Virus record (IMG/VR): IMGVR_UViG_3300044631_002648
Span: 6,424-70,423 of that record
DNA length: 64,000 nt
Direction: 5' to 3' (one strand)
DNA from: a virus
This document shows positions 1 through 64,000 of this stretch, in pieces (position 1 is the stretch's first letter; the number at the start of each line of letters is the position of its first letter). Position numbers and translations under genes: made by a program. The notes under the pieces were generated by a model that did not search any database, was not told where the DNA came from, and saw only the letters and a program-made list of their open reading frames with translations.

Positions 1-186
1 CCCTTTAGCCTGCGCCCAGGTGGAATCGTTCGGTAGCGGCTCAGTGCCGTATTCAAATGTGTCGTAGTCTTCTTCATTACGCGGGTCATATACCACGCCA
101 TATCGCAACCACTTAGCTAGGCGTTCTTTTTCTTGCTCTGGTGAAAGCTTCATCATCCTCTCCATTGCATTTCCATTATCGCGCAT
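1..186 (-). CDS. hypothetical protein, runs off the left window edge
   Basis: Reverse-strand open frame MRDNGNAMERMMKLSPEQEKERLAKWLRYG... with no stop before position 1. Confidence 0.5.
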   Translation of the reverse strand, partial: MRDNGNAMERMMKLSPEQEKERLAKWLRYGVVYDPRNEEDYDTFEYGTEPLPNDSTWAQAKG

Positions 187-189
187 GAA

Positions 190-215
190 AAAGGCGGGCC
201 TCAAAGCCCGCCTTT
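190..215. terminator. GC hairpin with CTCAAA loop and A/T flanks (possible bidirectional terminator)
   Basis: AAAGGCGGGC-CTCAAA-GCCCGCCTTT. Confidence 0.55.
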
Positions 216-562
216 CTTAATGGTTGTGGCCTCCGATGAGCAATTTTAACCTTCAGGAGCAGTGCTCAACTAAAGGGACAGTACGCCTCTGAGGCTCATG
301 CTGTGCCTTGGAAAGGTCGTAACGACCGTTCCCGTACTGTCTCACCCGTCCACCCTTGCGGCTCGCCACGCTAATGACGAGGGAAGCCGTTAAGCCTCCA
401 GGACCGACCACTCAGAAATAGTAGCACTTGCCACCACCAAGGCATCCACGAAATCAGTAGCAATCCTTAAGAACCCTGCAGTGGCCAGTGGAAATGGGAC
501 ACAATGGTGGGACTGCAGTGCTGGCGACCGCCTGCAGCCTCTGGACTTATTCCCCCATTCTG

Positions 563-919
563 ATGCTTCGTTTTCTTTCTTCTCTCCTGCTGCTGGGCAC
601 CATTGCACCATCCGCCCAAGCAGCAGCGTTTCAATGCGGCCAAGCAAGCCACTACGGCATTGGCGATGGCTACCACGGGCAACGAACTGCTTCTGGCCAA
701 CGCTTTGATGCCTACGCTATGACTGCTGCCCACCCATCGCTGCCATTAGGCTCTCGCGTCATTGTTAAGAATCGTGACAATGGCAAAAGCGTGCTAGTGA
801 CCATCAATGATCGTGGCCCTTACGCTGGTGGCCGCGTGCTGGACTTGTCCTATGGCAGCTTCTCTCGCATTGCTTCGCCTTCTCGTGGCGTAGCAAACGT
901 CTGCATCTCCCGAGCCTGA
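563..919 (+). CDS. rlpA: RlpA-like double-psi beta-barrel lytic transglycosylase with signal peptide
   Basis: ASHYG...G.RTASG.RFD...TAAHPSLPLGSRV.V.N..NGKSV.V.INDRGPY..GRVLDLS motif; hydrophobic N-terminus from ATG 563. Confidence 0.9.
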   Translation: MLRFLSSLLLLGTIAPSAQAAAFQCGQASHYGIGDGYHGQRTASGQRFDAYAMTAAHPSLPLGSRVIVKNRDNGKSVLVTINDRGPYAGGRVLDLSYGSFSRIASPSRGVANVCISRA

Positions 920-942
920 TCAGCTCACCATCCTCTCGAATC

Positions 943-1122
943 ATGCTTAACCAACTTGCTTCCCTGAGCTTTCTGCTCACCGTTTTTGGCATAGGAGCCT
1001 TTGCCATTTACGCTGCGCCTGAAGTGCAGCCCAATCACGAGGGCTTGGCCAAGTGCCAAGAGCTCCACCCCATACGCTATTGCCGAATTGCGAATGGCTT
1101 CCCCGTAGAACCCCTCAAGTGA
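943..1122 (+). CDS. small membrane/secreted protein (59 aa)
   Basis: Own translation MLNQLASLSFLLTVFGIGAFAIYAAPEVQPNHEGLAKCQELHPIRYCRIANGFPVEPLK; N-terminal hydrophobic helix, two Cys. Confidence 0.6.
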   Translation: MLNQLASLSFLLTVFGIGAFAIYAAPEVQPNHEGLAKCQELHPIRYCRIANGFPVEPLK

Positions 1123-1155
1123 TAGGCTCTTTTTCCGCAGGTTTCCTAAAGGCCC

Positions 1156-1206
1156 TTGACAGGGCCTTTTTTCATGCTCTATCATTCCTGCACGTCCGAG
1201 AGGACG
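1156..1206 (+). promoter_or_regulatory. sigma70-type promoter followed by GAGA-loop leader hairpin
   Basis: TTGACA (1156) - 18 bp - TATCAT (1180); CGTCC-GAGA-GGACG at 1193-1206. Confidence 0.7.
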
Positions 1207-1224
1207 CCCTTCCTTTTGAAAACC

Positions 1225-1620
1225 ATGACGGTCGCTTCTCATTTCCGCGTTAGCAAGAAAGCTCAAAGTGCTTTGGGCATCACTGTGCTTAACGTGCTCC
1301 AGCATTGCGTGGTCATCCGCACTGAGCGTGGCCCTCGCTTTATGAGCCGCAAAGTATTTGATTCTTGGGAAGCCAAGCAGCGTGCCCACAAGGCACGCGC
1401 ATGCCATGCCCGATATATCGCTAACAATGTGTGGATGGTTCTCGATCCCACCACGCCTACGGATGCTCACACCGTCATCCGTACTGGCGCTTATGTCAAA
1501 GGAATTGAAGGAAAATGGAGCTGCACCTGCACTGATGCCCATTTCATGCTTGAGCGTGGCCAAGAGCCTTGCTGCAAGCACATCCTTGCAGCCCACATGC
1601 AACTCAACATCGGCTCGTGA
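1225..1620 (+). CDS. SWIM-type zinc finger protein
   Basis: WSCTCTD...CCKHILA (CxC-xn-CKH) motif. Confidence 0.75.
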   Translation: MTVASHFRVSKKAQSALGITVLNVLQHCVVIRTERGPRFMSRKVFDSWEAKQRAHKARACHARYIANNVWMVLDPTTPTDAHTVIRTGAYVKGIEGKWSCTCTDAHFMLERGQEPCCKHILAAHMQLNIGS

Positions 1621-1799
1621 ACGACCCTTATTCCCCCGCATTGGACTCCCTGGAAAATAAGCTCGGCGATGCACTGGGCCTAGCCATTGGCCTCATCCGT
1701 CATCCAGAAAAGCTAGACAATCGCACCATGGCGACTATTGAAGGTGCTTTTGCTCAATGGTGTGACAAGCAAATCGATGAAATGGGAAATGAAGACTAA
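1617..1799 (+). CDS. hypothetical protein
   Basis: GTG start overlapping the previous stop (GTGA). Confidence 0.5.
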   Translation: MNDPYSPALDSLENKLGDALGLAIGLIRHPEKLDNRTMATIEGAFAQWCDKQIDEMGNED

Positions 1800-1919
1800 G
1801 GCCGCCATTCAGGAGCGGCCCCGCCAGGGTTGAGCCAGGCTTCACGAGGCTTGGCTTTAATGACGCCCCTTCGCCAGTAACGCCCATGAAGAAATCATTG
1901 GACATTGCCACCATAGACA

Positions 1920-2132
1920 ATGGCTAAATTCCCCGTGGGCACCATCGTCGATCTATATGACTTTGGTTTTCGGCAATGGAGGGGCGAATATATCGTCATT
2001 AAAACGCCTGATTCAGACCGCGCCCTTTACAAAATTCGTAACACCAAAACCAATAGCCAGCAATGGGTCAAGGAAAAATCCTTGCGCATTGGCCGCTTGG
2101 GTCCATTCTCCATCGAAAGCTTGCGCCCTTGA
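1920..2132 (+). CDS. hypothetical protein (SH3/KOW-like beta barrel)
   Basis: KFPVGTIV...YIVIK...YKIRN...QWVKEKSL pattern. Confidence 0.6.
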   Translation: MAKFPVGTIVDLYDFGFRQWRGEYIVIKTPDSDRALYKIRNTKTNSQQWVKEKSLRIGRLGPFSIESLRP

Positions 2133-2172
2133 CCACTTTGCTGTAAGATTTTGCACATGGCTGGAGACAGCC
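2121..2172 (+). promoter_or_regulatory. sigma70-type promoter followed by GAGA-loop leader hairpin
   Basis: TTGCGC (2121) - 17 bp - TAAGAT (2144); GGCTG-GAGA-CAGCC at 2159-2172. Confidence 0.6.
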
Positions 2173-2189
2173 CCCTTACCGAGGAAACC

Positions 2190-2429
2190 ATGCATCGCCC
2201 TTACGACGGCCACAAGGAATCGTCCTATCTGGCCAAGCTTGAAGCAGATCGCCAGGCCCAGCTTTCTGGCTATGGGGTTCGTCAATATCTCTGTGCAGAT
2301 GGCTCTCGCAAATGGGAAGCCTATGGTTGGGAGCGCATCACTGAGCTCCAAGTTCATTACACCAGCTATGGCATATATGACCATATGTGGCAAGCTGAGC
2401 AATTCTTCTACAACATTATCCACGCTTGA
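2190..2429 (+). CDS. hypothetical protein
   Basis: GAGG RBS before ATG 2190; ORF track. Confidence 0.6.
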   Translation: MHRPYDGHKESSYLAKLEADRQAQLSGYGVRQYLCADGSRKWEAYGWERITELQVHYTSYGIYDHMWQAEQFFYNIIHA

Positions 2430-2431
2430 CC

Positions 2432-2710
2432 ATGAGCCTCCGCACTGTTCACGGCTTCACTGTTCCTTCTGTCCACCTCAATGGCACTGGCGCTACCACG
2501 CTTCGCGAGGAATACGCTCATGCTTACGACGCATTGAATAAAGCTATTGAAGCTTTTGTTAATACCACTTGCAATGCTCGTGATTTCTACGTGCAAGACC
2601 AGCATGCCTTTGATAAGGCCCGCCACGAGCGGGCCGAAGCTCTTGATCAATTGAGAAAGAGCCAGCATTACATTGGCTCAATGCTCATGGGCATTTGTGA
2701 TCAAATATGA
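2432..2710 (+). CDS. hypothetical phage protein
   Basis: ORF with P.VHLNGTG...L...Y...NARDFYVQ pattern; tightly packed with neighbours. Confidence 0.65.
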   Translation: MSLRTVHGFTVPSVHLNGTGATTLREEYAHAYDALNKAIEAFVNTTCNARDFYVQDQHAFDKARHERAEALDQLRKSQHYIGSMLMGICDQI

Positions 2711-2803
2711 AGAAGCCTATATATCACACAGAGGGTATATATAGGAATATATATGCCCAAATAGTGCATATATAGCATTTGCAAACTTTCACTTCTTAAA
2801 AAA

Positions 2804-3109
2804 ATGCGCTTCATTTGCAATTACAACGACAACGGCCCTTATTTCGGCGTCACTCAAGGACAATATCAAGCAGTTTCCTTGAAGGAGCTTCTGATGCACG
2901 TTCGTACATGCATGGAAGATAGTGACCAGGCCATTGCAGTGTTTGATGATGATTCTGAATGCCTTGGCATGTGGCTTGATGAATCAGAGCCAGTAGACGA
3001 TGGGGAGGGCGGAATGATGCTTGGCAGGCCAGTTTATTGCTTCTATAGGCCTGGCTCAATGAGCGAAGGGATGTGGAAGCGCCATTTGAAGCATTTCAAG
3101 AGGCCGTGA
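2804..3109 (+). CDS. hypothetical protein
   Basis: ORF track, acidic. Confidence 0.6.
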   Translation: MRFICNYNDNGPYFGVTQGQYQAVSLKELLMHVRTCMEDSDQAIAVFDDDSECLGMWLDESEPVDDGEGGMMLGRPVYCFYRPGSMSEGMWKRHLKHFKRP

Positions 3110-3111
3110 CA

Positions 3112-3270
3112 ATGATTCTCATTGATTTCTTTTCTGAAGCTGCTTGCAAAGGCACTGAACTTATTGAAGGATGGTATTACTATGCGGATGATGATGATTC
3201 TTTCATCGGCGGACCATTTCTAGATGAAGAAGCTGCCATAAAGGCAGCTTTTGATGGTCATGGATGGTAA
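3112..3270 (+). CDS. small acidic hypothetical protein
   Basis: MILIDFF...GWYYYADDDD..GGPFLDEEAAIKAA. Confidence 0.55.
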   Translation: MILIDFFSEAACKGTELIEGWYYYADDDDSFIGGPFLDEEAAIKAAFDGHGW

Positions 3271-3330
3271 TTAATATTGCAGCTTTTTATTAAATAGATA
3301 ATTAATTTTTATTATTTTTTTAAATAATTG

Positions 3331-3398
3331 GGACTTGGCAAAAAGCGGTAAAGGACTCGCTGAAACGCGGTATAGGGACTTGCTAAAACGCGGTATAG
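3331..3398 (+). repeat. three tandem imperfect 22-23 bp direct repeats after an AT-rich tract (about 3268-3330)
   Basis: GGACTTGGCAAAAAGCGGTAAA / GGACTCGCTGAAACGCGGTATAG / GGACTTGCTAAAACGCGGTATAG at 3331, 3353, 3376. Confidence 0.85.
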
Positions 3399-3435
3399 TA
3401 GAAGCGCTTTAGAGGGCGCCCGCGATCCGCGCCGC

Positions 3436-3520
3436 TAGTACGCCTGTACTACCGCTAGTACGTTTCTACTACCCTGATGATGAGAATCATTCTCAATAGG
3501 CGAGCCAGTACGTTTGTACT
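3436..3520. promoter_or_regulatory. three cyanobacterial-type LexA boxes (RGTAC-N4-GTWCB)
   Basis: AGTACGCCTGTACT 3437, AGTACGTTTCTACT 3457 (1 mismatch), AGTACGTTTGTACT 3507. Confidence 0.7.
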
Positions 3521-3585
3521 ACTATGTCTTTATGCGCATACACGCATACCCGCATAGGCCTAGTTGCAAGTGAGAATCAGTCGCA
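3476..3585. promoter_or_regulatory. two Fur-type boxes
   Basis: GATGATGAGAATCATTCTC (3476-3494; 16/19 to GATAATGATAATCATTATC, includes most of the perfect 7-1-7 TGAGAAT-C-ATTCTCA at 3481-3495) and TGAGAATCAGTCGCA (3571-3585). Confidence 0.65.
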
Positions 3586-3735
3586 ATAGGAGAGCCTGAG
3601 AAGCTATGCGCCTATGCGCATAGCGGCATTGTTAAGAGAGATGTGACAATCCGCGAGGCGATGCCTCCCGCTCGCTCTCCTTGTCTGTATTGTCTCTGGC
3701 AAGGCCGCGAGGCCTCCTCTCTGCTCTCTGTTCTC

Positions 3736-4101
3736 ATGCTCGCTCCTTCTCTCAGGGCTCCCTCCTTCCCTCCCCTCTCTGACGCGCTCGAGGCGCTCGC
3801 CTCTCTGCCATGGGAGCGGATCGCCTCTGCTGCTCTCGAGGCGCTCCTGTTCTCTGTGGCTCTCTGCCACGCTCTCGCCGCTCGCCTCTGGCGCGAGCGA
3901 GGCCGTCTCTCTCCCTTCCTTCGCGCTCTGGCCTCCTGGCTCGAGCGCCTCGCCTCAGCTCTGCCCGAGCCTCTCTCCTCTGCCTCCCCTCGCGCTCTGC
4001 TGATCGAGGCTCTGATCGAGGCAGGCGAGAGCTCCTCCTCTGTGGCGAAGGCCTCCCGCTCTGCTCTCCTTCGCCGCGCCTCTCGCCTCGGCCTCCTCTG
4101 A
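3736..4101 (+). CDS. island hypothetical protein (Leu/Ala/Ser-rich, 121 aa)
   Basis: ATG in the shared CTCTGTTCTCATGCTC context; preceded by TATTGT -10 (3688) and GCGA hairpin (3702-3715). Confidence 0.65.
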   Translation: MLAPSLRAPSFPPLSDALEALASLPWERIASAALEALLFSVALCHALAARLWRERGRLSPFLRALASWLERLASALPEPLSSASPRALLIEALIEAGESSSSVAKASRSALLRRASRLGLL

Positions 4102-4159
4102 GGCTATGCTCTGCAGGAGGCCGCGAGGCCTCCCCTCTCTGTTCTCTGCTCTGGTTCTC

Positions 4160-4393
4160 ATGCTCCGCTCTGCTCTCGCCGCTCTGGCTCTGTTCGCTCC
4201 TGCCTCGGCGCTCGCTTCTCCTCTGATCGTTGCTCCTCACGAGCCGATGGTTCGCCTTGAGGCTCTCCCTCACCTCGGCGCCTCTCGCTTTTCTACTGTT
4301 CAGCATTGTCTCTCTGTGGCAGAGGCCGAGCTCTCTCTGATCACCGATAGCGAGCTCGAGACGGTCGAGGCCTGCCTCCTCGAGCACACGTGA
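4160..4393 (+). CDS. island small secreted protein (signal peptide, two Cys)
   Basis: MLRSALAALALFAPASALA signal-like N-terminus; TATGCT -10 (4105) and GCGA hairpin (4116-4133) upstream. Confidence 0.65.
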   Translation: MLRSALAALALFAPASALASPLIVAPHEPMVRLEALPHLGASRFSTVQHCLSVAEAELSLITDSELETVEACLLEHT

Positions 4394-4448
4394 GGCGCTC
4401 GCCTCCTGGCTCCTTCCGCTCCTGCCTCCCTCTCTCGCTCTCCTTCCT

Positions 4449-4643
4449 ATGTCGACTCACGAGCTCCTCGCCTCTGATCTCTCATGGCCTCGGTTCTCCT
4501 TCTCCTCTCGCCGTGAGGCCGCTCTGTTCGCTCGCGAGCTCGAGGAGGAGCTCGCCTCCCCTTCGCTCTCTCCTGCCGCTCGAGCCGAGGCCGAGGAGGC
4601 GCTCGAGGAGCTCCTCTCCCTCCTGCTCTCTCCCGTCTCCTGA
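4449..4643 (+). CDS. island small acidic helical protein
   Basis: ORF track; Glu/Leu-rich, no Lys. Confidence 0.6.
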   Translation: MSTHELLASDLSWPRFSFSSRREAALFARELEEELASPSLSPAARAEAEEALEELLSLLLSPVS

Positions 4644-4652
4644 GGCTCTGCC

Positions 4653-4937
4653 ATGCTCTCCCCCTCTGAGCTCGCCTCGCTCTGCTCTGCCGTAGAGAGC
4701 GAAGGCCGCGAGCTCTCCCCCTCTGAGCTCGAGGCTATTCTCGCGCTCCCTCCTCGCTCTGGGCTCTCCCCTCTCGAGAGGCGCCTCGCCGCGATCGAGC
4801 GCCTCCTCCCTCGCCTCTCTGGCGAGGCCGAGGAGCGCCTCCTGAGAGAGAGGCGCTCCCTCCTTCGCCTTCGCCATGGCATCCCCCTGGCGATCGAGCT
4901 CCCGCTCTCCTTCTCTGCTGCTGATCTCTCCTCCTGA
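4653..4937 (+). CDS. island hypothetical protein
   Basis: ORF track; internal LSPSEL repeat; lacks K, N, Q, T, Y, W. Confidence 0.6.
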   Translation: MLSPSELASLCSAVESEGRELSPSELEAILALPPRSGLSPLERRLAAIERLLPRLSGEAEERLLRERRSLLRLRHGIPLAIELPLSFSAADLSS

Positions 4938-4948
4938 GGCTCTCTCTC

Positions 4949-5116
4949 ATGCTCCCCTCCTACCTACGGGCTCGGCTCCTCGATCGCGCCGAGGAGCTCG
5001 GCCTCGCCTCCTCTGGCCTCCCCTTCCTCCTCGAGGAGCTCGCTAGGTGGCTCCCATCCCCCACGATCGAGGCCTTCCTCTCTGATCTCGAGGAGCTCTC
5101 CTCTGCTGATCTCTGA
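4949..5116 (+). CDS. island small acidic protein (55 aa)
   Basis: Own translation MLPSYLRARLLDRAEELGLASSGLPFLLEELARWLPSPTIEAFLSDLEELSSADL. Confidence 0.6.
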   Translation: MLPSYLRARLLDRAEELGLASSGLPFLLEELARWLPSPTIEAFLSDLEELSSADL

Positions 5117-5235
5117 TCGCGGATTGTTACGGATTGTTTCAACCCAGGAGGCAGGCTCGAGCCTGCCTCCTTTTCATGCTGTAGGATCTCGTGCATGAGG
5201 CGAGAGATCGCCTCGCTCCTTCGCTCTCTGTTCTC

Positions 5236-5475
5236 ATGCTCCGCTCTGTTCGCGCTCTCGCTCCTACGCTCGCTCTGTTCGCGGGCTCTGTAGCTTTCGG
5301 CCTCTGTGCCGCCACATACGGCAATCGCATCTCTCTGGCTCCTTCCGCTCAGGCCGCCGCTCCCTTCGCCGCTCCTTTCTCTCTGTTCGCCTCTGCCACT
5401 GCGGCCTCCTTCGCTCTCGCCGCTGCGGCCTCCTGCGACGCTGCTGAGAAGCTCTCGCGCTCCGCTCGCTCCTGA
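5236..5475 (+). CDS. island membrane protein (two hydrophobic segments)
   Basis: ATG in CTCTGTTCTCATGCTC context; TAGGAT -10 (5182) and GAGA hairpin (5197-5214) upstream. Confidence 0.6.
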   Translation: MLRSVRALAPTLALFAGSVAFGLCAATYGNRISLAPSAQAAAPFAAPFSLFASATAASFALAAAASCDAAEKLSRSARS

Positions 5476-5534
5476 GCTCCTGGCCTCCCCCTCCCATGGG
5501 GGGAGGCCTTCTCTCTGTTCGCCTCGCTCCTGCC

Positions 5535-5702
5535 ATGCTCTCTCGCTCTGATCTGATCGCTCTCCTCGAGCTCCTCGAAACCTCCGCTGCTCTCGAGGCA
5601 GAGCTCAACCATTTCTTTCCCTCCCTTTTCGAGGAGGCCTCTTTCCTTCTCAGTCTTGCTGAGCGCGTCTCGCTTGAGCTGAACACTAGGTTCCCTCTCT
5701 GA
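5535..5702 (+). CDS. island small acidic protein
   Basis: MLSRSDLIALLELLETSAALEAELNHFFPSLFEE... Confidence 0.55.
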   Translation: MLSRSDLIALLELLETSAALEAELNHFFPSLFEEASFLLSLAERVSLELNTRFPL

Positions 5703-5711
5703 GCTCCTCTC

Positions 5712-5930
5712 ATGCTCTCCTCCCCTTCCATCGATCGCGCCTCTGACGCCGCGCCTCTGCTCTCCCTCCTCGCGCTCTCGCGAGGCCTTCGCCTCGCCTT
5801 CGATCGTGGCTCCTACCTGCTGATCGAGACGGCCTCCCCCTCGATCGCTCACGAGAGCCAGAGCCTGCCAGAGCTCGAGGCCTTTCTCCTCTGGCTCCCT
5901 CTCGCCTCTGCCTCTCTGCTGCTCTCCTGA
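5712..5930 (+). CDS. island hypothetical protein
   Basis: ORF track, CTCATGCTC start context. Confidence 0.55.
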   Translation: MLSSPSIDRASDAAPLLSLLALSRGLRLAFDRGSYLLIETASPSIAHESQSLPELEAFLLWLPLASASLLLS

Positions 5931-5991
5931 GCTCTCCCTCTCATGGCCTCCGCGAGGAGGCCTCCCCTTCCCCTCCTTCTCTGCTGATCTC

Positions 5992-7107
5992 ATGGCTCCC
6001 GCTCTCCTGGCTCCTCCCGCTCCCGTCTCCCTCTCTCGCGCTCCTCGAGCGCCTCAGGAGCTCCGCTCCTTCCTTTCTAGGTTCGGCCTCTCCCTAGAGA
6101 GCCTCCTCACCTCAGGCTCTGCTAATGCGAAGCTCGCGAAGGGGAGCGGCCTCGCCTTCTCCTCGATCCTGCATCTCCTCCCCTCTCGCGGCCTCGCTCG
6201 AGCCGTCTCCCCTGGCTCCCATGCCTCTCCCGTGAGAGGAGAGCTCCCTGGCCTCCGTGCTCTCGCTGATCGCGAAGGCCTCACCGCTCGCGCTCTCCTG
6301 TTCGATGCCTGCCCCTTCGCCTCCGAGGCCTGCCGCGAGCTCTGCCTCGCCTTCTCTGGTCATGGCGGCATGAGCCAGAGCGTAGGAGCCTGCAGGGCTC
6401 GGCGCTCGCTCGCGCTCCTCGCTGATCGTGAGGCCTTCGCTCGCTCTCTCCTATGGGCAATCGGCCTCTCCTACCGCAAGGCTCGGCGCCTCGGCCTCCC
6501 CTTCGCGCTCCGTCTCAATGGAACCCAGGAGCTCCCTTGGACTGAGGCCTGGCTCTCTGTTCGCCTCTCTCGTGAGGAGGCCGAGGCTCTCTCTGCTCTG
6601 TTCGATGCTCCCATCCCTCAGGGCATCCGCACCATCCCCGAGGCGCTCGCCTCTGTGCCCTTCCTTGAGCTGTACGACTACGCGAAGGCTCCTGTGTACG
6701 GACGCTCTGGCCTCCTCGCCATGAGGCAGGCAGGCATTCACACCACGGCCTCCCTCGCTGCTGATCGTGAGGGAGGAGCCGCTCGCGCTCTGGATGCAAT
6801 TGAGGCGGGCTTCTCTCTGGCAGTGCCGATCCTGGCCAGCAAGGGAGAGGAGCTCCCGCGCTCCCTCCTCCTCAGAGATGACAATGGGAGAGAAGCTCTC
6901 CTGCAGTGCATCGATGGGGACGCGAATGATCTCAGGATGCTCGATCCTTCGCCCGCTCCTGGCTTCTCTGGCCTCGCCGTTCTCCTCCGTCTCAAGCGAT
7001 CGAGAGGAGCCGATCCCTCCGCGGCCTCTCGCTTCGCTCTAGCTCCTGGCTCTGGCGCCTTCGCTCCCATGGCAGGAGGCGGCTCTTTCGCTTTCTCTCG
7101 CATTTGA
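5992..7107 (+). CDS. GP88-like protein (Cys-cluster, radical-SAM-like phage family)
   Basis: NAKLAKG, CPFAS.AC...CL..SGHG, RLNGT, YDYAK, IDGD..DLR.LDP motifs recalled from the GP88/DUF7227-type family. Confidence 0.75.
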   Translation: MAPALLAPPAPVSLSRAPRAPQELRSFLSRFGLSLESLLTSGSANAKLAKGSGLAFSSILHLLPSRGLARAVSPGSHASPVRGELPGLRALADREGLTARALLFDACPFASEACRELCLAFSGHGGMSQSVGACRARRSLALLADREAFARSLLWAIGLSYRKARRLGLPFALRLNGTQELPWTEAWLSVRLSREEAEALSALFDAPIPQGIRTIPEALASVPFLELYDYAKAPVYGRSGLLAMRQAGIHTTASLAADREGGAARALDAIEAGFSLAVPILASKGEELPRSLLLRDDNGREALLQCIDGDANDLRMLDPSPAPGFSGLAVLLRLKRSRGADPSAASRFALAPGSGAFAPMAGGGSFAFSRI

Positions 7108-7137
7108 GAAGCTCTCCTCACCCTGAGGCTCCCTCCC

Positions 7138-7371
7138 ATGGCTCTCCCCTTCTCTCTCTCTACCGTCACAGAGTACGGTCACACTGAGGAGCTAGCCTCC
7201 TTCGCCTCCCTCGAGGAGGCAGAGGAGGCGCTCTCCTCCCTCTACGATGCTCTCGAGGAGGCCTCCTCCTCTCGAGCCTTCTCTCTGCAATCCGCGATCA
7301 GCGAGCTCGAGGAGCAACTCTCAGAGGCTCGCCTCTGCGCAGAGGCAGAGGCAGAGGAGGAGGCCTCCTAG
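7138..7371 (+). CDS. highly acidic small protein (candidate DNA mimic)
   Basis: About a quarter Glu, two Arg, no Lys. Confidence 0.6.
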   Translation: MALPFSLSTVTEYGHTEELASFASLEEAEEALSSLYDALEEASSSRAFSLQSAISELEEQLSEARLCAEAEAEEEAS

Positions 7372-7372
7372 G

Positions 7373-7612
7373 ATGCCCCTCCTCCTCCCCCTCCCCTCCA
7401 TAGGCTCCCGCTCCCTCCTCCTAGTCTCTCGCTCCTCCCCTCGCCTCCCCCTCCTCGCCTCCTTCGCCTCCTGGCGATCGAGAGAGGCAGGATGGCTCGG
7501 CCTCCTCTCTCTTCGCCTCCCTGGCCTCTGGCTCCTTCGCCTTCGCTCCCTCCCATCCCGTGAGAAGCTCGATAGGCTCGGCCATGGCGTAGGGTCTAAC
7601 TTCCTTCCATAG
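7373..7612 (+). CDS. island hypothetical protein (Leu/Arg-rich)
   Basis: ATG 1 nt after the previous stop; followed by a terminator-like hairpin. Confidence 0.4.
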   Translation: MPLLLPLPSIGSRSLLLVSRSSPRLPLLASFASWRSREAGWLGLLSLRLPGLWLLRLRSLPSREKLDRLGHGVGSNFLP

Positions 7613-7641
7613 CCTCTCTCAAGGCCTCAGAAGCTCCTCTC

Positions 7642-7680
7642 AGAGCCCGCTCTCCTTCCATAGGATGGCGGGCTTCTCTG
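7642..7680 (+). terminator. putative intrinsic terminator
   Basis: AGCCCGC...GCGGGCT stem followed by pyrimidines. Confidence 0.45.
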
Positions 7681-7762
7681 TATGCGCTCCTATGCTGCCA
7701 CACGCATAGAGGGCAACTGGGGGATTATCCCCTATTCGCATAGGCGCATAACGCAAAGCATG

Positions 7763-7790
7763 AAAAAGCCGACCCCGTAGGTCGGCTTTT
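7763..7790. terminator. bidirectional intrinsic terminator between convergent island genes
   Basis: AAAAAGCCGACC-CCGTA-GGTCGGCTTTT. Confidence 0.75.
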
Positions 7791-7795
7791 AATGG

Positions 7796-7948
7796 TCAGT
7801 CTAGAGGGATCTCTAGGGCCTCGAGCTCGCTGATCATGCTGCGTACGCTGCTGATCATGCTTTCGAGGCGCTTCTCGCTCTCCTGGTGGCGCTTCTCGAG
7901 CTCTGCGAGCTGAGCGGCGAACAGGTCGGCGATCGAGGGGGAGGCCAT
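7796..7948 (-). CDS. island small coiled-coil protein (50 aa)
   Basis: Own translation MASPSIADLFAAQLAELEKRHQESEKRLESMISSVRSMISELEALEIPLD; GAGA-loop hairpin (7972-7989) upstream on the - strand. Confidence 0.65.
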   Translation of the reverse strand: MASPSIADLFAAQLAELEKRHQESEKRLESMISSVRSMISELEALEIPLD

Positions 7949-8053
7949 GGGGGATCGGTTGTAGAGGTGCGCGAGCGATCTCTCGCTCGTGAACCAGTCT
8001 GTCAGAAATCCGCGCCGATCGAGGCCGATTGCTGCATTTCTTCAAACAGTTTC

Positions 8054-8122
8054 GCTTATGTCAGTCATAAGCAAAGCTGATAGTGTAAATGTACTACAGC
8101 GCGGTAGCGGGAATGATTATCA
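8054..8122. promoter_or_regulatory. right-border cluster: palindrome, LexA-like box and Fur-like box
   Basis: GCTTATG-TCAGT-CATAAGC 8054-8072; TAGTGTAAATGTACTA 8081-8096; CGGGAATGATTATCA 8108-8122. Confidence 0.5.
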
Positions 8123-8171
8123 GTATTGGCGTGGGCATACCCCTCCGAAAAACGGCCTCATTTTTCATCAA

Positions 8172-8588
8172 CTATTTTCCCCTATGCATATCTGCATCAC
8201 TCTCTAGTAGATAATCAAGGGCTGCGCTAATCAATGCGGGGGAATCATCGAAATGACCAAGACCTAAATTGCAAGGGCTGCAAATGTAGCCTCTAAATTT
8301 GTCAGTGGTATGACAATGATCCAACACCCATCGTTCTGTGTGTTTTGTGCAGATGGGACACGGCCCTGGAGGAGGGGCTGGATTATTGCGTTTTAGACGA
8401 TTGCGAAGGCGTGCGTGATCGCGAATGCATGTTTTACAGCGTGAATCAAGATTATCTACATTGCGAGGCTGAGCTGGAAAGGCAATGAGAGGCTTTTCTT
8501 CATTGCAAAGTTGACACCTTTTTGCTGGACCTTCGAGAGGACTGAATGGCAGCGATGAGGAGAGTAGTGACAATTGCGACGATGCCAC
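8172..8588 (-). CDS. endonuclease VII-family (His-Me finger) homing endonuclease
   Basis: CxxC zinc ribbon plus CPIC...LDHCHTTDKFRGYICSPCNLGLG motif. Confidence 0.85.
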   Translation of the reverse strand: MASSQLSLLSSSLPFSPLEGPAKRCQLCNEEKPLIAFPAQPRNVDNLDSRCKTCIRDHARLRNRLKRNNPAPPPGPCPICTKHTERWVLDHCHTTDKFRGYICSPCNLGLGHFDDSPALISAALDYLLESDADMHRGK

Positions 8589-8709
8589 TGTTGCAACAAT
8601 TCTTTACAGAGCATAGTCATGAAAACTTAGTTGGCACATGGCGAGTCAAGGCCTTATGGCCGCAGACGAGCCATTATGGCGAGGCTCCATTCAGAACTTT
8701 CCATCACAA

Positions 8710-9020
8710 AGAGCGGCCTCAAAGCCGCTCTGTTTGAAAACAAGCCAGACATTCCCTTCCATTGTTATTTCCAGAACAAAGGCGCCCCTCAAAGGGCGCC
8801 TTTTAGTGCCAAAAGCCATTGTTTACGTGTGTTTTTGAGCCATCCGCGCAGTTGCACGCATTTTCCCCTTGCATTTACCAGGCGTACTGGAGCGACGCCG
8901 CTTTTGGGGCGGCGTCTCAGAGCTGGAAGGACATTTGCCAGTCCTAGAAGGCTTGCGAGGGGCTTGGCGTCGAGAGCTTTTTGTTGCCCTGAAGCGCTCA
9001 GTGGCCGCTTTGGGGCGGCC
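8710..9020. repeat. cluster of four GC hairpins with conserved CYCAAA loops, two per orientation
   Basis: 8710-8731 and 8778-8803 (loop CTCAAA); 8894-8916 and 9003-9020 (loop TTTGGG = CCCAAA reversed). Confidence 0.8.
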
Positions 9021-9200
9021 CCTCGCTTAGTGCTGAATCACTGGTGAGACGTTTTCACTGGTGAGGCGTCGCTCGTCAGTGTCGCTTGTCAGAAGACGTA
9101 CGTTGCACTATGCGTATAGCATAACGTGGGCTGATGGTGATCTGTTTTCCCCATTGCTCCCAATCGTGCTACTGTAGGCCAGTTCGGCCTTTCGTGTATC

Positions 9201-9869
9201 ATGGTGAACACCACTCAATGGTGCTTAATTTCCCACTGGGAATTTAGTGACTGGCTCTGGCGTATTGATTTCACGCTCCATCCAGACGCATTGTTTGATC
9301 AATTGCTGTTTTCGTACCACGAACGGCTCATGGTGATCAAAGCTTTTGAGACCATGGGAAATCGCCAACAGCAAATTGAAGAGCGTTTTGCTGAATGCCA
9401 CAAAGGCGGTCCTTGGTACGCCCCTCGACCAGAGCTAAGGCGGTTCGTAGAAGATGAGGCAATGTGTGAAACGCTTACGGCTAAGCATTTGTTTGGCATG
9501 AGAGAAGGCCGCCTTAATTGGCGGCCTGCAAGGCTTGATATGCGATCAAAAATGGAAAGAGCTCAAGGCGAAGGGGAGCTGCCAAAATTTGTGCGGAATG
9601 CGGAGCGTTTTGTGATGTGGGCCGTCGATGACGTGACGGGAGATGGTGAGGCGTGTTTACCGAGGGGAATCATTCAGCATCCAGCGAATTCCCTTTATCA
9701 GCCAAAAACTATTTACAACACCATTCGCATTCTTGTCGAGCAAGAGAAAGTGGCTAAAGCTTCGTCTGGGAGGCTTTTGTTGACCGACAAGGGGCAAGAG
9801 GAAATTGATGGATTAAAAAAAGTGGAAGAATTAAAAAGAAAAGGCAGTGTGAGGACATTGCGTCTGTAA
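9201..9869 (+). CDS. hypothetical protein with C-terminal winged-helix-like segment (start uncertain)
   Basis: TIYNTIRILVEQEKV...GRLLLTDKG resembles a wHTH recognition helix and wing. Confidence 0.55.
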   Translation: MVNTTQWCLISHWEFSDWLWRIDFTLHPDALFDQLLFSYHERLMVIKAFETMGNRQQQIEERFAECHKGGPWYAPRPELRRFVEDEAMCETLTAKHLFGMREGRLNWRPARLDMRSKMERAQGEGELPKFVRNAERFVMWAVDDVTGDGEACLPRGIIQHPANSLYQPKTIYNTIRILVEQEKVAKASSGRLLLTDKGQEEIDGLKKVEELKRKGSVRTLRL

Positions 9870-9940
9870 AAGCTGAAGTTTGTATAAACAACCACTTTCC
9901 CTTCATTGTTCTCTCTCTAGCGTGAAGAGACACAGCGGAA

Positions 9941-10135
9941 ATGACTATGTGGGACGACCTTCCAGAGCCCTTCATGGTCGGCGCCATCAAACTTTGGCCT
10001 GCCCATAGTCGTCCTGGCTATACGTGGTTCATTGCTCACGAAGGTAAGCCTTATTACTTTCGGAGTAAGAGCGAGGCCATGCTTTTTGCAAAGGACAGGC
10101 AGTCCATTGAAGATCCTGAAATGCTGTGCGATTAG
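9941..10135 (+). CDS. hypothetical protein
   Basis: ORF track. Confidence 0.55.
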   Translation: MTMWDDLPEPFMVGAIKLWPAHSRPGYTWFIAHEGKPYYFRSKSEAMLFAKDRQSIEDPEMLCD

Positions 10136-10226
10136 CGAAAGATTTGATTAAGAGGCCAGTGACCGTAGCTAAGCTGGTTCCGTTCAAGAGCCGCCTTTGA
10201 GGGCGGCTCTTTCGTCTCAATCACTA

Positions 10227-11645
10227 ATGACAATGACGGAGAAAGTTGCTCGCACAGGGCGCGTACAAAGCTGGCTTGATGATCCAGAGGGGCGTCTTGC
10301 CGTTAGCTGCACAGTATTCAACGTGCAGGACAGTATGGAAGGCGAAGATGGCATTGAAGCTTCTTGGCGTTTTGTGAGTCATGGCCTGCGCAATGGTGCT
10401 GGCGTGGCAGTCCATTTGTCTGATTTGCGGCCCAAGGGAGAGGAAAACGGAAAAGGCCTTGTAGCGAGTGGTCCAGTTAGCTTCGGCAAAATCTATTCCA
10501 CATTGAATGAAATTCTGCGTAGGGGCGGAAAGTATAAGAACGGTGCAATTGTTCTCCACATTGATTATTCCCACCCTGATGCATTGGAATTTATCAAGGC
10601 ATCGCGAAGTGAGCTTCCTTGGGTGAAGCGTTGCGTGAATGTGGATAGTGAATTTATGGAGAAAAGTTCTCCTGAATTGATTGATGCATTGCTGAAGGGA
10701 ATTGCTTCGGGCGACATTTGGCTAAACAAAATTCGCTACGACCAACGCGGCGAACGCATTCGTGCGAATGTATGCCTGGAAGTGTATTTGCCCCATCGCG
10801 GCACTTGTCTGTTGCAGCATGTCAATATGGGCGCCTGCACCATTGAAGACGTTGTAGGAGCCTTTAAGGAGGGCATGCAGCAGCTTTGTGAGCTGCATGC
10901 CTTTACTGGCGTGGGCGACACTGGAGAATACCTGCCTGCAGTGGTGGATCGGCAAGTGGGCCTAGGCATGCTGGGCCTCGCTAATTTCCTGGCGCAGGAA
11001 GGCATTTCCTATAAGGACTTCGGCCTGGCCCTAAAGGATGTGAATGATGGCAAGGGTGGTGCTGTTACAAATGCACGTACTGCCGCCATTGTTTTGAAGC
11101 AAGCGATCATGGAGGCTGCTGCAATTGCCCGTCAGTACAACATGGATCGGGCCTTCTGCATTGCCCCTACTGCCTCATGCTCCTATCGCTACACAGACTT
11201 GCGTGGATTTACTACCACTCCTGAAATTGCTCCCCCGATTGCTCGCCATGTGGACCGCGATAGCGGCACATTTGGCGTGGAAAGCTTTGACTACGGCGAT
11301 GTTGAGACGGCAGCAGATGTGGGCTGGGAAGATTACAAGCGTGTGGCTGATGAACTGGTTCGTATGTACCAGAGCAGCAATTTGTTCCATGGATATAGCT
11401 TTAATTCTTGGAGCGATGTTGTCATTTATGACGAAGCCTTCCTCAAGGATTGGCTAGCATCTCCTCAGACGAGCCTCTACTATTCGCTGCAAGTTCTACC
11501 AGACACGCAGCGTAAAGATGATGCCTACGCGGCATTAGATGACGACTTTAAGAGCATGTTTGGTCTCGACGATGAGTCGATGGCTGATCAGAGTTCTGCG
11601 TCTTGTGATTTAGAGGCTGGTTTCTGCAGCTCATGTGCTGAGTGA
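10227..11645 (+). CDS. nrdA: ribonucleotide reductase alpha subunit, compact cyanophage type
   Basis: ARTGRVQSW, VSCTVF, NVCLE catalytic loop, APTASCS, SLYY, C-terminal CSSCAE. Confidence 0.92.
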   Translation: MTMTEKVARTGRVQSWLDDPEGRLAVSCTVFNVQDSMEGEDGIEASWRFVSHGLRNGAGVAVHLSDLRPKGEENGKGLVASGPVSFGKIYSTLNEILRRGGKYKNGAIVLHIDYSHPDALEFIKASRSELPWVKRCVNVDSEFMEKSSPELIDALLKGIASGDIWLNKIRYDQRGERIRANVCLEVYLPHRGTCLLQHVNMGACTIEDVVGAFKEGMQQLCELHAFTGVGDTGEYLPAVVDRQVGLGMLGLANFLAQEGISYKDFGLALKDVNDGKGGAVTNARTAAIVLKQAIMEAAAIARQYNMDRAFCIAPTASCSYRYTDLRGFTTTPEIAPPIARHVDRDSGTFGVESFDYGDVETAADVGWEDYKRVADELVRMYQSSNLFHGYSFNSWSDVVIYDEAFLKDWLASPQTSLYYSLQVLPDTQRKDDAYAALDDDFKSMFGLDDESMADQSSASCDLEAGFCSSCAE

Positions 11646-11704
11646 CCAATTAAAAGAGGGGGCCAGCGGCCCCCTTTCGTATCCACACTATTCCATCGTT
11701 TGAA

Positions 11705-12442
11705 ATGGCTACTGCCGAGAAAAGTCCTTATTTGTCAATGATTGCCAAGAAGCGGCCTTGGCAGGCCACACCTGTTGGCCGTGATCAAGTTGTAGAAGGA
11801 AGTGAGGCGACAATTTTCCGCGCTCTCGCATTGCGGCATCTAGAACTTCCCGTTCGTGAGCTTTTGGAGCAAGGGCTTCAGCGCGACTTGCCATCGACGC
11901 CTGGTGTGATCGAGGCTTTGCGTCACAATCAGCAGGATGAGGAGCGCCATGACGAGGCGCTCAACTACGTTGCTGCCGCTCATGGCGTAAATGAAAAAGC
12001 TGAAAAAGAAGCGGGCAACATCCTAAGGGCATGGAATGAGCACCCTGCTCACCCCATCCTCAAGGCAGCAATCTTAGAGCGATCCATTTTCTTTATCATC
12101 CTTCCCTTTTTCCGTTTTAACGGCGATGTTGGGATGCGAACTGTTTCGCGGGATATTAGTCGCGATGAGCAGGTGCATGTTGGTGTGCATAGTCTTGTTG
12201 CAATGGAGTTAGGAGAGGGTGCTGGCGAAAGTTTGAATAAGCTACGCCGAGCGACAGCGTTGTGGGCATTTGATGAGCTTGGGCGTAGTGACAACAAATG
12301 GTTAGACAAAGACTTTTGGCTGCGCTCAAGCGACAGTTTGTTTGAACGTGGCAAAGCTGAGGGCCTCACCGAATCCCGCGCATCGGTGATGCCAGCTTTC
12401 TTTGAGACCGCTAATTACAACTTGCCTTCTTACGGACGCTAG
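11705..12442 (+). CDS. nrdB: ribonucleotide reductase beta subunit (ferritin-like)
   Basis: Two ExxH motifs (DEERH, DEQVH) and LE...F, directly after the alpha subunit. Confidence 0.85.
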   Translation: MATAEKSPYLSMIAKKRPWQATPVGRDQVVEGSEATIFRALALRHLELPVRELLEQGLQRDLPSTPGVIEALRHNQQDEERHDEALNYVAAAHGVNEKAEKEAGNILRAWNEHPAHPILKAAILERSIFFIILPFFRFNGDVGMRTVSRDISRDEQVHVGVHSLVAMELGEGAGESLNKLRRATALWAFDELGRSDNKWLDKDFWLRSSDSLFERGKAEGLTESRASVMPAFFETANYNLPSYGR

Positions 12443-12501
12443 GTCTACCAGCGCTTTTAAGCGGAGGAGCGCTAAGATATTTCTTCTTTGAGTGCTCCTT
12501 C

Positions 12502-13023
12502 GTGGAAAAGCAGTGTGCGATGTGCGGTGAAATCAAATCCGCCCGTGAGTTTTACAAGGAAAAGAGAGTACATGATGGCTTGACCGCACGCTGTAAAAAT
12601 TGCACGCGGGAGGCCGCTAACACAAGTTATCAAAACAGAAGGGAAATTGTCCTCGCATCACACAAGGAAAAGTATTGCGCAAAGAAGAATAGAGCCTCAG
12701 CATTGATGAAAAACTATGGGATGACCATAGAGGAATGGAACGAAATGTTCGCCAGTCAAAACTATAGATGTGCAATTTGTGGGTCAAAAGATCCGCTCAA
12801 CACGGCAAAAAACTTTGTCGTTGACCATTGTCATTCGCTTGGACATGTGAGAGGCATACTATGTTCGCCGTGCAATGCAATGCTTGGCTTTGCCCACGAT
12901 GATCCAAATGTTTTATGGGATGCCATGACTTATTTGCTGTCACGCCCCGTTGGCGAGACCGTCGAAGAGCGAAAAAAACGGCATGGGTACAAGGGGAATG
13001 ACAAGAGTGAAAAGCTGCGCTAA
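12502..13023 (+). CDS. endonuclease VII-family homing endonuclease
   Basis: YGMTIEEW..M...Q..RCAICG...VDHCH..GHVRGILCSPCN. Confidence 0.88.
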   Translation: MEKQCAMCGEIKSAREFYKEKRVHDGLTARCKNCTREAANTSYQNRREIVLASHKEKYCAKKNRASALMKNYGMTIEEWNEMFASQNYRCAICGSKDPLNTAKNFVVDHCHSLGHVRGILCSPCNAMLGFAHDDPNVLWDAMTYLLSRPVGETVEERKKRHGYKGNDKSEKLR

Positions 13024-13080
13024 TATTTCCAAGGTGTGAGGAGAAGGGGCGCCCCGCAAAGGGCGCCCTTTGTCTTGTCT

Positions 13081-13602
13081 ATGGTCAATTGCTGGCTCAT
13101 TTCAGACACGCATTGGGGCCATGAAAAGGCCTATACGTTTCTGCGTCCTGATGGGGAGAAGCTGCGTCCTTTTGGGGACGCAGCAGAAGCAGATGAAGCA
13201 ATGGTGGAGCGATGGAATGCCGTGGTTAGGCCCAAGGATCGCATCTACCACCTAGGGGACGTTGCCATTCCACGTAGGGGCCTAAAAGTGTTGGAAAAGC
13301 TCAATGGGCGGAAAGTGTTGGTACGCGGGAATCACGATGTTTTTAAGCTTTCAGACTATGCACAGTATTTTGATGATGTGAGGGGGTGTTTTTATCACCA
13401 CGAATTTATGCTGAGTCACATTCCCTTGCATCCCGAGCTATTTCAACAGCGCTTTAGAGGCAATATTCACGGTCACCTCCATTGTCATAACGTGAGGCTC
13501 TCTGATGGGAGCCTAGATCGAAGGTATTTCAATTGCTGCGTCGAGCAAAATGATTTTGCGCCTTTCCATTGGGACGAGGTAATGGCCTATTTCGACCTAT
13601 AG
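13081..13602 (+). CDS. calcineurin-like metallophosphoesterase
   Basis: SDTHWGH, HLGD, GNHD, SHIP, HGHLH motifs. Confidence 0.9.
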   Translation: MVNCWLISDTHWGHEKAYTFLRPDGEKLRPFGDAAEADEAMVERWNAVVRPKDRIYHLGDVAIPRRGLKVLEKLNGRKVLVRGNHDVFKLSDYAQYFDDVRGCFYHHEFMLSHIPLHPELFQQRFRGNIHGHLHCHNVRLSDGSLDRRYFNCCVEQNDFAPFHWDEVMAYFDL

Positions 13603-13632
13603 TTTATTTATCGCCTCGCATCATGCGAACTA

Positions 13633-13875
13633 ATGGAAAGAGCAGGATTGGCTCCTTCCGACGAATTAAATGGTGGCCTCAATCCCAGAAGGACGTTTAA
13701 TACGCCCATCAGGGAGCCATGGAATGCGCCCATTCATAATACGTTGAAGGCCATTGATAATCACATGGCTTTGTACTTTAGAGACGGTAATAAGTGGCAT
13801 TTGGCGAAAGCTGATATGTTGCGGGAATACCTGCGCGAGCTAAAGTCTTGGATTCACGAACAGGAAGGAAAGTGA
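13633..13875 (+). CDS. hypothetical cyanophage protein
   Basis: ORF track; TPIREPWN...LKAIDNH pattern. Confidence 0.6.
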   Translation: MERAGLAPSDELNGGLNPRRTFNTPIREPWNAPIHNTLKAIDNHMALYFRDGNKWHLAKADMLREYLRELKSWIHEQEGK

Positions 13876-14066
13876 GCTGGAGGCTTTGGGCGAAAGCGCT
13901 GGGCGAGAAGGCGGGAAAGAATGAAAAAGAGGCAGATATGGTGGCTCTTATTAGAACTATTATTCTTTCCTCATACATCGTTACCAATTTGTTCATTGTC
14001 GCTGGCGTGATCCGCCATTGGAATGATATTGAATACAGTTTGCCAGCAAAAGAAAAGGGGCCCTGA
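13872..14066 (+). CDS. small membrane protein
   Basis: WRLWAKALGEKAG...AD.VA.IRT.I...Y..TN.FIVAGVIRHW. Confidence 0.6.
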   Translation: MSWRLWAKALGEKAGKNEKEADMVALIRTIILSSYIVTNLFIVAGVIRHWNDIEYSLPAKEKGP

Positions 14067-14077
14067 GGCCCCTTTTT
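14053..14077. terminator. bidirectional terminator
   Basis: AAAAGGGGCC-CTGA-GGCCCCTTTTT between convergent genes. Confidence 0.75.
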
Positions 14078-14084
14078 ATTGAGA

Positions 14085-14204
14085 TTAGAACCAGTGCGGT
14101 TTGGGCACGTAAGCCACGCCTCGATAGACGAGAGAGGCCATTTGTGCTTCGCGCAGGCGTGCGGCTTTCTCAAGCTGTTGCTTGATCAGTGCAAGAGGGT
14201 TCAT
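14085..14204 (-). CDS. DUF4278-like small peptide (39 aa)
   Basis: Own translation MNPLALIKQQLEKAARLREAQMASLVYRGVAYVPKPHWF; L.YRGV.Y signature. Confidence 0.8.
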   Translation of the reverse strand: MNPLALIKQQLEKAARLREAQMASLVYRGVAYVPKPHWF

Positions 14205-14220
14205 GGTGGTTCCCGATGAT

Positions 14221-14274
14221 GCTGTCCCCGTTCCGTGACAGCGAGTCATGCGCCCTGTCGCCAGGGTGAACGTA
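14221..14274 (-). ncRNA. glutamine-II (Downstream-peptide) riboswitch
   Basis: CGTTCA-CCCTG(GCGA)CAGGG-CGCA...CGGAACGGGG with GCTGTC/GACAGC pairing; upstream of a DUF4278-like ORF; TACACT -10 at 14279-14284 (- strand). Confidence 0.8.
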
Positions 14275-14288
14275 CCTTTAGTGTATCA

Positions 14289-14361
14289 AGCCCCCGTCAG
14301 GAATTGAACCCGACTCTCCGCTTTACAAGAGCGGTGCATCGCCACTGAATGCTTCAAGGGC
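14289..14361 (-). tRNA. trnT: tRNA-Thr(UGU), no encoded CCA
   Basis: Cloverleaf GCCCTTG/CGGGGGC, anticodon arm CCGCT-CTTGTAA-AGCGG, T-arm TCGGG-TTCAATT-CCTGA. Confidence 0.92.
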
Positions 14362-14694
14362 AAGGGCGGGAGTAGGACGCGATAGTCCAATAATGGCCGT
14401 GCGGCGGCCCTCCCGCTGCTTCATCGTCCTGGTACGGACATTGCGGAAAGGATCTTCCCCTCCTTTCCTGGATCAGGAAGTGCCTGAACCACTTCCTAGA
14501 TGGGACTTTCATCCCCAAAACCACTTAGGCGTCCCCTCGTGGCTGCATCGCGAATGCTCAAAAACTATAAAGGAAATCTGGACGAGGAGGAAGCTCTTCG
14601 CCATCTTCGGGCTCAATATCAACAGGCCATTCCAGGGCAAACATCCCTGGACATTCCTCCAAATCTTCTTGATAGGACTCTGGGATGCACATAG

Positions 14695-14835
14695 CTACTG
14701 GCGCCAGGTCCAATACACTACTCCGCCTTGTTCCAAAATCCAACGATGGTGGTGGCGTGCCTCATGGAGCGGCACGCAAGCTTGATGCTTGCGGCCGCCA
14801 AGAACGTATTGCATGCAGACTGTATTGCCGTTCAT
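14695..14835 (-). CDS. hypothetical protein
   Basis: ATGA overlap with the CP12 stop. Confidence 0.45.
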   Translation of the reverse strand: MNGNTVCMQYVLGGRKHQACVPLHEARHHHRWILEQGGVVYWTWRQ

Positions 14836-15074
14836 ACGTCGTATAGACGACACTCTGCGGCATCTGGGCTCTGTCGGCACAAAATCTCCCAGCGTGTTGA
14901 CGTGGAAAAAGGGAGCTCTGCCTCCTTTCTATACGCTGCCATAGCCTCCACGTAGGCATTATTTGCTGCACATGCCTCGGCGCTGTCTGCCCCATGCTCA
15001 TTGAAAGCCATGGTGAACGCAAAAGAAGTATCTACTACTTTTGCGAAGGCCACGTGAAGGGCTTCTTTGTCCAT
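14832..15074 (-). CDS. cp12: CP12-like Calvin cycle regulator
   Basis: C-terminal CRQSPDAAECRLYDV (C-x8-C-xx-YD) and GADSAEACAA region. Confidence 0.8.
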   Translation of the reverse strand: MDKEALHVAFAKVVDTSFAFTMAFNEHGADSAEACAANNAYVEAMAAYRKEAELPFSTSTRWEILCRQSPDAAECRLYDV

Positions 15075-15108
15075 TGCATTATCCTGAACACTTTTAGGCT
15101 AAACAGTT

Positions 15109-15291
15109 TCAGGAAGATTGCTCTAGTTGTTGTTTCTTTTTCAAGATTTGTTGAGCTTTGCGTAGGCGAGGCAGTAACGAGGGCTGATAGAAATGCTCTG
15201 CCGCCAGCAATTGAAGAGCAGTCTGGCGGTCGCCTTCTAATAGTGCTACCAAGAATTGTACTTCCTTGTAATTAAGCTCAATCGTTTCCAC
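15109..15291 (-). CDS. hypothetical protein
   Basis: ORF track. Confidence 0.5.
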   Translation of the reverse strand: METIELNYKEVQFLVALLEGDRQTALQLLAAEHFYQPSLLPRLRKAQQILKKKQQLEQSS

Positions 15292-15331
15292 TTGGACATT
15301 GTGAAAATAAATTCTTGAACATACTAGAGGG

Positions 15332-16696
15332 TTAAATGAAGCCGTCTAGCCAATTAGCCTCATCATCTTGATTCGCAGCGTGAATGGCCGCTGCTAGAGC
15401 GAATGCATGGTCGTCAATGCCAGTTTGTTTGCCACCAGTTACTGTCCATTGTCCGCCTGCTCGATACACCACTGTTAGGCCTTTAATTTCACTAATTGCC
15501 TTTTCGTGGTTGTAAATATTTACTTGCCCAGCGTTAAATAGCTCTCGCATTTTGGAGAATGCTTTTACTTTGGAATTGATGGTCCAAGTTAGTTCTTCAA
15601 TGGGAAAATCGCCAGTGAGGGCCTGGATTGTACCTGCACTGTTGTATTGGTCCATGACAATCTTGTCAAACAAATAGAGCTTATGCTGCTCGCGTATCCA
15701 TTCCTCAACGGCGTTAATATTCACTTCCTTCCTTCCATTGATTTCAAAGTCTGCAACAAAGGTGTGAAATTTATCAACAACTAATGTGCCATTGTTGAAA
15801 TGAACGATGCACGCAGTGTAGTTGTCTCGGCCCAGGCCGCCGCGAGCAGGGTCAAGAGCCAGCACGTAGGTGCCCATAAAGGCCTCCTCGGGGGGCAGTG
15901 CCTTGCGCTTGTCATCAATGCAAGCTTCTACTACGTCGGGGGCAATGAGGGCTGAGAGATTGGCGGAGAACTGCGCTCCGTATTCCACATTGAACTTATC
16001 TGGATCGCGCTGGCGCTCAAGCTCTAGGAAATCGCGAGAGATGGTGGGGTTCATCTCCCACGTTGGGAGGTTTACAGCTTGCAAGTGAGGAAACCGCCCT
16101 GAGGCGGCTTCCTTGAAGTGCTGATAAAAGAGGCCATCAGTGAGCCATGGGGAGGAGAGCTCAAGGATTTTGCCATCGCTGCCGAACTGTGCCACTGCAG
16201 GAGAAAGTGCTTGATAGATGCCGTTGGCACCAGAGTTGGCGTCTCCATCTACTGCGAAGGCGAGCTCATCAAACACGCAAGCGCAGCAAGCGAGACCACG
16301 AGCAGCACGGCCAGAAGTGGGAATGGCTTTAAAGACGCAGCCATTGCTCATTTCGAGCTGATCTGCAGTTTCGCGCTGGATTTCTTGGGCGAAGGGGCTA
16401 TCAAGGATGAGCTGGCGAACATTATTAAGAGCAATGCGACTCTGATCTTGACTGTTTGCCACTGTTAGCACGTACCATTTCTCGCCTTTTCGTACTTTGC
16501 TTTTGTATTTCTCTTCCAGCACGAAGCAAATGTAGACACAAGCGACTGCGGCCATTAGTGTTTTGCCGCTACGACGACCGAGTGCCCAAGTTGCTTGCGA
16601 AAATCCTCCTTCAAAGAAGCTGTCAAGAATTTCAGCTTGTTTTGGATAGAGCTCTAGGCGCAAAGCATGCTTTGCGAAGTCTGAACATCTAAGCAT
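15332..16696 (-). CDS. terL: terminase large subunit
   Basis: YPKQ Q-motif, GRRSGKT Walker A, VFDE Walker B, ALDPA nuclease Asp, DDHAFA. Confidence 0.93.
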   Translation of the reverse strand: MLRCSDFAKHALRLELYPKQAEILDSFFEGGFSQATWALGRRSGKTLMAAVACVYICFVLEEKYKSKVRKGEKWYVLTVANSQDQSRIALNNVRQLILDSPFAQEIQRETADQLEMSNGCVFKAIPTSGRAARGLACCACVFDELAFAVDGDANSGANGIYQALSPAVAQFGSDGKILELSSPWLTDGLFYQHFKEAASGRFPHLQAVNLPTWEMNPTISRDFLELERQRDPDKFNVEYGAQFSANLSALIAPDVVEACIDDKRKALPPEEAFMGTYVLALDPARGGLGRDNYTACIVHFNNGTLVVDKFHTFVADFEINGRKEVNINAVEEWIREQHKLYLFDKIVMDQYNSAGTIQALTGDFPIEELTWTINSKVKAFSKMRELFNAGQVNIYNHEKAISEIKGLTVVYRAGGQWTVTGGKQTGIDDHAFALAAAIHAANQDDEANWLDGFI

Positions 16697-16737
16697 GTTT
16701 CCATTCCATTGCTGCTGCTTAATTTAAAGCAAGCTTG

Positions 16738-17319
16738 TTAGATAGGTCTCCGCCAGATGCCATCAATTTTGCGATAGGTGACAGCTTTTGTGTCTCGAAT
16801 GAACGCATCATGTGGCTCCCATCGAATGATGTCTTTATTGGGTAGTCCAGCCCTTGAAAAACCTTGGCGACCAAACCATTTTTGGATGGGGGGATTACTG
16901 CTGTAGTAGCGTTCCACTGTTTCGCTTGGCGGCTTGTAAGCACGAAGAGCATCTAGGCGATGGTATGCAATAAGGGAGTCGTCGGACGTTACTTGCAAAA
17001 TCACATCTGCTTTTCCGCGTAGCCAGCCAGGATGCCCAGTGATTCCTGTGTATTCCAAGAGAACGGGGCGAAGAAGGGAATGCGTTGGATGGTTGCAAGT
17101 TTTAGGGGCCTTCACTTCTACTTTGTATTCAACATTTCCTCTGCTAACTATGTAATCGAAATGATGAATTCTATTTTCTTCCGCTGAACTTTGCCTGTAT
17201 TCCCAGCCCATGTGGGTAAGGAATTCAGGAGCAATTACGAATTCAGCTTTGTTTCCAATGGCTTGACTGCGAGCCAAGCGATCACTGAGTGGGTGGGGCG
17301 ACACATCTTTTGGAGACAT
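16738..17319 (-). CDS. PD-(D/E)XK nuclease-like protein
   Basis: G..AE...E..IHHFDY...KVEVK...LLEY..ITG.PGWL.GKAD. Confidence 0.65.
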   Translation of the reverse strand: MSPKDVSPHPLSDRLARSQAIGNKAEFVIAPEFLTHMGWEYRQSSAEENRIHHFDYIVSRGNVEYKVEVKAPKTCNHPTHSLLRPVLLEYTGITGHPGWLRGKADVILQVTSDDSLIAYHRLDALRAYKPPSETVERYYSSNPPIQKWFGRQGFSRAGLPNKDIIRWEPHDAFIRDTKAVTYRKIDGIWRRPI

Positions 17320-17387
17320 AAGTGGGCTTATGCATGCTTTTCAGTGTAGTGATTAAATAGAATGTGACTATTAAGCATTTCTTATAG

Positions 17388-19259
17388 ATGGCTGACATTA
17401 CGCAAAGCAGCGCTGATCTTGGTCATTTCAGGGCCGATGGCATCAGGGCTGATGGGCTGCAAAACGTCTTTACTGGCATGGGAACTTCCCGTGACAAGAC
17501 CACTCGTACTACTGTCAAGCCCATCAGCTTTATGGGCTATGAAGACCTTGAGGGTCTTTATGCGCACTGGCTGATGCGTCGCATTGTGGACCTTGTGGCC
17601 GATGAGAGCACACGCGAGGGTTTTGAGATTCTGTTTGGTGGGGAAGGTGTGAATGCTGAAACGCTTTCTGGCGTTGAGCAGGCTATTGAAGATCTAGAAA
17701 TTCTCTATTCATTTAACGAAGCAGCTCGCACTTCCCGCCTTTATGGCGGAAGTGCTTTGCTTCTTTACATTGACGACGGGCGTCCGTCTGACATGCCAGT
17801 TGATCGGAATAACATTCGTGCCGTTGAGGGCATGGAATGTTTAGATCGCCATCAAATTGCACCTCTTATTAGTGAAGAAAGTCTGTACGACTATTCAAAG
17901 GCAACTTATTATCAAATCATCTCTGGCGATCTAATTCAACAGCCCAATCTTCGCGCCATTCATAAAGATAGGATTTTGCGTTTTGATGGCATTTGGTTGC
18001 CTTATCGCACGCGCCAGAAGAACTATGGCTGGGGCATGAGCGTGCTGCAGAGTGTATTTGAAAGCTTCAATCACTATTACAGCGGCACTTCCTCCATTGC
18101 CACTCTTCTCACTGAATTCGACATTTTTGTTCACAAAGTGAGGGGCTTGGCTTCGATGCTTGTTGCAGGCAAGGAAAGTCAAGTGAGGGACCGCCTGCAA
18201 TTGAACGATATGAGCAAGAGCATCTATCGCGGCTACGCGATTGATGCGGAAAAAGAAGAGCTGGAATTTATTGGCCGTAATTTTGGTGGCGTATCGGAAA
18301 TCCTTGAGAAGCTCCGTATTGACATCATTGCAGCCTCTGGCATCCCACATACATTGCTATTTGGTCAGTCGCCGTCAGGCCTTGGTGCCACTGGCCGTTC
18401 TGAGGAGCGTGATTTTGCGAAAGTCTGTCACCACTACCAAGAAACTCATTTTCGTAAGCCACTGACAAAGCTGATGGAATACATCATGCTGAGCAAGACT
18501 GGGCCGACGAATGGAAGGGTGCCTGATAACTGGCGCGTGAGCTTCAAGCCGTTGTTCGAGATGAATGAGCGGGAAATTGCCGATGTGCGTGCGCGTGTGG
18601 CTGCTGTTGATGCTCGCTACATCCAAGTGGGCGTGCTTACGCCTCAGGAAGTAGCAGACAGTCGCTTTGGTAAGAGCGAGTACAGCATTGAGACCACCAT
18701 CGATCCATCTATTGCGCGTGAAATGCCCGCAAAGATTGGTGGTAACGGTCAAATGGTGGTTCCTCCTGGCGGTCGTGATCCGTTGGATCAAGCGAATGGC
18801 ACGTTGCCGATGGATGGCACTCGCGGGGCTTCTCCTGATGACCAGACGTTAGACGGAGCGGGTCTTTATTTGCCGCGAGATCTTGAAGAAATTCGCGGTG
18901 ATGTGGAATTCAAGGACAAGGAGCTCCATCAGAAAGCAATTGCCGCAGCGAAGGCCAAGTTCAAGACTTGGCCGAGCGCTGTTGCTGGTGCCTATGTCAC
19001 GCGAAAGTACAAAGAGCTGTACAAGCGCAAGCACGGCAGCATGGAAGGTGCTTTCAAGGGCAAGAAAGAGACTGCGGAGTATTTCAAAAAGGATGCCATT
19101 GAGCCACTAAAGGCCGAGGGTCTCATTCTTGGTGACATCGACGAAGCCTCTCTAGTTTCCCAAGCAGATATTGACGCCGCATTGAACCAATGGAAGACCG
19201 AAGCGCCTGAGCGCTTTAAGGACATTCTGGAGGCATCTGATGCTCAGCCCACTGAGTGA
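17388..19259 (+). CDS. portal protein (DUF1073/HI1409 type) with C-terminal extension
   Basis: DGLQNV.TGMG..RDK, RRIVD..A.E.TR, RLYGG, WG.SVL, IP.T.LFGQSP.GL.ATG. Confidence 0.9.
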   Translation: MADITQSSADLGHFRADGIRADGLQNVFTGMGTSRDKTTRTTVKPISFMGYEDLEGLYAHWLMRRIVDLVADESTREGFEILFGGEGVNAETLSGVEQAIEDLEILYSFNEAARTSRLYGGSALLLYIDDGRPSDMPVDRNNIRAVEGMECLDRHQIAPLISEESLYDYSKATYYQIISGDLIQQPNLRAIHKDRILRFDGIWLPYRTRQKNYGWGMSVLQSVFESFNHYYSGTSSIATLLTEFDIFVHKVRGLASMLVAGKESQVRDRLQLNDMSKSIYRGYAIDAEKEELEFIGRNFGGVSEILEKLRIDIIAASGIPHTLLFGQSPSGLGATGRSEERDFAKVCHHYQETHFRKPLTKLMEYIMLSKTGPTNGRVPDNWRVSFKPLFEMNEREIADVRARVAAVDARYIQVGVLTPQEVADSRFGKSEYSIETTIDPSIAREMPAKIGGNGQMVVPPGGRDPLDQANGTLPMDGTRGASPDDQTLDGAGLYLPRDLEEIRGDVEFKDKELHQKAIAAAKAKFKTWPSAVAGAYVTRKYKELYKRKHGSMEGAFKGKKETAEYFKKDAIEPLKAEGLILGDIDEASLVSQADIDAALNQWKTEAPERFKDILEASDAQPTE

Positions 19260-19902
19260 TGCATGGCCTCGGTTTGATGCCGAATGGTCATATGACACTA
19301 ATCTGGGGCGCTATAGGCGCCCTTCTGGTCAATTTATGAGCCAGAAGGCTGTAATGGCCCTTGTCGATGGTCGCATTGACAAGCTTGGCCAACAGCTACG
19401 CCGTTTCACTCAAATGCTGGCCGATGGCAACATCACAATTGATCAGTGGCAAGGGAGTATCCGCGAGGCAATTAAAGCTGCTCATATTCAAGCAACAGTG
19501 CTTGGCCATGGCGGTAAGGACGGTATGGGCAGTGCGGAGTATGGCCGTATCGGTCAAAGGCTTCGTGCGGAATACACTTATCTTCAGAAGTTTGCTGGCG
19601 ATATTTTGGCTGGCCGCGTTTCTACTGCCATGGCTCTTGCTCGTGTGCAGCTATATGCTGAAAGCGTGCGAGGTTCTTACTGGGAAGGCTCCACAATTCG
19701 CCAAGAGCGACAAGGCTATTCCTTGATGCGGCGCATTCTTGATCCGCAAGCGCAGCATTGTGATGATTGTGTGCGTTATGCAGGCGCTGGACTTGTTTCC
19801 CTAGGTAGTTTGCCGATGCCTGGACAGCGTTGTGAGTGTCGTTCACGGTGTAGGTGCAGCGTGGAATACAGGCGTAATGCGGTGCCGACCGTTCCTGTTT
19901 AA
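19240..19902 (+). CDS. minor head protein (Mu gpF / SPP1 gp7-like)
   Basis: After portal; C-terminal HCDDC...PG..CEC..RCRC. Confidence 0.7.
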   Translation: MLSPLSDAWPRFDAEWSYDTNLGRYRRPSGQFMSQKAVMALVDGRIDKLGQQLRRFTQMLADGNITIDQWQGSIREAIKAAHIQATVLGHGGKDGMGSAEYGRIGQRLRAEYTYLQKFAGDILAGRVSTAMALARVQLYAESVRGSYWEGSTIRQERQGYSLMRRILDPQAQHCDDCVRYAGAGLVSLGSLPMPGQRCECRSRCRCSVEYRRNAVPTVPV

Positions 19903-19940
19903 AAACAAGGCCTAACATTGCGCAAGACATTGCGCTTTGT

Positions 19941-21137
19941 ATGGCCAAAATTCTTTATTGCGGAGACGCAGCAGTTCAGACGGGCTTTGGGCGGGTAGCC
20001 GAGAATCTGCTTCCTGAGCTTGCGAAAGAGCATGAAGTGGTGGTGCTCGCCGTGAACTGGTGGGGCGATCCGCATGAACTGCCCTATCGCATGTATCCCG
20101 CAAATGCTGGTGGTGCCGATCCGTTTGGCTCCCATCGTATTCAGGAGCTTTTGATCAAGGAGAAGCCTGATCTGGTGTTTGCCGTTAATGATATTTGGGT
20201 GTTGAACAAGCTTTGGAGGGTAGCAAAGCCCTTGAAAGAGAAGCTTGGTTTTAAGTGGTATGGGTATTTCCCCACTGATAGCTATGGCTTCTTTCCTGAA
20301 GTGTTTGAGGATTGCAAAGAGTGGGACGGTATGGCCACTTATACGGAATTTGGCCTCGAAGAAGTTCGTAAAGCGGGCTGCGAAATGCCGTGTGACGTGA
20401 TTCCGCATGGCATTGATCGCTCTACGTTTTTCCCAGTGAAGAAAGACGAAGCGCGGAAGGCGATGGGCGTACCCGAGGATGTGTTTATTGTCTTCAATGG
20501 CAATCGAAACCAGCCACGTAAGCGCATTGATTTGACAATTAAGGCATTTGTTCAGTTCGCCCTTGATAAGCCCGATGCGCGGCTTTGGCTCAATATGGGA
20601 CCAAAAGATCAAGGATGGGATTTGATTCCGCTGTTTAAGCGTGTGTCTCGTGACTATGGTTACGATCCTGCTGGCAAGCTAATTCTTACAAGCAAGGATT
20701 TTGATGTGATGAATTGCTTGCCCATTGACAAGCTCAATCTTGTGTATAACACCTGTGACGTGGGTGTTAATACGTGTATTGGCGAGGGCTGGGGCTTGGT
20801 TAATTTTGAGCATGCCGCCACCCGCACTGCTCAAATCGTTCCAGACCACACATCGCTGAAAGAAATTTTTGGTGGCATTCCGCGTATTCCCATTGAAAGC
20901 TGGGAAGTTGATTGTAATTATGGCCTTGATCGTGGCGTGCCTTCCGTGAATGATCTAGTGCGAATTCTTGATAATTATTACGAGCATCGTGATAATCTTG
21001 ACAAGGTTGCGCAATGGTGTTACGACGAACTTCAGGACGACAAGTATTCCTGGATCACGATTGGCGCGAACGTATTGAAGATTGTCAATAAAACCTTGGG
21101 GCAGACCACTGCTGGCAAGGGATTTGGCGATGAATAA
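19941..21137 (+). CDS. GT-B (GT4-like) glycosyltransferase
   Basis: TGFGRV, IPHGID, NRNQPRKRID, GEGWGL..FEHAA. Confidence 0.9.
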   Translation: MAKILYCGDAAVQTGFGRVAENLLPELAKEHEVVVLAVNWWGDPHELPYRMYPANAGGADPFGSHRIQELLIKEKPDLVFAVNDIWVLNKLWRVAKPLKEKLGFKWYGYFPTDSYGFFPEVFEDCKEWDGMATYTEFGLEEVRKAGCEMPCDVIPHGIDRSTFFPVKKDEARKAMGVPEDVFIVFNGNRNQPRKRIDLTIKAFVQFALDKPDARLWLNMGPKDQGWDLIPLFKRVSRDYGYDPAGKLILTSKDFDVMNCLPIDKLNLVYNTCDVGVNTCIGEGWGLVNFEHAATRTAQIVPDHTSLKEIFGGIPRIPIESWEVDCNYGLDRGVPSVNDLVRILDNYYEHRDNLDKVAQWCYDELQDDKYSWITIGANVLKIVNKTLGQTTAGKGFGDE

Positions 21138-21816
21138 ACGCCGTGTGAGCGTGGGAATTCCCACGCTTTCTTGCTACGACAAACTCATTCGTTTGTGTAA
21201 TCATTTGATCAATGATGAGCACCCTTGCATTGAGGCGGAGGTGCTCATTCTTGACAATGGCGGACGAATGAAAGAAAGTTCTGCGGTGGATGAGCTGGCG
21301 GAATGTTGCGATCTTTCTAGGTGGAAAGTAGCGGTGCCGCCGTACAATCTTGGTGTGGCCAAGTCTTGGAATTATCTTATTAATCAGCTAAATCAATGCA
21401 TCATCGCTAATGACGATGTGATGTTTGGCCTTAATGATATTGCGGCCTTTCTAGAGGCCGCTGACGCTAATCCAGGTACGATTATTCTCGAGACCAATCA
21501 TTCCGTTGGCGGTTTTTCTACTTTTTATGTGAATCGTCCCGAGCGCTGGCTTGGAATGGGCGGTTTTGACGAGCTATTTGCCCCTGCTTATTTTGAGGAT
21601 AATGACTGCCGCTGGCGATTACTTCTAGAGAATAATCCCGCAGTAAAAGTCAATCTTTCTTCATGGAAGCATGAAAATAGCAGCACATTGCACACAGGTG
21701 ATGATCGTTACAAGAGAATGCACTGGTGTTGCTTTGAGCGGAACAAGGCTTACTACCAAGCAAAATGGGGAGGCCTTCCTGGAAATGAGCAATTCACTTC
21801 TCCATTTGGCAAATAG
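21130..21816 (+). CDS. GT-A (GT2-like) glycosyltransferase
   Basis: IPTL, ILDNG, NLGVAKSWN, NDD, GGFDE.F.PAYFEDND. Confidence 0.88.
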   Translation: MNKRRVSVGIPTLSCYDKLIRLCNHLINDEHPCIEAEVLILDNGGRMKESSAVDELAECCDLSRWKVAVPPYNLGVAKSWNYLINQLNQCIIANDDVMFGLNDIAAFLEAADANPGTIILETNHSVGGFSTFYVNRPERWLGMGGFDELFAPAYFEDNDCRWRLLLENNPAVKVNLSSWKHENSSTLHTGDDRYKRMHWCCFERNKAYYQAKWGGLPGNEQFTSPFGK

Positions 21817-21818
21817 TT

Positions 21819-22364
21819 ATGGCTCATTTTGAACAGCAACAATTTGTTCAAAGTGTGAAAGACGAATTCCCGTCGTTCTTTCATGGTGGAAGAATTGTGG
21901 AAATTGGTAGTCTTGATATCAATGGAAGCGTGAGGCGTTTCTTTGATGCCCCAAAAGAATATGTGGGCGTAGACGTTGGTGCGGGGAAAGGCGTTGACGT
22001 GGTGTGTGAAGGACAGAGCTATGACGGTGCCACTGGCAGTTTTGACGTGGCCATTTCTGCCGAATGCTTTGAGCACAACCCCTATTGGGAGGCAACGTTT
22101 GCCAATATGCATCGCATGGTGCGCGATGAAGGACTAATTGTGATGACATGCGCGACGACGGGGCGCCCTGAACATGGCACAACAAGAAGTGACATGGGCA
22201 GCAGTCCGCTAACGGTGGGCAAGGGCTGGGACTATTACAAGAATTTGATTGAGGAAGATTTCTATAACGCTTTTCCTATTGGTTGCATGTTCTCAGAACA
22301 TTGTTTTAAGGTGAACACAAGTAGTCACGATTTGTACTTCTGGGGGCTTGTAAGCAAGCTATAG
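21819..22364 (+). CDS. class I SAM-dependent methyltransferase
   Basis: VEIGS..ING, YVGVD...G.GVDVV, FDVAIS.ECFEH. Confidence 0.88.
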   Translation: MAHFEQQQFVQSVKDEFPSFFHGGRIVEIGSLDINGSVRRFFDAPKEYVGVDVGAGKGVDVVCEGQSYDGATGSFDVAISAECFEHNPYWEATFANMHRMVRDEGLIVMTCATTGRPEHGTTRSDMGSSPLTVGKGWDYYKNLIEEDFYNAFPIGCMFSEHCFKVNTSSHDLYFWGLVSKL

Positions 22365-22916
22365 ATCATCTTTGGCTTGCCATTTAGAAAGTTCTTTTCG
22401 CTGGTGTTCCGAGTTTGAGAGAACTTCCAAATTCTCAATGTCGTTGTTTAAATGGTTGTCATCAATATGGTGAACATGCTCCCAACTTTCAAGTTTACGT
22501 CCCAGATATTGTTCCATTAGCCATCGGTGTTCCCTGACTTCTTTTCCGTTTACAGAAATAGTTTTGTAAATCTTGCGACCTGAACCCCCCTTGAGCGCCT
22601 GGGCTCTCCTTGTAACTGGAGATGCTTCGCGTGCCTTTTGTGTGTTTTCGGGATTAGCTAGAGAGGTGCACCGCCGAGAACAAAACTTGGCCGTATCTGC
22701 TCTATATTGAGGCACGTAAAATCCCGAGTCGCATAGCTTGCAGTTCAAAAGGACGCCTTTTGCTTGTCGTCCTTTTATTTTTCCAATTTTTCGTAAGTAC
22801 GAAACTTGGCAGGTGCGACAACAGTAAACATTCGTCTTTCTCCTTGGGGAGAATGCGGCGCTACAGTTAAGACAGGGCTTGGGGTCCACAAAAAGCAAAT
22901 CAACTCCCATCACCAC
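22359..22916 (-). CDS. HNH homing endonuclease with Zn-finger repeats
   Basis: EHRWLMEQYLGRKL...EHVHHID..HLNN.IENL; FCSRRC repeats. Confidence 0.88.
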   Translation of the reverse strand: MVMGVDLLFVDPKPCLNCSAAFSPRRKTNVYCCRTCQVSYLRKIGKIKGRQAKGVLLNCKLCDSGFYVPQYRADTAKFCSRRCTSLANPENTQKAREASPVTRRAQALKGGSGRKIYKTISVNGKEVREHRWLMEQYLGRKLESWEHVHHIDDNHLNNDIENLEVLSNSEHQRKELSKWQAKDDL

Positions 22917-22935
22917 AGCAGATAGCGAGACTCAA

Positions 22936-23283
22936 ATGGCAAAAGCATCGCCTAAACAGCAGCGCAAGATTTCAAGAGTTTTGAGGGAGTTCAAAGCTGG
23001 AACCCTTAAAAGCAGTAGTGGGGAAAAAATTACGGACCCCAAACGCGCGTTGGCGATTGCGCTTTCAGAAGCTGGTGTGTCACGCGAAATACAGAAAGAT
23101 AAGAGCGATGCTTATTGGGACGCCTATATCGACACTATGTGCGGCTCGATGAGCAAGGGCGGCATGGAAGAAGAGGAAGAGGGGGAAGAGGAAGAAGAAA
23201 TGGAAGAGGAGATGGACGCCAACGCTGCTGAGGCTCGCTGCAAAGGCTATCTTTCTTCCCTTAACAAAAGAAAAAAGCGCTAA
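22936..23283 (+). CDS. DUF6496-like basic domain with poly-Glu tail
   Basis: KISRVLREFKAGTLKSSSG.KI...K.A.AIALSEAG. Confidence 0.75.
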   Translation: MAKASPKQQRKISRVLREFKAGTLKSSSGEKITDPKRALAIALSEAGVSREIQKDKSDAYWDAYIDTMCGSMSKGGMEEEEEGEEEEEMEEEMDANAAEARCKGYLSSLNKRKKR

Positions 23284-23627
23284 GGGGCGACGCCGAAAGC
23301 TTCGCCCCTCCTGCCAGCGTAAAGAGTGCTGCACGGCGCGGCCTTGAGCTGCGCCGAAAGCACGGCAAGGGAGGGCTTACTACAAAAGAAGCTGGAGAGC
23401 AAGGCATTGGAAGCGGCGTGGCACGAGCCACGTCGCTAGCTAACGGAGAGAAGGTTAGTGCAAACACCATTCGTCGCATGGCTGCATTTTTCTCGAGGCA
23501 TGAGAAGAACAAAAGCGGTGGTGAAAATGACGCGGGCTACATTGCTTGGCTTTTGTGGGGCGGCGATGCGGGGAGATCTTGGGCGAATCGTACGCTTAGG
23601 ATGCTGGAAAAGCGTCAAGAAAAATGA
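23271..23627 (+). CDS. conserved phage head-associated domain, probably reached by -1 frameshift from the upstream ORF
   Basis: A AAA AAG at 23271-23277; -1 frame FAPPASVKSAARRGLELR...VARA..LANG...IAWLLWGGDAGRSWA with no start codon for its N-terminal third. Confidence 0.7.
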   Translation, partial: KKALRGDAESFAPPASVKSAARRGLELRRKHGKGGLTTKEAGEQGIGSGVARATSLANGEKVSANTIRRMAAFFSRHEKNKSGGENDAGYIAWLLWGGDAGRSWANRTLRMLEKRQEK

Positions 23628-23938
23628 TGGAAGGCCTCAGGATGGTGCGTGAAGAGGAAGACGGCATCAGTGTGATGCAGGCCTTGCAAATTCTGTCCCG
23701 CAATGCCCATCGCAATACTTCTCGTTGGGAACTTGTTGAAAAGCAAGTATTTAAAAATGGGCGTCTCGAAGAAACTCACGAATATGTGGTGAGTGTTTAC
23801 GACGTGCCTGATTCGCAATTTGAGCCTGCAAAGTTTTTGATTTTTGAGGCAGTAGCAATGGCGAAGGCTTACATCATGGACGGCATTGAAGAGCAGCTTG
23901 CTTCTATTCGCGAAGAAGATGAGGACGATGAGGATTAG
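23624..23938 (+). CDS. hypothetical protein
   Basis: ATGA overlap; ORF track. Confidence 0.6.
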   Translation: MMEGLRMVREEEDGISVMQALQILSRNAHRNTSRWELVEKQVFKNGRLEETHEYVVSVYDVPDSQFEPAKFLIFEAVAMAKAYIMDGIEEQLASIREEDEDDED

Positions 23939-24225
23939 TCCTTCGTCGCATGAACGACGAAGGACGGATAGCCAAGAAGCCAGAGCACACTGAGCTGAAA
24001 AACGCCGCTCATCACTTTAATTTGAGCCACATCTGGGGCGAGGATGCCACTTTCAATGCGAGAGATGGTGGCCTGATCGCAAAACAGCAGTTCCGCCAGC
24101 GCTCTTTGTGACAAACCACAACCTTGGCGAGCTTCCCGCACTCGGGAACCAATGAGAGCTTTAGCTTCGGAATAGGAGGAGCGTGGGCTTTTGACTTTAC
24201 GCCCGCCCAAATCTTTTTGCGTCAT
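23935..24225 (-). CDS. XRE-family HTH regulator
   Basis: IGSRVREAR...GLSQRALAE...QATISRIESG. Confidence 0.88.
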   Translation of the reverse strand: MTQKDLGGRKVKSPRSSYSEAKALIGSRVREARQGCGLSQRALAELLFCDQATISRIESGILAPDVAQIKVMSGVFQLSVLWLLGYPSFVVHATKD

Positions 24226-24285
24226 TCTATGCAGAATAGCATAATGTCTAGTAGACTATGCAAATGAAGCCCTTACAGTATATGT

Positions 24286-25482
24286 ATGAGCACCACATCT
24301 TGTCGGTACGACGTTTCTCCTATTGAGAAATATGAAATGACACCTGAAGGTTATCTTCGGGTGTGGGCTTCTATTGCACGTACTGGCATTCAGCATTACA
24401 CCGATGCTGACGGTTCTATCAGGAAGGAATTCCGCCCTGAAACCGAGGTGGCGTCTCCAGAAAGCCTTGCCTCATTTGCGGGGAAGGCCATCACGATGGA
24501 ACATCCTCCTGTTCTTTTGGACAGTGAGAACACCAAAGATTACCAAATTGGTTTTACTGGTTCAGAAATTGTCTATGACAATGGCTTTGTAAAGGCCGTT
24601 ATGACAGTGACTGACCGCGAAACCATTGATAAGGTGATGAAAGGTGATGTTCGTGAAGTGAGCGCTGGCTATAGGGTCAATTATGATCCGACGCCTGGCG
24701 TTACCGATAGTGGCGAGCATTACGACGGCATCCAAAAGGAAATCAGTGGTAATCACGTTGCTATCGTTCGTCGGGGCCGAGCTGGCCCGCAGGTGAGGCT
24801 GCATTTGGATCGCCTAGATGCTGCTGACCCCTCCCTAATTTCCACTGAGGAAAATCAAACAATGAGCGCAAAAGTCGTTTTCGACGGCGCCGAGTTTGAG
24901 GTGAGCGAGAGCGTTGCTCTGGCGATCACCAAAGAACGCGAAGACGCCAAGATGTCCTACGAGGACATGAAGAAGAAGTACGACGAGCTGCAGGCCGCTG
25001 CTGATTCCATGAAATCCGAGATGGATGCAATGGAAAAAGAAATGAAGGGCAAGATGGACGGGGCCGAAGGCCGCGCCGATGCTCTGGCCGAGCAAGTTGA
25101 CTCTCTGAAAGCCGAGCTGGAAGAAGCCAAGCAAATCAACGTGGATTCCATTGTTGAAGATCGTCTGGCTCTCATCTCCAAGGCCAAGCCTGTGCTGGAT
25201 GCTGCCTATGAATTTGGCGGCAAGAGCGACCGTGAAGTGATGGTTGATGCCATCAAGGCAGTTCGCGGTGATTCTGTTGCTCTGGACGAGCGTTCCGACG
25301 ATTACGTCCTAGCAATGTTCGACACCATCTCTGAAGATGCTGCCAATCGCGCTGATTCCACTGAGGATCTGCGTAAGGCAGTGGCTTCTATTGCCACTCC
25401 TGCTTCTGCTCCTTCCTCCTATATGGAGAAGCTGCAGAATGCTTGGAAGTCCCCTCTCTCCATTTCCAAGGAGGCTAAGTAA
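24286..25482 (+). CDS. DUF2213 prohead protease/scaffold protein
   Basis: TPEGYL...IARTGIQ.Y, ITMEHP, EVSAGY, NHVAIV.RGRAG; coiled-coil C-terminal half; possible nested start at 24862. Confidence 0.9.
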   Translation: MSTTSCRYDVSPIEKYEMTPEGYLRVWASIARTGIQHYTDADGSIRKEFRPETEVASPESLASFAGKAITMEHPPVLLDSENTKDYQIGFTGSEIVYDNGFVKAVMTVTDRETIDKVMKGDVREVSAGYRVNYDPTPGVTDSGEHYDGIQKEISGNHVAIVRRGRAGPQVRLHLDRLDAADPSLISTEENQTMSAKVVFDGAEFEVSESVALAITKEREDAKMSYEDMKKKYDELQAAADSMKSEMDAMEKEMKGKMDGAEGRADALAEQVDSLKAELEEAKQINVDSIVEDRLALISKAKPVLDAAYEFGGKSDREVMVDAIKAVRGDSVALDERSDDYVLAMFDTISEDAANRADSTEDLRKAVASIATPASAPSSYMEKLQNAWKSPLSISKEAK

Positions 25483-25485
25483 TCC

Positions 25486-26055
25486 ATGGCCGTCACTTTT
25501 ACCCCCAGCACAGGCGCTGCAGGTGGTGTTCAGTCCAGCTATCCGCTGGAACTGACCGCTGCTCTGGAAGGCCAGTTTGCTGACATTGCTGATAATAATG
25601 TTGCCACTTTCGTGAACGAAACTGGCGCTGGTGTTGCTTTTGGCGACCTGCTGGTGGTTAACACTGGTGGTTCCGTTGGTAATTCCGCTAAGACCATTGC
25701 CGCCACTGGCGACACTGTGGTGGGCGTGAATGCTCTCACTTACATCGAAGAGAAGGCCACTGATGCCAATGGCCGCCCTGCCGCTTCTGATGAGCAGGCT
25801 CTCAACGTGATTAACAAAGGCGTTGTTGCTGTCTACGTGACTGGCGCCGTTGATCTCACCTCCCCTGTGCGTGTGCTGTATGCCACTCACACTGGCACCA
25901 CTGCTGGTGCTCATCCTGGTCGCTTCTCTCACGTTTTCGTGAGCGGTAAGACCCGCCGTCTGACTGCCGCCCGTTGGGTGTCGAAGACTACTGGTGCTGG
26001 TATTGCTCTGCTGGAGCTGAACGGCCCTGATTTCACCCTTGCCGCCGATTCCTGA
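25486..26055 (+). CDS. capsid decoration/cement protein
   Basis: Position between protease and MCP; Gly/Ala/Thr-rich beta protein. Confidence 0.7.
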   Translation: MAVTFTPSTGAAGGVQSSYPLELTAALEGQFADIADNNVATFVNETGAGVAFGDLLVVNTGGSVGNSAKTIAATGDTVVGVNALTYIEEKATDANGRPAASDEQALNVINKGVVAVYVTGAVDLTSPVRVLYATHTGTTAGAHPGRFSHVFVSGKTRRLTAARWVSKTTGAGIALLELNGPDFTLAADS

Positions 26056-26067
26056 TAGGAGGACACC

Positions 26068-26982
26068 ATGAGCGAATTTCGTATGGATGAAGCGGGTCTG
26101 TTTCTTGAGCGTCAGCTTGAGTACATCCGCCCTCAAGTGTTTGAAGTCGAATATGCCGACATCAAATACGCAACAATCCTGCCTGTAACCAGCGAAGCTG
26201 GTCCTGGCGCCCAAACCTTCACCTACCGCATCATGGATGCGACTGGTGACTTCAAGCTCATCTCTGACGCTGCAGATGATCTGCCGCGTGCTGATGTGAG
26301 CCAGATCGAGCGGAGCATCAACATCCGTTCGTTCGGTGGTTCCTTCGGTTATACCGTGCAGGAACTGCGTGCCGCTCAAATGGCCAACGTGGCCCTGGAG
26401 CAGCGCCGCGCCGCCGCTGTGCGTCGTGCTTATGAAGAGAAGGTTGAAGACATTGCAATGTTCGGTGAGGCTTCTGTTGGCCTCGTCGGCTTCTTCAATA
26501 ACTCCACTGTTGATGTGCTGGCTGCTGATAAGTGGTTCACTGGCGCTACCGCCACTGGCACCACCTCTCAGGACATGCTGGAGCTGCTGAACCAGGGTGT
26601 TACCGCCATCATCAATGGCTCCAATATGAAGGAGCAGCCCGACACCATTCTGATGTCGTGGGAAGATTACAACATTGTTTCCACCACTCGTAACTCCGAT
26701 TCTTCGGACGTGACTGTGCTGGAATACTTCCTGCGTACCAACCCCTTCATCCGTAATGTTGAGCCCATCAATCAGCTTGATGCTGATAAGAGTGCTCTGA
26801 CTAAGAATCGGATGGTGGTTTACAAGCGTGACCCCCAGAAGGTGCAACTGCACATTCCTCAGCCTCTTGAGCTGTTCCCCCCTCAACAGCGCGGTCTGGA
26901 ATTTATTGTTCCTGCCCATGCTCGCGTTGGTGGCGTCTCTCTGTACTATCCGAAGAGCGTCATTTACGTTCAGGCTCCCTGA
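26068..26982 (+). CDS. major capsid protein (DUF2184 type)
   Basis: FLERQLEYI...Y, DDLPRAD, YT.QEL.AA, VP.HAR.GGV..YYP; GGAGG RBS. Confidence 0.92.
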   Translation: MSEFRMDEAGLFLERQLEYIRPQVFEVEYADIKYATILPVTSEAGPGAQTFTYRIMDATGDFKLISDAADDLPRADVSQIERSINIRSFGGSFGYTVQELRAAQMANVALEQRRAAAVRRAYEEKVEDIAMFGEASVGLVGFFNNSTVDVLAADKWFTGATATGTTSQDMLELLNQGVTAIINGSNMKEQPDTILMSWEDYNIVSTTRNSDSSDVTVLEYFLRTNPFIRNVEPINQLDADKSALTKNRMVVYKRDPQKVQLHIPQPLELFPPQQRGLEFIVPAHARVGGVSLYYPKSVIYVQAP

Positions 26983-27052
26983 GGAAGCCTTTAGGTAGTT
27001 CGTCAAGAAAAGGGTGGTTAAGCTAATGAGCAGTTCTTTTTTGAACAAAACA

Positions 27053-27439
27053 ATGCTTATTGCTTACCGCCCTGAACTTGAGAATCCGCCGCGAGAAGCC
27101 AGCTTTGGAGTGATTACTAAGCGAGGCGTTATCAGCCTTGCTCCTGGACTTAATCAGGAAATTCCTGATGAGCAATGGGAAGAAGCAAAACTGAACCCTA
27201 CGGTGCAGAGTCTTCTTCGCATTGGAGCCCTTGAGGAAATGAAGGAGCGAGTGGAAATCGAGACTATTCCTAAGTCTGCAGAAAACCTTTCGCAACTTCC
27301 CCTTAGTCAAGCCATCCAGGCCATTGAACTTCTCCATGATGAAGACAAGCTTTCTGATTGGAAGAAGATTGAAGGTCGTGTGAGGGTGCGCAACGCGATT
27401 AACCGTCGTCTTGAAGCCATTCGCACAGGAAAAGCATGA
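27053..27439 (+). CDS. hypothetical virion-module protein
   Basis: L.PGLN...W pattern after MCP. Confidence 0.6.
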   Translation: MLIAYRPELENPPREASFGVITKRGVISLAPGLNQEIPDEQWEEAKLNPTVQSLLRIGALEEMKERVEIETIPKSAENLSQLPLSQAIQAIELLHDEDKLSDWKKIEGRVRVRNAINRRLEAIRTGKA

Positions 27440-27747
27440 CAGTCACTTATTCTGGGTTCTTACAGCGTTTCCCTGAATTCAGCCCTCATCCTTCAGGGAT
27501 TGTGAATGGCGCCATTGAAAGCGCAACAGCAGATGTATCCTCTGACATTTTTGGTGATCAGACTGACCGTGCCGTGCGTTTTCTAGCTGCTCACATCATT
27601 GCTATTCAGCTTGCCCAAATGGGCGTCCAAATTGGCGCTACAGATGGAAAAGTGTATGGCAATGGGCTGGACGCCACATTGTATGGTCAGGAATTTAAGC
27701 GCCTTACAGAAGCGGCCTCTTCTTCATTGCTTGGTTTTGTTGTCTGA
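27436..27747 (+). CDS. head-tail adaptor (DUF4054-like)
   Basis: F..RFPEF, LAAH, T.YGQEF. Confidence 0.8.
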   Translation: MTVTYSGFLQRFPEFSPHPSGIVNGAIESATADVSSDIFGDQTDRAVRFLAAHIIAIQLAQMGVQIGATDGKVYGNGLDATLYGQEFKRLTEAASSSLLGFVV

Positions 27748-28136
27748 TGACTAATCCTGCCCCGCCACTAGCTAATGCCACATTGGTGTTTGCAGTGGCG
27801 AGCGGATATGCGACAGATGCGGCCACTGGTAATTACGTTGAACTCACTGGAGATCAAACGTACTATGCCACATTGAAGCAGAGCAAGGATCCTCGGTACG
27901 ATCAGCGGCTAGGGACTGACGAAAACGTCATCTATATGAAAGGCCGCCTAGTTGGTCCTCTTGCATTTTCGGGAGTGCCCCCTGGAAGCGTGGCTGGTGC
28001 CACCATTGAAAATCAGGAGGGGCGTTTTGAACTGCTCCCTACGACTGAAATGACTGACCACTACCGTCAGTTTTTGGGCACTCCAATCCACGGCTACTTT
28101 AGAGTTGTGGGAGCAGGAAGTGTCCTTAATCGTTAA
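27747..28136 (+). CDS. putative head closure protein
   Basis: Synteny. Confidence 0.5.
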   Translation: MTNPAPPLANATLVFAVASGYATDAATGNYVELTGDQTYYATLKQSKDPRYDQRLGTDENVIYMKGRLVGPLAFSGVPPGSVAGATIENQEGRFELLPTTEMTDHYRQFLGTPIHGYFRVVGAGSVLNR

Positions 28137-28159
28137 TCACGCTCCTTCGCATTGTTTCA

Positions 28160-28738
28160 ATGGCCATTCAACATCCCACACAGATCATCAAGAGCCAGGA
28201 CACTATTGTGTATGTGGGCGCTCTTTCTGGCGCCACTCGTCCTGCAATTACTCCCGCCACTAACGGCGTTCTTAGTCGTCCCACTTCTGGCGTTCCTGCC
28301 AATAACTTTTTCTTGGGCGGCGTCACAAATGCCACTGTTTCCTTTAACGATGGCGAAACCGAATATTTCCTGCTTGGAAATGGCGGTTTTGCTGATGGCG
28401 TGAAGGTGACGCAGCGTTGCCAAGCATCCATCACTTCTTATTTCCAGAAGGATCTGGATGGCAGCAATATTGACAATACCCAGTTTGACGAAGCTTTCGA
28501 TCTGATCCTGCGCGGTCGCACCGATAAGGATTACGAAGTGTATGTTGAAATCTTTAAGTTCTTGGGTGGTCAAACTTATGACCTCACTTGCTTTGCTGCC
28601 ACTGTGATGAATTACAACGAGAGCTATCCTGCTGATAATCTCGTTGAAGCCACTTTTGATCTGATGAGCCGTGGCACCTATGGTGCTGGCCGCTGCACCA
28701 TTTCTGGCGGCATTCTGCCCACCAACCCCAACTCCTGA
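28160..28738 (+). CDS. major tail tube protein
   Basis: Synteny, size, beta-rich, followed by terminator. Confidence 0.7.
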   Translation: MAIQHPTQIIKSQDTIVYVGALSGATRPAITPATNGVLSRPTSGVPANNFFLGGVTNATVSFNDGETEYFLLGNGGFADGVKVTQRCQASITSYFQKDLDGSNIDNTQFDEAFDLILRGRTDKDYEVYVEIFKFLGGQTYDLTCFAATVMNYNESYPADNLVEATFDLMSRGTYGAGRCTISGGILPTNPNS

Positions 28739-28761
28739 TCTTTGGACTAGAGAGTTTCTCA

Positions 28762-28786
28762 TTAGCCCCCGAAAGGGGGCTATTTT
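28762..28786 (+). terminator. intrinsic terminator
   Basis: TAGCCCCC-GAAA-GGGGGCTA-TTTT. Confidence 0.8.
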
Positions 28787-28792
28787 AATGAT

Positions 28793-29197
28793 ATGAACGT
28801 CCTCCAACTGCGCGACACCGTTTCCCAACTGCTGTCTGGATTAATCGGCACTTATACATTGCCGAACAATACCACTCAGCCTGCATTGTATGTTGTTGGT
28901 CAGCAGGGAGTGCCCAAAGGATGGAAGGCCACTGGTTTGGAGGTGACTATTCGCCAGTACCCTAGGCAAACATCTCGTCCGCTAGTAGGAACAGTACAGA
29001 TCAACCAGCTATGGGAAATTGTGCTGGTTAATTACACTCCTGGATCAAAGGTGCTGGAGGAGGCAATTTTAAAGATCTTGAGGCATTTCCCTGATGCCAG
29101 GACAAGTTATCAAGACTATAGTGACATTGCTTACGAGCAGTATCGAGTTTTGATTCCTGAAATCGAGCTGCCCACTCAATTTATGATCAGGCAATGA
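28793..29197 (+). CDS. putative tail terminator/completion protein
   Basis: Synteny. Confidence 0.5.
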   Translation: MNVLQLRDTVSQLLSGLIGTYTLPNNTTQPALYVVGQQGVPKGWKATGLEVTIRQYPRQTSRPLVGTVQINQLWEIVLVNYTPGSKVLEEAILKILRHFPDARTSYQDYSDIAYEQYRVLIPEIELPTQFMIRQ

Positions 29198-29430
29198 AGC
29201 TTGTCAAAAGCAAATGCGAGAAAGCTTGGCTGTTTAATACAGCCAAGCGAAGTGATGAGATAATTGCGGGGCTTGCTTGCTTTTTGCCTGGATGTGAAGA
29301 AAGCGTACAAGTGGAAATGGGAGGCAAGGAATGGCATGCGATGGTTCCTGCGAAGGCAGTGAATAGTCCTGTGCCAGTAAAAGTGACTAACGCTAGACTC
29401 TCTCTGCTTATTAGCGCTTCCCATGAGTAA
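29194..29430 (+). CDS. hypothetical protein
   Basis: ATGA overlap. Confidence 0.55.
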   Translation: MKLVKSKCEKAWLFNTAKRSDEIIAGLACFLPGCEESVQVEMGGKEWHAMVPAKAVNSPVPVKVTNARLSLLISASHE

Positions 29431-29962
29431 ATATTCTTCGTTTTTTCTTCTCAGCAGTCCCGAGTACGAAAAGCTTGGAGATAAGTTGCGCCTGCGCAAA
29501 TATGGCAGTTGGCTGGCGGAAGAAGCCTGGCTTAGGGAAGAGCAGTCACAAAAGCGTGCATTGTTTACCTTGAAGGCTATTGATCTAGCGCGCAAGATTG
29601 CAAAAGACAAGGGAATTGAAGATGCAGAAGCTTTTGAGCTACTGCAGAACAGTGGCATGATTGACGAAGAGCTAATGGGAGGCTATGCAGCAGAGGCCAC
29701 TGCATTGATGGAGAATATGCCCTCCAACCGCACTCAGCTTGAGCAGCTTGTCACTATCTTCTTCCGCAATCGAGGCGAAGTGCTACAGGGCAAGAAATGG
29801 GAAGCCACTGATGACTGGACCGAGGAAGACACAAAGATGCTTCCTAAATTGGTTCTTGAGCAAGTGGAGCAATTCATGCTTAGCGAGGATTCCACTGGCG
29901 TAGTAGGCGAAGAGGGCGAGGAAAAAGAAGAAGAAGAAGAAGAGGAAGAAGCAAAAAACTAA
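29423..29962 (+). CDS. tail assembly chaperone (gpG-like)
   Basis: Ends GCA AAA AAC TAA with A AAA AAC slippery site. Confidence 0.75.
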   Translation: MSKYSSFFLLSSPEYEKLGDKLRLRKYGSWLAEEAWLREEQSQKRALFTLKAIDLARKIAKDKGIEDAEAFELLQNSGMIDEELMGGYAAEATALMENMPSNRTQLEQLVTIFFRNRGEVLQGKKWEATDDWTEEDTKMLPKLVLEQVEQFMLSEDSTGVVGEEGEEKEEEEEEEEAKN

Positions 29963-30366
29963 TCAGTCGGTTAGCTGAACAGTCTGACGCTGTGTTGAGC
30001 AGGGCAACAGATTGGACATTTTTGTATTGCCAGCTAACCGCTTTAAACCTTCCAGACCCTATTTTCCACGCATCGAACTTTGCGCGATTGCCAGTACGTT
30101 TGATTACAGACGTACTGGATAATCATTCAAAGATTTCTCGCATGCGTGCCAATGCGAATAGTTTGGCCACTGCAAAGATGGGGGCGATGGTGGCATCTGC
30201 GCTTGGCAGCAAGGGAAATCAAGTGAAGGTGACTGACTTTTTGCCATACGAAATGGAAAAAGACACGGGAAGCGTGTCTGAAGAGACTAAAGAAGTGCTC
30301 AAATGGGCACTTAAATCCCAAAAACTTCCGCCCGCCATTGTCGCAATGCTGGGAAGCGAATTGTAG
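29953..30366 (+). CDS. tail assembly chaperone extension (gpT-like, -1 frameshift)
   Basis: -1 frame is open from the slippery heptamer at 29953-29959 through 30366. Confidence 0.7.
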   Translation, partial: KKLISRLAEQSDAVLSRATDWTFLYCQLTALNLPDPIFHASNFARLPVRLITDVLDNHSKISRMRANANSLATAKMGAMVASALGSKGNQVKVTDFLPYEMEKDTGSVSEETKEVLKWALKSQKLPPAIVAMLGSEL

Positions 30367-30410
30367 TAAATGCTAGATTAGCAATAGCATATAGTCGGCG
30401 CATTGTAGTT

Positions 30411-30929
30411 GTGACGTATCAACTTCGATTTGAGAGCAATGCGTTTAAGGCAGACAGCGCCATTAGCAAAGCTTTGGATGCATTGCAGCGAACTATTAAT
30501 GGCGCCAAGAAGGTGGCGGGCGTGAGGGTAAGAGAAGAAGAGGTGAATAGGCTTGTAAAGCTTAGGGGAATAAATCAGCGCGTGTTTGCACGCGCAATGG
30601 ACTGGGCCGATAATGATTTCGACCAGCAAATCCTTTCCGAGCAATGGGATTGGAAAGGACCTGATTTTGAAACAAGAAGAAAGAATGGCCAGACAGTTAC
30701 TGAGCCTCGCGATATTGTTGATACTTCCGCATTGTTAAACAGTAAACGCAGGGAAGATTCAGCAGGTTCCATTACGGAATTTGAATGGACCGCACCTCAT
30801 GCAGAAGGAGTGCATGATGGTTATGTGGCTAGGGGCGGCAATCGAAACCCAGCAAGACCATGGACAGAGCCCACTATTGAAGATTTAGACGAAATTATTC
30901 AAGGCTTATTCGAGGAGGGCACTAAATAA
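30411..30929 (+). CDS. tail completion-like protein
   Basis: PRDIVDT..L..S, VHDG, PARPW (HK97 gp10-like pattern). Confidence 0.6.
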   Translation: MTYQLRFESNAFKADSAISKALDALQRTINGAKKVAGVRVREEEVNRLVKLRGINQRVFARAMDWADNDFDQQILSEQWDWKGPDFETRRKNGQTVTEPRDIVDTSALLNSKRREDSAGSITEFEWTAPHAEGVHDGYVARGGNRNPARPWTEPTIEDLDEIIQGLFEEGTK

Positions 30930-33900
30930 TGGCACGTTATACCATTGATTTCTCTACCAATGCGAGCGCCGTCGTTCGCGAGATAGAGAGAGTTAACAGA
31001 GAAATCACCAATGTTGCCAGAAATGGCAAGAAGGTGACAATTAATCTTGATACGAGCGGGCTCAAGACGCAGATCAGTGCGACGTTTGCGCAGCTCAATC
31101 GAGAGATTGCCTCTATGCAGGCAAAGCTGTCGAAGCTTCAAATTGGTAGCCAGCCATTTAGAAAGACTGCGGCGGCTATGGGCTTCCGCGAGGGGCAGGT
31201 AGAAAGGGGGCAAATGATTGCGCAGCCCCTAAGGCTGCGCGGACAGGCTCAATCTTTTGAACAGGATTCGCTTGTTCGTTTACAGAAAGAGCTGCAAGCG
31301 GCGCAGATTGAGGCTTCGCAAATCAGGCCCGCCACTGAGCCATGGGTGAGGCTGCAGGGCGAGATTGCTCGCATTAATGGGGAGCTAAGGCAGGCGGATA
31401 AGCTTGCGGAGAATATTCAGCTCACCCGTGACCTTGGGGCGTTTTCTCCTGGCAGCTTGAATCAGCTTGAAGCGAAGCTGACAATTTTGCGCAATCGTGC
31501 GCGAGAGATTTCTCCTGATACGACAGAGTGGAAAAATCTAAACAAGGAGATCGTTAAGGCTGAACAAGGTATTGAGAGGCAAACCAAAAAGCCTTTGTCG
31601 CGAGGGCAGCGCCTGGGCGCTGCTGGTGGCGCATTTCTCTATGGAGGAGGGCTTGGCGGCGGCGTAGGCAGTGCTGTTGGTGGTATTGCTGGCGGCCTGC
31701 TTGGAGGAGTGCCAGGCGCCTTTACAGGCGCCGCTATTGGTCAAGCAGTAGATACTCTTGGGCAATATGCTGCTGCTGTTGCAAAGATAGTCGGAGAGGT
31801 AAATAAGGCCCGAGTTGCGCTTGCTGGTGTCACCAGAGATCAGCAGGACTATGAGACTGCACTGGCAGCAGCAACTGATGCAAGCAATAAATTCCTTTTA
31901 CCGATTAGTGATGCGACTAGGCAGTTTGCTCGTTTGCAAGCGAGCGTAGCTGGCGCTGGATTTCAAACTGATACGACAAAGAAAGTTTTTGATGGCATTG
32001 CTGCAGCCATTGTTGCCACTGGCGGAAAAACAGAAGATTTAAACGGAGCGCTGCTTGCTACTGCGCAGGTATTTAGCAAAGGAAAAGTAAGTGCCGAAGA
32101 ACTGAGGGGTCAAATTGGTGAACGACTTCCTGGGGCGTTTACTGTCTTTGCCTCTGCTGTTGGCAAGACTCCACAGCAACTAGATGATGCGCTCCAGAAA
32201 GGCGAGGTAACGCTTTCCGACTTTGTTCTATTTACAGAAGAATTAACAAAGCGCTATGGCAAGACTGCCGAAATTCTTGCAACTGCTCCAGAAAATGCTG
32301 GCGCTCGCTTGCAGGTGGCATTGCAAGACGCTTCCGTTCGATACGCGGGATTTTTCCAGGTAGTTGGAGCTGGCTTCCAAGATAGTTTGACTGGTGTTTT
32401 AAATTGGGCTCGTCAAAACGAAGATAGCATCAAGCGCGTTGTAACAGTATTTGCCATTGGCTTTAATACACTTGGTGGATTAATTGGCAAATTTACCAAG
32501 TTTCTTGTCGATTCGTTTAATGGTGCATTTGCGCAGTTACTTGGGAACCTCGACACTGTTCTTGCGCGTATTGAAGATGCTATTAACAGAGCAGTTGGTG
32601 CAGCATCTCTAACTCCCGCGCAAATCCAAAAATTCCAAGAGCAAGCAGATAAAGCAACCAAGGCTAAGTATGGTGCCCGAATTGACTTAGGAGGCCGCAA
32701 TGGTCCCATTAATACTGGGCTAATTCTTGATCAAAATGCTGCGAGTCAATATTACAACAAATATTTCAACGATCTTGTTGATACCGCTACTAAATCTCGT
32801 GGAGCCAAGAAATATACAGAGGAAGTCCAGAAAAAACTATTCCCAGACTTTAAGCCTTCTTCTTTTGGTAGTGGACTTGGCCAAAATCCTGGAGGTATTC
32901 CAGGTGCTGGTGGCGGTGGAGCTGGTGGAAAAACTGCCCGTGAGCGCCAACTTCGTGATTTCCAAAACGAACGAATCGCTGAACTAAAAACCAACGAAAA
33001 AATTGCACAGCAGCGCCTTGATCAACAGCGCCAGCTAGAGATTATTGATGAAACGGAATACGCCATTGCTTCTGCTAGTAATAAACGCAAATTTGAGCTT
33101 CTTGTTATTGAAGAAGCATTGGCGCAAAAGAGGGCAAGTATTGGCGAATTTGAAGCCAATGTAAGAGAAAAGCAGCTTGGCGTGTTTGAGCAGCTCGCTG
33201 AAAATGAAAGAACTCTTGTTGAGGAAGAGTATAAAACTGCGGTGCAAGGAGCAAAGCTGCAGCTATCTAGGCCCTTTAAGGATGCAATCAGGGACGAAAA
33301 TATAGAGATTGGCAAGCAAACTCTGTTGCTGGAGAATCTTCAAAAGGGTTTCGCGGAGTTGACACCAGAGCAAGAAGCAAATCTGATTATCGAAGAAAAA
33401 ATTAAGGATTTACGCACAAAACAGCAGGCTCTAATTCAAGCAGAGATTGACAATCTAAGGACGGTCACTCTCGAAAGAATTCGCGGAGCTAATGCTCTTC
33501 AAAGAGAGACTGAGCTTCTTAGGCTTCGTAATCAAGCTGCAGTATTGAGGGCTCCCCTCGGACAGGAGCGCCTTGTTGAGCTTCAGCAAAACCCCAATCT
33601 CACGCCAGAGCAAGCCAAGGCTCAATTTGCTCTCGAAGAACAAAATCGTCGATTGCAAGTATTGCGTGAAGGCGCAGCAAGCTTGGCTGGAACAATCAAT
33701 TCCACACTCGGTGATTCCATTGTCAATCTTGCTACTAATTTTGGCAATGCTCAACAGATTGGCTTAAATTTCCTGCAAACTCTTGCCGATGGCTTTAAAC
33801 AGCTTGCCAATACAATCATCCAAGAATTAACCAGGGCTTTTGTTAACCAAGCTGTATCAAAGATTTTTGGTTTTGCACTTAGCTTCGTTCCTGGACTGGG

Positions 33901-34330
33901 CAGCTTTAGTGGAGGCGCTGGTTTTGGTCAGCAAACTCAATTGCCTTCTGGTGTTGGCATTGGTGCTGGTAATGGCATTATTCAGAATCCAGGAGGGCAA
34001 GGTTTTGGCACTCTTGGACCTAATTTTGGTTTCAGACAATTCGCTCAGGGCGGTGTCGTCACTGGTCCCACTCTCGGTCTTGTAGGCGAAGGTCGCTTCA
34101 ATGAAGCCGTTGTCCCCCTGCCCGATGGCCGTCGGATTCCCGTAGATCTTGGTGGCAATACTGGTAACAACATTTCCACTAACATTGTTGTCAATGTGAA
34201 CAATGGCCAAGCCTCGTCTCAAGTGAACGGCTCGAACGGTCAAGCGTTTGGTCGTGAGCTTGAAGGCGCTGTACGCAGTGTCATCCTGAAAGAAAGCCGT
34301 CCTGGCGGCATCATTTACAGCCAGCGTTAA
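30929..34330 (+). CDS. tape measure protein
   Basis: QVFSKGKVSAEELRGQIGERLPGA tape-measure domain; FAQGGVV...GE...EAVVPL C-terminus. Confidence 0.93.
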   Translation: MARYTIDFSTNASAVVREIERVNREITNVARNGKKVTINLDTSGLKTQISATFAQLNREIASMQAKLSKLQIGSQPFRKTAAAMGFREGQVERGQMIAQPLRLRGQAQSFEQDSLVRLQKELQAAQIEASQIRPATEPWVRLQGEIARINGELRQADKLAENIQLTRDLGAFSPGSLNQLEAKLTILRNRAREISPDTTEWKNLNKEIVKAEQGIERQTKKPLSRGQRLGAAGGAFLYGGGLGGGVGSAVGGIAGGLLGGVPGAFTGAAIGQAVDTLGQYAAAVAKIVGEVNKARVALAGVTRDQQDYETALAAATDASNKFLLPISDATRQFARLQASVAGAGFQTDTTKKVFDGIAAAIVATGGKTEDLNGALLATAQVFSKGKVSAEELRGQIGERLPGAFTVFASAVGKTPQQLDDALQKGEVTLSDFVLFTEELTKRYGKTAEILATAPENAGARLQVALQDASVRYAGFFQVVGAGFQDSLTGVLNWARQNEDSIKRVVTVFAIGFNTLGGLIGKFTKFLVDSFNGAFAQLLGNLDTVLARIEDAINRAVGAASLTPAQIQKFQEQADKATKAKYGARIDLGGRNGPINTGLILDQNAASQYYNKYFNDLVDTATKSRGAKKYTEEVQKKLFPDFKPSSFGSGLGQNPGGIPGAGGGGAGGKTARERQLRDFQNERIAELKTNEKIAQQRLDQQRQLEIIDETEYAIASASNKRKFELLVIEEALAQKRASIGEFEANVREKQLGVFEQLAENERTLVEEEYKTAVQGAKLQLSRPFKDAIRDENIEIGKQTLLLENLQKGFAELTPEQEANLIIEEKIKDLRTKQQALIQAEIDNLRTVTLERIRGANALQRETELLRLRNQAAVLRAPLGQERLVELQQNPNLTPEQAKAQFALEEQNRRLQVLREGAASLAGTINSTLGDSIVNLATNFGNAQQIGLNFLQTLADGFKQLANTIIQELTRAFVNQAVSKIFGFALSFVPGLGSFSGGAGFGQQTQLPSGVGIGAGNGIIQNPGGQGFGTLGPNFGFRQFAQGGVVTGPTLGLVGEGRFNEAVVPLPDGRRIPVDLGGNTGNNISTNIVVNVNNGQASSQVNGSNGQAFGRELEGAVRSVILKESRPGGIIYSQR

Positions 34331-34333
34331 TCC

Positions 34334-34687
34334 ATGGCACAGCCCACTTTAGTTCTAGACGTTGAATACGGCCTTACTGCCAGAAGAGGCACGCGCGTCA
34401 GGCGCGTGCAATTTGGCGATGGCTTCGAGCAAGTGTTTCCTGATGGCCTGAATGCTGACCTTAGGGAATACGACATTAGGACAGTACCCATCACTGATGA
34501 GCAAGCTGTTGCGTTAGATGAGACACTCTCTGAATTGCAGGGAGATTTCTTTGTGGCCCAGTTCTTTCAAGATAGTGAAGAATACAAATATCGCCTAGTC
34601 CCTAATCAATGGAGCTGGGAAAGTCTTGGTCCTAATTCCAACATCATTTCGTTTACTTGCCGTCGCATTTACGATTCGAGGAGCTGA
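34334..34687 (+). CDS. lambda gpM-like minor tail protein
   Basis: VQFGDGFEQ..PDGLN. Confidence 0.85.
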   Translation: MAQPTLVLDVEYGLTARRGTRVRRVQFGDGFEQVFPDGLNADLREYDIRTVPITDEQAVALDETLSELQGDFFVAQFFQDSEEYKYRLVPNQWSWESLGPNSNIISFTCRRIYDSRS

Positions 34688-34690
34688 TAA

Positions 34691-36175
34691 ATGTCGCTTG
34701 AAAACGATGTAAAAAGAGGATGGCATGAAGCGATTGTTGAGCTTTATGAAATAGACCTATCCACCATTGGAACTGGACTTTCGGACAAGTTTTTCTTGAC
34801 GAATCAAACAATGCCAGATAATTCGGCGGTGCGATTCAAGGGAAAAACATATACGGCTTTTCCCATCGAGGCTGGAGGTTTTGACAAGAATACAAGCGGA
34901 CAATTTGCCCGTCCTGAAATTACTGTTTCTAATGTTTTTGGCACATTTAGTGCTGCCATTGCTTCTGCAGAAGATTTAGTTGGTGCGAAAGTCACTCGTC
35001 GCCGCACATTGTTCAAATATCTGGATAACGGTCCTGATCCTGATTCGAGCCAAGAGTTTCCTGAGGATGTGTTCTTCATTGAACGCAAAAGTGCGGAAAC
35101 CAATTTGACTGTCACATGGCAGTTGGCCAGCAGAATCGATGTGGAAGGCATCTTGCTGCCGCGCCGTGTGATCACACAGGATGCATGCGTATGGCGCTAT
35201 AGGGGGCCTGAGTGTGGCTATTCGGGGCCACCAGTGGCCAATGAGTTTGACGGAGCTCCAGAGGGCTCTTCTGGTGCAGCGCAGGCCTATATCAATGCTC
35301 TCAGGGCATTGCTTGAGGCAAATGCAAGATTAAATTCCGCAATTGCAGAATTGGCAAATGCCGAAGCAGCAGAAGAAGTTGTCTGTGATATCGACATTAT
35401 CAAAGAAGGCGAGCCTGAATTTAACCTTCGCGATTCCAACGGTCCTTATACGTTTGGCATCTTGCAGGGCGGGCAATATTTCGCCGCTTACAAAGATGAC
35501 ACCCTTGTTCCTCCAGGGAAATTTGGCTTTGACAAACCTGTTGGAGAGGGAGAAGTTGGAGATGCTGCTTTTGGTGACCCACAAAATACTGGAAGAGGGC
35601 CAAACGGCAATGGCACTGGCCCTCTTTTCGCTATCAATCTTTTCCAGGCCATAAGAGATCCAGAAACTGGAGAAGTTACTGATGTTGTGCTAGTAAGCTC
35701 CACTTACGATCCGCCAAGAACATTTGCTTTTCGAGATTTAGAAGGCGAATTTGTTATTTGCATTGATGGCACCATCAGAAGGGAAGGCCCTATTAAAGAA
35801 CAGACAGAACCTGGGCAAGTACCGCCCACCGATGCTTTTGGCGGTCTTGGTGGTCAAGAATTTGCTTTTGCAGTGGGTGATCGAGAGGATAGAAATGCTG
35901 GCCCTGTGACTGATTTACGATTTCTTGAGCTATCAAGTGCTCAGTGTGACGCCGCAACGGGACGCACTGAAGATGCCCAGGCAGAGCTTGATGCTGCCAC
36001 TGCAGCGCAAGCAGCAGCTCAAGCTGCTTTCAATGCAGCTTTAGCTGCGCTTCCCGCAAATGATCCGCTTAGAGCAAGTGATCAATGTGGAAAGCGTTTG
36101 ACGAGCTGTCGTTTGCGTTTCGGCACGTCTACACTGCCCTTTGGCGGATTCCCTGGCGCCAATTTGTTCCAATGA
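34691..36175 (+). CDS. lambda gpL-like tail tip protein with large insertion
   Basis: VELYEIDL, P.ITVSN, DLVGAKVTRRRT..KYLD, LPRR.I...C.W.YRG.ECGY ... CGKRL..C.LRF...PFGGFPG. Confidence 0.88.
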   Translation: MSLENDVKRGWHEAIVELYEIDLSTIGTGLSDKFFLTNQTMPDNSAVRFKGKTYTAFPIEAGGFDKNTSGQFARPEITVSNVFGTFSAAIASAEDLVGAKVTRRRTLFKYLDNGPDPDSSQEFPEDVFFIERKSAETNLTVTWQLASRIDVEGILLPRRVITQDACVWRYRGPECGYSGPPVANEFDGAPEGSSGAAQAYINALRALLEANARLNSAIAELANAEAAEEVVCDIDIIKEGEPEFNLRDSNGPYTFGILQGGQYFAAYKDDTLVPPGKFGFDKPVGEGEVGDAAFGDPQNTGRGPNGNGTGPLFAINLFQAIRDPETGEVTDVVLVSSTYDPPRTFAFRDLEGEFVICIDGTIRREGPIKEQTEPGQVPPTDAFGGLGGQEFAFAVGDREDRNAGPVTDLRFLELSSAQCDAATGRTEDAQAELDAATAAQAAAQAAFNAALAALPANDPLRASDQCGKRLTSCRLRFGTSTLPFGGFPGANLFQ

Positions 36176-36879
36176 TCAAGCTTTCCCATTCCCTTAAAAA
36201 GGCCATTGCTTTTCAGGCTTCGCAATGTGCGCCCGAGGAATGCTGTGGATTCATTGTCGATGGTGAGATCATGCCATGCAAGAACGTGCATGATTCGCCA
36301 ACTACTAATTTTGCCATCAGAGCAGAAGACTATGTGAAGGCAGAGGAAAAGGGTAACATTGACGCCATTTACCATTCTCACATTGGAGGAATGGACGGCT
36401 TTTCAAAGCATGATGCAAAAGCGTGCAAACAGTCCAACATTCCGTGGGTGATGATTCAGCTTCCCACTCATAATTTCCATTACATCGATCCAACTGGCGA
36501 AGCGCCCTATGAAGGGCGCGAATGGTGCTATGGAGTGAGTGATTGCTATTCGTTGTTCCGCGATTTCTATGCTCGTGAATTCAATATTCACTTAGATGAT
36601 TTTGAGCGTGGCGATGACGAGGAATGGCTCAATCCTGAATGGCGCATGTTTGTTGATAATTACAGCAAGCAAGGCTTTTATGAGGTGGGCAGGCCAGAGC
36701 AAAAGGGCGATATGTTGCTGATGCGTCTTCAAGCGCCAGGGCCTAACCATGTGGGAGTGATGAATGGTAATGGTGCATGCTTCTACCATCACCTATCAAA
36801 CCGCCTTTCTCAGTCTTCTGTGTATGGTGGATACTGGGCTAAAGTGACAGTTAAAGTGTTGCGACATAAGGATCTATGA
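36172..36879 (+). CDS. lambda gpK-like protein (JAB/MPN + NlpC/P60)
   Basis: PEECCGFI, YHSH, DCYSL.RD, PNHVG. Confidence 0.9.
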   Translation: MIKLSHSLKKAIAFQASQCAPEECCGFIVDGEIMPCKNVHDSPTTNFAIRAEDYVKAEEKGNIDAIYHSHIGGMDGFSKHDAKACKQSNIPWVMIQLPTHNFHYIDPTGEAPYEGREWCYGVSDCYSLFRDFYAREFNIHLDDFERGDDEEWLNPEWRMFVDNYSKQGFYEVGRPEQKGDMLLMRLQAPGPNHVGVMNGNGACFYHHLSNRLSQSSVYGGYWAKVTVKVLRHKDL

Positions 36880-37487
36880 CGGGCACTAAAAGACGCTGGG
36901 TGGAAGTGAAGCTCCTTGGAGAGCTTGGTCGTAAGTTTGGCCGCCATTATCGCTTTATGGCATTGAATGCGCGTGAAGTGATTATTGCTTTGTCGCGACA
37001 GATTGAAGGGTTTCAGGAATATTTAGCCAATGCCCATGAGAACGGTATTGGCTTCAAGCTTGTTACGAAAGATCCAGAGGGTCTTGATTATGACGGAGTG
37101 TTTTTAAGCTGTGATCGCTTGGTGATGGCTCCAATTGTTACTGGAGCAGGCGGCAATGTAGGACAGATTTTGATTGGTGCTGCTCTTATCGCCTTAGCTT
37201 TCATTCCTGGCGTTGGCACTGTTGCCGCTACTGGTGCGTTTAGCAGCGTCGGCACCGCATTGTTTGGTCTTGGCGCCAGCTTGTTTCTTACTGGTATTGC
37301 AGGCTTATTGTCACCGCCTGTTCAAACGCCGACAAGTGATACAAAAAAGAAAGAAAGCTTTATTTTCGATAGGGCCACTGAACTTACCACTCAGGGCTTT
37401 CCCGTGCCATTGATTTATGGACGTTATCGCGTGCAGTCTTCTTTGGTGATTTCCTCCTCCATTGCTACTGAGCAAATTCCCATCTGA
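36876..37487 (+). CDS. lambda gpI-like tail assembly protein
   Basis: LLGELGRKFG, QGFPVPLIYG. Confidence 0.9.
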   Translation: MTGTKRRWVEVKLLGELGRKFGRHYRFMALNAREVIIALSRQIEGFQEYLANAHENGIGFKLVTKDPEGLDYDGVFLSCDRLVMAPIVTGAGGNVGQILIGAALIALAFIPGVGTVAATGAFSSVGTALFGLGASLFLTGIAGLLSPPVQTPTSDTKKKESFIFDRATELTTQGFPVPLIYGRYRVQSSLVISSSIATEQIPI

Positions 37488-37489
37488 TA

Positions 37490-39472
37490 ATGCAAAAGCT
37501 TTACGGAGAGAATCAGCGTTGGTGGATCACTGGCTCTGGCGGCGGTGGCAAAGGCGGCGGTGGTGCTCCCACTGAAGAACCTGACACGCTGCGAAGCAGG
37601 GCTGAAGCAAGTATTGTCGCAGCTATTTGCGAAGGCGAAGTAGAAGGCTTTCCAAGTGATGACCCAGAGGAACGAGGAAAGTTCATCTTCCTCAATGACA
37701 CACCGCTAATCAGCGAAAACGGCACTCCCAATTTCAATACAAAAGGCGATTCTGATGTAGAAATTCAGTTTGCAACTGGCACACAGTCGCAATCGCCATT
37801 GCAAGGTTTCCGCGACGTACGCATTGAACAGAGCATTGGCACAAAGCTTACAAAAGCTGCGGGGCGAGTGTCTGTAACCACCACACGCTCTGACATCAAT
37901 CGCATTGTTATTCGCATTGGAGTGGGATCACTTTTCAAAGTGGAGGACGAAGGGGATATTGTTGCTACATCCGTTGACTTCAATATCAGGATTTTTGATT
38001 CCGTTGGTGAAGAGCCAATTGTTGATGAAGATAAAACAATTGAAGGAAAGAGTAGAGGGCCATTCGATAGGGAGTATTTTTATGGCTTAACTGGCACTGG
38101 CCCGTGGACCGTTCGCGTGAGGCGTCTTAGCAATGATGCGAAAGATCTAAAAGTAAACAGTGATTTATTCTTTAAAGCAATTGTTGGCATCCTCGACGAT
38201 AAACTTGCCTATCCAAATACAGCATTAATTGGTGCCAAGTTTTCTGCTGAGGCATTCTCTAGCGTTCCCAGAGTATCGGTGGAAATTAAAGGGCTGAAAG
38301 TAAGAGTGCCCACTGGTATTAGTGCCGATGGTGTGTGGAGTGGAGAATTTACCACTGAATACAGCAACAATCCCGCATGGGTGTTCTTTGATCTGATCAC
38401 GAACGAACGCTATGGCACTGGACTTTTTATTGAGCCCGACGATGTGGATGTATTCTCGTTGTTCAAAATTGCTCAATATTGCGACGAGCAAGTATCGAAT
38501 GGCAGGGGCGGCTCCGAAAAGCGTTTCACTTTTAATGCTGTTATTAACAACAGGGCCGAAGCTTATGAAGTGATCAATGGCATCGCTGCTGCCTTTAGGG
38601 GCATGATTTATTTTGCTCAGGGCGCAATCATGGCCACCCAGGATCGCCCTGGATCAGTTGTGAGACAGTTCTCGCCTTCCAATGTGATTGTCGATGTCAA
38701 CGATCAAGGGGAATTAACTGGATCGCCTTTCATCTATGAGGGCACCGCCCTTAGGGCGCGGAGAACGGTGGCGCTTGTTTCCTATAACGACCGCGATGAT
38801 GATTTCAAGAGCAAAGTTGAATATGTAGAAGATCCGCAAGGTATTGCGCGATATGGCATTCGTGAAACTGAAATTAGAGCATTTGGCACTACCAGTCGCT
38901 CTCAGGCGCGACGAGTGGGCTATTGGACATTGCTCACCAACATGAATGAAACCGAGACAGTCAGCTTCAAGCTGACTGGCGAAGGTTATTTCTTAATGCC
39001 AGGAGAAATCATTGAAATTATCGATCCCAACAGGACGCCAGGATTAGCAGCGGGAAACATTGTGGAGGCCAGTACTGTGGGCATGGTGCTAGACCGAGAA
39101 GTGATGCTGGAAGCAGGAAAGTTTTACACAATGCTTATTCGCGATGGTAACCAGGAATTCAATATGACCATTACCAGCCCACCTGGCATGGTTTCCGTGG
39201 TGTCAGTTGCGCCTGCACTTACGCAGGCGCCAGAATCAGGATCCACGTTCTTCATTCGTGAAGCAGCAGCGGAAGGCAAGAAATATAGAGTGATGGGCCT
39301 CACTGAAGATGCTGGTATTGTCACTGTTCTCGCCACTGAATATTTTGAAGATAAATATGAGCTCATCGACAATCTGTCGCTGGGCTCGCCAACATTAATG
39401 TCTGTGGCATCTTCTCAAATGATTTCGATGCCTACTGTCAATCCTTCTTCTATTTCTTTTGCGGGACTATGA
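37490..39472 (+). CDS. lambda gpJ-like central tail tip (short)
   Basis: GGGKGG...D.LRS, ICEGEVEG, YPNTA, NNPAW..DL.T..RYG, YCDE.V. Confidence 0.9.
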   Translation: MQKLYGENQRWWITGSGGGGKGGGGAPTEEPDTLRSRAEASIVAAICEGEVEGFPSDDPEERGKFIFLNDTPLISENGTPNFNTKGDSDVEIQFATGTQSQSPLQGFRDVRIEQSIGTKLTKAAGRVSVTTTRSDINRIVIRIGVGSLFKVEDEGDIVATSVDFNIRIFDSVGEEPIVDEDKTIEGKSRGPFDREYFYGLTGTGPWTVRVRRLSNDAKDLKVNSDLFFKAIVGILDDKLAYPNTALIGAKFSAEAFSSVPRVSVEIKGLKVRVPTGISADGVWSGEFTTEYSNNPAWVFFDLITNERYGTGLFIEPDDVDVFSLFKIAQYCDEQVSNGRGGSEKRFTFNAVINNRAEAYEVINGIAAAFRGMIYFAQGAIMATQDRPGSVVRQFSPSNVIVDVNDQGELTGSPFIYEGTALRARRTVALVSYNDRDDDFKSKVEYVEDPQGIARYGIRETEIRAFGTTSRSQARRVGYWTLLTNMNETETVSFKLTGEGYFLMPGEIIEIIDPNRTPGLAAGNIVEASTVGMVLDREVMLEAGKFYTMLIRDGNQEFNMTITSPPGMVSVVSVAPALTQAPESGSTFFIREAAAEGKKYRVMGLTEDAGIVTVLATEYFEDKYELIDNLSLGSPTLMSVASSQMISMPTVNPSSISFAGL

Positions 39473-39867
39473 CGACAAGAGTGGAGATCACTTGGAATGT
39501 CCCGCAATATACGGGCTACTCCATCCTTAATACATTAAATCCAGCTATTTGCTGGCAGCGTCCAGTTAACAATCCCCTCATTCGTTCTTTTCAGGTGCAA
39601 ATGTTGCGCCAAGAAGAGGATATGTGGATGGACCTGGGGCAGACTGAGAAAAACTACGTTTATGTGGATGCTGTTGATTATGACATTAGATCTTCATATG
39701 TGATTCGCATTGCTACAATTGGCTTAAATGGGAAGCGTAGTGGTTGGTCTTATAGCTCTCGCTATGTTGCCTCTCCATTGCGATTTGATTTTGCCGCTGT
39801 TGATCCCGTTAGGCTACCAAACGGCGAAACAAAGCCGAACCAACGCCTTCTATTCTTGATGTTTTAA
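39469..39867 (+). CDS. FN3-like protein (possibly split gpJ C-terminus)
   Basis: ITWNVP...Y.IRI..IG.NG.RS.WS; ATGA overlap. Confidence 0.55.
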   Translation: MTTRVEITWNVPQYTGYSILNTLNPAICWQRPVNNPLIRSFQVQMLRQEEDMWMDLGQTEKNYVYVDAVDYDIRSSYVIRIATIGLNGKRSGWSYSSRYVASPLRFDFAAVDPVRLPNGETKPNQRLLFLMF

Positions 39868-39869
39868 TC

Positions 39870-40277
39870 ATGGCACTTTTCGGTCTTGATGCGGCGGGCA
39901 ACTCAGCGTACGTGCAGGCGCAGGGTGATGGCAGCATTACTGTTCCCTATATCTTGCAGCATGACATTCTGCCATCTGGCATTAAGAGCGCATGGGTGTC
40001 GAGTACAAGTGGAGTGGTTGTCGTTTCTGGAGTGACAGGAAAGTCTTTGCGTGTATTAAACGTAGTTTGTACGGCAACTAGCGGAGGTACTGTTCAGTTC
40101 CGCAGTGGCGCTTCTGGCGTTACATTGACGCCTGCGTTTCCCGTGTATGTATCAGGCTCTCCATTGTCCTACGGCAGTCCCATGGGACTATTTCAGACAA
40201 CTGCTGGAGAGGCTCTTCAGACTGTAGTTAGTAGCGGCATCGAATACCAGACTCTCGTCACATACCGCGAGGTGTAA
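39870..40277 (+). CDS. virion structural protein
   Basis: Beta-rich, tail region. Confidence 0.55.
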   Translation: MALFGLDAAGNSAYVQAQGDGSITVPYILQHDILPSGIKSAWVSSTSGVVVVSGVTGKSLRVLNVVCTATSGGTVQFRSGASGVTLTPAFPVYVSGSPLSYGSPMGLFQTTAGEALQTVVSSGIEYQTLVTYREV

Positions 40278-40279
40278 GC

Positions 40280-41110
40280 ATGGCTCGTATTGTCGGCTTT
40301 CTTGAGGGAGCCAATGGTCCACTGAATGGACGGCTTTTTGTCAAGGCGGGAGGCGCCTTTATTGGCGCCCCCGCCAAGGACTTGTCGTTCAAGGTGCAAG
40401 ACGGCATTGTTGACATTGAACTGCCAGCATGCCCTCCTGGCATGCCTTACTTTGTTGATTGGAAAGACACTGGTGACATTAGTCGCCTGCAATACGTAGA
40501 GCGCTGGCGTGTTCCAGCGGCTCCAGAGGTGAGCATCGAAGAGGTGCGAGGGCTGGTAAAGGCAAAACAGTCTCGCGTGCATGCAAATAGCGCAAAAGCG
40601 GAGCTGCTTGAAGCAAAGATGCTTAAAAGCGAGCTTGCAGAACTGGCGGCTAGTGTTCAAGCTCTTGAACAGGAAAATGCAAAACTATTGAGAGAAGTCA
40701 GCGAAGCTGAAAGTAAGGCTGCTGCAGCGCGAGCGAAGAGCGCATCAATGGTTTCAGAATTGTCTCATGCTCAAACCGAAGCGGTGAAGGCGAGACTTTC
40801 TCAACAAGAAGTGGTTATCGAGAAAATTGTAGAAAAGACCGTTACGCCTGCGGAATTCCAGCAAATCATTAGTGAACATCGCCAAGAGCTTGAGCTTATC
40901 AAGCAAGAAAACGAGGCCTTGAAAAAAGAAGCCCAAGATGCGTTTTCTCTTACAACGCATTATGCAAGTCTTCATTCCCAAATTGATAGACTTACATTGG
41001 AAAAGCAGCAGCTTTTATCTCGCATTGATGACCTGAAGCGTCCCAAGCGCAGCACTACATCGTTGCGTAACGAAGCAATTGCAAACCTCGACCGTCTAAT
41101 TAGTGGCTGA
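40280..41110 (+). CDS. coiled-coil protein
   Basis: Long heptad region. Confidence 0.6.
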   Translation: MARIVGFLEGANGPLNGRLFVKAGGAFIGAPAKDLSFKVQDGIVDIELPACPPGMPYFVDWKDTGDISRLQYVERWRVPAAPEVSIEEVRGLVKAKQSRVHANSAKAELLEAKMLKSELAELAASVQALEQENAKLLREVSEAESKAAAARAKSASMVSELSHAQTEAVKARLSQQEVVIEKIVEKTVTPAEFQQIISEHRQELELIKQENEALKKEAQDAFSLTTHYASLHSQIDRLTLEKQQLLSRIDDLKRPKRSTTSLRNEAIANLDRLISG

Positions 41111-41787
41111 TGGAAAGCATTAATGTAACCGTGAGAGAGGGCGACAGCTTTGATGAGCTGTACCTCGCTTTCCAGAAGCCTATTGGCACGTTTCGCGACT
41201 TCACTAATTCTGAGCTAATTGCTCAAATCAAGGAGACGTTTGGAGGTGAAGTTGTTGACACTTACAACATCACTAAGCTCGCGACAACTGGACATTTAAA
41301 GCTTGGTCTTTCGTCATCGCAAACCGAAGCATTGCGGAGAAACATCGCAATTGGCTACGAAGAGCGAGTGATTACTTATGATGTGGGCCGACAAGCTGCT
41401 GACCCAGCGGATATTGGCGCTCTCTACTTGTGGGACTTGAAAGAGTTGTTCTACGTTGAAGAGGGCAATGGTATTTTGAACATTACGCAGGGATCATTGA
41501 TTGATCCGCTTCTGCAAACATTCCGCCTTCGCGTGGAAACGATTGGTCGCCATAATCTTGGCCCCTCTGACATTGTTCGCATTACTGGAACAAGCGTTGC
41601 TGGCTACAATAGCACTTACACTTTTAATACACTGAGCATTGTTAATGAGCGGGTATTTGAAATTATACCCGCGCTAAATGTTCCCGTATTTAGTGCCGCT
41701 TCTTTTGGAGGCACTCTAAGAGTGCTAAAAGAGGATACGATTGTAATAGGCACACTGCAGGTTAAGCCCCGCATCACATCGATTTAA
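41110..41787 (+). CDS. BppU-like baseplate/fibre attachment protein
   Basis: NVTVREGDSF...AQIK...LGLS..QT..L...WDL...GTLQV.P.IT. Confidence 0.6.
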   Translation: MESINVTVREGDSFDELYLAFQKPIGTFRDFTNSELIAQIKETFGGEVVDTYNITKLATTGHLKLGLSSSQTEALRRNIAIGYEERVITYDVGRQAADPADIGALYLWDLKELFYVEEGNGILNITQGSLIDPLLQTFRLRVETIGRHNLGPSDIVRITGTSVAGYNSTYTFNTLSIVNERVFEIIPALNVPVFSAASFGGTLRVLKEDTIVIGTLQVKPRITSI

Positions 41788-41793
41788 GGAATC

Positions 41794-43344
41794 ATGCCTG
41801 ACATTGAAGAAGGTCAACAGGTAGTAACAGTTGGCAGATCAGAGCCTATTCAACCAGGCCAAGCGACTATGGAAAAGTCGCTGCCAGTTGCTATTGCCAG
41901 CGATCAGAGTCCGATTCCTATCCTTGACAATCTGAGCGCACCTTCAGAGGTGCGCGATGATTTGCTGGGCAATCCTCGCATTCAAACCAGTCTTTCGATT
42001 TGGGATTCGGTCAATATTCTTGACATCGATCCCAAGCTATGGAAGAAAACACAAGTACTAGAGGGTAGTCCCCTCTTTTCAACTGTCACCCACCTGCCTC
42101 TTGAGAGCGGCGCGCAGTTGCTTGTGAATAGCAATGCGCCCAACTCTACACAGGCGCAGTTGCAGAGCCGCCTTGTCTTCCCTTATCAGACAGGTCGTAT
42201 TACTGACGCAAGCTTTGGTATTAGCTTGCTGCTCAATCAAAATGCCACGCACGAAGCTGGTATTTACGACGAAAAGAACGGCTATATCGTGCGTTTTATT
42301 GGCGACGAAGTGTTCTTTGTTCGCCGCACTAATTCTGGGGAAACTCCTCAGAACAATGGTGCTCCTGCTGGCTCGACTGACTTTACAGTCACTGATCCCA
42401 CATCGATTTACTTCCAGCATCGTTACCGCTTGCTGCCAGAGGATCCCTCCGTCATGGAAGAGATTGTTCCTCGCAGTGCCTTCACTGGTGACAAGCTTGA
42501 TGGCGTGTTTCCGAGCGTTCACACGCTGAGCTTGTCCAATGTGACAATGTTCCGCATCCAGATGGGCTGGTATGGCGGTTCAGCCTGCAAATTGCTGGCT
42601 TACGTGCCAATTGACGAGAACCTGCCGCAGGGTTCGGAGCCCAAGAATGCGCGATGGGTGACCATCCATCAAATCAATACTTGCGACCGCATTCCGTTCC
42701 CAAGCCTTGGCAATCCGAATGTTCCGCTCACGTTCCGCGTTGAGAAAAATGGCAGCCTGCCGCAAGCGGTATTCCTGAAGATTTACGGCACCAAAGTTGA
42801 AATTGACGGCGGCGATGCTACAAAGTTTGATATTTACTCACGTGCATCTTCTGCGGTGCAGATCAATCCTGGAGTGCAACGTCCTCTAATCTCCATTCGA
42901 TGCAAGGAAAATATTGTTAACAATCAAGGTGCTATCACAAAGAATATTCTGCGTGCTGTGCCATTGTATGCCAACCTTTCTTCAACAAATAGGACTAAGT
43001 TTACGCTGATTAAGAATGCCAGTGGCATTGTAATTAATGGCGAAACTGTCGATCCTCAAGAGCAAAGCATCGCATGGTCATCAGCGGGTCAACTTTCTGC
43101 CATTGAAGTGAATACCACCGCTTCTGGTATTACTGGCGGTCAGGTGATTACTACATTTTTCACTGGTGATCAAGACGGACAGAATCTTGATCTAACCGAA
43201 ATTTTCCGTTACAACCGTGAATTCCTCACTCGTCCAATTTCAAACGAAGCTGGACAAGCTGGCGATGTTCTGACGCTTGTTGCAGAAAGCTTGGCGGCAA
43301 GTGGCAACACTGTTGCTGGCTCTCTCACCTGGGGCGAACGCTGA
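41794..43344 (+). CDS. virion protein, lectin/jelly-roll family paralogue 1
   Basis: FPYQTGR, G.YDE.NG, MFRI..GWYG motifs shared with the 43373 and 53260 ORFs. Confidence 0.65.
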   Translation: MPDIEEGQQVVTVGRSEPIQPGQATMEKSLPVAIASDQSPIPILDNLSAPSEVRDDLLGNPRIQTSLSIWDSVNILDIDPKLWKKTQVLEGSPLFSTVTHLPLESGAQLLVNSNAPNSTQAQLQSRLVFPYQTGRITDASFGISLLLNQNATHEAGIYDEKNGYIVRFIGDEVFFVRRTNSGETPQNNGAPAGSTDFTVTDPTSIYFQHRYRLLPEDPSVMEEIVPRSAFTGDKLDGVFPSVHTLSLSNVTMFRIQMGWYGGSACKLLAYVPIDENLPQGSEPKNARWVTIHQINTCDRIPFPSLGNPNVPLTFRVEKNGSLPQAVFLKIYGTKVEIDGGDATKFDIYSRASSAVQINPGVQRPLISIRCKENIVNNQGAITKNILRAVPLYANLSSTNRTKFTLIKNASGIVINGETVDPQEQSIAWSSAGQLSAIEVNTTASGITGGQVITTFFTGDQDGQNLDLTEIFRYNREFLTRPISNEAGQAGDVLTLVAESLAASGNTVAGSLTWGER

Positions 43345-43372
43345 TCGCCTTTTACATTGTTTGTGATTGCTC

Positions 43373-45553
43373 ATGGCAACTTATTACCAGCTTGGTCCTG
43401 AAGTAGGACGGAACCGTGTTGTTGTTGCGAGCGGCGCCAATGCTGGCGAAGTGCTCCAGGAAGCTGGTGAGTTTCCAGAAGGCCAAAAGTTCATGGCGGA
43501 GAGCATTCCAGTGGTGGCCCCACTGAAAGGCACTCCGCTTCCCATTAGTCCATATCTAGAAAAGCCTTCAGAAGTTAAGACTGACCTTCTCGGTAATGAC
43601 CGAGCAAGCAAAGCTCTTAGTCTTTTTAATTACACGGATGATTACGATTTCCGCGACGATGTTTACGTAACGGAAATTCAAGGCCTGAATGAAACAGGCG
43701 AAAACGATGAGGAAAGCGCCAAGTGGAGTCAGCTTGAGCGTGTAGGTATTAATTACAGCCCACTTCCCATTGGAAGCTTCCGTCACGATCCAAAGCGTCG
43801 TGGCATCAATATTGAACTTGCGAAAGCTACTGGCGGCTTCCAGCGTGCTCGCTTGAGCACGCGGAAGCGCTTCCGTTATCAAACTGGCCGCACATTGCGC
43901 ATGTCCGTATGTGCGCAGATGAGCCTTGCTGATCTGCCCGCATGCGAAAAGCTATGGGGTATTGGAGATAGTCAAGATGGCTTCTTCTTTCAAATTAGGG
44001 CTTCTGGCGTAGGCGACGATTTCAGAATTATTTATCGTCGTTCATCGGGCGATGGACTAACGAAAGAAGTGGTTGTTCCGCGTAGCGAATTCAACCATGA
44101 CCCGATGGATGGCACTGGCCTTAGTGGTGCCAACATTGATTTCACCAAGAATGCTATGTACTTGGTGGAATGGGGCTGGTATGGCGCCAGTTCTGCCCGC
44201 TTCTATGCATTTCTTGTAGATGAACAGGAGAATCTGCCTGTAACTGTCAAGAAGGTGCCTCGCGGTCGTTGGATTTTGATGCATGAATTGCTTATCCCCG
44301 ATACGCTTAATGCGCCAAGCTTGGGCACGCCTGTTTTGCCCTTTACGCTTGAGATTAGTAACACTGGCTACCTTGTTGAGCCTCAGTTCATCTTTAAGTA
44401 TGGACTTAGTGTGCAGGTGGACGGCGGCGAAAGTGAGAAGGCCGAAATCCTTGGTGCAGACTTGTCTAATGGACGGGACATTGGTCCCATTCTTGGCGGA
44501 GTGGCGCCATCCTCCTTCTTCCCAATTTTTGCCATTCGAGCAAAAGATTTCGCGAACAACAATATTTTGAATACGCTCCAAGGTCTTCCAAAGACATTGG
44601 AGCTGTTTGCAAATTACGGCACTGAGCTTGCTGTCATTCGAGACGCGGAATTCGACAGTCTTGATGAAGTGGGCCATTTCAATGGCAATCTTCCTGATGA
44701 TTCGGAAGGCGATTTTGGGCTCGCCGAATCGCTATTGCTAGCTCCTGGCGGCAATCTGTTGATTGCCACCTTGCTCTTCCCTGATGGCTTGAATGAGGCG
44801 TTTCAGATTATTGATGATGCTGTGCTCCAAGGTGTCTTGGTGACGCCTGATGGGTTTGAGCCCACCGATCCATTCCTGTTGCTTACAGAGCCTCCCGAGC
44901 AGCTTCCACTGTCGCTCCAGGACCGCTACATGGCAACTGACATGGGCACCTTGGAGGGCAACTATGTGGTGAAGAAGCTTGTGCGTGGCAAAGAACTCAC
45001 TCGCGTTTACATTCCGCCCAACAAAAATACCAACGTCAATCTCACCGCTATTTACGACTTGGTGCGAGAATCAATTACCACCGAATATGACAGTAAGTTT
45101 GATTTCCCAGTAGTGAATGAGGATTATCAAATTGTTGATATTTCTAACACTGGAGTGATCACGCTGGATAGGAAGCACACCATTGAAGAGGGCTTCCGTT
45201 TTGTTGTTAATAATGTCACTTACTATGCGCGTAGTATTCTCGGTGAATTTACACTGACAATTTCTGCCGAGCGCAAAGGCCCTCTGCTCATTCCACCTTT
45301 TGCAGAGCTTGAATATTGCCGAGTGTTTTACGACGTTGTTCTTGACAATGCAGTGGCCACTCGCGCACGTCCAATCGAGCAAAGCATTGTTGCATTTGCA
45401 GCGCGTCGAGTGGAAGATGGATTGCTTGTTACAAACTTCGGAGAAAAGAATGCTCAATGGATTAGGGCATCGAACTGCTCCACTAGCAATTCCTATAATG
45501 TGGTGAGCCCTGTGCCTGAAGTGAGGGCATTCCTTAACTATGGCTTGCGATAA
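43373..45553 (+). CDS. virion protein, lectin/jelly-roll family paralogue 2
   Basis: FRYQTGR, G.GD..DGFFF, FNHDPMDGTG.SG..IDFTK..MY..EWGWYGA. Confidence 0.65.
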   Translation: MATYYQLGPEVGRNRVVVASGANAGEVLQEAGEFPEGQKFMAESIPVVAPLKGTPLPISPYLEKPSEVKTDLLGNDRASKALSLFNYTDDYDFRDDVYVTEIQGLNETGENDEESAKWSQLERVGINYSPLPIGSFRHDPKRRGINIELAKATGGFQRARLSTRKRFRYQTGRTLRMSVCAQMSLADLPACEKLWGIGDSQDGFFFQIRASGVGDDFRIIYRRSSGDGLTKEVVVPRSEFNHDPMDGTGLSGANIDFTKNAMYLVEWGWYGASSARFYAFLVDEQENLPVTVKKVPRGRWILMHELLIPDTLNAPSLGTPVLPFTLEISNTGYLVEPQFIFKYGLSVQVDGGESEKAEILGADLSNGRDIGPILGGVAPSSFFPIFAIRAKDFANNNILNTLQGLPKTLELFANYGTELAVIRDAEFDSLDEVGHFNGNLPDDSEGDFGLAESLLLAPGGNLLIATLLFPDGLNEAFQIIDDAVLQGVLVTPDGFEPTDPFLLLTEPPEQLPLSLQDRYMATDMGTLEGNYVVKKLVRGKELTRVYIPPNKNTNVNLTAIYDLVRESITTEYDSKFDFPVVNEDYQIVDISNTGVITLDRKHTIEEGFRFVVNNVTYYARSILGEFTLTISAERKGPLLIPPFAELEYCRVFYDVVLDNAVATRARPIEQSIVAFAARRVEDGLLVTNFGEKNAQWIRASNCSTSNSYNVVSPVPEVRAFLNYGLR

Positions 45554-45555
45554 AC

Positions 45556-46368
45556 ATGGCTGAAGGTAGTCAAATCATCAATCTGACAGAGGATGGTCTG
45601 CCAGATCAATTAGTTGATCGCGCTTATGCATTTTGCATTGGCACTCAACTTCTTCAAACGCCATCATTTGATCCTCGCAACGGCAAGCTGCAGTTCAAGG
45701 TGAGTCCTGATCTGTTGAATGTAGGTGTTTCAGGTAATACAAGGCCTACAACGGCTCTTGGCTTGGCTACAAAAGCAAACATTTCCACATTGTCTGTTTG
45801 GCGCTCTGATTCTGAAATTTCAGACGATGGCAGGCAGTTCGGGGTGTATGCGCTTGGTTTTGCGGAGAACGTCAGCAATGGAACCCTAGTTGCGGTGACA
45901 ACTGCTGGCCAGACAATTGCAAGCCTTGCTAAAAATCGCATTGGCAGCAATGTTGATATTGGCTTCGATACTTTTGTTAGCTCAGGGCATGGATACACAC
46001 TTGGTGATGCTGTAGTAATTTATAGCGGCAACACTCCCGCTCCATTGCAAAGTGGCGTTACTTACTACGTCATTCCTTCTGGTGTAGATAGGTTTAAGCT
46101 TGCTGAAAGTCGTGCTGCTGCAGTTATTGGCAGTGGTATTGACATTGTTGTTAGCGGCGGTCCTGTCTACCTTCGTAGTGATGACGTGTGGGAACTGCGA
46201 CGCAATGGCCTCACTGGAACAGTGGGCGTTTATCGTAATGATTTTCTCATCTATACTTATAGTGGTACTACGTTAGAGTCTTTGCGGCCCTTTTTCTGGA
46301 CCAGGGAAAAGTCTGCGAGTGCTACCATACCTGTATTCAAGGAAATCAAAGTTAGCGGGGCTTCCTAA
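45556..46368 (+). CDS. virion structural protein
   Basis: HGY..GD.V...P.PL..G.TYYV....D.FKLA module shared with the next gene. Confidence 0.6.
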   Translation: MAEGSQIINLTEDGLPDQLVDRAYAFCIGTQLLQTPSFDPRNGKLQFKVSPDLLNVGVSGNTRPTTALGLATKANISTLSVWRSDSEISDDGRQFGVYALGFAENVSNGTLVAVTTAGQTIASLAKNRIGSNVDIGFDTFVSSGHGYTLGDAVVIYSGNTPAPLQSGVTYYVIPSGVDRFKLAESRAAAVIGSGIDIVVSGGPVYLRSDDVWELRRNGLTGTVGVYRNDFLIYTYSGTTLESLRPFFWTREKSASATIPVFKEIKVSGAS

Positions 46369-46371
46369 TCA

Positions 46372-48261
46372 ATGGCTCAGAGCAGACTCATCACGGATCT
46401 TGTTGAGCTTATTACGCCCAACAATGATGATATTTTTGTCATTGTTGACAACACATCGGACCCCTCGCTTTCCGTTACCAAGCGCATCAGCTACGCCAAT
46501 TTGAAGGAAAGCCTTCAAGACGTTCTTGATGTATTTTTTGAGCAAGGCGTTGGCGTAAATCTCGCCTATAGCGATGTTGCCAATACTATTACTATCTCGG
46601 TGGTCAATGATACCACCACTCAGAAGAGTATTTATAGCAATAGTGGAACAACAGTTGGCACCCGCCAACAACTCAACCTCGTTCCTGGCGCTGGCGTAAC
46701 GATCAGCGGCGTTGATAACAACGCCGCCAATCGCGTTGACCTGACTGTCAATACGACAAACGTAGCCACTGCTACTAACCTTGCGGCAAATAATCAATCT
46801 GCTTCCATTGTGAAGGAGATTGTTACGCAAGTTGACGGGACGAAAGACCTTAAGATTCGCCCCATTGAAGCTGGCAGCAATAAGGTAGCTGTTACCACTG
46901 GCTCCACTGGCAATAGCGTTAGTGTTGACGTGGTGCCTGGCAATATCAGCATTAATGATCTTGCCACTAACCAGCCACTGTCCGTTGCCCTTGGTGGCAC
47001 CAATGCTTCTACGGCTTCTGCTGCTCGCGTGAGCCTTGGCGCTGCTGCTCGTGGCGATAACAGCGATATTACAAGCCTCAATGGTATTACCACTCCATTG
47101 TCCATCCCTCAAGGTGGCACTGGCGGTTCCACGTCCCAAACTGCGTTGTTTGGGCTGGAAGGTATTTCCACGGCAGTAAACGTGGGTTCCACTGGTCAAT
47201 CTTTGATTGTCAATGGCAAGTCTGCAGTTGCTGGTGAATATCGCGTTGAACTGAAGAGTATTCGTCCTGGTTCAACAAGGGCGAGCGTTTCCACTGTTGG
47301 CTCGGAGATTGTTGTTGATGTTAATGCAAACAACGTACTTAACGCAGCTTCTCAAAATGTCAATCTGAATGGCTTCCGCATCACTAATTTGGCGCTTCCG
47401 ACAAGTGCTAGTGATGCTGCTACTAAAGAATATGCAGACTCTGTTGCACAGGGCCTGTCTGTTAAGGAAGCATGTCGTGCATCTAGCACGGCTAATTTTG
47501 ACGCCACCTATTTCAACTCTGTCGGCACTGCAAGTTCTGTAGACATTAGTGCTGACACGATTACAATTAACAACCATCCGTTCACCACTGGTGAGCGTGT
47601 GTATGTTTCGACCACTGGTAGCTTGCCCACTGGTCTTCAGTCACTCACTGAATATTTCATTATCAATGCGGGCGTCAATCTCATCAAGCTGGCACTAACT
47701 GCCGCTGATGCTGTTGGCGGCACTGCAATCAACATTACTACCACGGGCTCTGGCACTCTCACTGTTGCCAATACGCTCTATTTAGTAGCCACTGCCAATG
47801 GTGCGTTCTCTGCTGATGGCGTGACGCTGGCAGAAGGCGACCGCGTGCTGATGAAGGATCAGACGGATGCCACATTGAACGGCATCTACTTCGTCAGCGA
47901 CACTGGCGCGGCTAATCGCCCTGCAGTACTTACTCGCGCTGATGATGCCAATGCAAGTGATGAACTCACTGCTGGTGTGTTCACCTTCATCATTGAAGGC
48001 ACCACACAGGGCGGCATTGCCTACGTACAAGTTACTGACAACCCCATTCTTGACGTAGATGATTTGGTTTGGACAGTGTTCTCTTCGAGCGCTGTTCCGC
48101 CCAATTCACTTGACAATGATCGTTTTGTGCAAGTGACGCAGGCAACCGTGAAGGGTCGTGCTGCTGGCGCTGGCACTGGTGACGTGCAAAATCTCACCGC
48201 TAATCAAGTGGTGGGGATTATCAATACCGCCACCACTGCCATTGACGCTGGCACTTACTGA
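46372..48261 (+). CDS. tail fibre protein
   Basis: RITNLA.P...DAATK.Y.D, KEACRAS, GDRVL.KDQT...NGIY, C-terminal IDAGTY. Confidence 0.8.
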   Translation: MAQSRLITDLVELITPNNDDIFVIVDNTSDPSLSVTKRISYANLKESLQDVLDVFFEQGVGVNLAYSDVANTITISVVNDTTTQKSIYSNSGTTVGTRQQLNLVPGAGVTISGVDNNAANRVDLTVNTTNVATATNLAANNQSASIVKEIVTQVDGTKDLKIRPIEAGSNKVAVTTGSTGNSVSVDVVPGNISINDLATNQPLSVALGGTNASTASAARVSLGAAARGDNSDITSLNGITTPLSIPQGGTGGSTSQTALFGLEGISTAVNVGSTGQSLIVNGKSAVAGEYRVELKSIRPGSTRASVSTVGSEIVVDVNANNVLNAASQNVNLNGFRITNLALPTSASDAATKEYADSVAQGLSVKEACRASSTANFDATYFNSVGTASSVDISADTITINNHPFTTGERVYVSTTGSLPTGLQSLTEYFIINAGVNLIKLALTAADAVGGTAINITTTGSGTLTVANTLYLVATANGAFSADGVTLAEGDRVLMKDQTDATLNGIYFVSDTGAANRPAVLTRADDANASDELTAGVFTFIIEGTTQGGIAYVQVTDNPILDVDDLVWTVFSSSAVPPNSLDNDRFVQVTQATVKGRAAGAGTGDVQNLTANQVVGIINTATTAIDAGTY

Positions 48262-48303
48262 TCAAACTGAGGTCATTTTCACTTTTTCATTCTGTAATTA
48301 ACA

Positions 48304-49479
48304 ATGACTGCACAAGTTCCCATTTACAACCTGCGCAGCGGGACCGCCTCTAAGCGGCCCGCTGCTTCTGGCCTTGCTTTTGGTCAGATTGCCATTAATT
48401 ACAACCACAGTGATCCAGCTATCTACTTGCGTGGTAGCAGCGATGACTTAGTAAAAGTGGCGCCTGTATTTGTTGGCAGTGGCGCTCCTAATGCTACGCC
48501 TGCAAGTGGTGGTGCTTCTGGCAATACTGTTGGTGAGCAATGGCTGGATATTACTGGTGGAGACTATGTAACAAAGGTTTGGGACGGCACTGCGTGGCGT
48601 TCTCCTGTTATTACAAGCGCGCTGATTAAGAACGGCACGATTGTTGATGAAGACATCAATGCTTCTGCTGGCATTGCAGTGACGAAGCTTGGCAATGGTG
48701 CCTTGCCCACTGGTATTACCATTGCTAGTGACAATATTGTCAATGGCACTATCGTCAACGCTGATATTAACGCTGCGGCGGCAATTGCTCTGACGAAGCT
48801 CGATAGCGGCGCTTTACCGAGTGGCATCACTGTTAGCAGTGACAATATTGTTGATGGCACCATTGTCAATGCTGATATCAATGCGTCTGCTGCTATTACA
48901 TATGGCAAGCTGAGCCTTGGCAATTCTATTGTTAACGCTGACATTAATTCCGCTGCTGCCATTGCCGATACAAAACTAGCAACCATTACAACTGCAGGAA
49001 AAGTAAATGGTGGCGCTGTTACGAGTGGAACCATTAGTGGCTCCACTGCTATTAATATCAGTGGTTCGATTGTTACCACTAGCGGTATTTCTGGTAACAA
49101 TGTAGTTGCAAGTGGAACCCTTGCTGTTGGCCAGTCGAGCGCAGCAACATTTGTAGAACTTGATTTGAACGGAGCATTTGCTCAGACTCCTCAAGCGGTG
49201 GCCGCTCTTGATATTGACTGCTCGCTTGGCAATTATTTCACAAAAACAATTAATGGCGCTAGTACCTTCACGTTTAGCAATGTGCCTTCGGGAAGGGCTT
49301 ATAGCTTCATGATTGAAATCACGCAAACTTCTGGCGCTATCACCTGGCCAGCAAGCGTGAAATTCAATACTGACACTGCCCCCACATTAACCGCTGGCAG
49401 GACACACCTATTTGTGTTTGTCACTGATGACGGTGGCACCCGCTGGCGCGGTGCGGCACTGGTAGACTACGTCAATTGA
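48304..49479 (+). CDS. tail fibre protein with IVNADIN.SAAIA..KL repeats
   Basis: RSGTASKRP N-terminus; four repeats; IDCS.GNYF...WP..V.F C-terminal domain. Confidence 0.8.
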   Translation: MTAQVPIYNLRSGTASKRPAASGLAFGQIAINYNHSDPAIYLRGSSDDLVKVAPVFVGSGAPNATPASGGASGNTVGEQWLDITGGDYVTKVWDGTAWRSPVITSALIKNGTIVDEDINASAGIAVTKLGNGALPTGITIASDNIVNGTIVNADINAAAAIALTKLDSGALPSGITVSSDNIVDGTIVNADINASAAITYGKLSLGNSIVNADINSAAAIADTKLATITTAGKVNGGAVTSGTISGSTAINISGSIVTTSGISGNNVVASGTLAVGQSSAATFVELDLNGAFAQTPQAVAALDIDCSLGNYFTKTINGASTFTFSNVPSGRAYSFMIEITQTSGAITWPASVKFNTDTAPTLTAGRTHLFVFVTDDGGTRWRGAALVDYVN

Positions 49480-49493
49480 TTTTGGAGAAATAG

Positions 49494-51410
49494 ATGGATC
49501 CCACTTCCAAGCTTATTGCATTTGCCGCTGCTGGTAAAAAAGAAGAAAAGTTTTATATAGAGGATGTATTTTCCACTTTTCTGTATTCGGGCACAGGAAG
49601 TAGCCAAACTGTTACAAATGGCATTGATTTAGCGACTAAGGGAGGGATGGTTTGGATTAAGCCACGAAATTCATCCAACAGCAACTGCGTTTATGACACA
49701 GTACGAGGAGCTGGAAAAGAGCTGAATACAGACAATGCCAGTGGAGCGATCAACGATCTAAATCGCTTAAGCGGCTTCACTTCGACTGGCTTTACACTGG
49801 GAAGCGGAACCAGTGTAAATAGTGCTACAGGCACATACGTTTCTTGGACATTCCGCGAGGCGCCAAAATTCTTTGATGTTGTCACTTATACAGGTGATGG
49901 CGTCTTAGGTCGTAATATTGCGCACAATTTAGGGAGTGTTCCTGGTTGTATTATTGTCAAGAAAGTTAGCTCTTCCACGAACTGGGTGGTTTACCATCGA
50001 GCCAGAGGCGCAGGTACGTTTTACTTTTTGAATTCATCTGCGGGCGCTTCTACTTCTGGTGCATATTGGAACAACACCACGCCTACTAGTACAGTATTTA
50101 CCGTTGGAAATGACACGACAGTCAATGCCAGTGGAGATAGCTATGTCGCCTATTTATTCGCTCACAATGCTGGTGGCTTTGGCCAAAACGGCGATCAAAA
50201 CGTGATCACTTGCGACCAGTTTGTTACTGATGGGAATGGTGCCGCAACCATAAATCTTGGCTGGGAACCTCAATGGATATTAGTCAAAAGAAACAATGCT
50301 GCCATTGGCTCTTTTGTTGATAATTGGAATTTACTAGATGTATCGAGGGGGCTTGATCTGTCTGGCACTAGTTATTACACATCGGCAAATCTAACAAACT
50401 CTGAAAGCTCTGCTATTGGCGCTTATTCAATAGGTAACACTGGATTCACGCAAGTAGTCGGCGGGGATCCAAGCGTACGTTATATTTACATAGCCATTCG
50501 TCGTGGGCCGATGAAAGTGCCTACGGACGCTACAAAAGTTTTCAGTGCGAGTACAGCGGCGAATGATAGCGTCAACGGGGCAACTACAAACTTTCTTGTC
50601 GATGCATTGTTTGACTTAAGGAGAGGCACCACCTCTGGCGGCTCAACTGTCTTGACGCGAATTACTGGCAACAAGTTTTTGTCAACTCCTTCAACTGGCG
50701 TAGAGCAAAGCGGCGCTAATCGTTGGTACGACATAAGCAATGGAATAAAGGCGCCAAATATTTATGGCGATGCTACTGTCTACGAACTATTTGGCCGTGC
50801 TCCAGGTTTCTTTGATGTAGTACCTTACACAGGAACTGGATCGTTGAGAACTGTAGCCCACAATCTTGGAGTGGTGCCTGAATTAATAATTGTCAAATCT
50901 CGAACAAGCATTCAGCCTTGGTGCGTTTATTCTGCTGATGAATATAACAGAAGTGGAAGTGTACTGCGCCTAAGCTCTTCCGATCCCGCCTCATTTAGTT
51001 TCTTTTCTCGATTTGGAGAGCTCCCCACTTCTTCTGTGTTTTCAGTGGCGTCTGATGGTGAGACAAATACGAACGGCGCTAATTACATCGCCTATCTCTT
51101 TGCCACCTGTCCAGGCGTGAGCAAAGTTGGCAGCTACACAGGTGACAACTCTATTCTTAATATTGACTGTGGCTTTACCAATGGGGCTAGGTTTGTCCTC
51201 ATTAAACGCACAGATGCATCGGCGCAATGGCTTGTTTTCGATTCAGCCCGTGGCATCGTCAGCGGAAGTGACCCTTATTTATCCCTTAATTCAACTGACC
51301 CCGAAGTATCTTCTGATGTAATTGACCCAAATCCGTCTGGTTTTGCATTACCTAGCGGAACTTTTGCCAACACGAATGGCGGCAGTTACATCTTCCTTGC
51401 CATTGCTTAA
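49494..51410 (+). CDS. tail fibre/receptor-binding protein with repeated FFDVV.YTG.G modules
   Basis: Repeated FDVVTYTG...HNLG.VP..IIVK, YVAYLFA. Confidence 0.75.
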   Translation: MDPTSKLIAFAAAGKKEEKFYIEDVFSTFLYSGTGSSQTVTNGIDLATKGGMVWIKPRNSSNSNCVYDTVRGAGKELNTDNASGAINDLNRLSGFTSTGFTLGSGTSVNSATGTYVSWTFREAPKFFDVVTYTGDGVLGRNIAHNLGSVPGCIIVKKVSSSTNWVVYHRARGAGTFYFLNSSAGASTSGAYWNNTTPTSTVFTVGNDTTVNASGDSYVAYLFAHNAGGFGQNGDQNVITCDQFVTDGNGAATINLGWEPQWILVKRNNAAIGSFVDNWNLLDVSRGLDLSGTSYYTSANLTNSESSAIGAYSIGNTGFTQVVGGDPSVRYIYIAIRRGPMKVPTDATKVFSASTAANDSVNGATTNFLVDALFDLRRGTTSGGSTVLTRITGNKFLSTPSTGVEQSGANRWYDISNGIKAPNIYGDATVYELFGRAPGFFDVVPYTGTGSLRTVAHNLGVVPELIIVKSRTSIQPWCVYSADEYNRSGSVLRLSSSDPASFSFFSRFGELPTSSVFSVASDGETNTNGANYIAYLFATCPGVSKVGSYTGDNSILNIDCGFTNGARFVLIKRTDASAQWLVFDSARGIVSGSDPYLSLNSTDPEVSSDVIDPNPSGFALPSGTFANTNGGSYIFLAIA

Positions 51411-51434
51411 TTTTCTTTTCATCATTAACTAATC

Positions 51435-51929
51435 ATGGAACTCCGCAATCGCACTACTGGCACCATCACTACTGACAGCCAATTCCGCGCTGAATTTCCC
51501 ACTACCAGCTTCCCTCGCGTGTTGACACCAGAGATTTTGGACAGCTATGGCTACGATCCAATCCTCGAAGGTCCGCAAGCCACTGTCATTCCTCCCTATC
51601 AATACAGCCAACGCGCTGGAGTGGAAGAAATCAATGGACAATGGTTCGCTAAATACATTGCTGGCCCAGTTTTCGAGGATTACACCGATGAAGAAGGCGT
51701 AGTCCACACCGCTGCGGAACAGTACGAAGCTTATTGCTTTGCAAAAGACACTGAGCAAGCGAAAATCATTCGTACAGAACGCAACAAGCGTCTTGCCGAT
51801 TGCGATTGGACACAACTTCCCGATGCCCCAGTCGACACTGCAGCATGGGCGGCTTATCGTCAATTACTGCGGGAAGTACCTTCTCAAGATGGTTTCCCTT
51901 GGGAAATTGTTTGGCCTGAGGAGCCCTGA
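51435..51929 (+). CDS. tail fibre assembly chaperone
   Basis: R.ERN..LA.CDWTQLPD...W..YRQ.LR.VP.Q.GFP...WP. Confidence 0.85.
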   Translation: MELRNRTTGTITTDSQFRAEFPTTSFPRVLTPEILDSYGYDPILEGPQATVIPPYQYSQRAGVEEINGQWFAKYIAGPVFEDYTDEEGVVHTAAEQYEAYCFAKDTEQAKIIRTERNKRLADCDWTQLPDAPVDTAAWAAYRQLLREVPSQDGFPWEIVWPEEP

Positions 51930-51931
51930 TA

Positions 51932-52066
51932 ATGGCTAAGCCTCGGAAAAGTCTTTCAGGCTCTGTTCTCATTGAAAGCAAACCTAAAACAACTTCAATT
52001 GGTCAAGGCAGGAACTCACGGCCTGCTAGGAGAGGTAAAAAGCCTCTCAGGGGACAAGGCCATTAA
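51932..52066 (+). CDS. small basic protein (44 aa)
   Basis: Own translation MAKPRKSLSGSVLIESKPKTTSIGQGRNSRPARRGKKPLRGQGH. Confidence 0.65.
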   Translation: MAKPRKSLSGSVLIESKPKTTSIGQGRNSRPARRGKKPLRGQGH

Positions 52067-52579
52067 AGGAGAAAACTCCCCATATGCAAACTTTTCTGCT
52101 ACTTCTCGGGCGGCTATTGCCGCCTCTTTTGTTGCATAGGCACCAATAAAGTAAAGCTTGCCAGAGACATAAAATTCCGCTTTCCAATATTCAATTCCAC
52201 CAATAATACACTGGCGGACACCAGCTTTACCAGATGTATTATTTTTGCGCAAACGCCTAGAGTTTCTTGCGTTTTGCATGTGAGTAGCAACGCGCAAATT
52301 TGCGGGATTGTTATTAGTGGGATTGCAGTCAATGTGATCGACAAATGAATCTCCTGGGTCTATGCCATTGTGCAATGCATAAGCCACGCGATGAGCAAGC
52401 ATTTTTTGCTCTTTGTATTTAATTTCAATGTAACCATCGGGCCTTAAATACCCAGCACGTCTGCCTACGCGAGCCTTGAAGTAGTTAATCCTCCAGACCA
52501 CCTCATTGCCCTTTATTTCAAAGGCCTCCTTCAATGATTCAATCGGAGGAAGAGGCTTGATTCGCACTTTGTTACCCAT
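52016..52579 (-). CDS. HNH homing endonuclease with AP2-like domain
   Basis: AHRVAY...VDHID..PTNN...NLR...N..N...NTSG..GV...A...R..AE. Confidence 0.88.
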   Translation of the reverse strand: MGNKVRIKPLPPIESLKEAFEIKGNEVVWRINYFKARVGRRAGYLRPDGYIEIKYKEQKMLAHRVAYALHNGIDPGDSFVDHIDCNPTNNNPANLRVATHMQNARNSRRLRKNNTSGKAGVRQCIIGGIEYWKAEFYVSGKLYFIGAYATKEAAIAAREVAEKFAYGEFSPLMALSPERLFTSPSRP

Positions 52580-52757
52580 AAAAGCGGCAGTACGATGGTA
52601 GCACGAGACGAAACAGGGTCAAGGAAGGAGTAGTCGTCCTTCCCATGGACGCAAACTAAAGCGCGGACAAGGCTAATAAAAGAGGGCTTTAAAGCCCTCT
52701 TTTTTAATGCCAAGCATGATACGCGCTATTGTATAAAGAAAGGCTGCCTTTACTTCC

Positions 52758-53090
52758 ATGGCTCAAATGATGCTCAATGGAGAGCAGCATGATGCTGTTC
52801 TCATTCGTGGTGATGAGAATGGTGGTCCCATTCCCGTTTCCATTGCTAGTGGTGTCACGCTTAATGGCGTGAGCATTGGCGCTGAAATTGAAATTTCTAA
52901 TAATGCTGGCAATCCAGTGCCAGTGGTGCAAGGCTTTAATATTCCTGCATACGATGCTGTCAATCTTTCTTACACTGGCAGTAATTTAACTGGCGTTGTG
53001 TATAAAAGTGGTGGCACTGGTGGTTCAACAGTAGCCACTTTGGCGTTGACATATAGTGGCTCCACTCTTGTTTCTATTGCCAAGAGTTGA
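52758..53090 (+). CDS. virion-associated hypothetical protein
   Basis: IPAYD...LSY...LT.V.YK.GG..G.TVATL.LTY. Confidence 0.6.
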   Translation: MAQMMLNGEQHDAVLIRGDENGGPIPVSIASGVTLNGVSIGAEIEISNNAGNPVPVVQGFNIPAYDAVNLSYTGSNLTGVVYKSGGTGGSTVATLALTYSGSTLVSIAKS

Positions 53091-53092
53091 TC

Positions 53093-53260
53093 ATGCCATA
53101 CGTTTTTAATCCGCTAACTGGCAATTTAGACAGCACTGGTGAAGCAATAAATAGCTTTACCACCATTGAAGTGAGCGAAGGGATTATTGTTAATAATACG
53201 CAAATCATCGGCTCAGGGCTTGTGGTAAGTGGCGTCACCATTGATTGCGGAGAGTTTTAG
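53093..53260 (+). CDS. small virion protein
   Basis: MPYVFNPLTGNLD...IDCGEF. Confidence 0.55.
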   Translation: MPYVFNPLTGNLDSTGEAINSFTTIEVSEGIIVNNTQIIGSGLVVSGVTIDCGEF

Positions 53261-54486
53261 TGGGACAAATTAAAGTAAATAACGACCAGTTTGAAACTCA
53301 CATTCTGGCCGATCATCGAGGGAAGCTTCTTGCCGTTGGACCAGATAGTGGCTCTGTAGATGCTTTTGGCCGACAGCGTGTAAGTGCTCCTTTCACTCTG
53401 TTTGATAGCACCATGCGCTACACCAAGCGCACAGATCAATGGTTTGAAATAGTCACGACTGGTGGCACGACAAATTACCTGGTGAACGAAAGCAGTTTGG
53501 AGCTTACTACTGCCACCACTTCTGGCAGTGCCGTTCTAAGACGCACCAAGCAGCGCTTTCCGTATCAGCCAGGCAAGAGCTTGATGGCTCTTCAAAGTTT
53601 TGTTGGCGCCACGCCTACTGCAGGCCTGGTGCAGGAAGTGGGCTATTTTGATGATCAGAACGGAGTGATGGTACGTGCCAGTGGCACTGACATTCAGTTT
53701 GTTGTTCGCAGTAGTAGCACTGGATCGATTATTGAAGAAGCGGTCAATCAAGCCAATTGGAACATTGACGCTTTTGAGGAACTTGATTTCTCGAAGGCTC
53801 AAATTTTAGTTATCGACTTGGAATGGCTTGGTGCGGGTCGAGCGCGTTGTGGCTTTGTCATTGACGGAGAAATTCGCTATTGCCATGAATTTAATCATGC
53901 GAACAATGCGGATAGGTCTTATATGACAACGGCTATTTTGCCGTTTTCCTATCGCATTGCAAATACCACTACACAGTCTGCTAGTCGCACGCTCAAGCAA
54001 ATTTGCGCAAGCCTATTGAGCGAGGGAGGGTATGAGCCCGATGGCGCCATCTATTCAATTGCGCATAGCCTAAGTGCAGTTGCCAATGAATCTGGAGAGC
54101 GCTTGACGGCAGCCATTCGCATGGCGAGCGGTCGAACTGGCAATGTCATTCTTCCAGCTCGCGTGGATGTGGCCTGCGAAAGTAGCAGCTTGGTGATGTG
54201 GCGACTGCGGCTCAATCCAACCATTTCTGGTGCAACATGGGCCCCAGCCTCCAATGGCAGAGGTAATGTAGAAACTACGACAAGTGGTAGTTCCATTAGT
54301 GGTGGAACAGTTGTTCTTGCTGGCCTCCTTTCTCAAGGGCAGTCCACCAATTTAAGTATTGACGTGGCTGTACGCCTGGCCCTTGGCGTTAACGCTAGTG
54401 GTGAGAGCGACGTGCTAGCTCTTACTGTTGACAGCGCCATATCATCCAAGGCATTGGGACAATTGGGCTGGGTGGAGATAGCTTGA
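53260..54486 (+). CDS. virion protein, lectin/jelly-roll family paralogue 3
   Basis: DAFGRQRVS.PFTLFDS, YQPGKS, GYFDD.NG, LDFSKAQI..ID.EWLG.GR.R.GF. Confidence 0.75.
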   Translation: MGQIKVNNDQFETHILADHRGKLLAVGPDSGSVDAFGRQRVSAPFTLFDSTMRYTKRTDQWFEIVTTGGTTNYLVNESSLELTTATTSGSAVLRRTKQRFPYQPGKSLMALQSFVGATPTAGLVQEVGYFDDQNGVMVRASGTDIQFVVRSSSTGSIIEEAVNQANWNIDAFEELDFSKAQILVIDLEWLGAGRARCGFVIDGEIRYCHEFNHANNADRSYMTTAILPFSYRIANTTTQSASRTLKQICASLLSEGGYEPDGAIYSIAHSLSAVANESGERLTAAIRMASGRTGNVILPARVDVACESSSLVMWRLRLNPTISGATWAPASNGRGNVETTTSGSSISGGTVVLAGLLSQGQSTNLSIDVAVRLALGVNASGESDVLALTVDSAISSKALGQLGWVEIA

Positions 54487-54590
54487 GCAAATAAAACATT
54501 CGTTGTAGATGGCAGGGCCGAGGCTGCGCACGAAGCCATTTGCGACGCCATAATGTCTTGGATTGATTACCACCAGAAAGAGCTGAACGA

Positions 54591-54965
54591 ATGGCGCTAT
54601 TTGGCGGCACGTCTAAACCTTCCTCTTCCTTCACCCAACGTATCTACAACGTCTTCCGAGGGGACAAGCGTGAGCAACAGCTAGAGGATTTGGAGAAGTC
54701 CTTCCAGGAGCGCACCAAGCAGCTTGCGCAGGAAGACTACGAATGGTGGAACGAGCTATCTGTAGAAGATCAGCAACGTGCCTTTCGTTCAGTGTGTAGG
54801 CGCATTCATCAAGGAGACGTGGTAGAGCGTGGCAGTTATCGCCATGTGCTTTATGACGTTTTCGGTTTTGATGCTGATTCCTATGTCGATGGGATGGATA
54901 GTGGCTATATGACCATCCACAATCTCATTCAAGAGGCAATTGCATTTCGCCAGGGTGAGCGTTAG
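54591..54965 (+). CDS. hypothetical protein
   Basis: GSYR.VLYDVFGF..DSY..GM..GY..IHN. Confidence 0.6.
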   Translation: MALFGGTSKPSSSFTQRIYNVFRGDKREQQLEDLEKSFQERTKQLAQEDYEWWNELSVEDQQRAFRSVCRRIHQGDVVERGSYRHVLYDVFGFDADSYVDGMDSGYMTIHNLIQEAIAFRQGER

Positions 54966-55401
54966 TCCACGCTCCCCTTATTCCCATGGAACCATCTGGT
55001 AGTTCGTAATAAATAGCATTTTCTAGAACGACGCGCTGAGGGTAGGGAAGCTTACTGGCATATTCAAGAATAGTTTTATTTGTCATTCTTGGCTTGTAAT
55101 TATTGCGCTCCTGCTCTTCATAAGCCTTTATTGCGCCATCCACATCGCCTTGTATTTTCTTTTTGAGAAGATTTGGCCTTTTGTTGATTTCCCTATTGAA
55201 ATAATCATCAAGATCGCGGAGATGTGGAGGAAGCTTGCCTTTTGGTAAATGCTTTCTAATTTCAAGATATGTTTCGAGAATGCTTTCGCGCTCAATTTGG
55301 CATTTGACTGCCAATGCGGCAATAAGAGACGCAACTACAAAAACAATGATTGCGGAGCGATTTGGAATTTTGGCTAGTAGGCGGAATTCAGGAAGCTTCA
55401 T
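54925..55401 (-). CDS. membrane-anchored hypothetical protein
   Basis: N-terminal TM helix; downstream of lysin. Confidence 0.55.
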   Translation of the reverse strand: MKLPEFRLLAKIPNRSAIIVFVVASLIAALAVKCQIERESILETYLEIRKHLPKGKLPPHLRDLDDYFNREINKRPNLLKKKIQGDVDGAIKAYEEQERNNYKPRMTNKTILEYASKLPYPQRVVLENAIYYELPDGSMGIRGAWTNAHPGEMQLPLE

Positions 55402-55678
55402 TGAATTCCTCCAGCGCTTTGCTCACAATGTCTTCCGCATTGATCGGCTTTCGCTTCTCTCGCATTTTCTTGCTGTCGAAGAGCAATGTAGGCGTGATAC
55501 TGCCATCGTCTTCTTTCTTTAAGCGCACGCCAAAAGGCGTGCCGCTTGGCTGTAGTTCTATTTCTTGCGAAGAGCGGAGCTTAATGTCTCCGAGGGCTGT
55601 ATTGAGCTGCAGGGCGCCTGTGCGGCCAAGTTGATCGAGGGCTTCCTCTGCGTCACCAGGAAGCCCTTCCACGCCCAT
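55388..55678 (-). CDS. hypothetical protein
   Basis: ORF track. Confidence 0.5.
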   Translation of the reverse strand: MGVEGLPGDAEEALDQLGRTGALQLNTALGDIKLRSSQEIELQPSGTPFGVRLKKEDDGSITPTLLFDSKKMREKRKPINAEDIVSKALEEFNEAS

Positions 55679-55680
55679 TG

Positions 55681-56628
55681 TCAGCCTTCTTGATAGACCG
55701 AAATAAAGATGCTGCCGCTCTTCAGGAGCGGCATTACGAAATCACGTAGATGCACATTATGCATACGCACGCAACCGTGAGTAGCAAGAAGAGGCTGCAT
55801 GGGCGCCCAAGCGCCTGGCCATCCATTGCCACTACCACCGCCATGCAACATGATTCCTGCGCGTCCCACTTTGGCTTCTTGGCCTTCTAGATCGATCATG
55901 TCAAGGCTGTACCAGCCATAGGCCATGAGCGTACGATCAAACGGAGGCTTGTCACCATTGATTTCATAATCTCGGTAGACAGTGCCCACCTTGTACAAGC
56001 CAGGAGGCGTATCTGTGTTGCGCAGCTTCCATTCGTAATCGCTGCCTTGTCCACGGGCCAGAGCGGGAAGCTCCCACAAGAGCTTCCCTTCGGCATTGAA
56101 ACACTTGGCAGTTTCCACTACGTCATTAACGACGATGTGATGGTCGCCAGTTTTGAAGCCGAATTCTTTAGGAGATTTTTTAGGGCCAATCATGGGAGAA
56201 GTGCGAGTTGATTCAGGGGCATATTCCTTCATCAATCGCGATAATTTAGCAGGGTATTCTGGATCCGTAGCATACGATTGCTCCTTGAGCATTCGCGCCG
56301 CTGCGTAACGATTCGGGGCGTGATTGATACCTTTGAATTGCCGATAGTCTTTGTACCAGCGTGTGACAAGATATTCAATGCATGCAGCAAGGCTTGGGAA
56401 ATCAATAAATCCCGCCTTGATTGTCACCCATTGACCGTCATACCATTCTTGCGTAGTGGTAGTAGTGCCACTACCTTTTGCACCGATGTAATTATGAAGG
56501 CCCGAGGTGTGACGCCCAAATCCACTCTCTAGGCAGCACTGGGCCGCCACAAGCTCAGGATATTTTGCGCCACATCGACGGGCAATTTGAAAGCATTCGT
56601 CCCAGAACGCTCGGTTACTGGGCCACAT
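55681..56628 (-). CDS. endolysin: GH73 glucosaminidase + YkuD-like L,D-transpeptidase domain
   Basis: AAQ..LESG.G, NY.G.KG, YATDP.Y..KL; TPPG.Y, I.LHG...THGCVRM. Confidence 0.88.
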   Translation of the reverse strand: MWPSNRAFWDECFQIARRCGAKYPELVAAQCCLESGFGRHTSGLHNYIGAKGSGTTTTTQEWYDGQWVTIKAGFIDFPSLAACIEYLVTRWYKDYRQFKGINHAPNRYAAARMLKEQSYATDPEYPAKLSRLMKEYAPESTRTSPMIGPKKSPKEFGFKTGDHHIVVNDVVETAKCFNAEGKLLWELPALARGQGSDYEWKLRNTDTPPGLYKVGTVYRDYEINGDKPPFDRTLMAYGWYSLDMIDLEGQEAKVGRAGIMLHGGGSGNGWPGAWAPMQPLLATHGCVRMHNVHLRDFVMPLLKSGSIFISVYQEG

Positions 56629-56632
56629 TGCT

Positions 56633-56776
56633 TTAGCCCTTCACACGGAAAATAGCTTTCAGGCCTGTCATTACAAGCTGAATGATGTTGTTTTCTTTGT
56701 AAGGCGTTTTTTCAATGATTTGATCGGCCGCGGCAATAATGATGCCACCAACCACGAACCATTCAATGCTGCCCAT
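56633..56776 (-). CDS. small membrane protein (holin candidate)
   Basis: Own translation MGSIEWFVVGGIIIAAADQIIEKTPYKENNIIQLVMTGLKAIFRVKG just upstream of the lysin. Confidence 0.6.
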   Translation of the reverse strand: MGSIEWFVVGGIIIAAADQIIEKTPYKENNIIQLVMTGLKAIFRVKG

Positions 56777-56805
56777 TGGAAATCTCCGAGAGGGTTTCTT
56801 TTAGC

Positions 56806-57033
56806 CTAGCGACGAATTTCCAAGCTTCTCACCCGTGCCTCTAGCTGTTGCACGTTTTCAGTGAGTGTGTCCAAATTTTTAGTAATTGCTTCCACTTGCG
56901 TGGTGATGCGAATTTGCTGTTGCCCTACAGCAATCATCATGCCACCAGAAGCCAATAGCATTCCTGCCGTGACTGTTGCCACAAAGTTTGCAAGTCCTTC
57001 TTTCACTGCTAGCTTTGTAGCATTTTCCTCCAT
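56806..57033 (-). CDS. membrane protein with coiled coil (lysis cassette)
   Basis: TM helix followed by heptads. Confidence 0.55.
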   Translation of the reverse strand: MEENATKLAVKEGLANFVATVTAGMLLASGGMMIAVGQQQIRITTQVEAITKNLDTLTENVQQLEARVRSLEIRR

Positions 57034-57098
57034 ATTAACACCATCTCACTGTTCAAATTGAGACGATAGATTAGTGTCAGCCAACTGAAGATAGCGTC

Positions 57099-57623
57099 AT
57101 GTTTGTGGCGTATGAGCCCGATGATTACATCACTGGCCTCATTGAATTGCGCAAGTCGGACGCCACGCGACGCTTCAGGAAATCCATCTTTGACGACTAT
57201 CCGCTTCGCGGCCCGCTAGGGCAGTCCGCGTGCGCTTATTGCGGGCGATGGAATGAAAAGTTAACGATTGATCACATTGTTCCCAAGAGCAAAGGCGGCC
57301 CTCACTTCGCCCGCTGGAACATGGTGCCCGCTTGCAAGCGTTGCAATTTGGCCAAAACTGATTTGCCAGTGTTTGAATGGTGGCGTCCCACTGATCAATG
57401 GTCAAAACAGCGAGAGGAAGTGTTGATGGCCTGGACCTACGCCAATAGCTTCATCGATGCCCATACTGACAGTGATGAATACTGGCGCTTCTTGGCTGAA
57501 AAGCGCGTGGTGCAGAATGAAATAGTGCGTCGCATTAAAAAAGGGCCATTTCGTGGCCCTTTTTCTTTAGCCGATTTGGGAGACGTGGGAGGATTAATCG
57601 ACAATGGCTGGGCTGCTGCTTAG
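57099..57623 (+). CDS. HNH endonuclease
   Basis: CAYCG...LTIDHIVPKSKGG....N.VPAC..CN. Confidence 0.9.
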   Translation: MFVAYEPDDYITGLIELRKSDATRRFRKSIFDDYPLRGPLGQSACAYCGRWNEKLTIDHIVPKSKGGPHFARWNMVPACKRCNLAKTDLPVFEWWRPTDQWSKQREEVLMAWTYANSFIDAHTDSDEYWRFLAEKRVVQNEIVRRIKKGPFRGPFSLADLGDVGGLIDNGWAAA

Positions 57624-57756
57624 TCTTAGCAATTGGATTTTGCGTTCTTCGACAAGGTGTGCGGAGGATACGCAACTTTTTAAACCGAGCGATGGGAAGG
57701 AAATTTCATAAACTTCCTGATCATGGCAATCCACGTAGAGGCGCACTTCTGCATCG

Positions 57757-57993
57757 TCAGGGCTCATGCTTAATGGCCTCCAGAGTGAGATTGAGCTCTT
57801 TGATTTGACGCTCTGGCCAATCTCGTGTTTCCTTCAAACCTTTCACAAGGTCATCAACGAACGCTTTAGCGCCACTGTCTTTAGCATCGTCGCAAAGATA
57901 TTCGGAAATGGTGTCCAGCAAGCGCTCATAGCGCTGTTGGCGCCATTGACACTGCCAGTCAGTTTCAGTATTGGGAGCGTGTTCAATTGTCAT
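57757..57993 (-). CDS. hypothetical protein
   Basis: ORF track. Confidence 0.5.
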   Translation of the reverse strand: MTIEHAPNTETDWQCQWRQQRYERLLDTISEYLCDDAKDSGAKAFVDDLVKGLKETRDWPERQIKELNLTLEAIKHEP

Positions 57994-58237
57994 AGCGAAC
58001 ATCAGGAGCGAAGGCATCAGTGATTTCTTTCATTGCATCGTATTTGACGAGATGATTTAGATACCACTGTGCCTTACGAAGATCTTCACGGCCATTCTTA
58101 TGGCGTTCACGCCAAACATATTTGGCGATGTTCCCTTTTAAAAAGCCGCGAAATTCTTCTGGCGTAAGCTGAGCCTCGATGGCTTCAATGCATTCAATGG
58201 AGCCCTCCGCCGTGTAATGGTCGGGAGAGTTGACCAT
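57983..58237 (-). CDS. DUF3310 protein
   Basis: VNSPDHY...IECIEAI...GFLKGN..KY.WR..HKNG.EDL.KA.WYL. Confidence 0.9.
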   Translation of the reverse strand: MVNSPDHYTAEGSIECIEAIEAQLTPEEFRGFLKGNIAKYVWRERHKNGREDLRKAQWYLNHLVKYDAMKEITDAFAPDVRYDN

Positions 58238-58244
58238 ATTTAGT

Positions 58245-58958
58245 TTAGAAGGAGGAGTCATTGGCTTTGAAGGCTGCGAAAGCTTCGCTAACAATAGGCT
58301 CAGCCAGTTCTGCAAGGCAGTCGGCATAGGCACGAATTTCCCATTGTGCGTCGGAAGGCTGACGCAAGCTCAGGAAATGCAGGAGTGCCTGAAGGCTGCA
58401 GGTCCAGACGAAGCTCGTGTAGTGGCACGTCGGCAGGATGCCACGTGCCTGCTCTTTGCTCACACCAACGGCCAGAAGCGTGGAATAGGCCTCTCGTATG
58501 GCTTGTAGTGCCTCTGCGTATTTCAGCTCTGCCACACGAGCACTCCCCACATCGAGCGGACCATCAGAAGCTTGCTTATTACTGGTGCTTTGCTTTCTAA
58601 ATTCTTTCGGAAAATAAAACTCTTCGCTATCAGCAGGGCAGTAGCGGAAGCTTTTTTCGTTCCAACCAAGCTGATCATTTGCAAACGTGCCACCAATCAC
58701 ATGCTTCCACCATTGTCTTGCAACGAATAGCGGAGCTTTCACTTGCCATTTGAAGACAACTCCCCTGAAAGGGCTGGTATGTCGATGGGCGACCAAGTAA
58801 TTGAGAAGTTTTTGTTCCCTTGGTCCAAATTCTGGACTTTCAAGGTCAAAGCTTTGCCGCGCATCACAAACAATGTCCATTGAGCTTCCCATCCAATCGA
58901 GAAGCCGAACACTGCCAATGCCGTCACCGAGGGGATCATGGATGGTGAAATCAGTCAT
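58245..58958 (-). CDS. thyX: flavin-dependent thymidylate synthase
   Basis: H.SPF, AP.FVARQW.KH, NEKS.RY, EQARG.LP, AQWEIR. Confidence 0.93.
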   Translation of the reverse strand: MTDFTIHDPLGDGIGSVRLLDWMGSSMDIVCDARQSFDLESPEFGPREQKLLNYLVAHRHTSPFRGVVFKWQVKAPLFVARQWWKHVIGGTFANDQLGWNEKSFRYCPADSEEFYFPKEFRKQSTSNKQASDGPLDVGSARVAELKYAEALQAIREAYSTLLAVGVSKEQARGILPTCHYTSFVWTCSLQALLHFLSLRQPSDAQWEIRAYADCLAELAEPIVSEAFAAFKANDSSF

Positions 58959-59317
58959 TGTTCTGGGCGAAGTCTTGAAATTGCTGATAAACCAATGCGG
59001 GCAGGATGTTGGTCACCTTCATCCCAAGCCACTCGTGCTTTTTGAACTGCTCTGCCTTTTCTGTCCTGTTCGGTTTCAAGAGAAAGAACCGTTCCTTTGA
59101 ATCCTGAATATATCCATCCATCAGAAGTGAGTGATACCAAGACCACCCGTTGTCCTGTGGTGAAGGGAGCATGTTTTGGAGTGCGAAGTGACTGACGAAA
59201 CGGCATTCTCGGGAGAACCGTAATCAAAGGTTCGGCATCTTGTGCAGATTCCACTGGCCGTACAAATGTCTTCCGCCTATCGCGCAGGGTTACGCTAGAG
59301 GAAAACGAAAGAGCCAT
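58955..59317 (-). CDS. hypothetical protein (KOW-like C-terminus)
   Basis: ATGA overlap with thyX; start uncertain. Confidence 0.45.
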   Translation of the reverse strand: MALSFSSSVTLRDRRKTFVRPVESAQDAEPLITVLPRMPFRQSLRTPKHAPFTTGQRVVLVSLTSDGWIYSGFKGTVLSLETEQDRKGRAVQKARVAWDEGDQHPARIGLSAISRLRPEQ

Positions 59318-59696
59318 GCAGTACAGCGTTCCAGTGGTGGTTGATTACGATGGGAAGAAATGCATTGCAGCTATGGGTCCGTTTGAGCGCAGCATGGAGC
59401 GGGAATTCTCGCTTGCCGTCAATAAGAAGGCAATTGCAGAATGCAGCGACATGGAGCAGCTCAAAGAAGTGGCTACCAACCTTCTGGTGGGATTTAGCAA
59501 TCTGCAGGGGGCCGTAGGCGGTTTGATCAAAGAGAACATGCAACTGCGTCATGCAATCGGCTTGCGTGAAGCTGATTTACAAGCCGCAGAGGAGCTTATG
59601 AATCATGCAGCGACGCTTCTAGAACAGCAGCAATCATCTGGGCCCAACAAGCCTCCCCAATCTTCTCAATCCAAGTGGCGTCTGTGGCCGTGGTAG
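59316..59696 (+). CDS. hypothetical coiled-coil protein
   Basis: ORF track. Confidence 0.5.
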   Translation: MQYSVPVVVDYDGKKCIAAMGPFERSMEREFSLAVNKKAIAECSDMEQLKEVATNLLVGFSNLQGAVGGLIKENMQLRHAIGLREADLQAAEELMNHAATLLEQQQSSGPNKPPQSSQSKWRLWPW

Positions 59697-59997
59697 ACGT
59701 AAGGAGAAATACTTTCCAACCACCCATCATGGCCAGATTGTATTTTCTTGCATCGCGGTCATAACCAGAGCCCGATACATGGCGGCCCCTCATGTAGGTG
59801 CCGCCTTGTATCTCGATTAGAGACTTGCTTTCGATGTGAGCGAAATCAGCTCTATATCGCTTGGATCGTTTGCTTTTGGCATAGCGCTCTTGAAAATCTG
59901 CTTCCCAAGTTGGCACATCACTGAACTCGCGAACAAGCTCTAATTGGGGCCACTGGACTTTCCACTCATCGTGGAATTTATCCTCAAGAGCGCTCAC
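59596..59997 (-). CDS. PD-(D/E)XK (DUF559/Vsr-like) endonuclease
   Basis: YRADFA...IEIQGG....GRH...GY..D..KYN.A...GW. Confidence 0.8.
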   Translation of the reverse strand: MSALEDKFHDEWKVQWPQLELVREFSDVPTWEADFQERYAKSKRSKRYRADFAHIESKSLIEIQGGTYMRGRHVSGSGYDRDARKYNLAMMGGWKVFLLTSTTATDATWIEKIGEACWAQMIAAVLEASLHDS

Positions 59998-60001
59998 AAG
60001 A

Positions 60002-60571
60002 TCATACTTTCGCAGCAGTTACGCTAGCGCCTTGATCTTGATACTTACCTTCGTAAGGCTTGCTCACTTCACCACAGCGAAACAACACCACTTGAGCAAC
60101 GCCTTCATTTGCATACACGCGAATGTAGCGGTCAGTGGGATTGACGAAGCTCATCGTTAGGTAGCCACACCAGCCAGGTTCGATGGGAGTGATGTTGGCA
60201 ATGAGACCAGCGCGTGCATAGGTGGATTTACCCCAGCACAGTCCCATCACATCGTTTGGCATGTCAAACCGTTCGATGCTCACGCCAAGACCAATGGCAT
60301 GTGGAGGAATAATAAAGAACGAGCCTTTCTCATCCTGTACCAGGCCTGTTGTGATGCCCTCAGGAGCATCTTTCACATCGAAGGTGGATGTGGCTTGCGG
60401 CGATGCGTGAACGATGAATTGCTTAGAAGACAGGCGAATGTCATAGCCGCTTTGACTAAGGCCAAAGCTTAGAGCAGGCTTGCCGTCAACAACTTTTGTC
60501 TTTTCGCCCACATAGGGCATGAAAATGTCGTTTTCAGCGAGTTTGCTGATTTCGATGTCGTTAAGGAGCAT
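60002..60571 (-). CDS. dcd: dCTP deaminase
   Basis: SFGLS.SGYDIRL, GKSTYARAG, TPIEPGW.G, YANEG.AQ, GKYQ.Q. Confidence 0.93.
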   Translation of the reverse strand: MLLNDIEISKLAENDIFMPYVGEKTKVVDGKPALSFGLSQSGYDIRLSSKQFIVHASPQATSTFDVKDAPEGITTGLVQDEKGSFFIIPPHAIGLGVSIERFDMPNDVMGLCWGKSTYARAGLIANITPIEPGWCGYLTMSFVNPTDRYIRVYANEGVAQVVLFRCGEVSKPYEGKYQDQGASVTAAKV

Positions 60572-60611
60572 GAGGAAAGGGGCGCTTTAGGCGCCCCCGT
60601 AAAGGAACAGA

Positions 60612-60887
60612 TCAGAAGAGATCGTCAGAAGCGGCTTTTTTGCCGCCACCAGCAGCCTTACCAGAGTTGTCCCACATGGAGGCATAACCCTTGGCGCCAT
60701 CGACCTTGCCTTTCACTTGCACTTGGCCAGTGAAGCTGGGCTGAGAGTCGTTGGTTTTGCGGTCGTTAGTCCACAGCGATGCTGCGAGGCTATACATGCC
60801 ACGGTCATTAGGACCAGCTTCCTTGGCCTCGCGGAACACGTCTGCGGGGATGTCAATTGCGACTTTGTAGAGGGGCTGAGAAGCCAT
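60612..60887 (-). CDS. putative ssDNA-binding protein
   Basis: ND.K.....P.FTG beta-rich body, acidic DDLF tail; next to exonuclease/SSAP. Confidence 0.55.
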   Translation of the reverse strand: MASQPLYKVAIDIPADVFREAKEAGPNDRGMYSLAASLWTNDRKTNDSQPSFTGQVQVKGKVDGAKGYASMWDNSGKAAGGGKKAASDDLF

Positions 60888-60934
60888 GGTTGAAAAAGAA
60901 GAACGGAACAAGAGTAGCCACTATGGACGAGGGA

Positions 60935-61696
60935 TCAAGCCCCTTTGTCCATAGAAATTGTGAAGGGCACACGCCCTGGATAGTGCTCAAAGAAGAACTG
61001 TTGAGTCTTCTGCACCATGACGCCAGCTTGGGCTACAAGCTCACTGGCATCGAGGCTCACAATTTGAGCCTCCTCCCCTTCTCCAGTGTCGGGATCGTAA
61101 ATGGCGATAGCGCAATGCGCCTCATTGATTTCGATGTCATACATCTGCTCAATGGCCTGCACGTAGGCTCCAAGCTGCATGCGATAGTCCGCAAGCTGCG
61201 AGTCACTTTTGTGCTTGTAACTGGTTTTCCAATCAAGCAGGGCATAGGCTCCGCTTTTCATGGTGGCAAGCATGTCAAATGTGCCTGCGTAACCAATTTC
61301 CCGAGAAGGGCAATACCAAGAAATGGCGCTTTCGACGAGCTGAGGCTCGTCTATCTGGTCTAGGAAGTCTTGGATGCTTTGGTAATAAGGGAGGAATTGA
61401 GGCGCATTATCAAAATGCGTCTCAATATCCTCCCCATTGAAAAGATCTTCCAACACTCCATGAAGCCAATTGCCACGTTCTACGGCATTGCGCGTACGGC
61501 GATTTGCTTCCGCATCGCCAACACGCTTGCGCCAATTGATTAGCGCCATGGTTTTACCAATTGGGGCGGTGGACGAGGCGACTGTAGTGACAGAAGGCAG
61601 GACGATTCCTGCTGGAACATTTGGCAAATTCTCCGAAACGTAGTATCTTTTCTTGTTTAATTGGAGCCTATTGGGCTCGTAGCGTTTGAATTTCAT
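60935..61696 (-). CDS. PD-(D/E)XK exonuclease
   Basis: PSVTTV, L..WR..VG, RG..LH, YAGTFD, LLDWKTS, QL.AY. Confidence 0.88.
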   Translation of the reverse strand: MKFKRYEPNRLQLNKKRYYVSENLPNVPAGIVLPSVTTVASSTAPIGKTMALINWRKRVGDAEANRRTRNAVERGNWLHGVLEDLFNGEDIETHFDNAPQFLPYYQSIQDFLDQIDEPQLVESAISWYCPSREIGYAGTFDMLATMKSGAYALLDWKTSYKHKSDSQLADYRMQLGAYVQAIEQMYDIEINEAHCAIAIYDPDTGEGEEAQIVSLDASELVAQAGVMVQKTQQFFFEHYPGRVPFTISMDKGA

Positions 61697-61887
61697 TGAT
61701 AATTACGCACGCAATAGGAGCCTGAGATGTAGTAACCCATGGGACAAGTGCTTCCCTGGCGTTGGATGGCATTGCGAGCCGTTTGCGTGGGCACGCAATA
61801 GCCGCTAGAGATGTAGTAGCTGATGGGGCAGGAGCCAGTGCGAGGAAGAGGCTGCGCCAATTGGGCCAAAATGAGAAGAGAAATCAT
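61693..61887 (-). CDS. small secreted Cys-repeat protein
   Basis: Two R.GS.CP..YY.S..YCV repeats after a hydrophobic N-terminus. Confidence 0.65.
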   Translation of the reverse strand: MISLLILAQLAQPLPRTGSCPISYYISSGYCVPTQTARNAIQRQGSTCPMGYYISGSYCVRNYQ

Positions 61888-62213
61888 TTTTCGTTCACAT
61901 CCCAGAAGTATTCGCAGCCCTCTTCATCACAGGGTGGTGCTGCAAACTGTGACTGCCATTTGCTCGCAGGCGCAAGATAACGCCAGCAGTTTTCCTTAAT
62001 AGGGCATCCATCTCCCGTACACATTGCAATGTCAGGCATGAGGTGTCGATTAATAAACGGCTTAAGAAACGCAGGATCAAGAAGACCATCATTAATAACA
62101 CAAGCAAGCAAAGCCGCAATGCGTTTTGGACTATCAATGAGATCATCTGGAAAACTCCAATAGGCCTCATTAGCCTTCTCCCACCATTGTTTTTTGAATG
62201 CGTTTTCCTGCAT
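61884..62213 (-). CDS. hypothetical protein with Cys-rich C-terminus
   Basis: DIAMC.G.GCP.KE.C.RY...CEYFW; start uncertain. Confidence 0.5.
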   Translation of the reverse strand: MQENAFKKQWWEKANEAYWSFPDDLIDSPKRIAALLACVINDGLLDPAFLKPFINRHLMPDIAMCTGDGCPIKENCWRYLAPASKWQSQFAAPPCDEEGCEYFWDVNEK

Positions 62214-62427
62214 CGATGATGCCTTGGCGATGCTCGCTGATGTATTCATCAAAGGCTTGAAGAATGGTGCTTTGAAAGAAGCCGCAGCCCATGAGGTAGC
62301 AGGCAAAATCTTCTACAAGCTCTGGAGCTGCCTCTTTATAGGAAGTGAAAGTCACTTCATAAGAAGGAGCGCCAAAGCGATCAACAAATGAATGGGTCCA
62401 TTTGTGGGGCATCACTTGGAGGTCCAT
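62170..62427 (-). CDS. hypothetical protein
   Basis: ORF track. Confidence 0.5.
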   Translation of the reverse strand: MDLQVMPHKWTHSFVDRFGAPSYEVTFTSYKEAAPELVEDFACYLMGCGFFQSTILQAFDEYISEHRQGIIDAGKRIQKTMVGEG

Positions 62428-62606
62428 AGCCGTGCTATGCGAAGGATGAGAAAAGCGCTGACAGTTGCTGTACCAGCCAATACGAGAAACAGGCCGAGCG
62501 GGTCATGCTGAAAGTAAGTGGGGAGGAAGCTCAGTAATGGGACCATCGTTTTCGTCAAAGGCGATTTCTCCAGCGAAGGCCCTCGCTAAGAGGGCCGCCG
62601 CCACAT

Positions 62607-63527
62607 CTACTTTTTTGCTTCTGCAAATGCCTTGACACTGGCAATGGCAGTATCAACTCCCTGTGCGCAGCCATCACGAATGGCATCAAGGTCTTTAGTG
62701 ATTTGCGCTTTTGTCACCTTCACGCCAGTTTCCTTCACCCAAGAAGTGACAAGAGTGGTGATTACATTGCCAAAAGTGGCAAGATCTTTCACTTCAGTGG
62801 CACGAGAAAAGCCGACGTTCTCAAGGGCGCTCTTAGCTGCAAGCTGACAGGTGCGCTCATCTGTCATACCAAGTGGATTGGCAGCGCAAAAGCTCACGAG
62901 GGCTTCTTTGCAATCAAAACTAGAAGTGCCACCAGAAGCCTCCGCTGTTGAAGGTGCAGCCTGTTTGGCCACAGGAGCAGACTTTGGGGAATCTTGCTGG
63001 AGAGCAGGACGTGCTTGACGTTGATCTTCCTCTTTGGGAATGTCTTCACCTGCATAGAGACGCAGACCGAGGCCAGTGAAGGTGGCAATGCACTTAACTG
63101 CAGCACGCTGACAATTGTCGCTAATGGCGCGACCGTCTAGTTCTTTGATGGCATTGTGCTTCCGATCCATTACAGGGAAGATCAGAGAGACAGTACGACG
63201 GCAACCATCAGTGAGATAAGGGCGAAGGTAGTAATACCCAGGACCGCCAAAAACCACTTCACCAATGGTTTTCTCTTCAAAAGCGACGAAATACGTCGGG
63301 AAATGTTCTTTGAGATAGCGGTAAGCAAAGGGCCAGGAGAGGTAGGAGAGGCCTTTGTAGTCCTTCTCAATGTGAGGACCAATGTCAGGGGTGTCGTATG
63401 CAGCCTTAAAAGCTTCGGCACTGATTTCAAGGGGAGAGAACACGCCGTTGTAACGGTCGAGCATGGACTGTTGAGCAGGATCGGAAGACATGAGAGAAGG
63501 GAAGATGGGCGAGTTTGGAACGTTCAT
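62607..63527 (-). CDS. Sak3/DUF1071-like single-strand annealing protein
   Basis: LSYLSW..A, PVMD.K.NAI, QR..VK.IA..GLGL.LYAGED.P. Confidence 0.85.
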   Translation of the reverse strand: MNVPNSPIFPSLMSSDPAQQSMLDRYNGVFSPLEISAEAFKAAYDTPDIGPHIEKDYKGLSYLSWPFAYRYLKEHFPTYFVAFEEKTIGEVVFGGPGYYYLRPYLTDGCRRTVSLIFPVMDRKHNAIKELDGRAISDNCQRAAVKCIATFTGLGLRLYAGEDIPKEEDQRQARPALQQDSPKSAPVAKQAAPSTAEASGGTSSFDCKEALVSFCAANPLGMTDERTCQLAAKSALENVGFSRATEVKDLATFGNVITTLVTSWVKETGVKVTKAQITKDLDAIRDGCAQGVDTAIASVKAFAEAKK

Positions 63528-63802
63528 CGGTAGCTCATCACAGGGATGTTGGCTCGTTTGTTCTCGTCTGATGCGTCATAAAAGATGACGAGATACTTTC
63601 CTGGCTGCTCTGCATCGCCAATAACAATGCTTTGACCAGGAAGGGGCCAGTCATTTACTTGACGAATGTCTGAAATGACTTCGCATTGATGTTCATCAAA
63701 GATGTCGTCGTAAACGACAGCTTCGCAATACAGTTTCACTTCGCAATCTTCATTGGTGCGAAGGTAACCATCGAGATGGTTGCGTAGTTCAGAAGCTTTC
63801 AT
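63524..63802 (-). CDS. hypothetical protein
   Basis: ORF track. Confidence 0.5.
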   Translation of the reverse strand: MKASELRNHLDGYLRTNEDCEVKLYCEAVVYDDIFDEHQCEVISDIRQVNDWPLPGQSIVIGDAEQPGKYLVIFYDASDENKRANIPVMSYR

Positions 63803-63998
63803 CGGGGAAAAGGGCGGAGGGGTCTACCGATTCCTGCGTATGGTCGAAGCATTGCTCCCATGCATTGTCTGCGAGGGTGGCGCTTCCTTCCCATACGGGA
63901 GTGGAGCGAATGAGACGCTCCAGAGTTTCACTGTTGGACTTTCGGGCTTCATGGGCAATGTCGCCCAAGTGATTGAAAGCGGTGTCGGTGAGGGTGAC
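63789..63998 (-). CDS. ribbon-helix-helix-like protein, 5' end outside the window
   Basis: VTLTDTAFNHLGDIAHEARKSNSETLERLIR. Confidence 0.55.
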   Translation of the reverse strand, partial: VTLTDTAFNHLGDIAHEARKSNSETLERLIRSTPVWEGSATLADNAWEQCFDHTQESVDPSALFPDESF

Positions 63999-64000
63999 GT

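What the first reader, a model, noticed from the sequence alone, without database searches (positions are those of the whole stretch)
5992..7107. GP88-like protein apparently recoded at conserved residues to obey the island rule
Seen: a recognisable GP88-type frame (NAKLAKG, CPFASEACRELC, RLNGTQE, YDYAK, IDGDANDLR). From my recollection of the family consensus (RLNGTSD, FYDYTK, NVAVVF), several positions have swapped T/V/N/D codons, which contain AC, GT or AA, for A/L/S/E codons, while the Cys and catalytic-looking residues remain. Inference: the DNA-level constraint outweighs protein conservation. It also shows the island is real coding DNA and suggests GP88 acts immediately after entry.
Basis: partly seen in the sequence, partly recalled or inferred. 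Interest (0 to 1): 0.75.

Follow-up and report, generated by a model that had tools for sequence, protein, structure and literature searches.

The report
GP88 enzyme gene in biased phage island
A real phage enzyme gene sits in a stretch of DNA written with an unusually small set of DNA words, and this has changed its less important amino acids while leaving its essential ones untouched.

Summary
ORF 5992-7107 (+, 371 aa) is a genuine GP88-family gene (Pfam PF17338, E 5.4e-11). It is under purifying selection (dN/dS 0.14-0.33). It lies in a 4-kb island (about 3640-7700) with a C-rich, A-poor sense strand that avoids AC, GT and TA steps. The phage is a lake cyanosiphovirus related to S-CBS4. All 27 related IMG/VR loci carry the same island.

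Most of the cited "swaps" are subfamily traits, not island effects.

The recoding is real but graded:
- At columns 60-90% conserved in the sister clade, T/V/N/K/Y survive in 0 of 11, against 56 of 87 for favoured residues (p = 4e-5).
- At columns at least 90% conserved, they survive in 16 of 17.

Synonymous codon choice and codon pairing do most of the compliance. Amino-acid replacement adds roughly a third.

Two AlphaFold models (pLDDT 95) match radical-SAM enzymes best (Z 5-6.8, weak), with a non-canonical C-x6-C-x3-C triad. Function is unknown. Early action after entry is untested. The cause of the island rule is unresolved.

The parts
5992..7107 (+). GP88-family gene (PF17338), 371 aa including the N-terminal 37 residues and the 65-104 insertion typical of its subfamily
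   Evidence: ORF. Pfam E 5.4e-11. phrog_1617 E 1.4e-25. dN/dS 0.14-0.33. AlphaFold2 pLDDT 95.
6310..6345 (+). Codons of the conserved Cys triad C107-x6-C114-x3-C118, which follows strand beta-1 (residues 56-59)
   Evidence: C107, C114 and C118 are nearly invariant in 118 sequences and 98-100% conserved in all three groups. Secondary structure.
6511..6531 (+). R174-L-N-G-T-Q-E180 motif (family consensus RLNGTSD). T178 keeps an ACC codon and N176 an AAT codon. E180 replaces a D that is 99% conserved in distant relatives.
6673..6687 (+). Y228-D-Y-A-K232 motif (family consensus YDYTK). Both Tyr keep TAC and Lys keeps AAG, all rule-breaking. T231 is replaced by A.
6913..6945 (+). D308-G-D-A-N-D-L-R-M-L-D318 acidic motif, with all four Asp and R315 retained
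3640..7700 (+). Compositional island: sense strand C 40%, A 10%; AC, GT and TA steps avoided; 38% of A occur as GAG and 49% of T as CTC; all genes on the + strand
   Evidence: It is the only such region in the 70-kb genome.
3736..5116 (+). First run of small island ORFs (3736-4101, 4106-4393, 4449-4643, 4653-4937, 4949-5116), with no convincing family match
   Evidence: no PHROG match; only one weak Pfam hit, bpX0, E 0.0031 at 18.2 bits, below its 27-bit cut-off. In-frame pN/pS is 0.20-0.45 for the four ORFs tested. 3736-4101 is found in 22 of 27 loci and 4949-5116 in 21 of 27.
5147..5174 (+). GC-rich hairpin followed by TTTT, next to a short rule-breaking spacer (5118-5190). Probably a terminator and restart between two transcription units.
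   Evidence: Read directly from the sequence. Not reported by the consensus scan.
5236..5930 (+). Small island ORFs upstream of GP88 (5236-5475, 5496-5702, 5712-5930)
   Evidence: pN/pS is 0.35 for 5236-5475 and 0.23 for 5712-5930. No family match.
7138..7371 (+). Small island ORF downstream of GP88 (77 aa)
   Evidence: phrog_3550 E 2.9e-4. pN/pS 0.56.
3331..3632 (.). Dense repeat region just upstream of the island: 3 x 23-nt direct repeats, 3 x AGTACG..GTACTAC, 2 x GAGAATCA..CAATAGG, and TATGCGCATA palindromes. Presumed regulatory region.
7733..7750 (.). Two TATGCGCATA-like palindromes at the right border. They form a 22-nt inverted repeat with 3605-3626.
   Evidence: (I2, 91% complementary). 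The same 10-mer lies at both island borders in L005-L007.

Best explanation
The ORF is a functional GP88-family protein of unknown substrate. Its predicted fold is a three-quarter (beta/alpha) barrel of the radical-SAM type, with a conserved C-x6-C-x3-C triad after the first strand. It may therefore be an Fe-S enzyme.

It is the only recognisable gene in a conserved module of about 4 kb found in S-CBS4-like lake and estuary siphoviruses. That module is written under a nucleotide-level constraint: a C-rich, A-poor sense strand, with AC/GT and TA steps avoided on both strands.

The gene meets the constraint in three layers:
- Synonymous codon choice, which is the largest share.
- The choice of which codons stand next to each other.
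- Replacement of T, V, N, K and Y by L, S, I, F and A at positions of moderate importance.

At the family's essential positions the rule-breaking codons stay. The nucleotide constraint therefore prunes the dispensable part of the protein and yields to function elsewhere.

Shown here: family membership, coding status, the graded directional replacement, and that the bias acts at nucleotide level. Inferred only: Fe-S or radical chemistry, and the reason for the constraint. My leading guess for the reason is escape from sequence-specific host defences by a small DNA vocabulary.
For: Membership.

Coding status.

The island is conserved. All 27 loci with a 59-92% identical GP88 carry it. Twelve islands share AC 0.26-0.40, GT 0.18-0.36 and TA 0.27-0.55, although GP88 dS between them reaches 1.4.

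The bias acts at nucleotide level. At codon boundaries obs/exp is AC 0.15, GT 0.35, TA 0.39, AG 2.1 and CT 1.7.

Graded replacement:
- 0 of 11 against 56 of 87 at 60-90% conserved columns (p = 3.8e-5), and 16 of 17 against 41 of 46 at columns at least 90% conserved.
- Controls show this is specific to the island lineage. Distant to sister clade: 9 of 19 against 22 of 37 (p = 0.41). Distant to island: 7 of 21 against 26 of 38 (p = 0.014). Island to sister clade: 6 of 9 against 30 of 66.
- Of 70 columns that differ, 46 move toward the amino-acid preference of the other island ORFs and 24 move away (p = 0.012). Of 9 polarised island-branch changes, 8 move toward it and 1 is neutral.

Decomposition of AC+GT+TA+AA density:
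- Relatives' proteins with genome-typical codons: 0.158-0.203.
- The same proteins with island codons: 0.105-0.134.
- The window protein with island codons paired at random: 0.075.
- Observed: 0.057.

Fold: two independent models have pLDDT 95 and 94.7. Radical-SAM enzymes fill the top 20 rows and the top 19 (Z 4.9-6.8). BFVD gives a 'Gp37/Gp68-like' protein at E 1.9e-13. DUF5131 is listed as a radical-SAM subgroup in a passage of PMC9477430; that Gp37/Gp68 equals DUF5131 is recalled, not tested.
Against: - The sister clade used as reference is not neutral. In 8 of 10 loci checked its GP88 gene is itself GC-rich and C3-rich relative to its flanks, so polarity is imperfect.
- Counts at single columns are small (11, 17).
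- The consensus thresholds were my own choice.
- The 46 against 24 result is modest.
- Two of the most striking island-specific states are not demanded by the rule. Q179 replaces a favoured Ser, and E180 occurs although GAT is a legal codon.
- The fold matches stay below Z 8, a range the tool calls common. Foldseek on the PDB found nothing at E <= 0.001. Radical_SAM is not among the 25 families listed of 35 matched over 118 members. The Cys spacing is not CX3CX2C.
Confidence: 0.8

Rival explanations
1. There is no recoding. The differences from the family consensus are ordinary subfamily divergence of the protein, and the match with the DNA bias is coincidental.
For: At 3 of them it has the same residue as the island. 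E180 occurs in non-island relatives. Where the sister clade and the distant family share a consensus residue, retention does not differ: 13 of 15 against 46 of 53.
Against: T/V/N/K/Y are kept in 0 of 11 columns against 56 of 87 (p = 3.8e-5), and the controls show no such loss in the sister lineage. T+V+N+K+Y is 8.1% of the window protein, and T, V, N, K and Y are each lower in the island clade than in sister and distant relatives. Change is directional, 46 against 24.
Confidence: 0.1
2. The cause runs the other way. Selection on the proteins for an L/S/A/E/P-rich make-up, for instance to fit partner proteins in the module, creates the nucleotide bias as a by-product.
For: The other island ORFs are extreme in composition: L 21%, S 16%, K 0.1%, N 0.4%.
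Against: AC, GT and TA are depleted 3- to 7-fold at codon boundaries, where amino acids do not dictate the step. Third-position choice depends on the preceding base: GCT and TCT are common, CTT and GGT are rare. Random pairing of the same codons gives a density of 0.075 +- 0.005, against 0.057 observed.
Confidence: 0.05
3. The island is foreign DNA that still carries its donor's composition. It would be a recently acquired or frequently exchanged cassette, not a constraint maintained in place.
For: Island proteins are 73-98% identical between loci whose flanking proteins are only 27-64% identical, with synteny kept. Palindromes bracket the island. The GP88 subfamily gene is 63-74% GC whatever the GC of its genome, which ranges 48-62%.
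Against: The rule persists across islands with GP88 dS of 0.4-1.4 and amino-acid identity down to 59%, so it is maintained inside the module's own lineage. No contig with this composition beyond 2-4.5 kb was seen among the 27 loci. Exchange of the module is compatible with the best explanation; it does not replace it.
Confidence: 0.15
4. The island rule is a mutational footprint, for example deamination on DNA exposed by transcription, and not the result of selection.
For: The sharp borders coincide with a + strand transcription block, and the strand asymmetry is strong.
Against: Relative to the rest of the genome, the sense strand loses about 16 points of A and gains about 16 points of C, while G and T stay near 24-25%. 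Transitions cannot produce that. AC and GT are equally depleted. Functional sites break the rule locally: the conserved codons and the spacer at 5118-5190.
Confidence: 0.05

Closest known systems
Pfam GP88 (PF17338) / phrog_1617, a viral family of unknown function
   Same: The HMM match is above the cut-off. All 26 invariant or nearly invariant residues of the 118-sequence alignment are present. Its predicted structure matches BFVD models named as GP88-domain proteins.
   Different: It belongs to a longer subfamily, with an N-terminal 37 residues and a 65-104 insertion. It has E for the 99% conserved D180 and A for T231. Its composition is shifted: T and V are about 2% each, and L+S about 27%.
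Radical SAM superfamily (e.g. NifB 7jmb, PFL activase 3c8f, QueE 5tgs)
   Same: These are the best structural matches for two independent family models. The match covers nearly the full length. A three-Cys loop follows strand beta-1.
   Different: Z is only 5-6.8. The Cys spacing is C-x6-C-x3-C, not CX3CX2C. There is no PF04055 sequence match among the families listed. No cofactor evidence exists.
Motif-free leading (first-injected) regions of phages that escape Type I restriction (Murciavirus; PMC12455610, abstract read)
   Same: A defined genome block is depleted of recognition motifs. The island uses 38% of hexamers, against 75% in controls. It holds 11.7% of Type-I-like 3-N6-4 motifs, against 34.5% in controls. 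The whole phage shows classic site avoidance: CCGG occurs 0 times against 240 expected.
   Different: In that study one specific motif is missing. Here the whole vocabulary is cut down and the proteins are reshaped. Injection order is unknown. Palindromic hexamers are not fewer than the control range: 18 against a mean of 24 and a minimum of 14.
Genome-wide GC or skew pressure shaping amino-acid usage (established knowledge, recalled)
   Same: Nucleotide bias shifts amino-acid composition mainly at weakly constrained sites.
   Different: Here the pressure is local (4 kb of a 70-kb genome), acts on dinucleotide steps, is far stronger, and contrasts with unbiased DNA on both sides.

Membership tests
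GP88 (PF17338) | Profile HMM score above the curated gathering threshold | tested here: met
   43.2 bits against 24.4, E 5.4e-11, residues 104-319 on profile positions 35-209 of 230. All 118 of 118 aligned relatives also match.
GP88 (PF17338) | The family's invariant and nearly invariant residues (K47, P64, C107, C114, C118, L119, G123, R135, R174, T178, Y228, Y230, K232, T252, S254, A277, P289, G309, D310, D313, R315, D318, L332, K335, G339, F348) | tested here: met
   All 26 are present in the window protein. Exception outside that list: D180, which is 99% D in the 106 distant members, is E here.
GP88 (PF17338) | Same fold as other family members | tested here: met
   Foldseek against BFVD gives E 3.8e-41 for an uncharacterised relative and E 4.3e-15 to 2.9e-10 for proteins named as GP88-domain proteins.
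Radical SAM superfamily | CX3CX2C cluster-binding motif | tested here: not met
   The three conserved Cys are spaced C-x6-C-x3-C in the window protein and across the family. Non-canonical spacings exist in the superfamily (recalled).
Radical SAM superfamily | Partial (beta/alpha) barrel with the Cys loop after strand beta-1 | tested here: inconclusive
   Radical-SAM enzymes fill the top 20 rows and the top 19, at Z 4.9-6.8, rmsd 4-6 A and 150-207 residues aligned. This is below the Z 8 that the tool treats as clear. Foldseek on the PDB found nothing at E <= 0.001.
Radical SAM superfamily | Sequence-profile match (PF04055 or related) | tested here: not met
   It is not among the 25 families listed of 35 matched at E <= 1 over 118 members. 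The profile search of PDB sequences gave a best E of 0.19 to unrelated proteins.
Radical SAM superfamily | [4Fe-4S] binding and reductive SAM cleavage | not testable with these tools
   Needs anaerobic purification, spectroscopy and a 5'-deoxyadenosine assay.
Restriction-evading leading region of a phage genome | Lies in the DNA that enters the cell first | not testable with these tools
   The contig closes on itself with a 178-nt overlap, so the physical ends are unknown.
Restriction-evading leading region of a phage genome | Depletion of recognition motifs relative to the rest of the genome | tested here: inconclusive
   The island uses 1564 of 4096 hexamers, against a mean of 3088 in 35 control segments. 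It holds 11.7% of adenine-bearing 3-N6-4 motifs, against 34.5% in controls. Palindromic hexamers are within the control range. The host's systems are unknown.

The most novel reading that the evidence does not exclude
The island is a 'reduced-vocabulary' early module that is exchanged between related phages. It is written with about half of all possible hexamers, and its adenines occur almost only as GAG/CTC. Most sequence-specific host defences (Type I and III restriction, BREX-like systems, site-specific nucleases) would then find no target in it. Alternatively, every adenine would sit in the context of one protective modification. GP88, a radical-SAM-like enzyme, would be the payload that must be made before the rest of the genome is exposed. 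The pressure is strong enough to have rewritten every moderately conserved T/V/N/K/Y position of that enzyme.
Probability: 0.2. Interest if true: 0.85.

Novelty: new variant of a known kind. Interest (0 to 1): 0.55.

Why it matters
The gene gives a natural measure of how far a nucleotide-level constraint can push an enzyme. Every moderately conserved T/V/N/K/Y site gave way, and essentially no highly conserved one did. This marks the truly essential residues of a family whose function is unknown.

The gene also anchors a conserved and apparently undescribed compositional module in cyanophage-like viruses as real coding DNA. No description of it turned up in six literature searches. In addition, GP88 now has a testable hypothesis: an Fe-S, radical-SAM-type enzyme.

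If the module proves to be a general way of hiding early genes from sequence-specific defences, that would be a new counter-defence principle.

Tried and rejected
Searches and tools that gave nothing useful:
- Megablast of the island against 50,697 phage records found no match.
- NCBIfam gave 0 families for 4 proteins. PADLOC gave 0 for 5 proteins.
- The profile search of PDB sequences gave a best E of 0.19, to unrelated proteins.
- Foldseek on the PDB found nothing at E <= 0.001.
- PF04055 is absent from the phage genome itself. That call returned no loci, so no profile-profile comparison with radical SAM was made.

Literature:
- 'PF17338' is in 0 papers.
- 'GP88' + phage + Pfam returned 10 papers, of which 7 were listed. 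I opened only PMC3556154, where gp88 is a tail tube protein of another phage.
- Searches for a description of such an island found nothing relevant in the listings.
- Supplements were not consulted.

Sequencing runs:
- 24 runs hold part of the island, including 4 RNA runs with shares of 0.06-0.12.
- There is therefore no evidence on expression, genome ends or habitat beyond the run labels.

Ideas considered and set aside:
- The 22-nt inverted repeat around the island as transposon ends. It consists of TATGCGCATA palindromes that also occur singly, so I read it as operator-like.
- A deamination footprint. The net change is from A to C, which transitions cannot produce.
- A purely RNA-level cause such as RNase or mRNA-interferase avoidance. 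It is disfavoured because AC and GT are equally depleted.
- Avoidance of palindromic Type II sites as the island's special feature. The count is 18 against a control mean of 24 and minimum of 14.
- S-CBS4 as a comparison. It has neither GP88 nor an island.

The consensus promoter scan found 1 site on the - strand outside the island, and terminator-like sites were not above the shuffles (6 against 3.8 +- 2.2).
Full report
**What is there**

The window is most of a 70,423-nt viral contig whose ends overlap by 178 nt. Window 20000-32000 matches Synechococcus phage S-CBS4 at 86% identity over 67% of its length. The terminase, portal and RNR genes are laid out in a similar way.

Between about 3640 and 7700 the composition changes abruptly. 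The sense strand has A 10%, C 40%, G 24% and T 25%. GC is 62-66%, against 45-55% elsewhere. It is the only such block in the genome.

ORF 5992-7107 (+, 371 aa) lies inside this block. Stop codons are rare in the island, so all six frames show long ORFs. ORF length alone is therefore no evidence of a gene here.

**The observation**

The ORF matches Pfam GP88 (PF17338) at 43.2 bits against a cut-off of 24.4 (E 5.4e-11), and phrog_1617 at E 1.4e-25.

A library-wide search found 994 relatives at E <= 0.001. A word-indexed search found 68.

The 118-sequence alignment gives AVRLNGTSDxPW, FYDYTK and NVAVxF. Three cultured phages read RLNGTSD, FYDY[ST]K and N[IV]AVV, and their GP88 genes have the same composition as their flanks. 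These are HTVC023P, Sansa and XacN1.

**The gene is real**

Against 11 related loci, dN/dS is 0.14-0.33, with differences concentrated at third positions and dS of 0.4-1.4.

Seven small neighbouring ORFs have pN/pS of 0.20-0.56 in the called frame, against 0.74-3.2 in the other two frames. They have no convincing family match. The only hits are phrog_3550 at E 2.9e-4 for 7138-7371 and a few Pfam matches, all below their curated cut-offs. GP88 is thus the island's only recognisable gene.

**The island is a conserved module**

IMG/VR holds 27 loci encoding a GP88 that is 59-92% identical. Four further weak hits of 28-30% were set aside.

All 27 lie in a block of the same bias. With 500-nt windows 25 were flagged, and with finer windows all 27.

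In 12 islands compared, AC is 0.26-0.40, GT 0.18-0.36 and TA 0.27-0.55 of expectation. AG, GA, CT and TC are 1.4-2.5. AA (0.74-1.83) and TT (0.46-1.03) are not consistently depleted.

The rule acts on nucleotides, not only through amino acids. At codon boundaries AC is 0.15, GT 0.35, TA 0.39 and TT 0.34 of expectation. Third-base choice depends on the preceding base: GCT and TCT are common, CTT and GGT are rare.

In the window island 38% of A occur as GAG and 49% of T as CTC.

**Was the protein recoded?**

I aligned three groups:
- 39 island-clade proteins.
- 42 proteins of the sister ('near') clade, 39-53% identical.
- 106 distant family members.

Composition differs by group. T falls from 5.7% (distant) to 4.8% (near) to 2.0% (island), and V from 6.5% to 5.1% to 2.4%. 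L rises from 9.1% to 11.5% to 17.5%, and S from 5.6% to 5.2% to 11.8%.

The retention tests give a graded picture:

| Columns, by conservation in the near clade | T/V/N/K/Y kept in the island consensus | A/C/E/L/P/R/S kept | p |
|---|---|---|---|
| At least 90% conserved | 16 of 17 | 41 of 46 | 1 |
| 60-90% conserved | 0 of 11 | 56 of 87 | 3.8e-5 |

Using the window residue instead of the island consensus gives 0 of 12 against 59 of 97 at the 60-90% columns.

The replacements at those columns are L (5), S (2), I (2), F (1) and N (1).

Controls show that the loss is specific to the island lineage:
- Distant to near: 9 of 19 against 22 of 37 (p = 0.41).
- Distant to island: 7 of 21 against 26 of 38 (p = 0.014).
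- Island to near: 6 of 9 against 30 of 66 (p = 0.3).

Of 70 columns where the near and island consensus differ, 46 move toward the amino-acid preference of the other island ORFs and 24 away (p = 0.012). Of 9 polarised island-branch changes (I59L, A110S, G113A, A122S, A134C, T139S, I157A, V173L, D180E), 8 move toward it and 1 is neutral. On the near branch 4 of 9 do so.

Where the near clade and the distant family share a consensus residue, T/V/N/K/Y are kept in 13 of 15 columns and other residues in 46 of 53.

The rule-breaking steps that remain in the gene number 63 AC/GT/AA/TA plus 29 TT. Most are forced by conserved residues: K47, K50, N45, T40, T178, Y228, Y230, K232, T252, V278, V330 and K335. 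Avoidable ones also occur, including seven CGT, three GAC, two GAA and three CTA. The rule is therefore a strong bias, not a law.

**How much each layer contributes**

| Encoding | Density of AC+GT+TA+AA |
|---|---|
| Ordinary ORFs of this genome | 0.211 |
| Relatives' proteins with genome-typical codons | 0.158-0.203 |
| Relatives' proteins with island codons | 0.105-0.134 |
| Window protein with island codons paired at random | 0.075 +- 0.005 |
| Window gene as observed | 0.057 |

Synonymous choice is the largest contributor. Amino-acid change adds roughly a third, and codon pairing supplies the rest.

- At all 8 positions that differ from the consensus, the near clade also departs from it.
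- At F227L, V276L and V279P the near clade has the same residue as the island.
- E180 is found in the non-island relatives P0074 and P0068.
- S179Q goes against the bias.
- T231A and T139S do fit AC avoidance.

The inference 'the DNA constraint outweighs protein conservation' therefore holds only at mid-conservation sites. At essential sites the protein wins.

**A caveat on the reference clade**

The near-clade genes are themselves GC-rich (63-74%), A-poor and C-rich. In 8 of 10 loci checked they are also C3-rich relative to their flanks. They do not avoid AC and GT, and two loci show AG depletion instead. The whole subfamily thus carries some compositional peculiarity, and the island clade is its extreme.

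**What GP88 may be**

AlphaFold2 models of the window protein (pLDDT 95.0) and of a 251-aa distant member (pLDDT 94.7) were searched against 48,161 PDB representatives.

Radical-SAM enzymes fill the top 20 rows for the window model and the top 19 for the distant member. Examples are NifB (Z 6.8), PFL activase (6.4-6.5) and QueE (5.7-6.3), as well as viperin, LIAS and SPL. Z ranges from 4.9 to 6.8.

The tool warns that Z below 8 is common, and Foldseek found nothing.

The three nearly invariant Cys (C107, C114, C118) follow strand beta-1, where radical-SAM enzymes bind their cluster. Their spacing, however, is C-x6-C-x3-C. PF04055 is not among the 25 Pfam families listed of the 35 matched.

BFVD links the model to a 'Gp37/Gp68-like' protein (E 1.9e-13) and to DUF7227 (E 1.7e-3). 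DUF5131 is listed as a radical-SAM subgroup in a passage of PMC9477430. That DUF5131 equals Gp37/Gp68 is my recollection.

In phage Sansa the homologue follows two DNA methyltransferase genes inside the replication module. This is a weak hint of DNA-directed chemistry.

I put roughly even odds on an Fe-S, radical-SAM-type enzyme. The substrate is unknown.

**Why the island?**

This is unresolved.

- The equal depletion of AC and GT, and of the self-complementary TA, points to recognition on double-stranded DNA.
- The pyrimidine-rich sense strand adds a strand-specific layer.
- A deamination footprint is unlikely, because the net shift is from A to C.
- The phage demonstrably practises site avoidance. 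CCGG occurs 0 times in 66 kb outside the island against 240 expected, and CAGCTG, ACGCGT, GACGTC, TTCGAA and CAGCCG are also absent.
- The island uses 1564 of 4096 hexamers, against a mean of 3088 in controls. It holds 11.7% of adenine-bearing 3-N6-4 motifs, against 34.5% in controls. Palindromic hexamers are within the control range.
- A precedent exists for motif-free first-injected regions escaping Type I restriction (PMC12455610, abstract).

Injection order and timing of expression could not be tested, so 'acts immediately after entry' remains a guess.

**Verdict**

GP88 membership is certain. The recoding is real but graded. The fold suggestion is weakly supported. The island deserves study in its own right.

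Noticed in passing
whole window and contig (G000): CCGG occurs 0 times in the 70-kb genome, against 240 expected from base composition outside the island and 95 by a Markov model. CAGCTG, ACGCGT, GACGTC, TTCGAA and CAGCCG are also absent. This is classic genome-wide restriction-site avoidance. Other islands of the clade do contain CCGG: 0-12 per locus.
   Followed up: partly
window 3531-3622 and 7733-7750: Five of the seven TATGCGCATA-like palindromes in the window (at most 1 mismatch) bracket the island. They form a 22-nt inverted repeat (91% complementary) 4.1 kb apart. The same 10-mer lies at both island borders in L005-L007. They could be operator sites or recombination borders.
   Followed up: partly
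window 3331-3632: A dense cluster of four repeat families (3 x 23 nt, 3 x AGTACG..GTACTAC, 2 x GAGAATCA..CAATAGG, and the palindromes). The first three families occur nowhere else in the window; the palindromes recur at the island's right border and at 9109 and 45224. It looks like an origin or a complex operator just upstream of the island.
   Followed up: no
loci L002-L028 compared with window 900-9900: Island proteins are 73-98% identical between loci whose flanking proteins (homologues of 2804-3109, 1957-2541, 925-1674 and 9201-9869) are only 27-64% identical, with gene order kept. The module is either exchanged between phages or evolves much more slowly than its surroundings.
   Followed up: partly
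loci L033-L053 and L059-L066: The sister-clade GP88 genes are small GC-rich, C3-rich, A-poor islands of their own (gene GC 63-74%, flanks 48-62%) in 8 of 10 loci checked. They lack AC/GT avoidance. L063 and L066 instead show AG at 0.32-0.34 of expectation.
   Followed up: partly
window 4106-4393 and 5236-5475: Two small island ORFs begin with near-identical DNA (GTTCTCATGCTCCGCTCTG, also at 3730) and encode hydrophobic signal-peptide-like N-termini. S-CBS4 has a 'lipoprotein precursor' gene in a mildly C-rich patch at the corresponding genome region.
   Followed up: no
window 8172-8588 (-) and 488-919 (+): The island's neighbours include a recombination endonuclease VII gene (Pfam E 4.3e-14) and a DPBB_1 lytic-transglycosylase-like gene (E 1e-23).
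   Followed up: no
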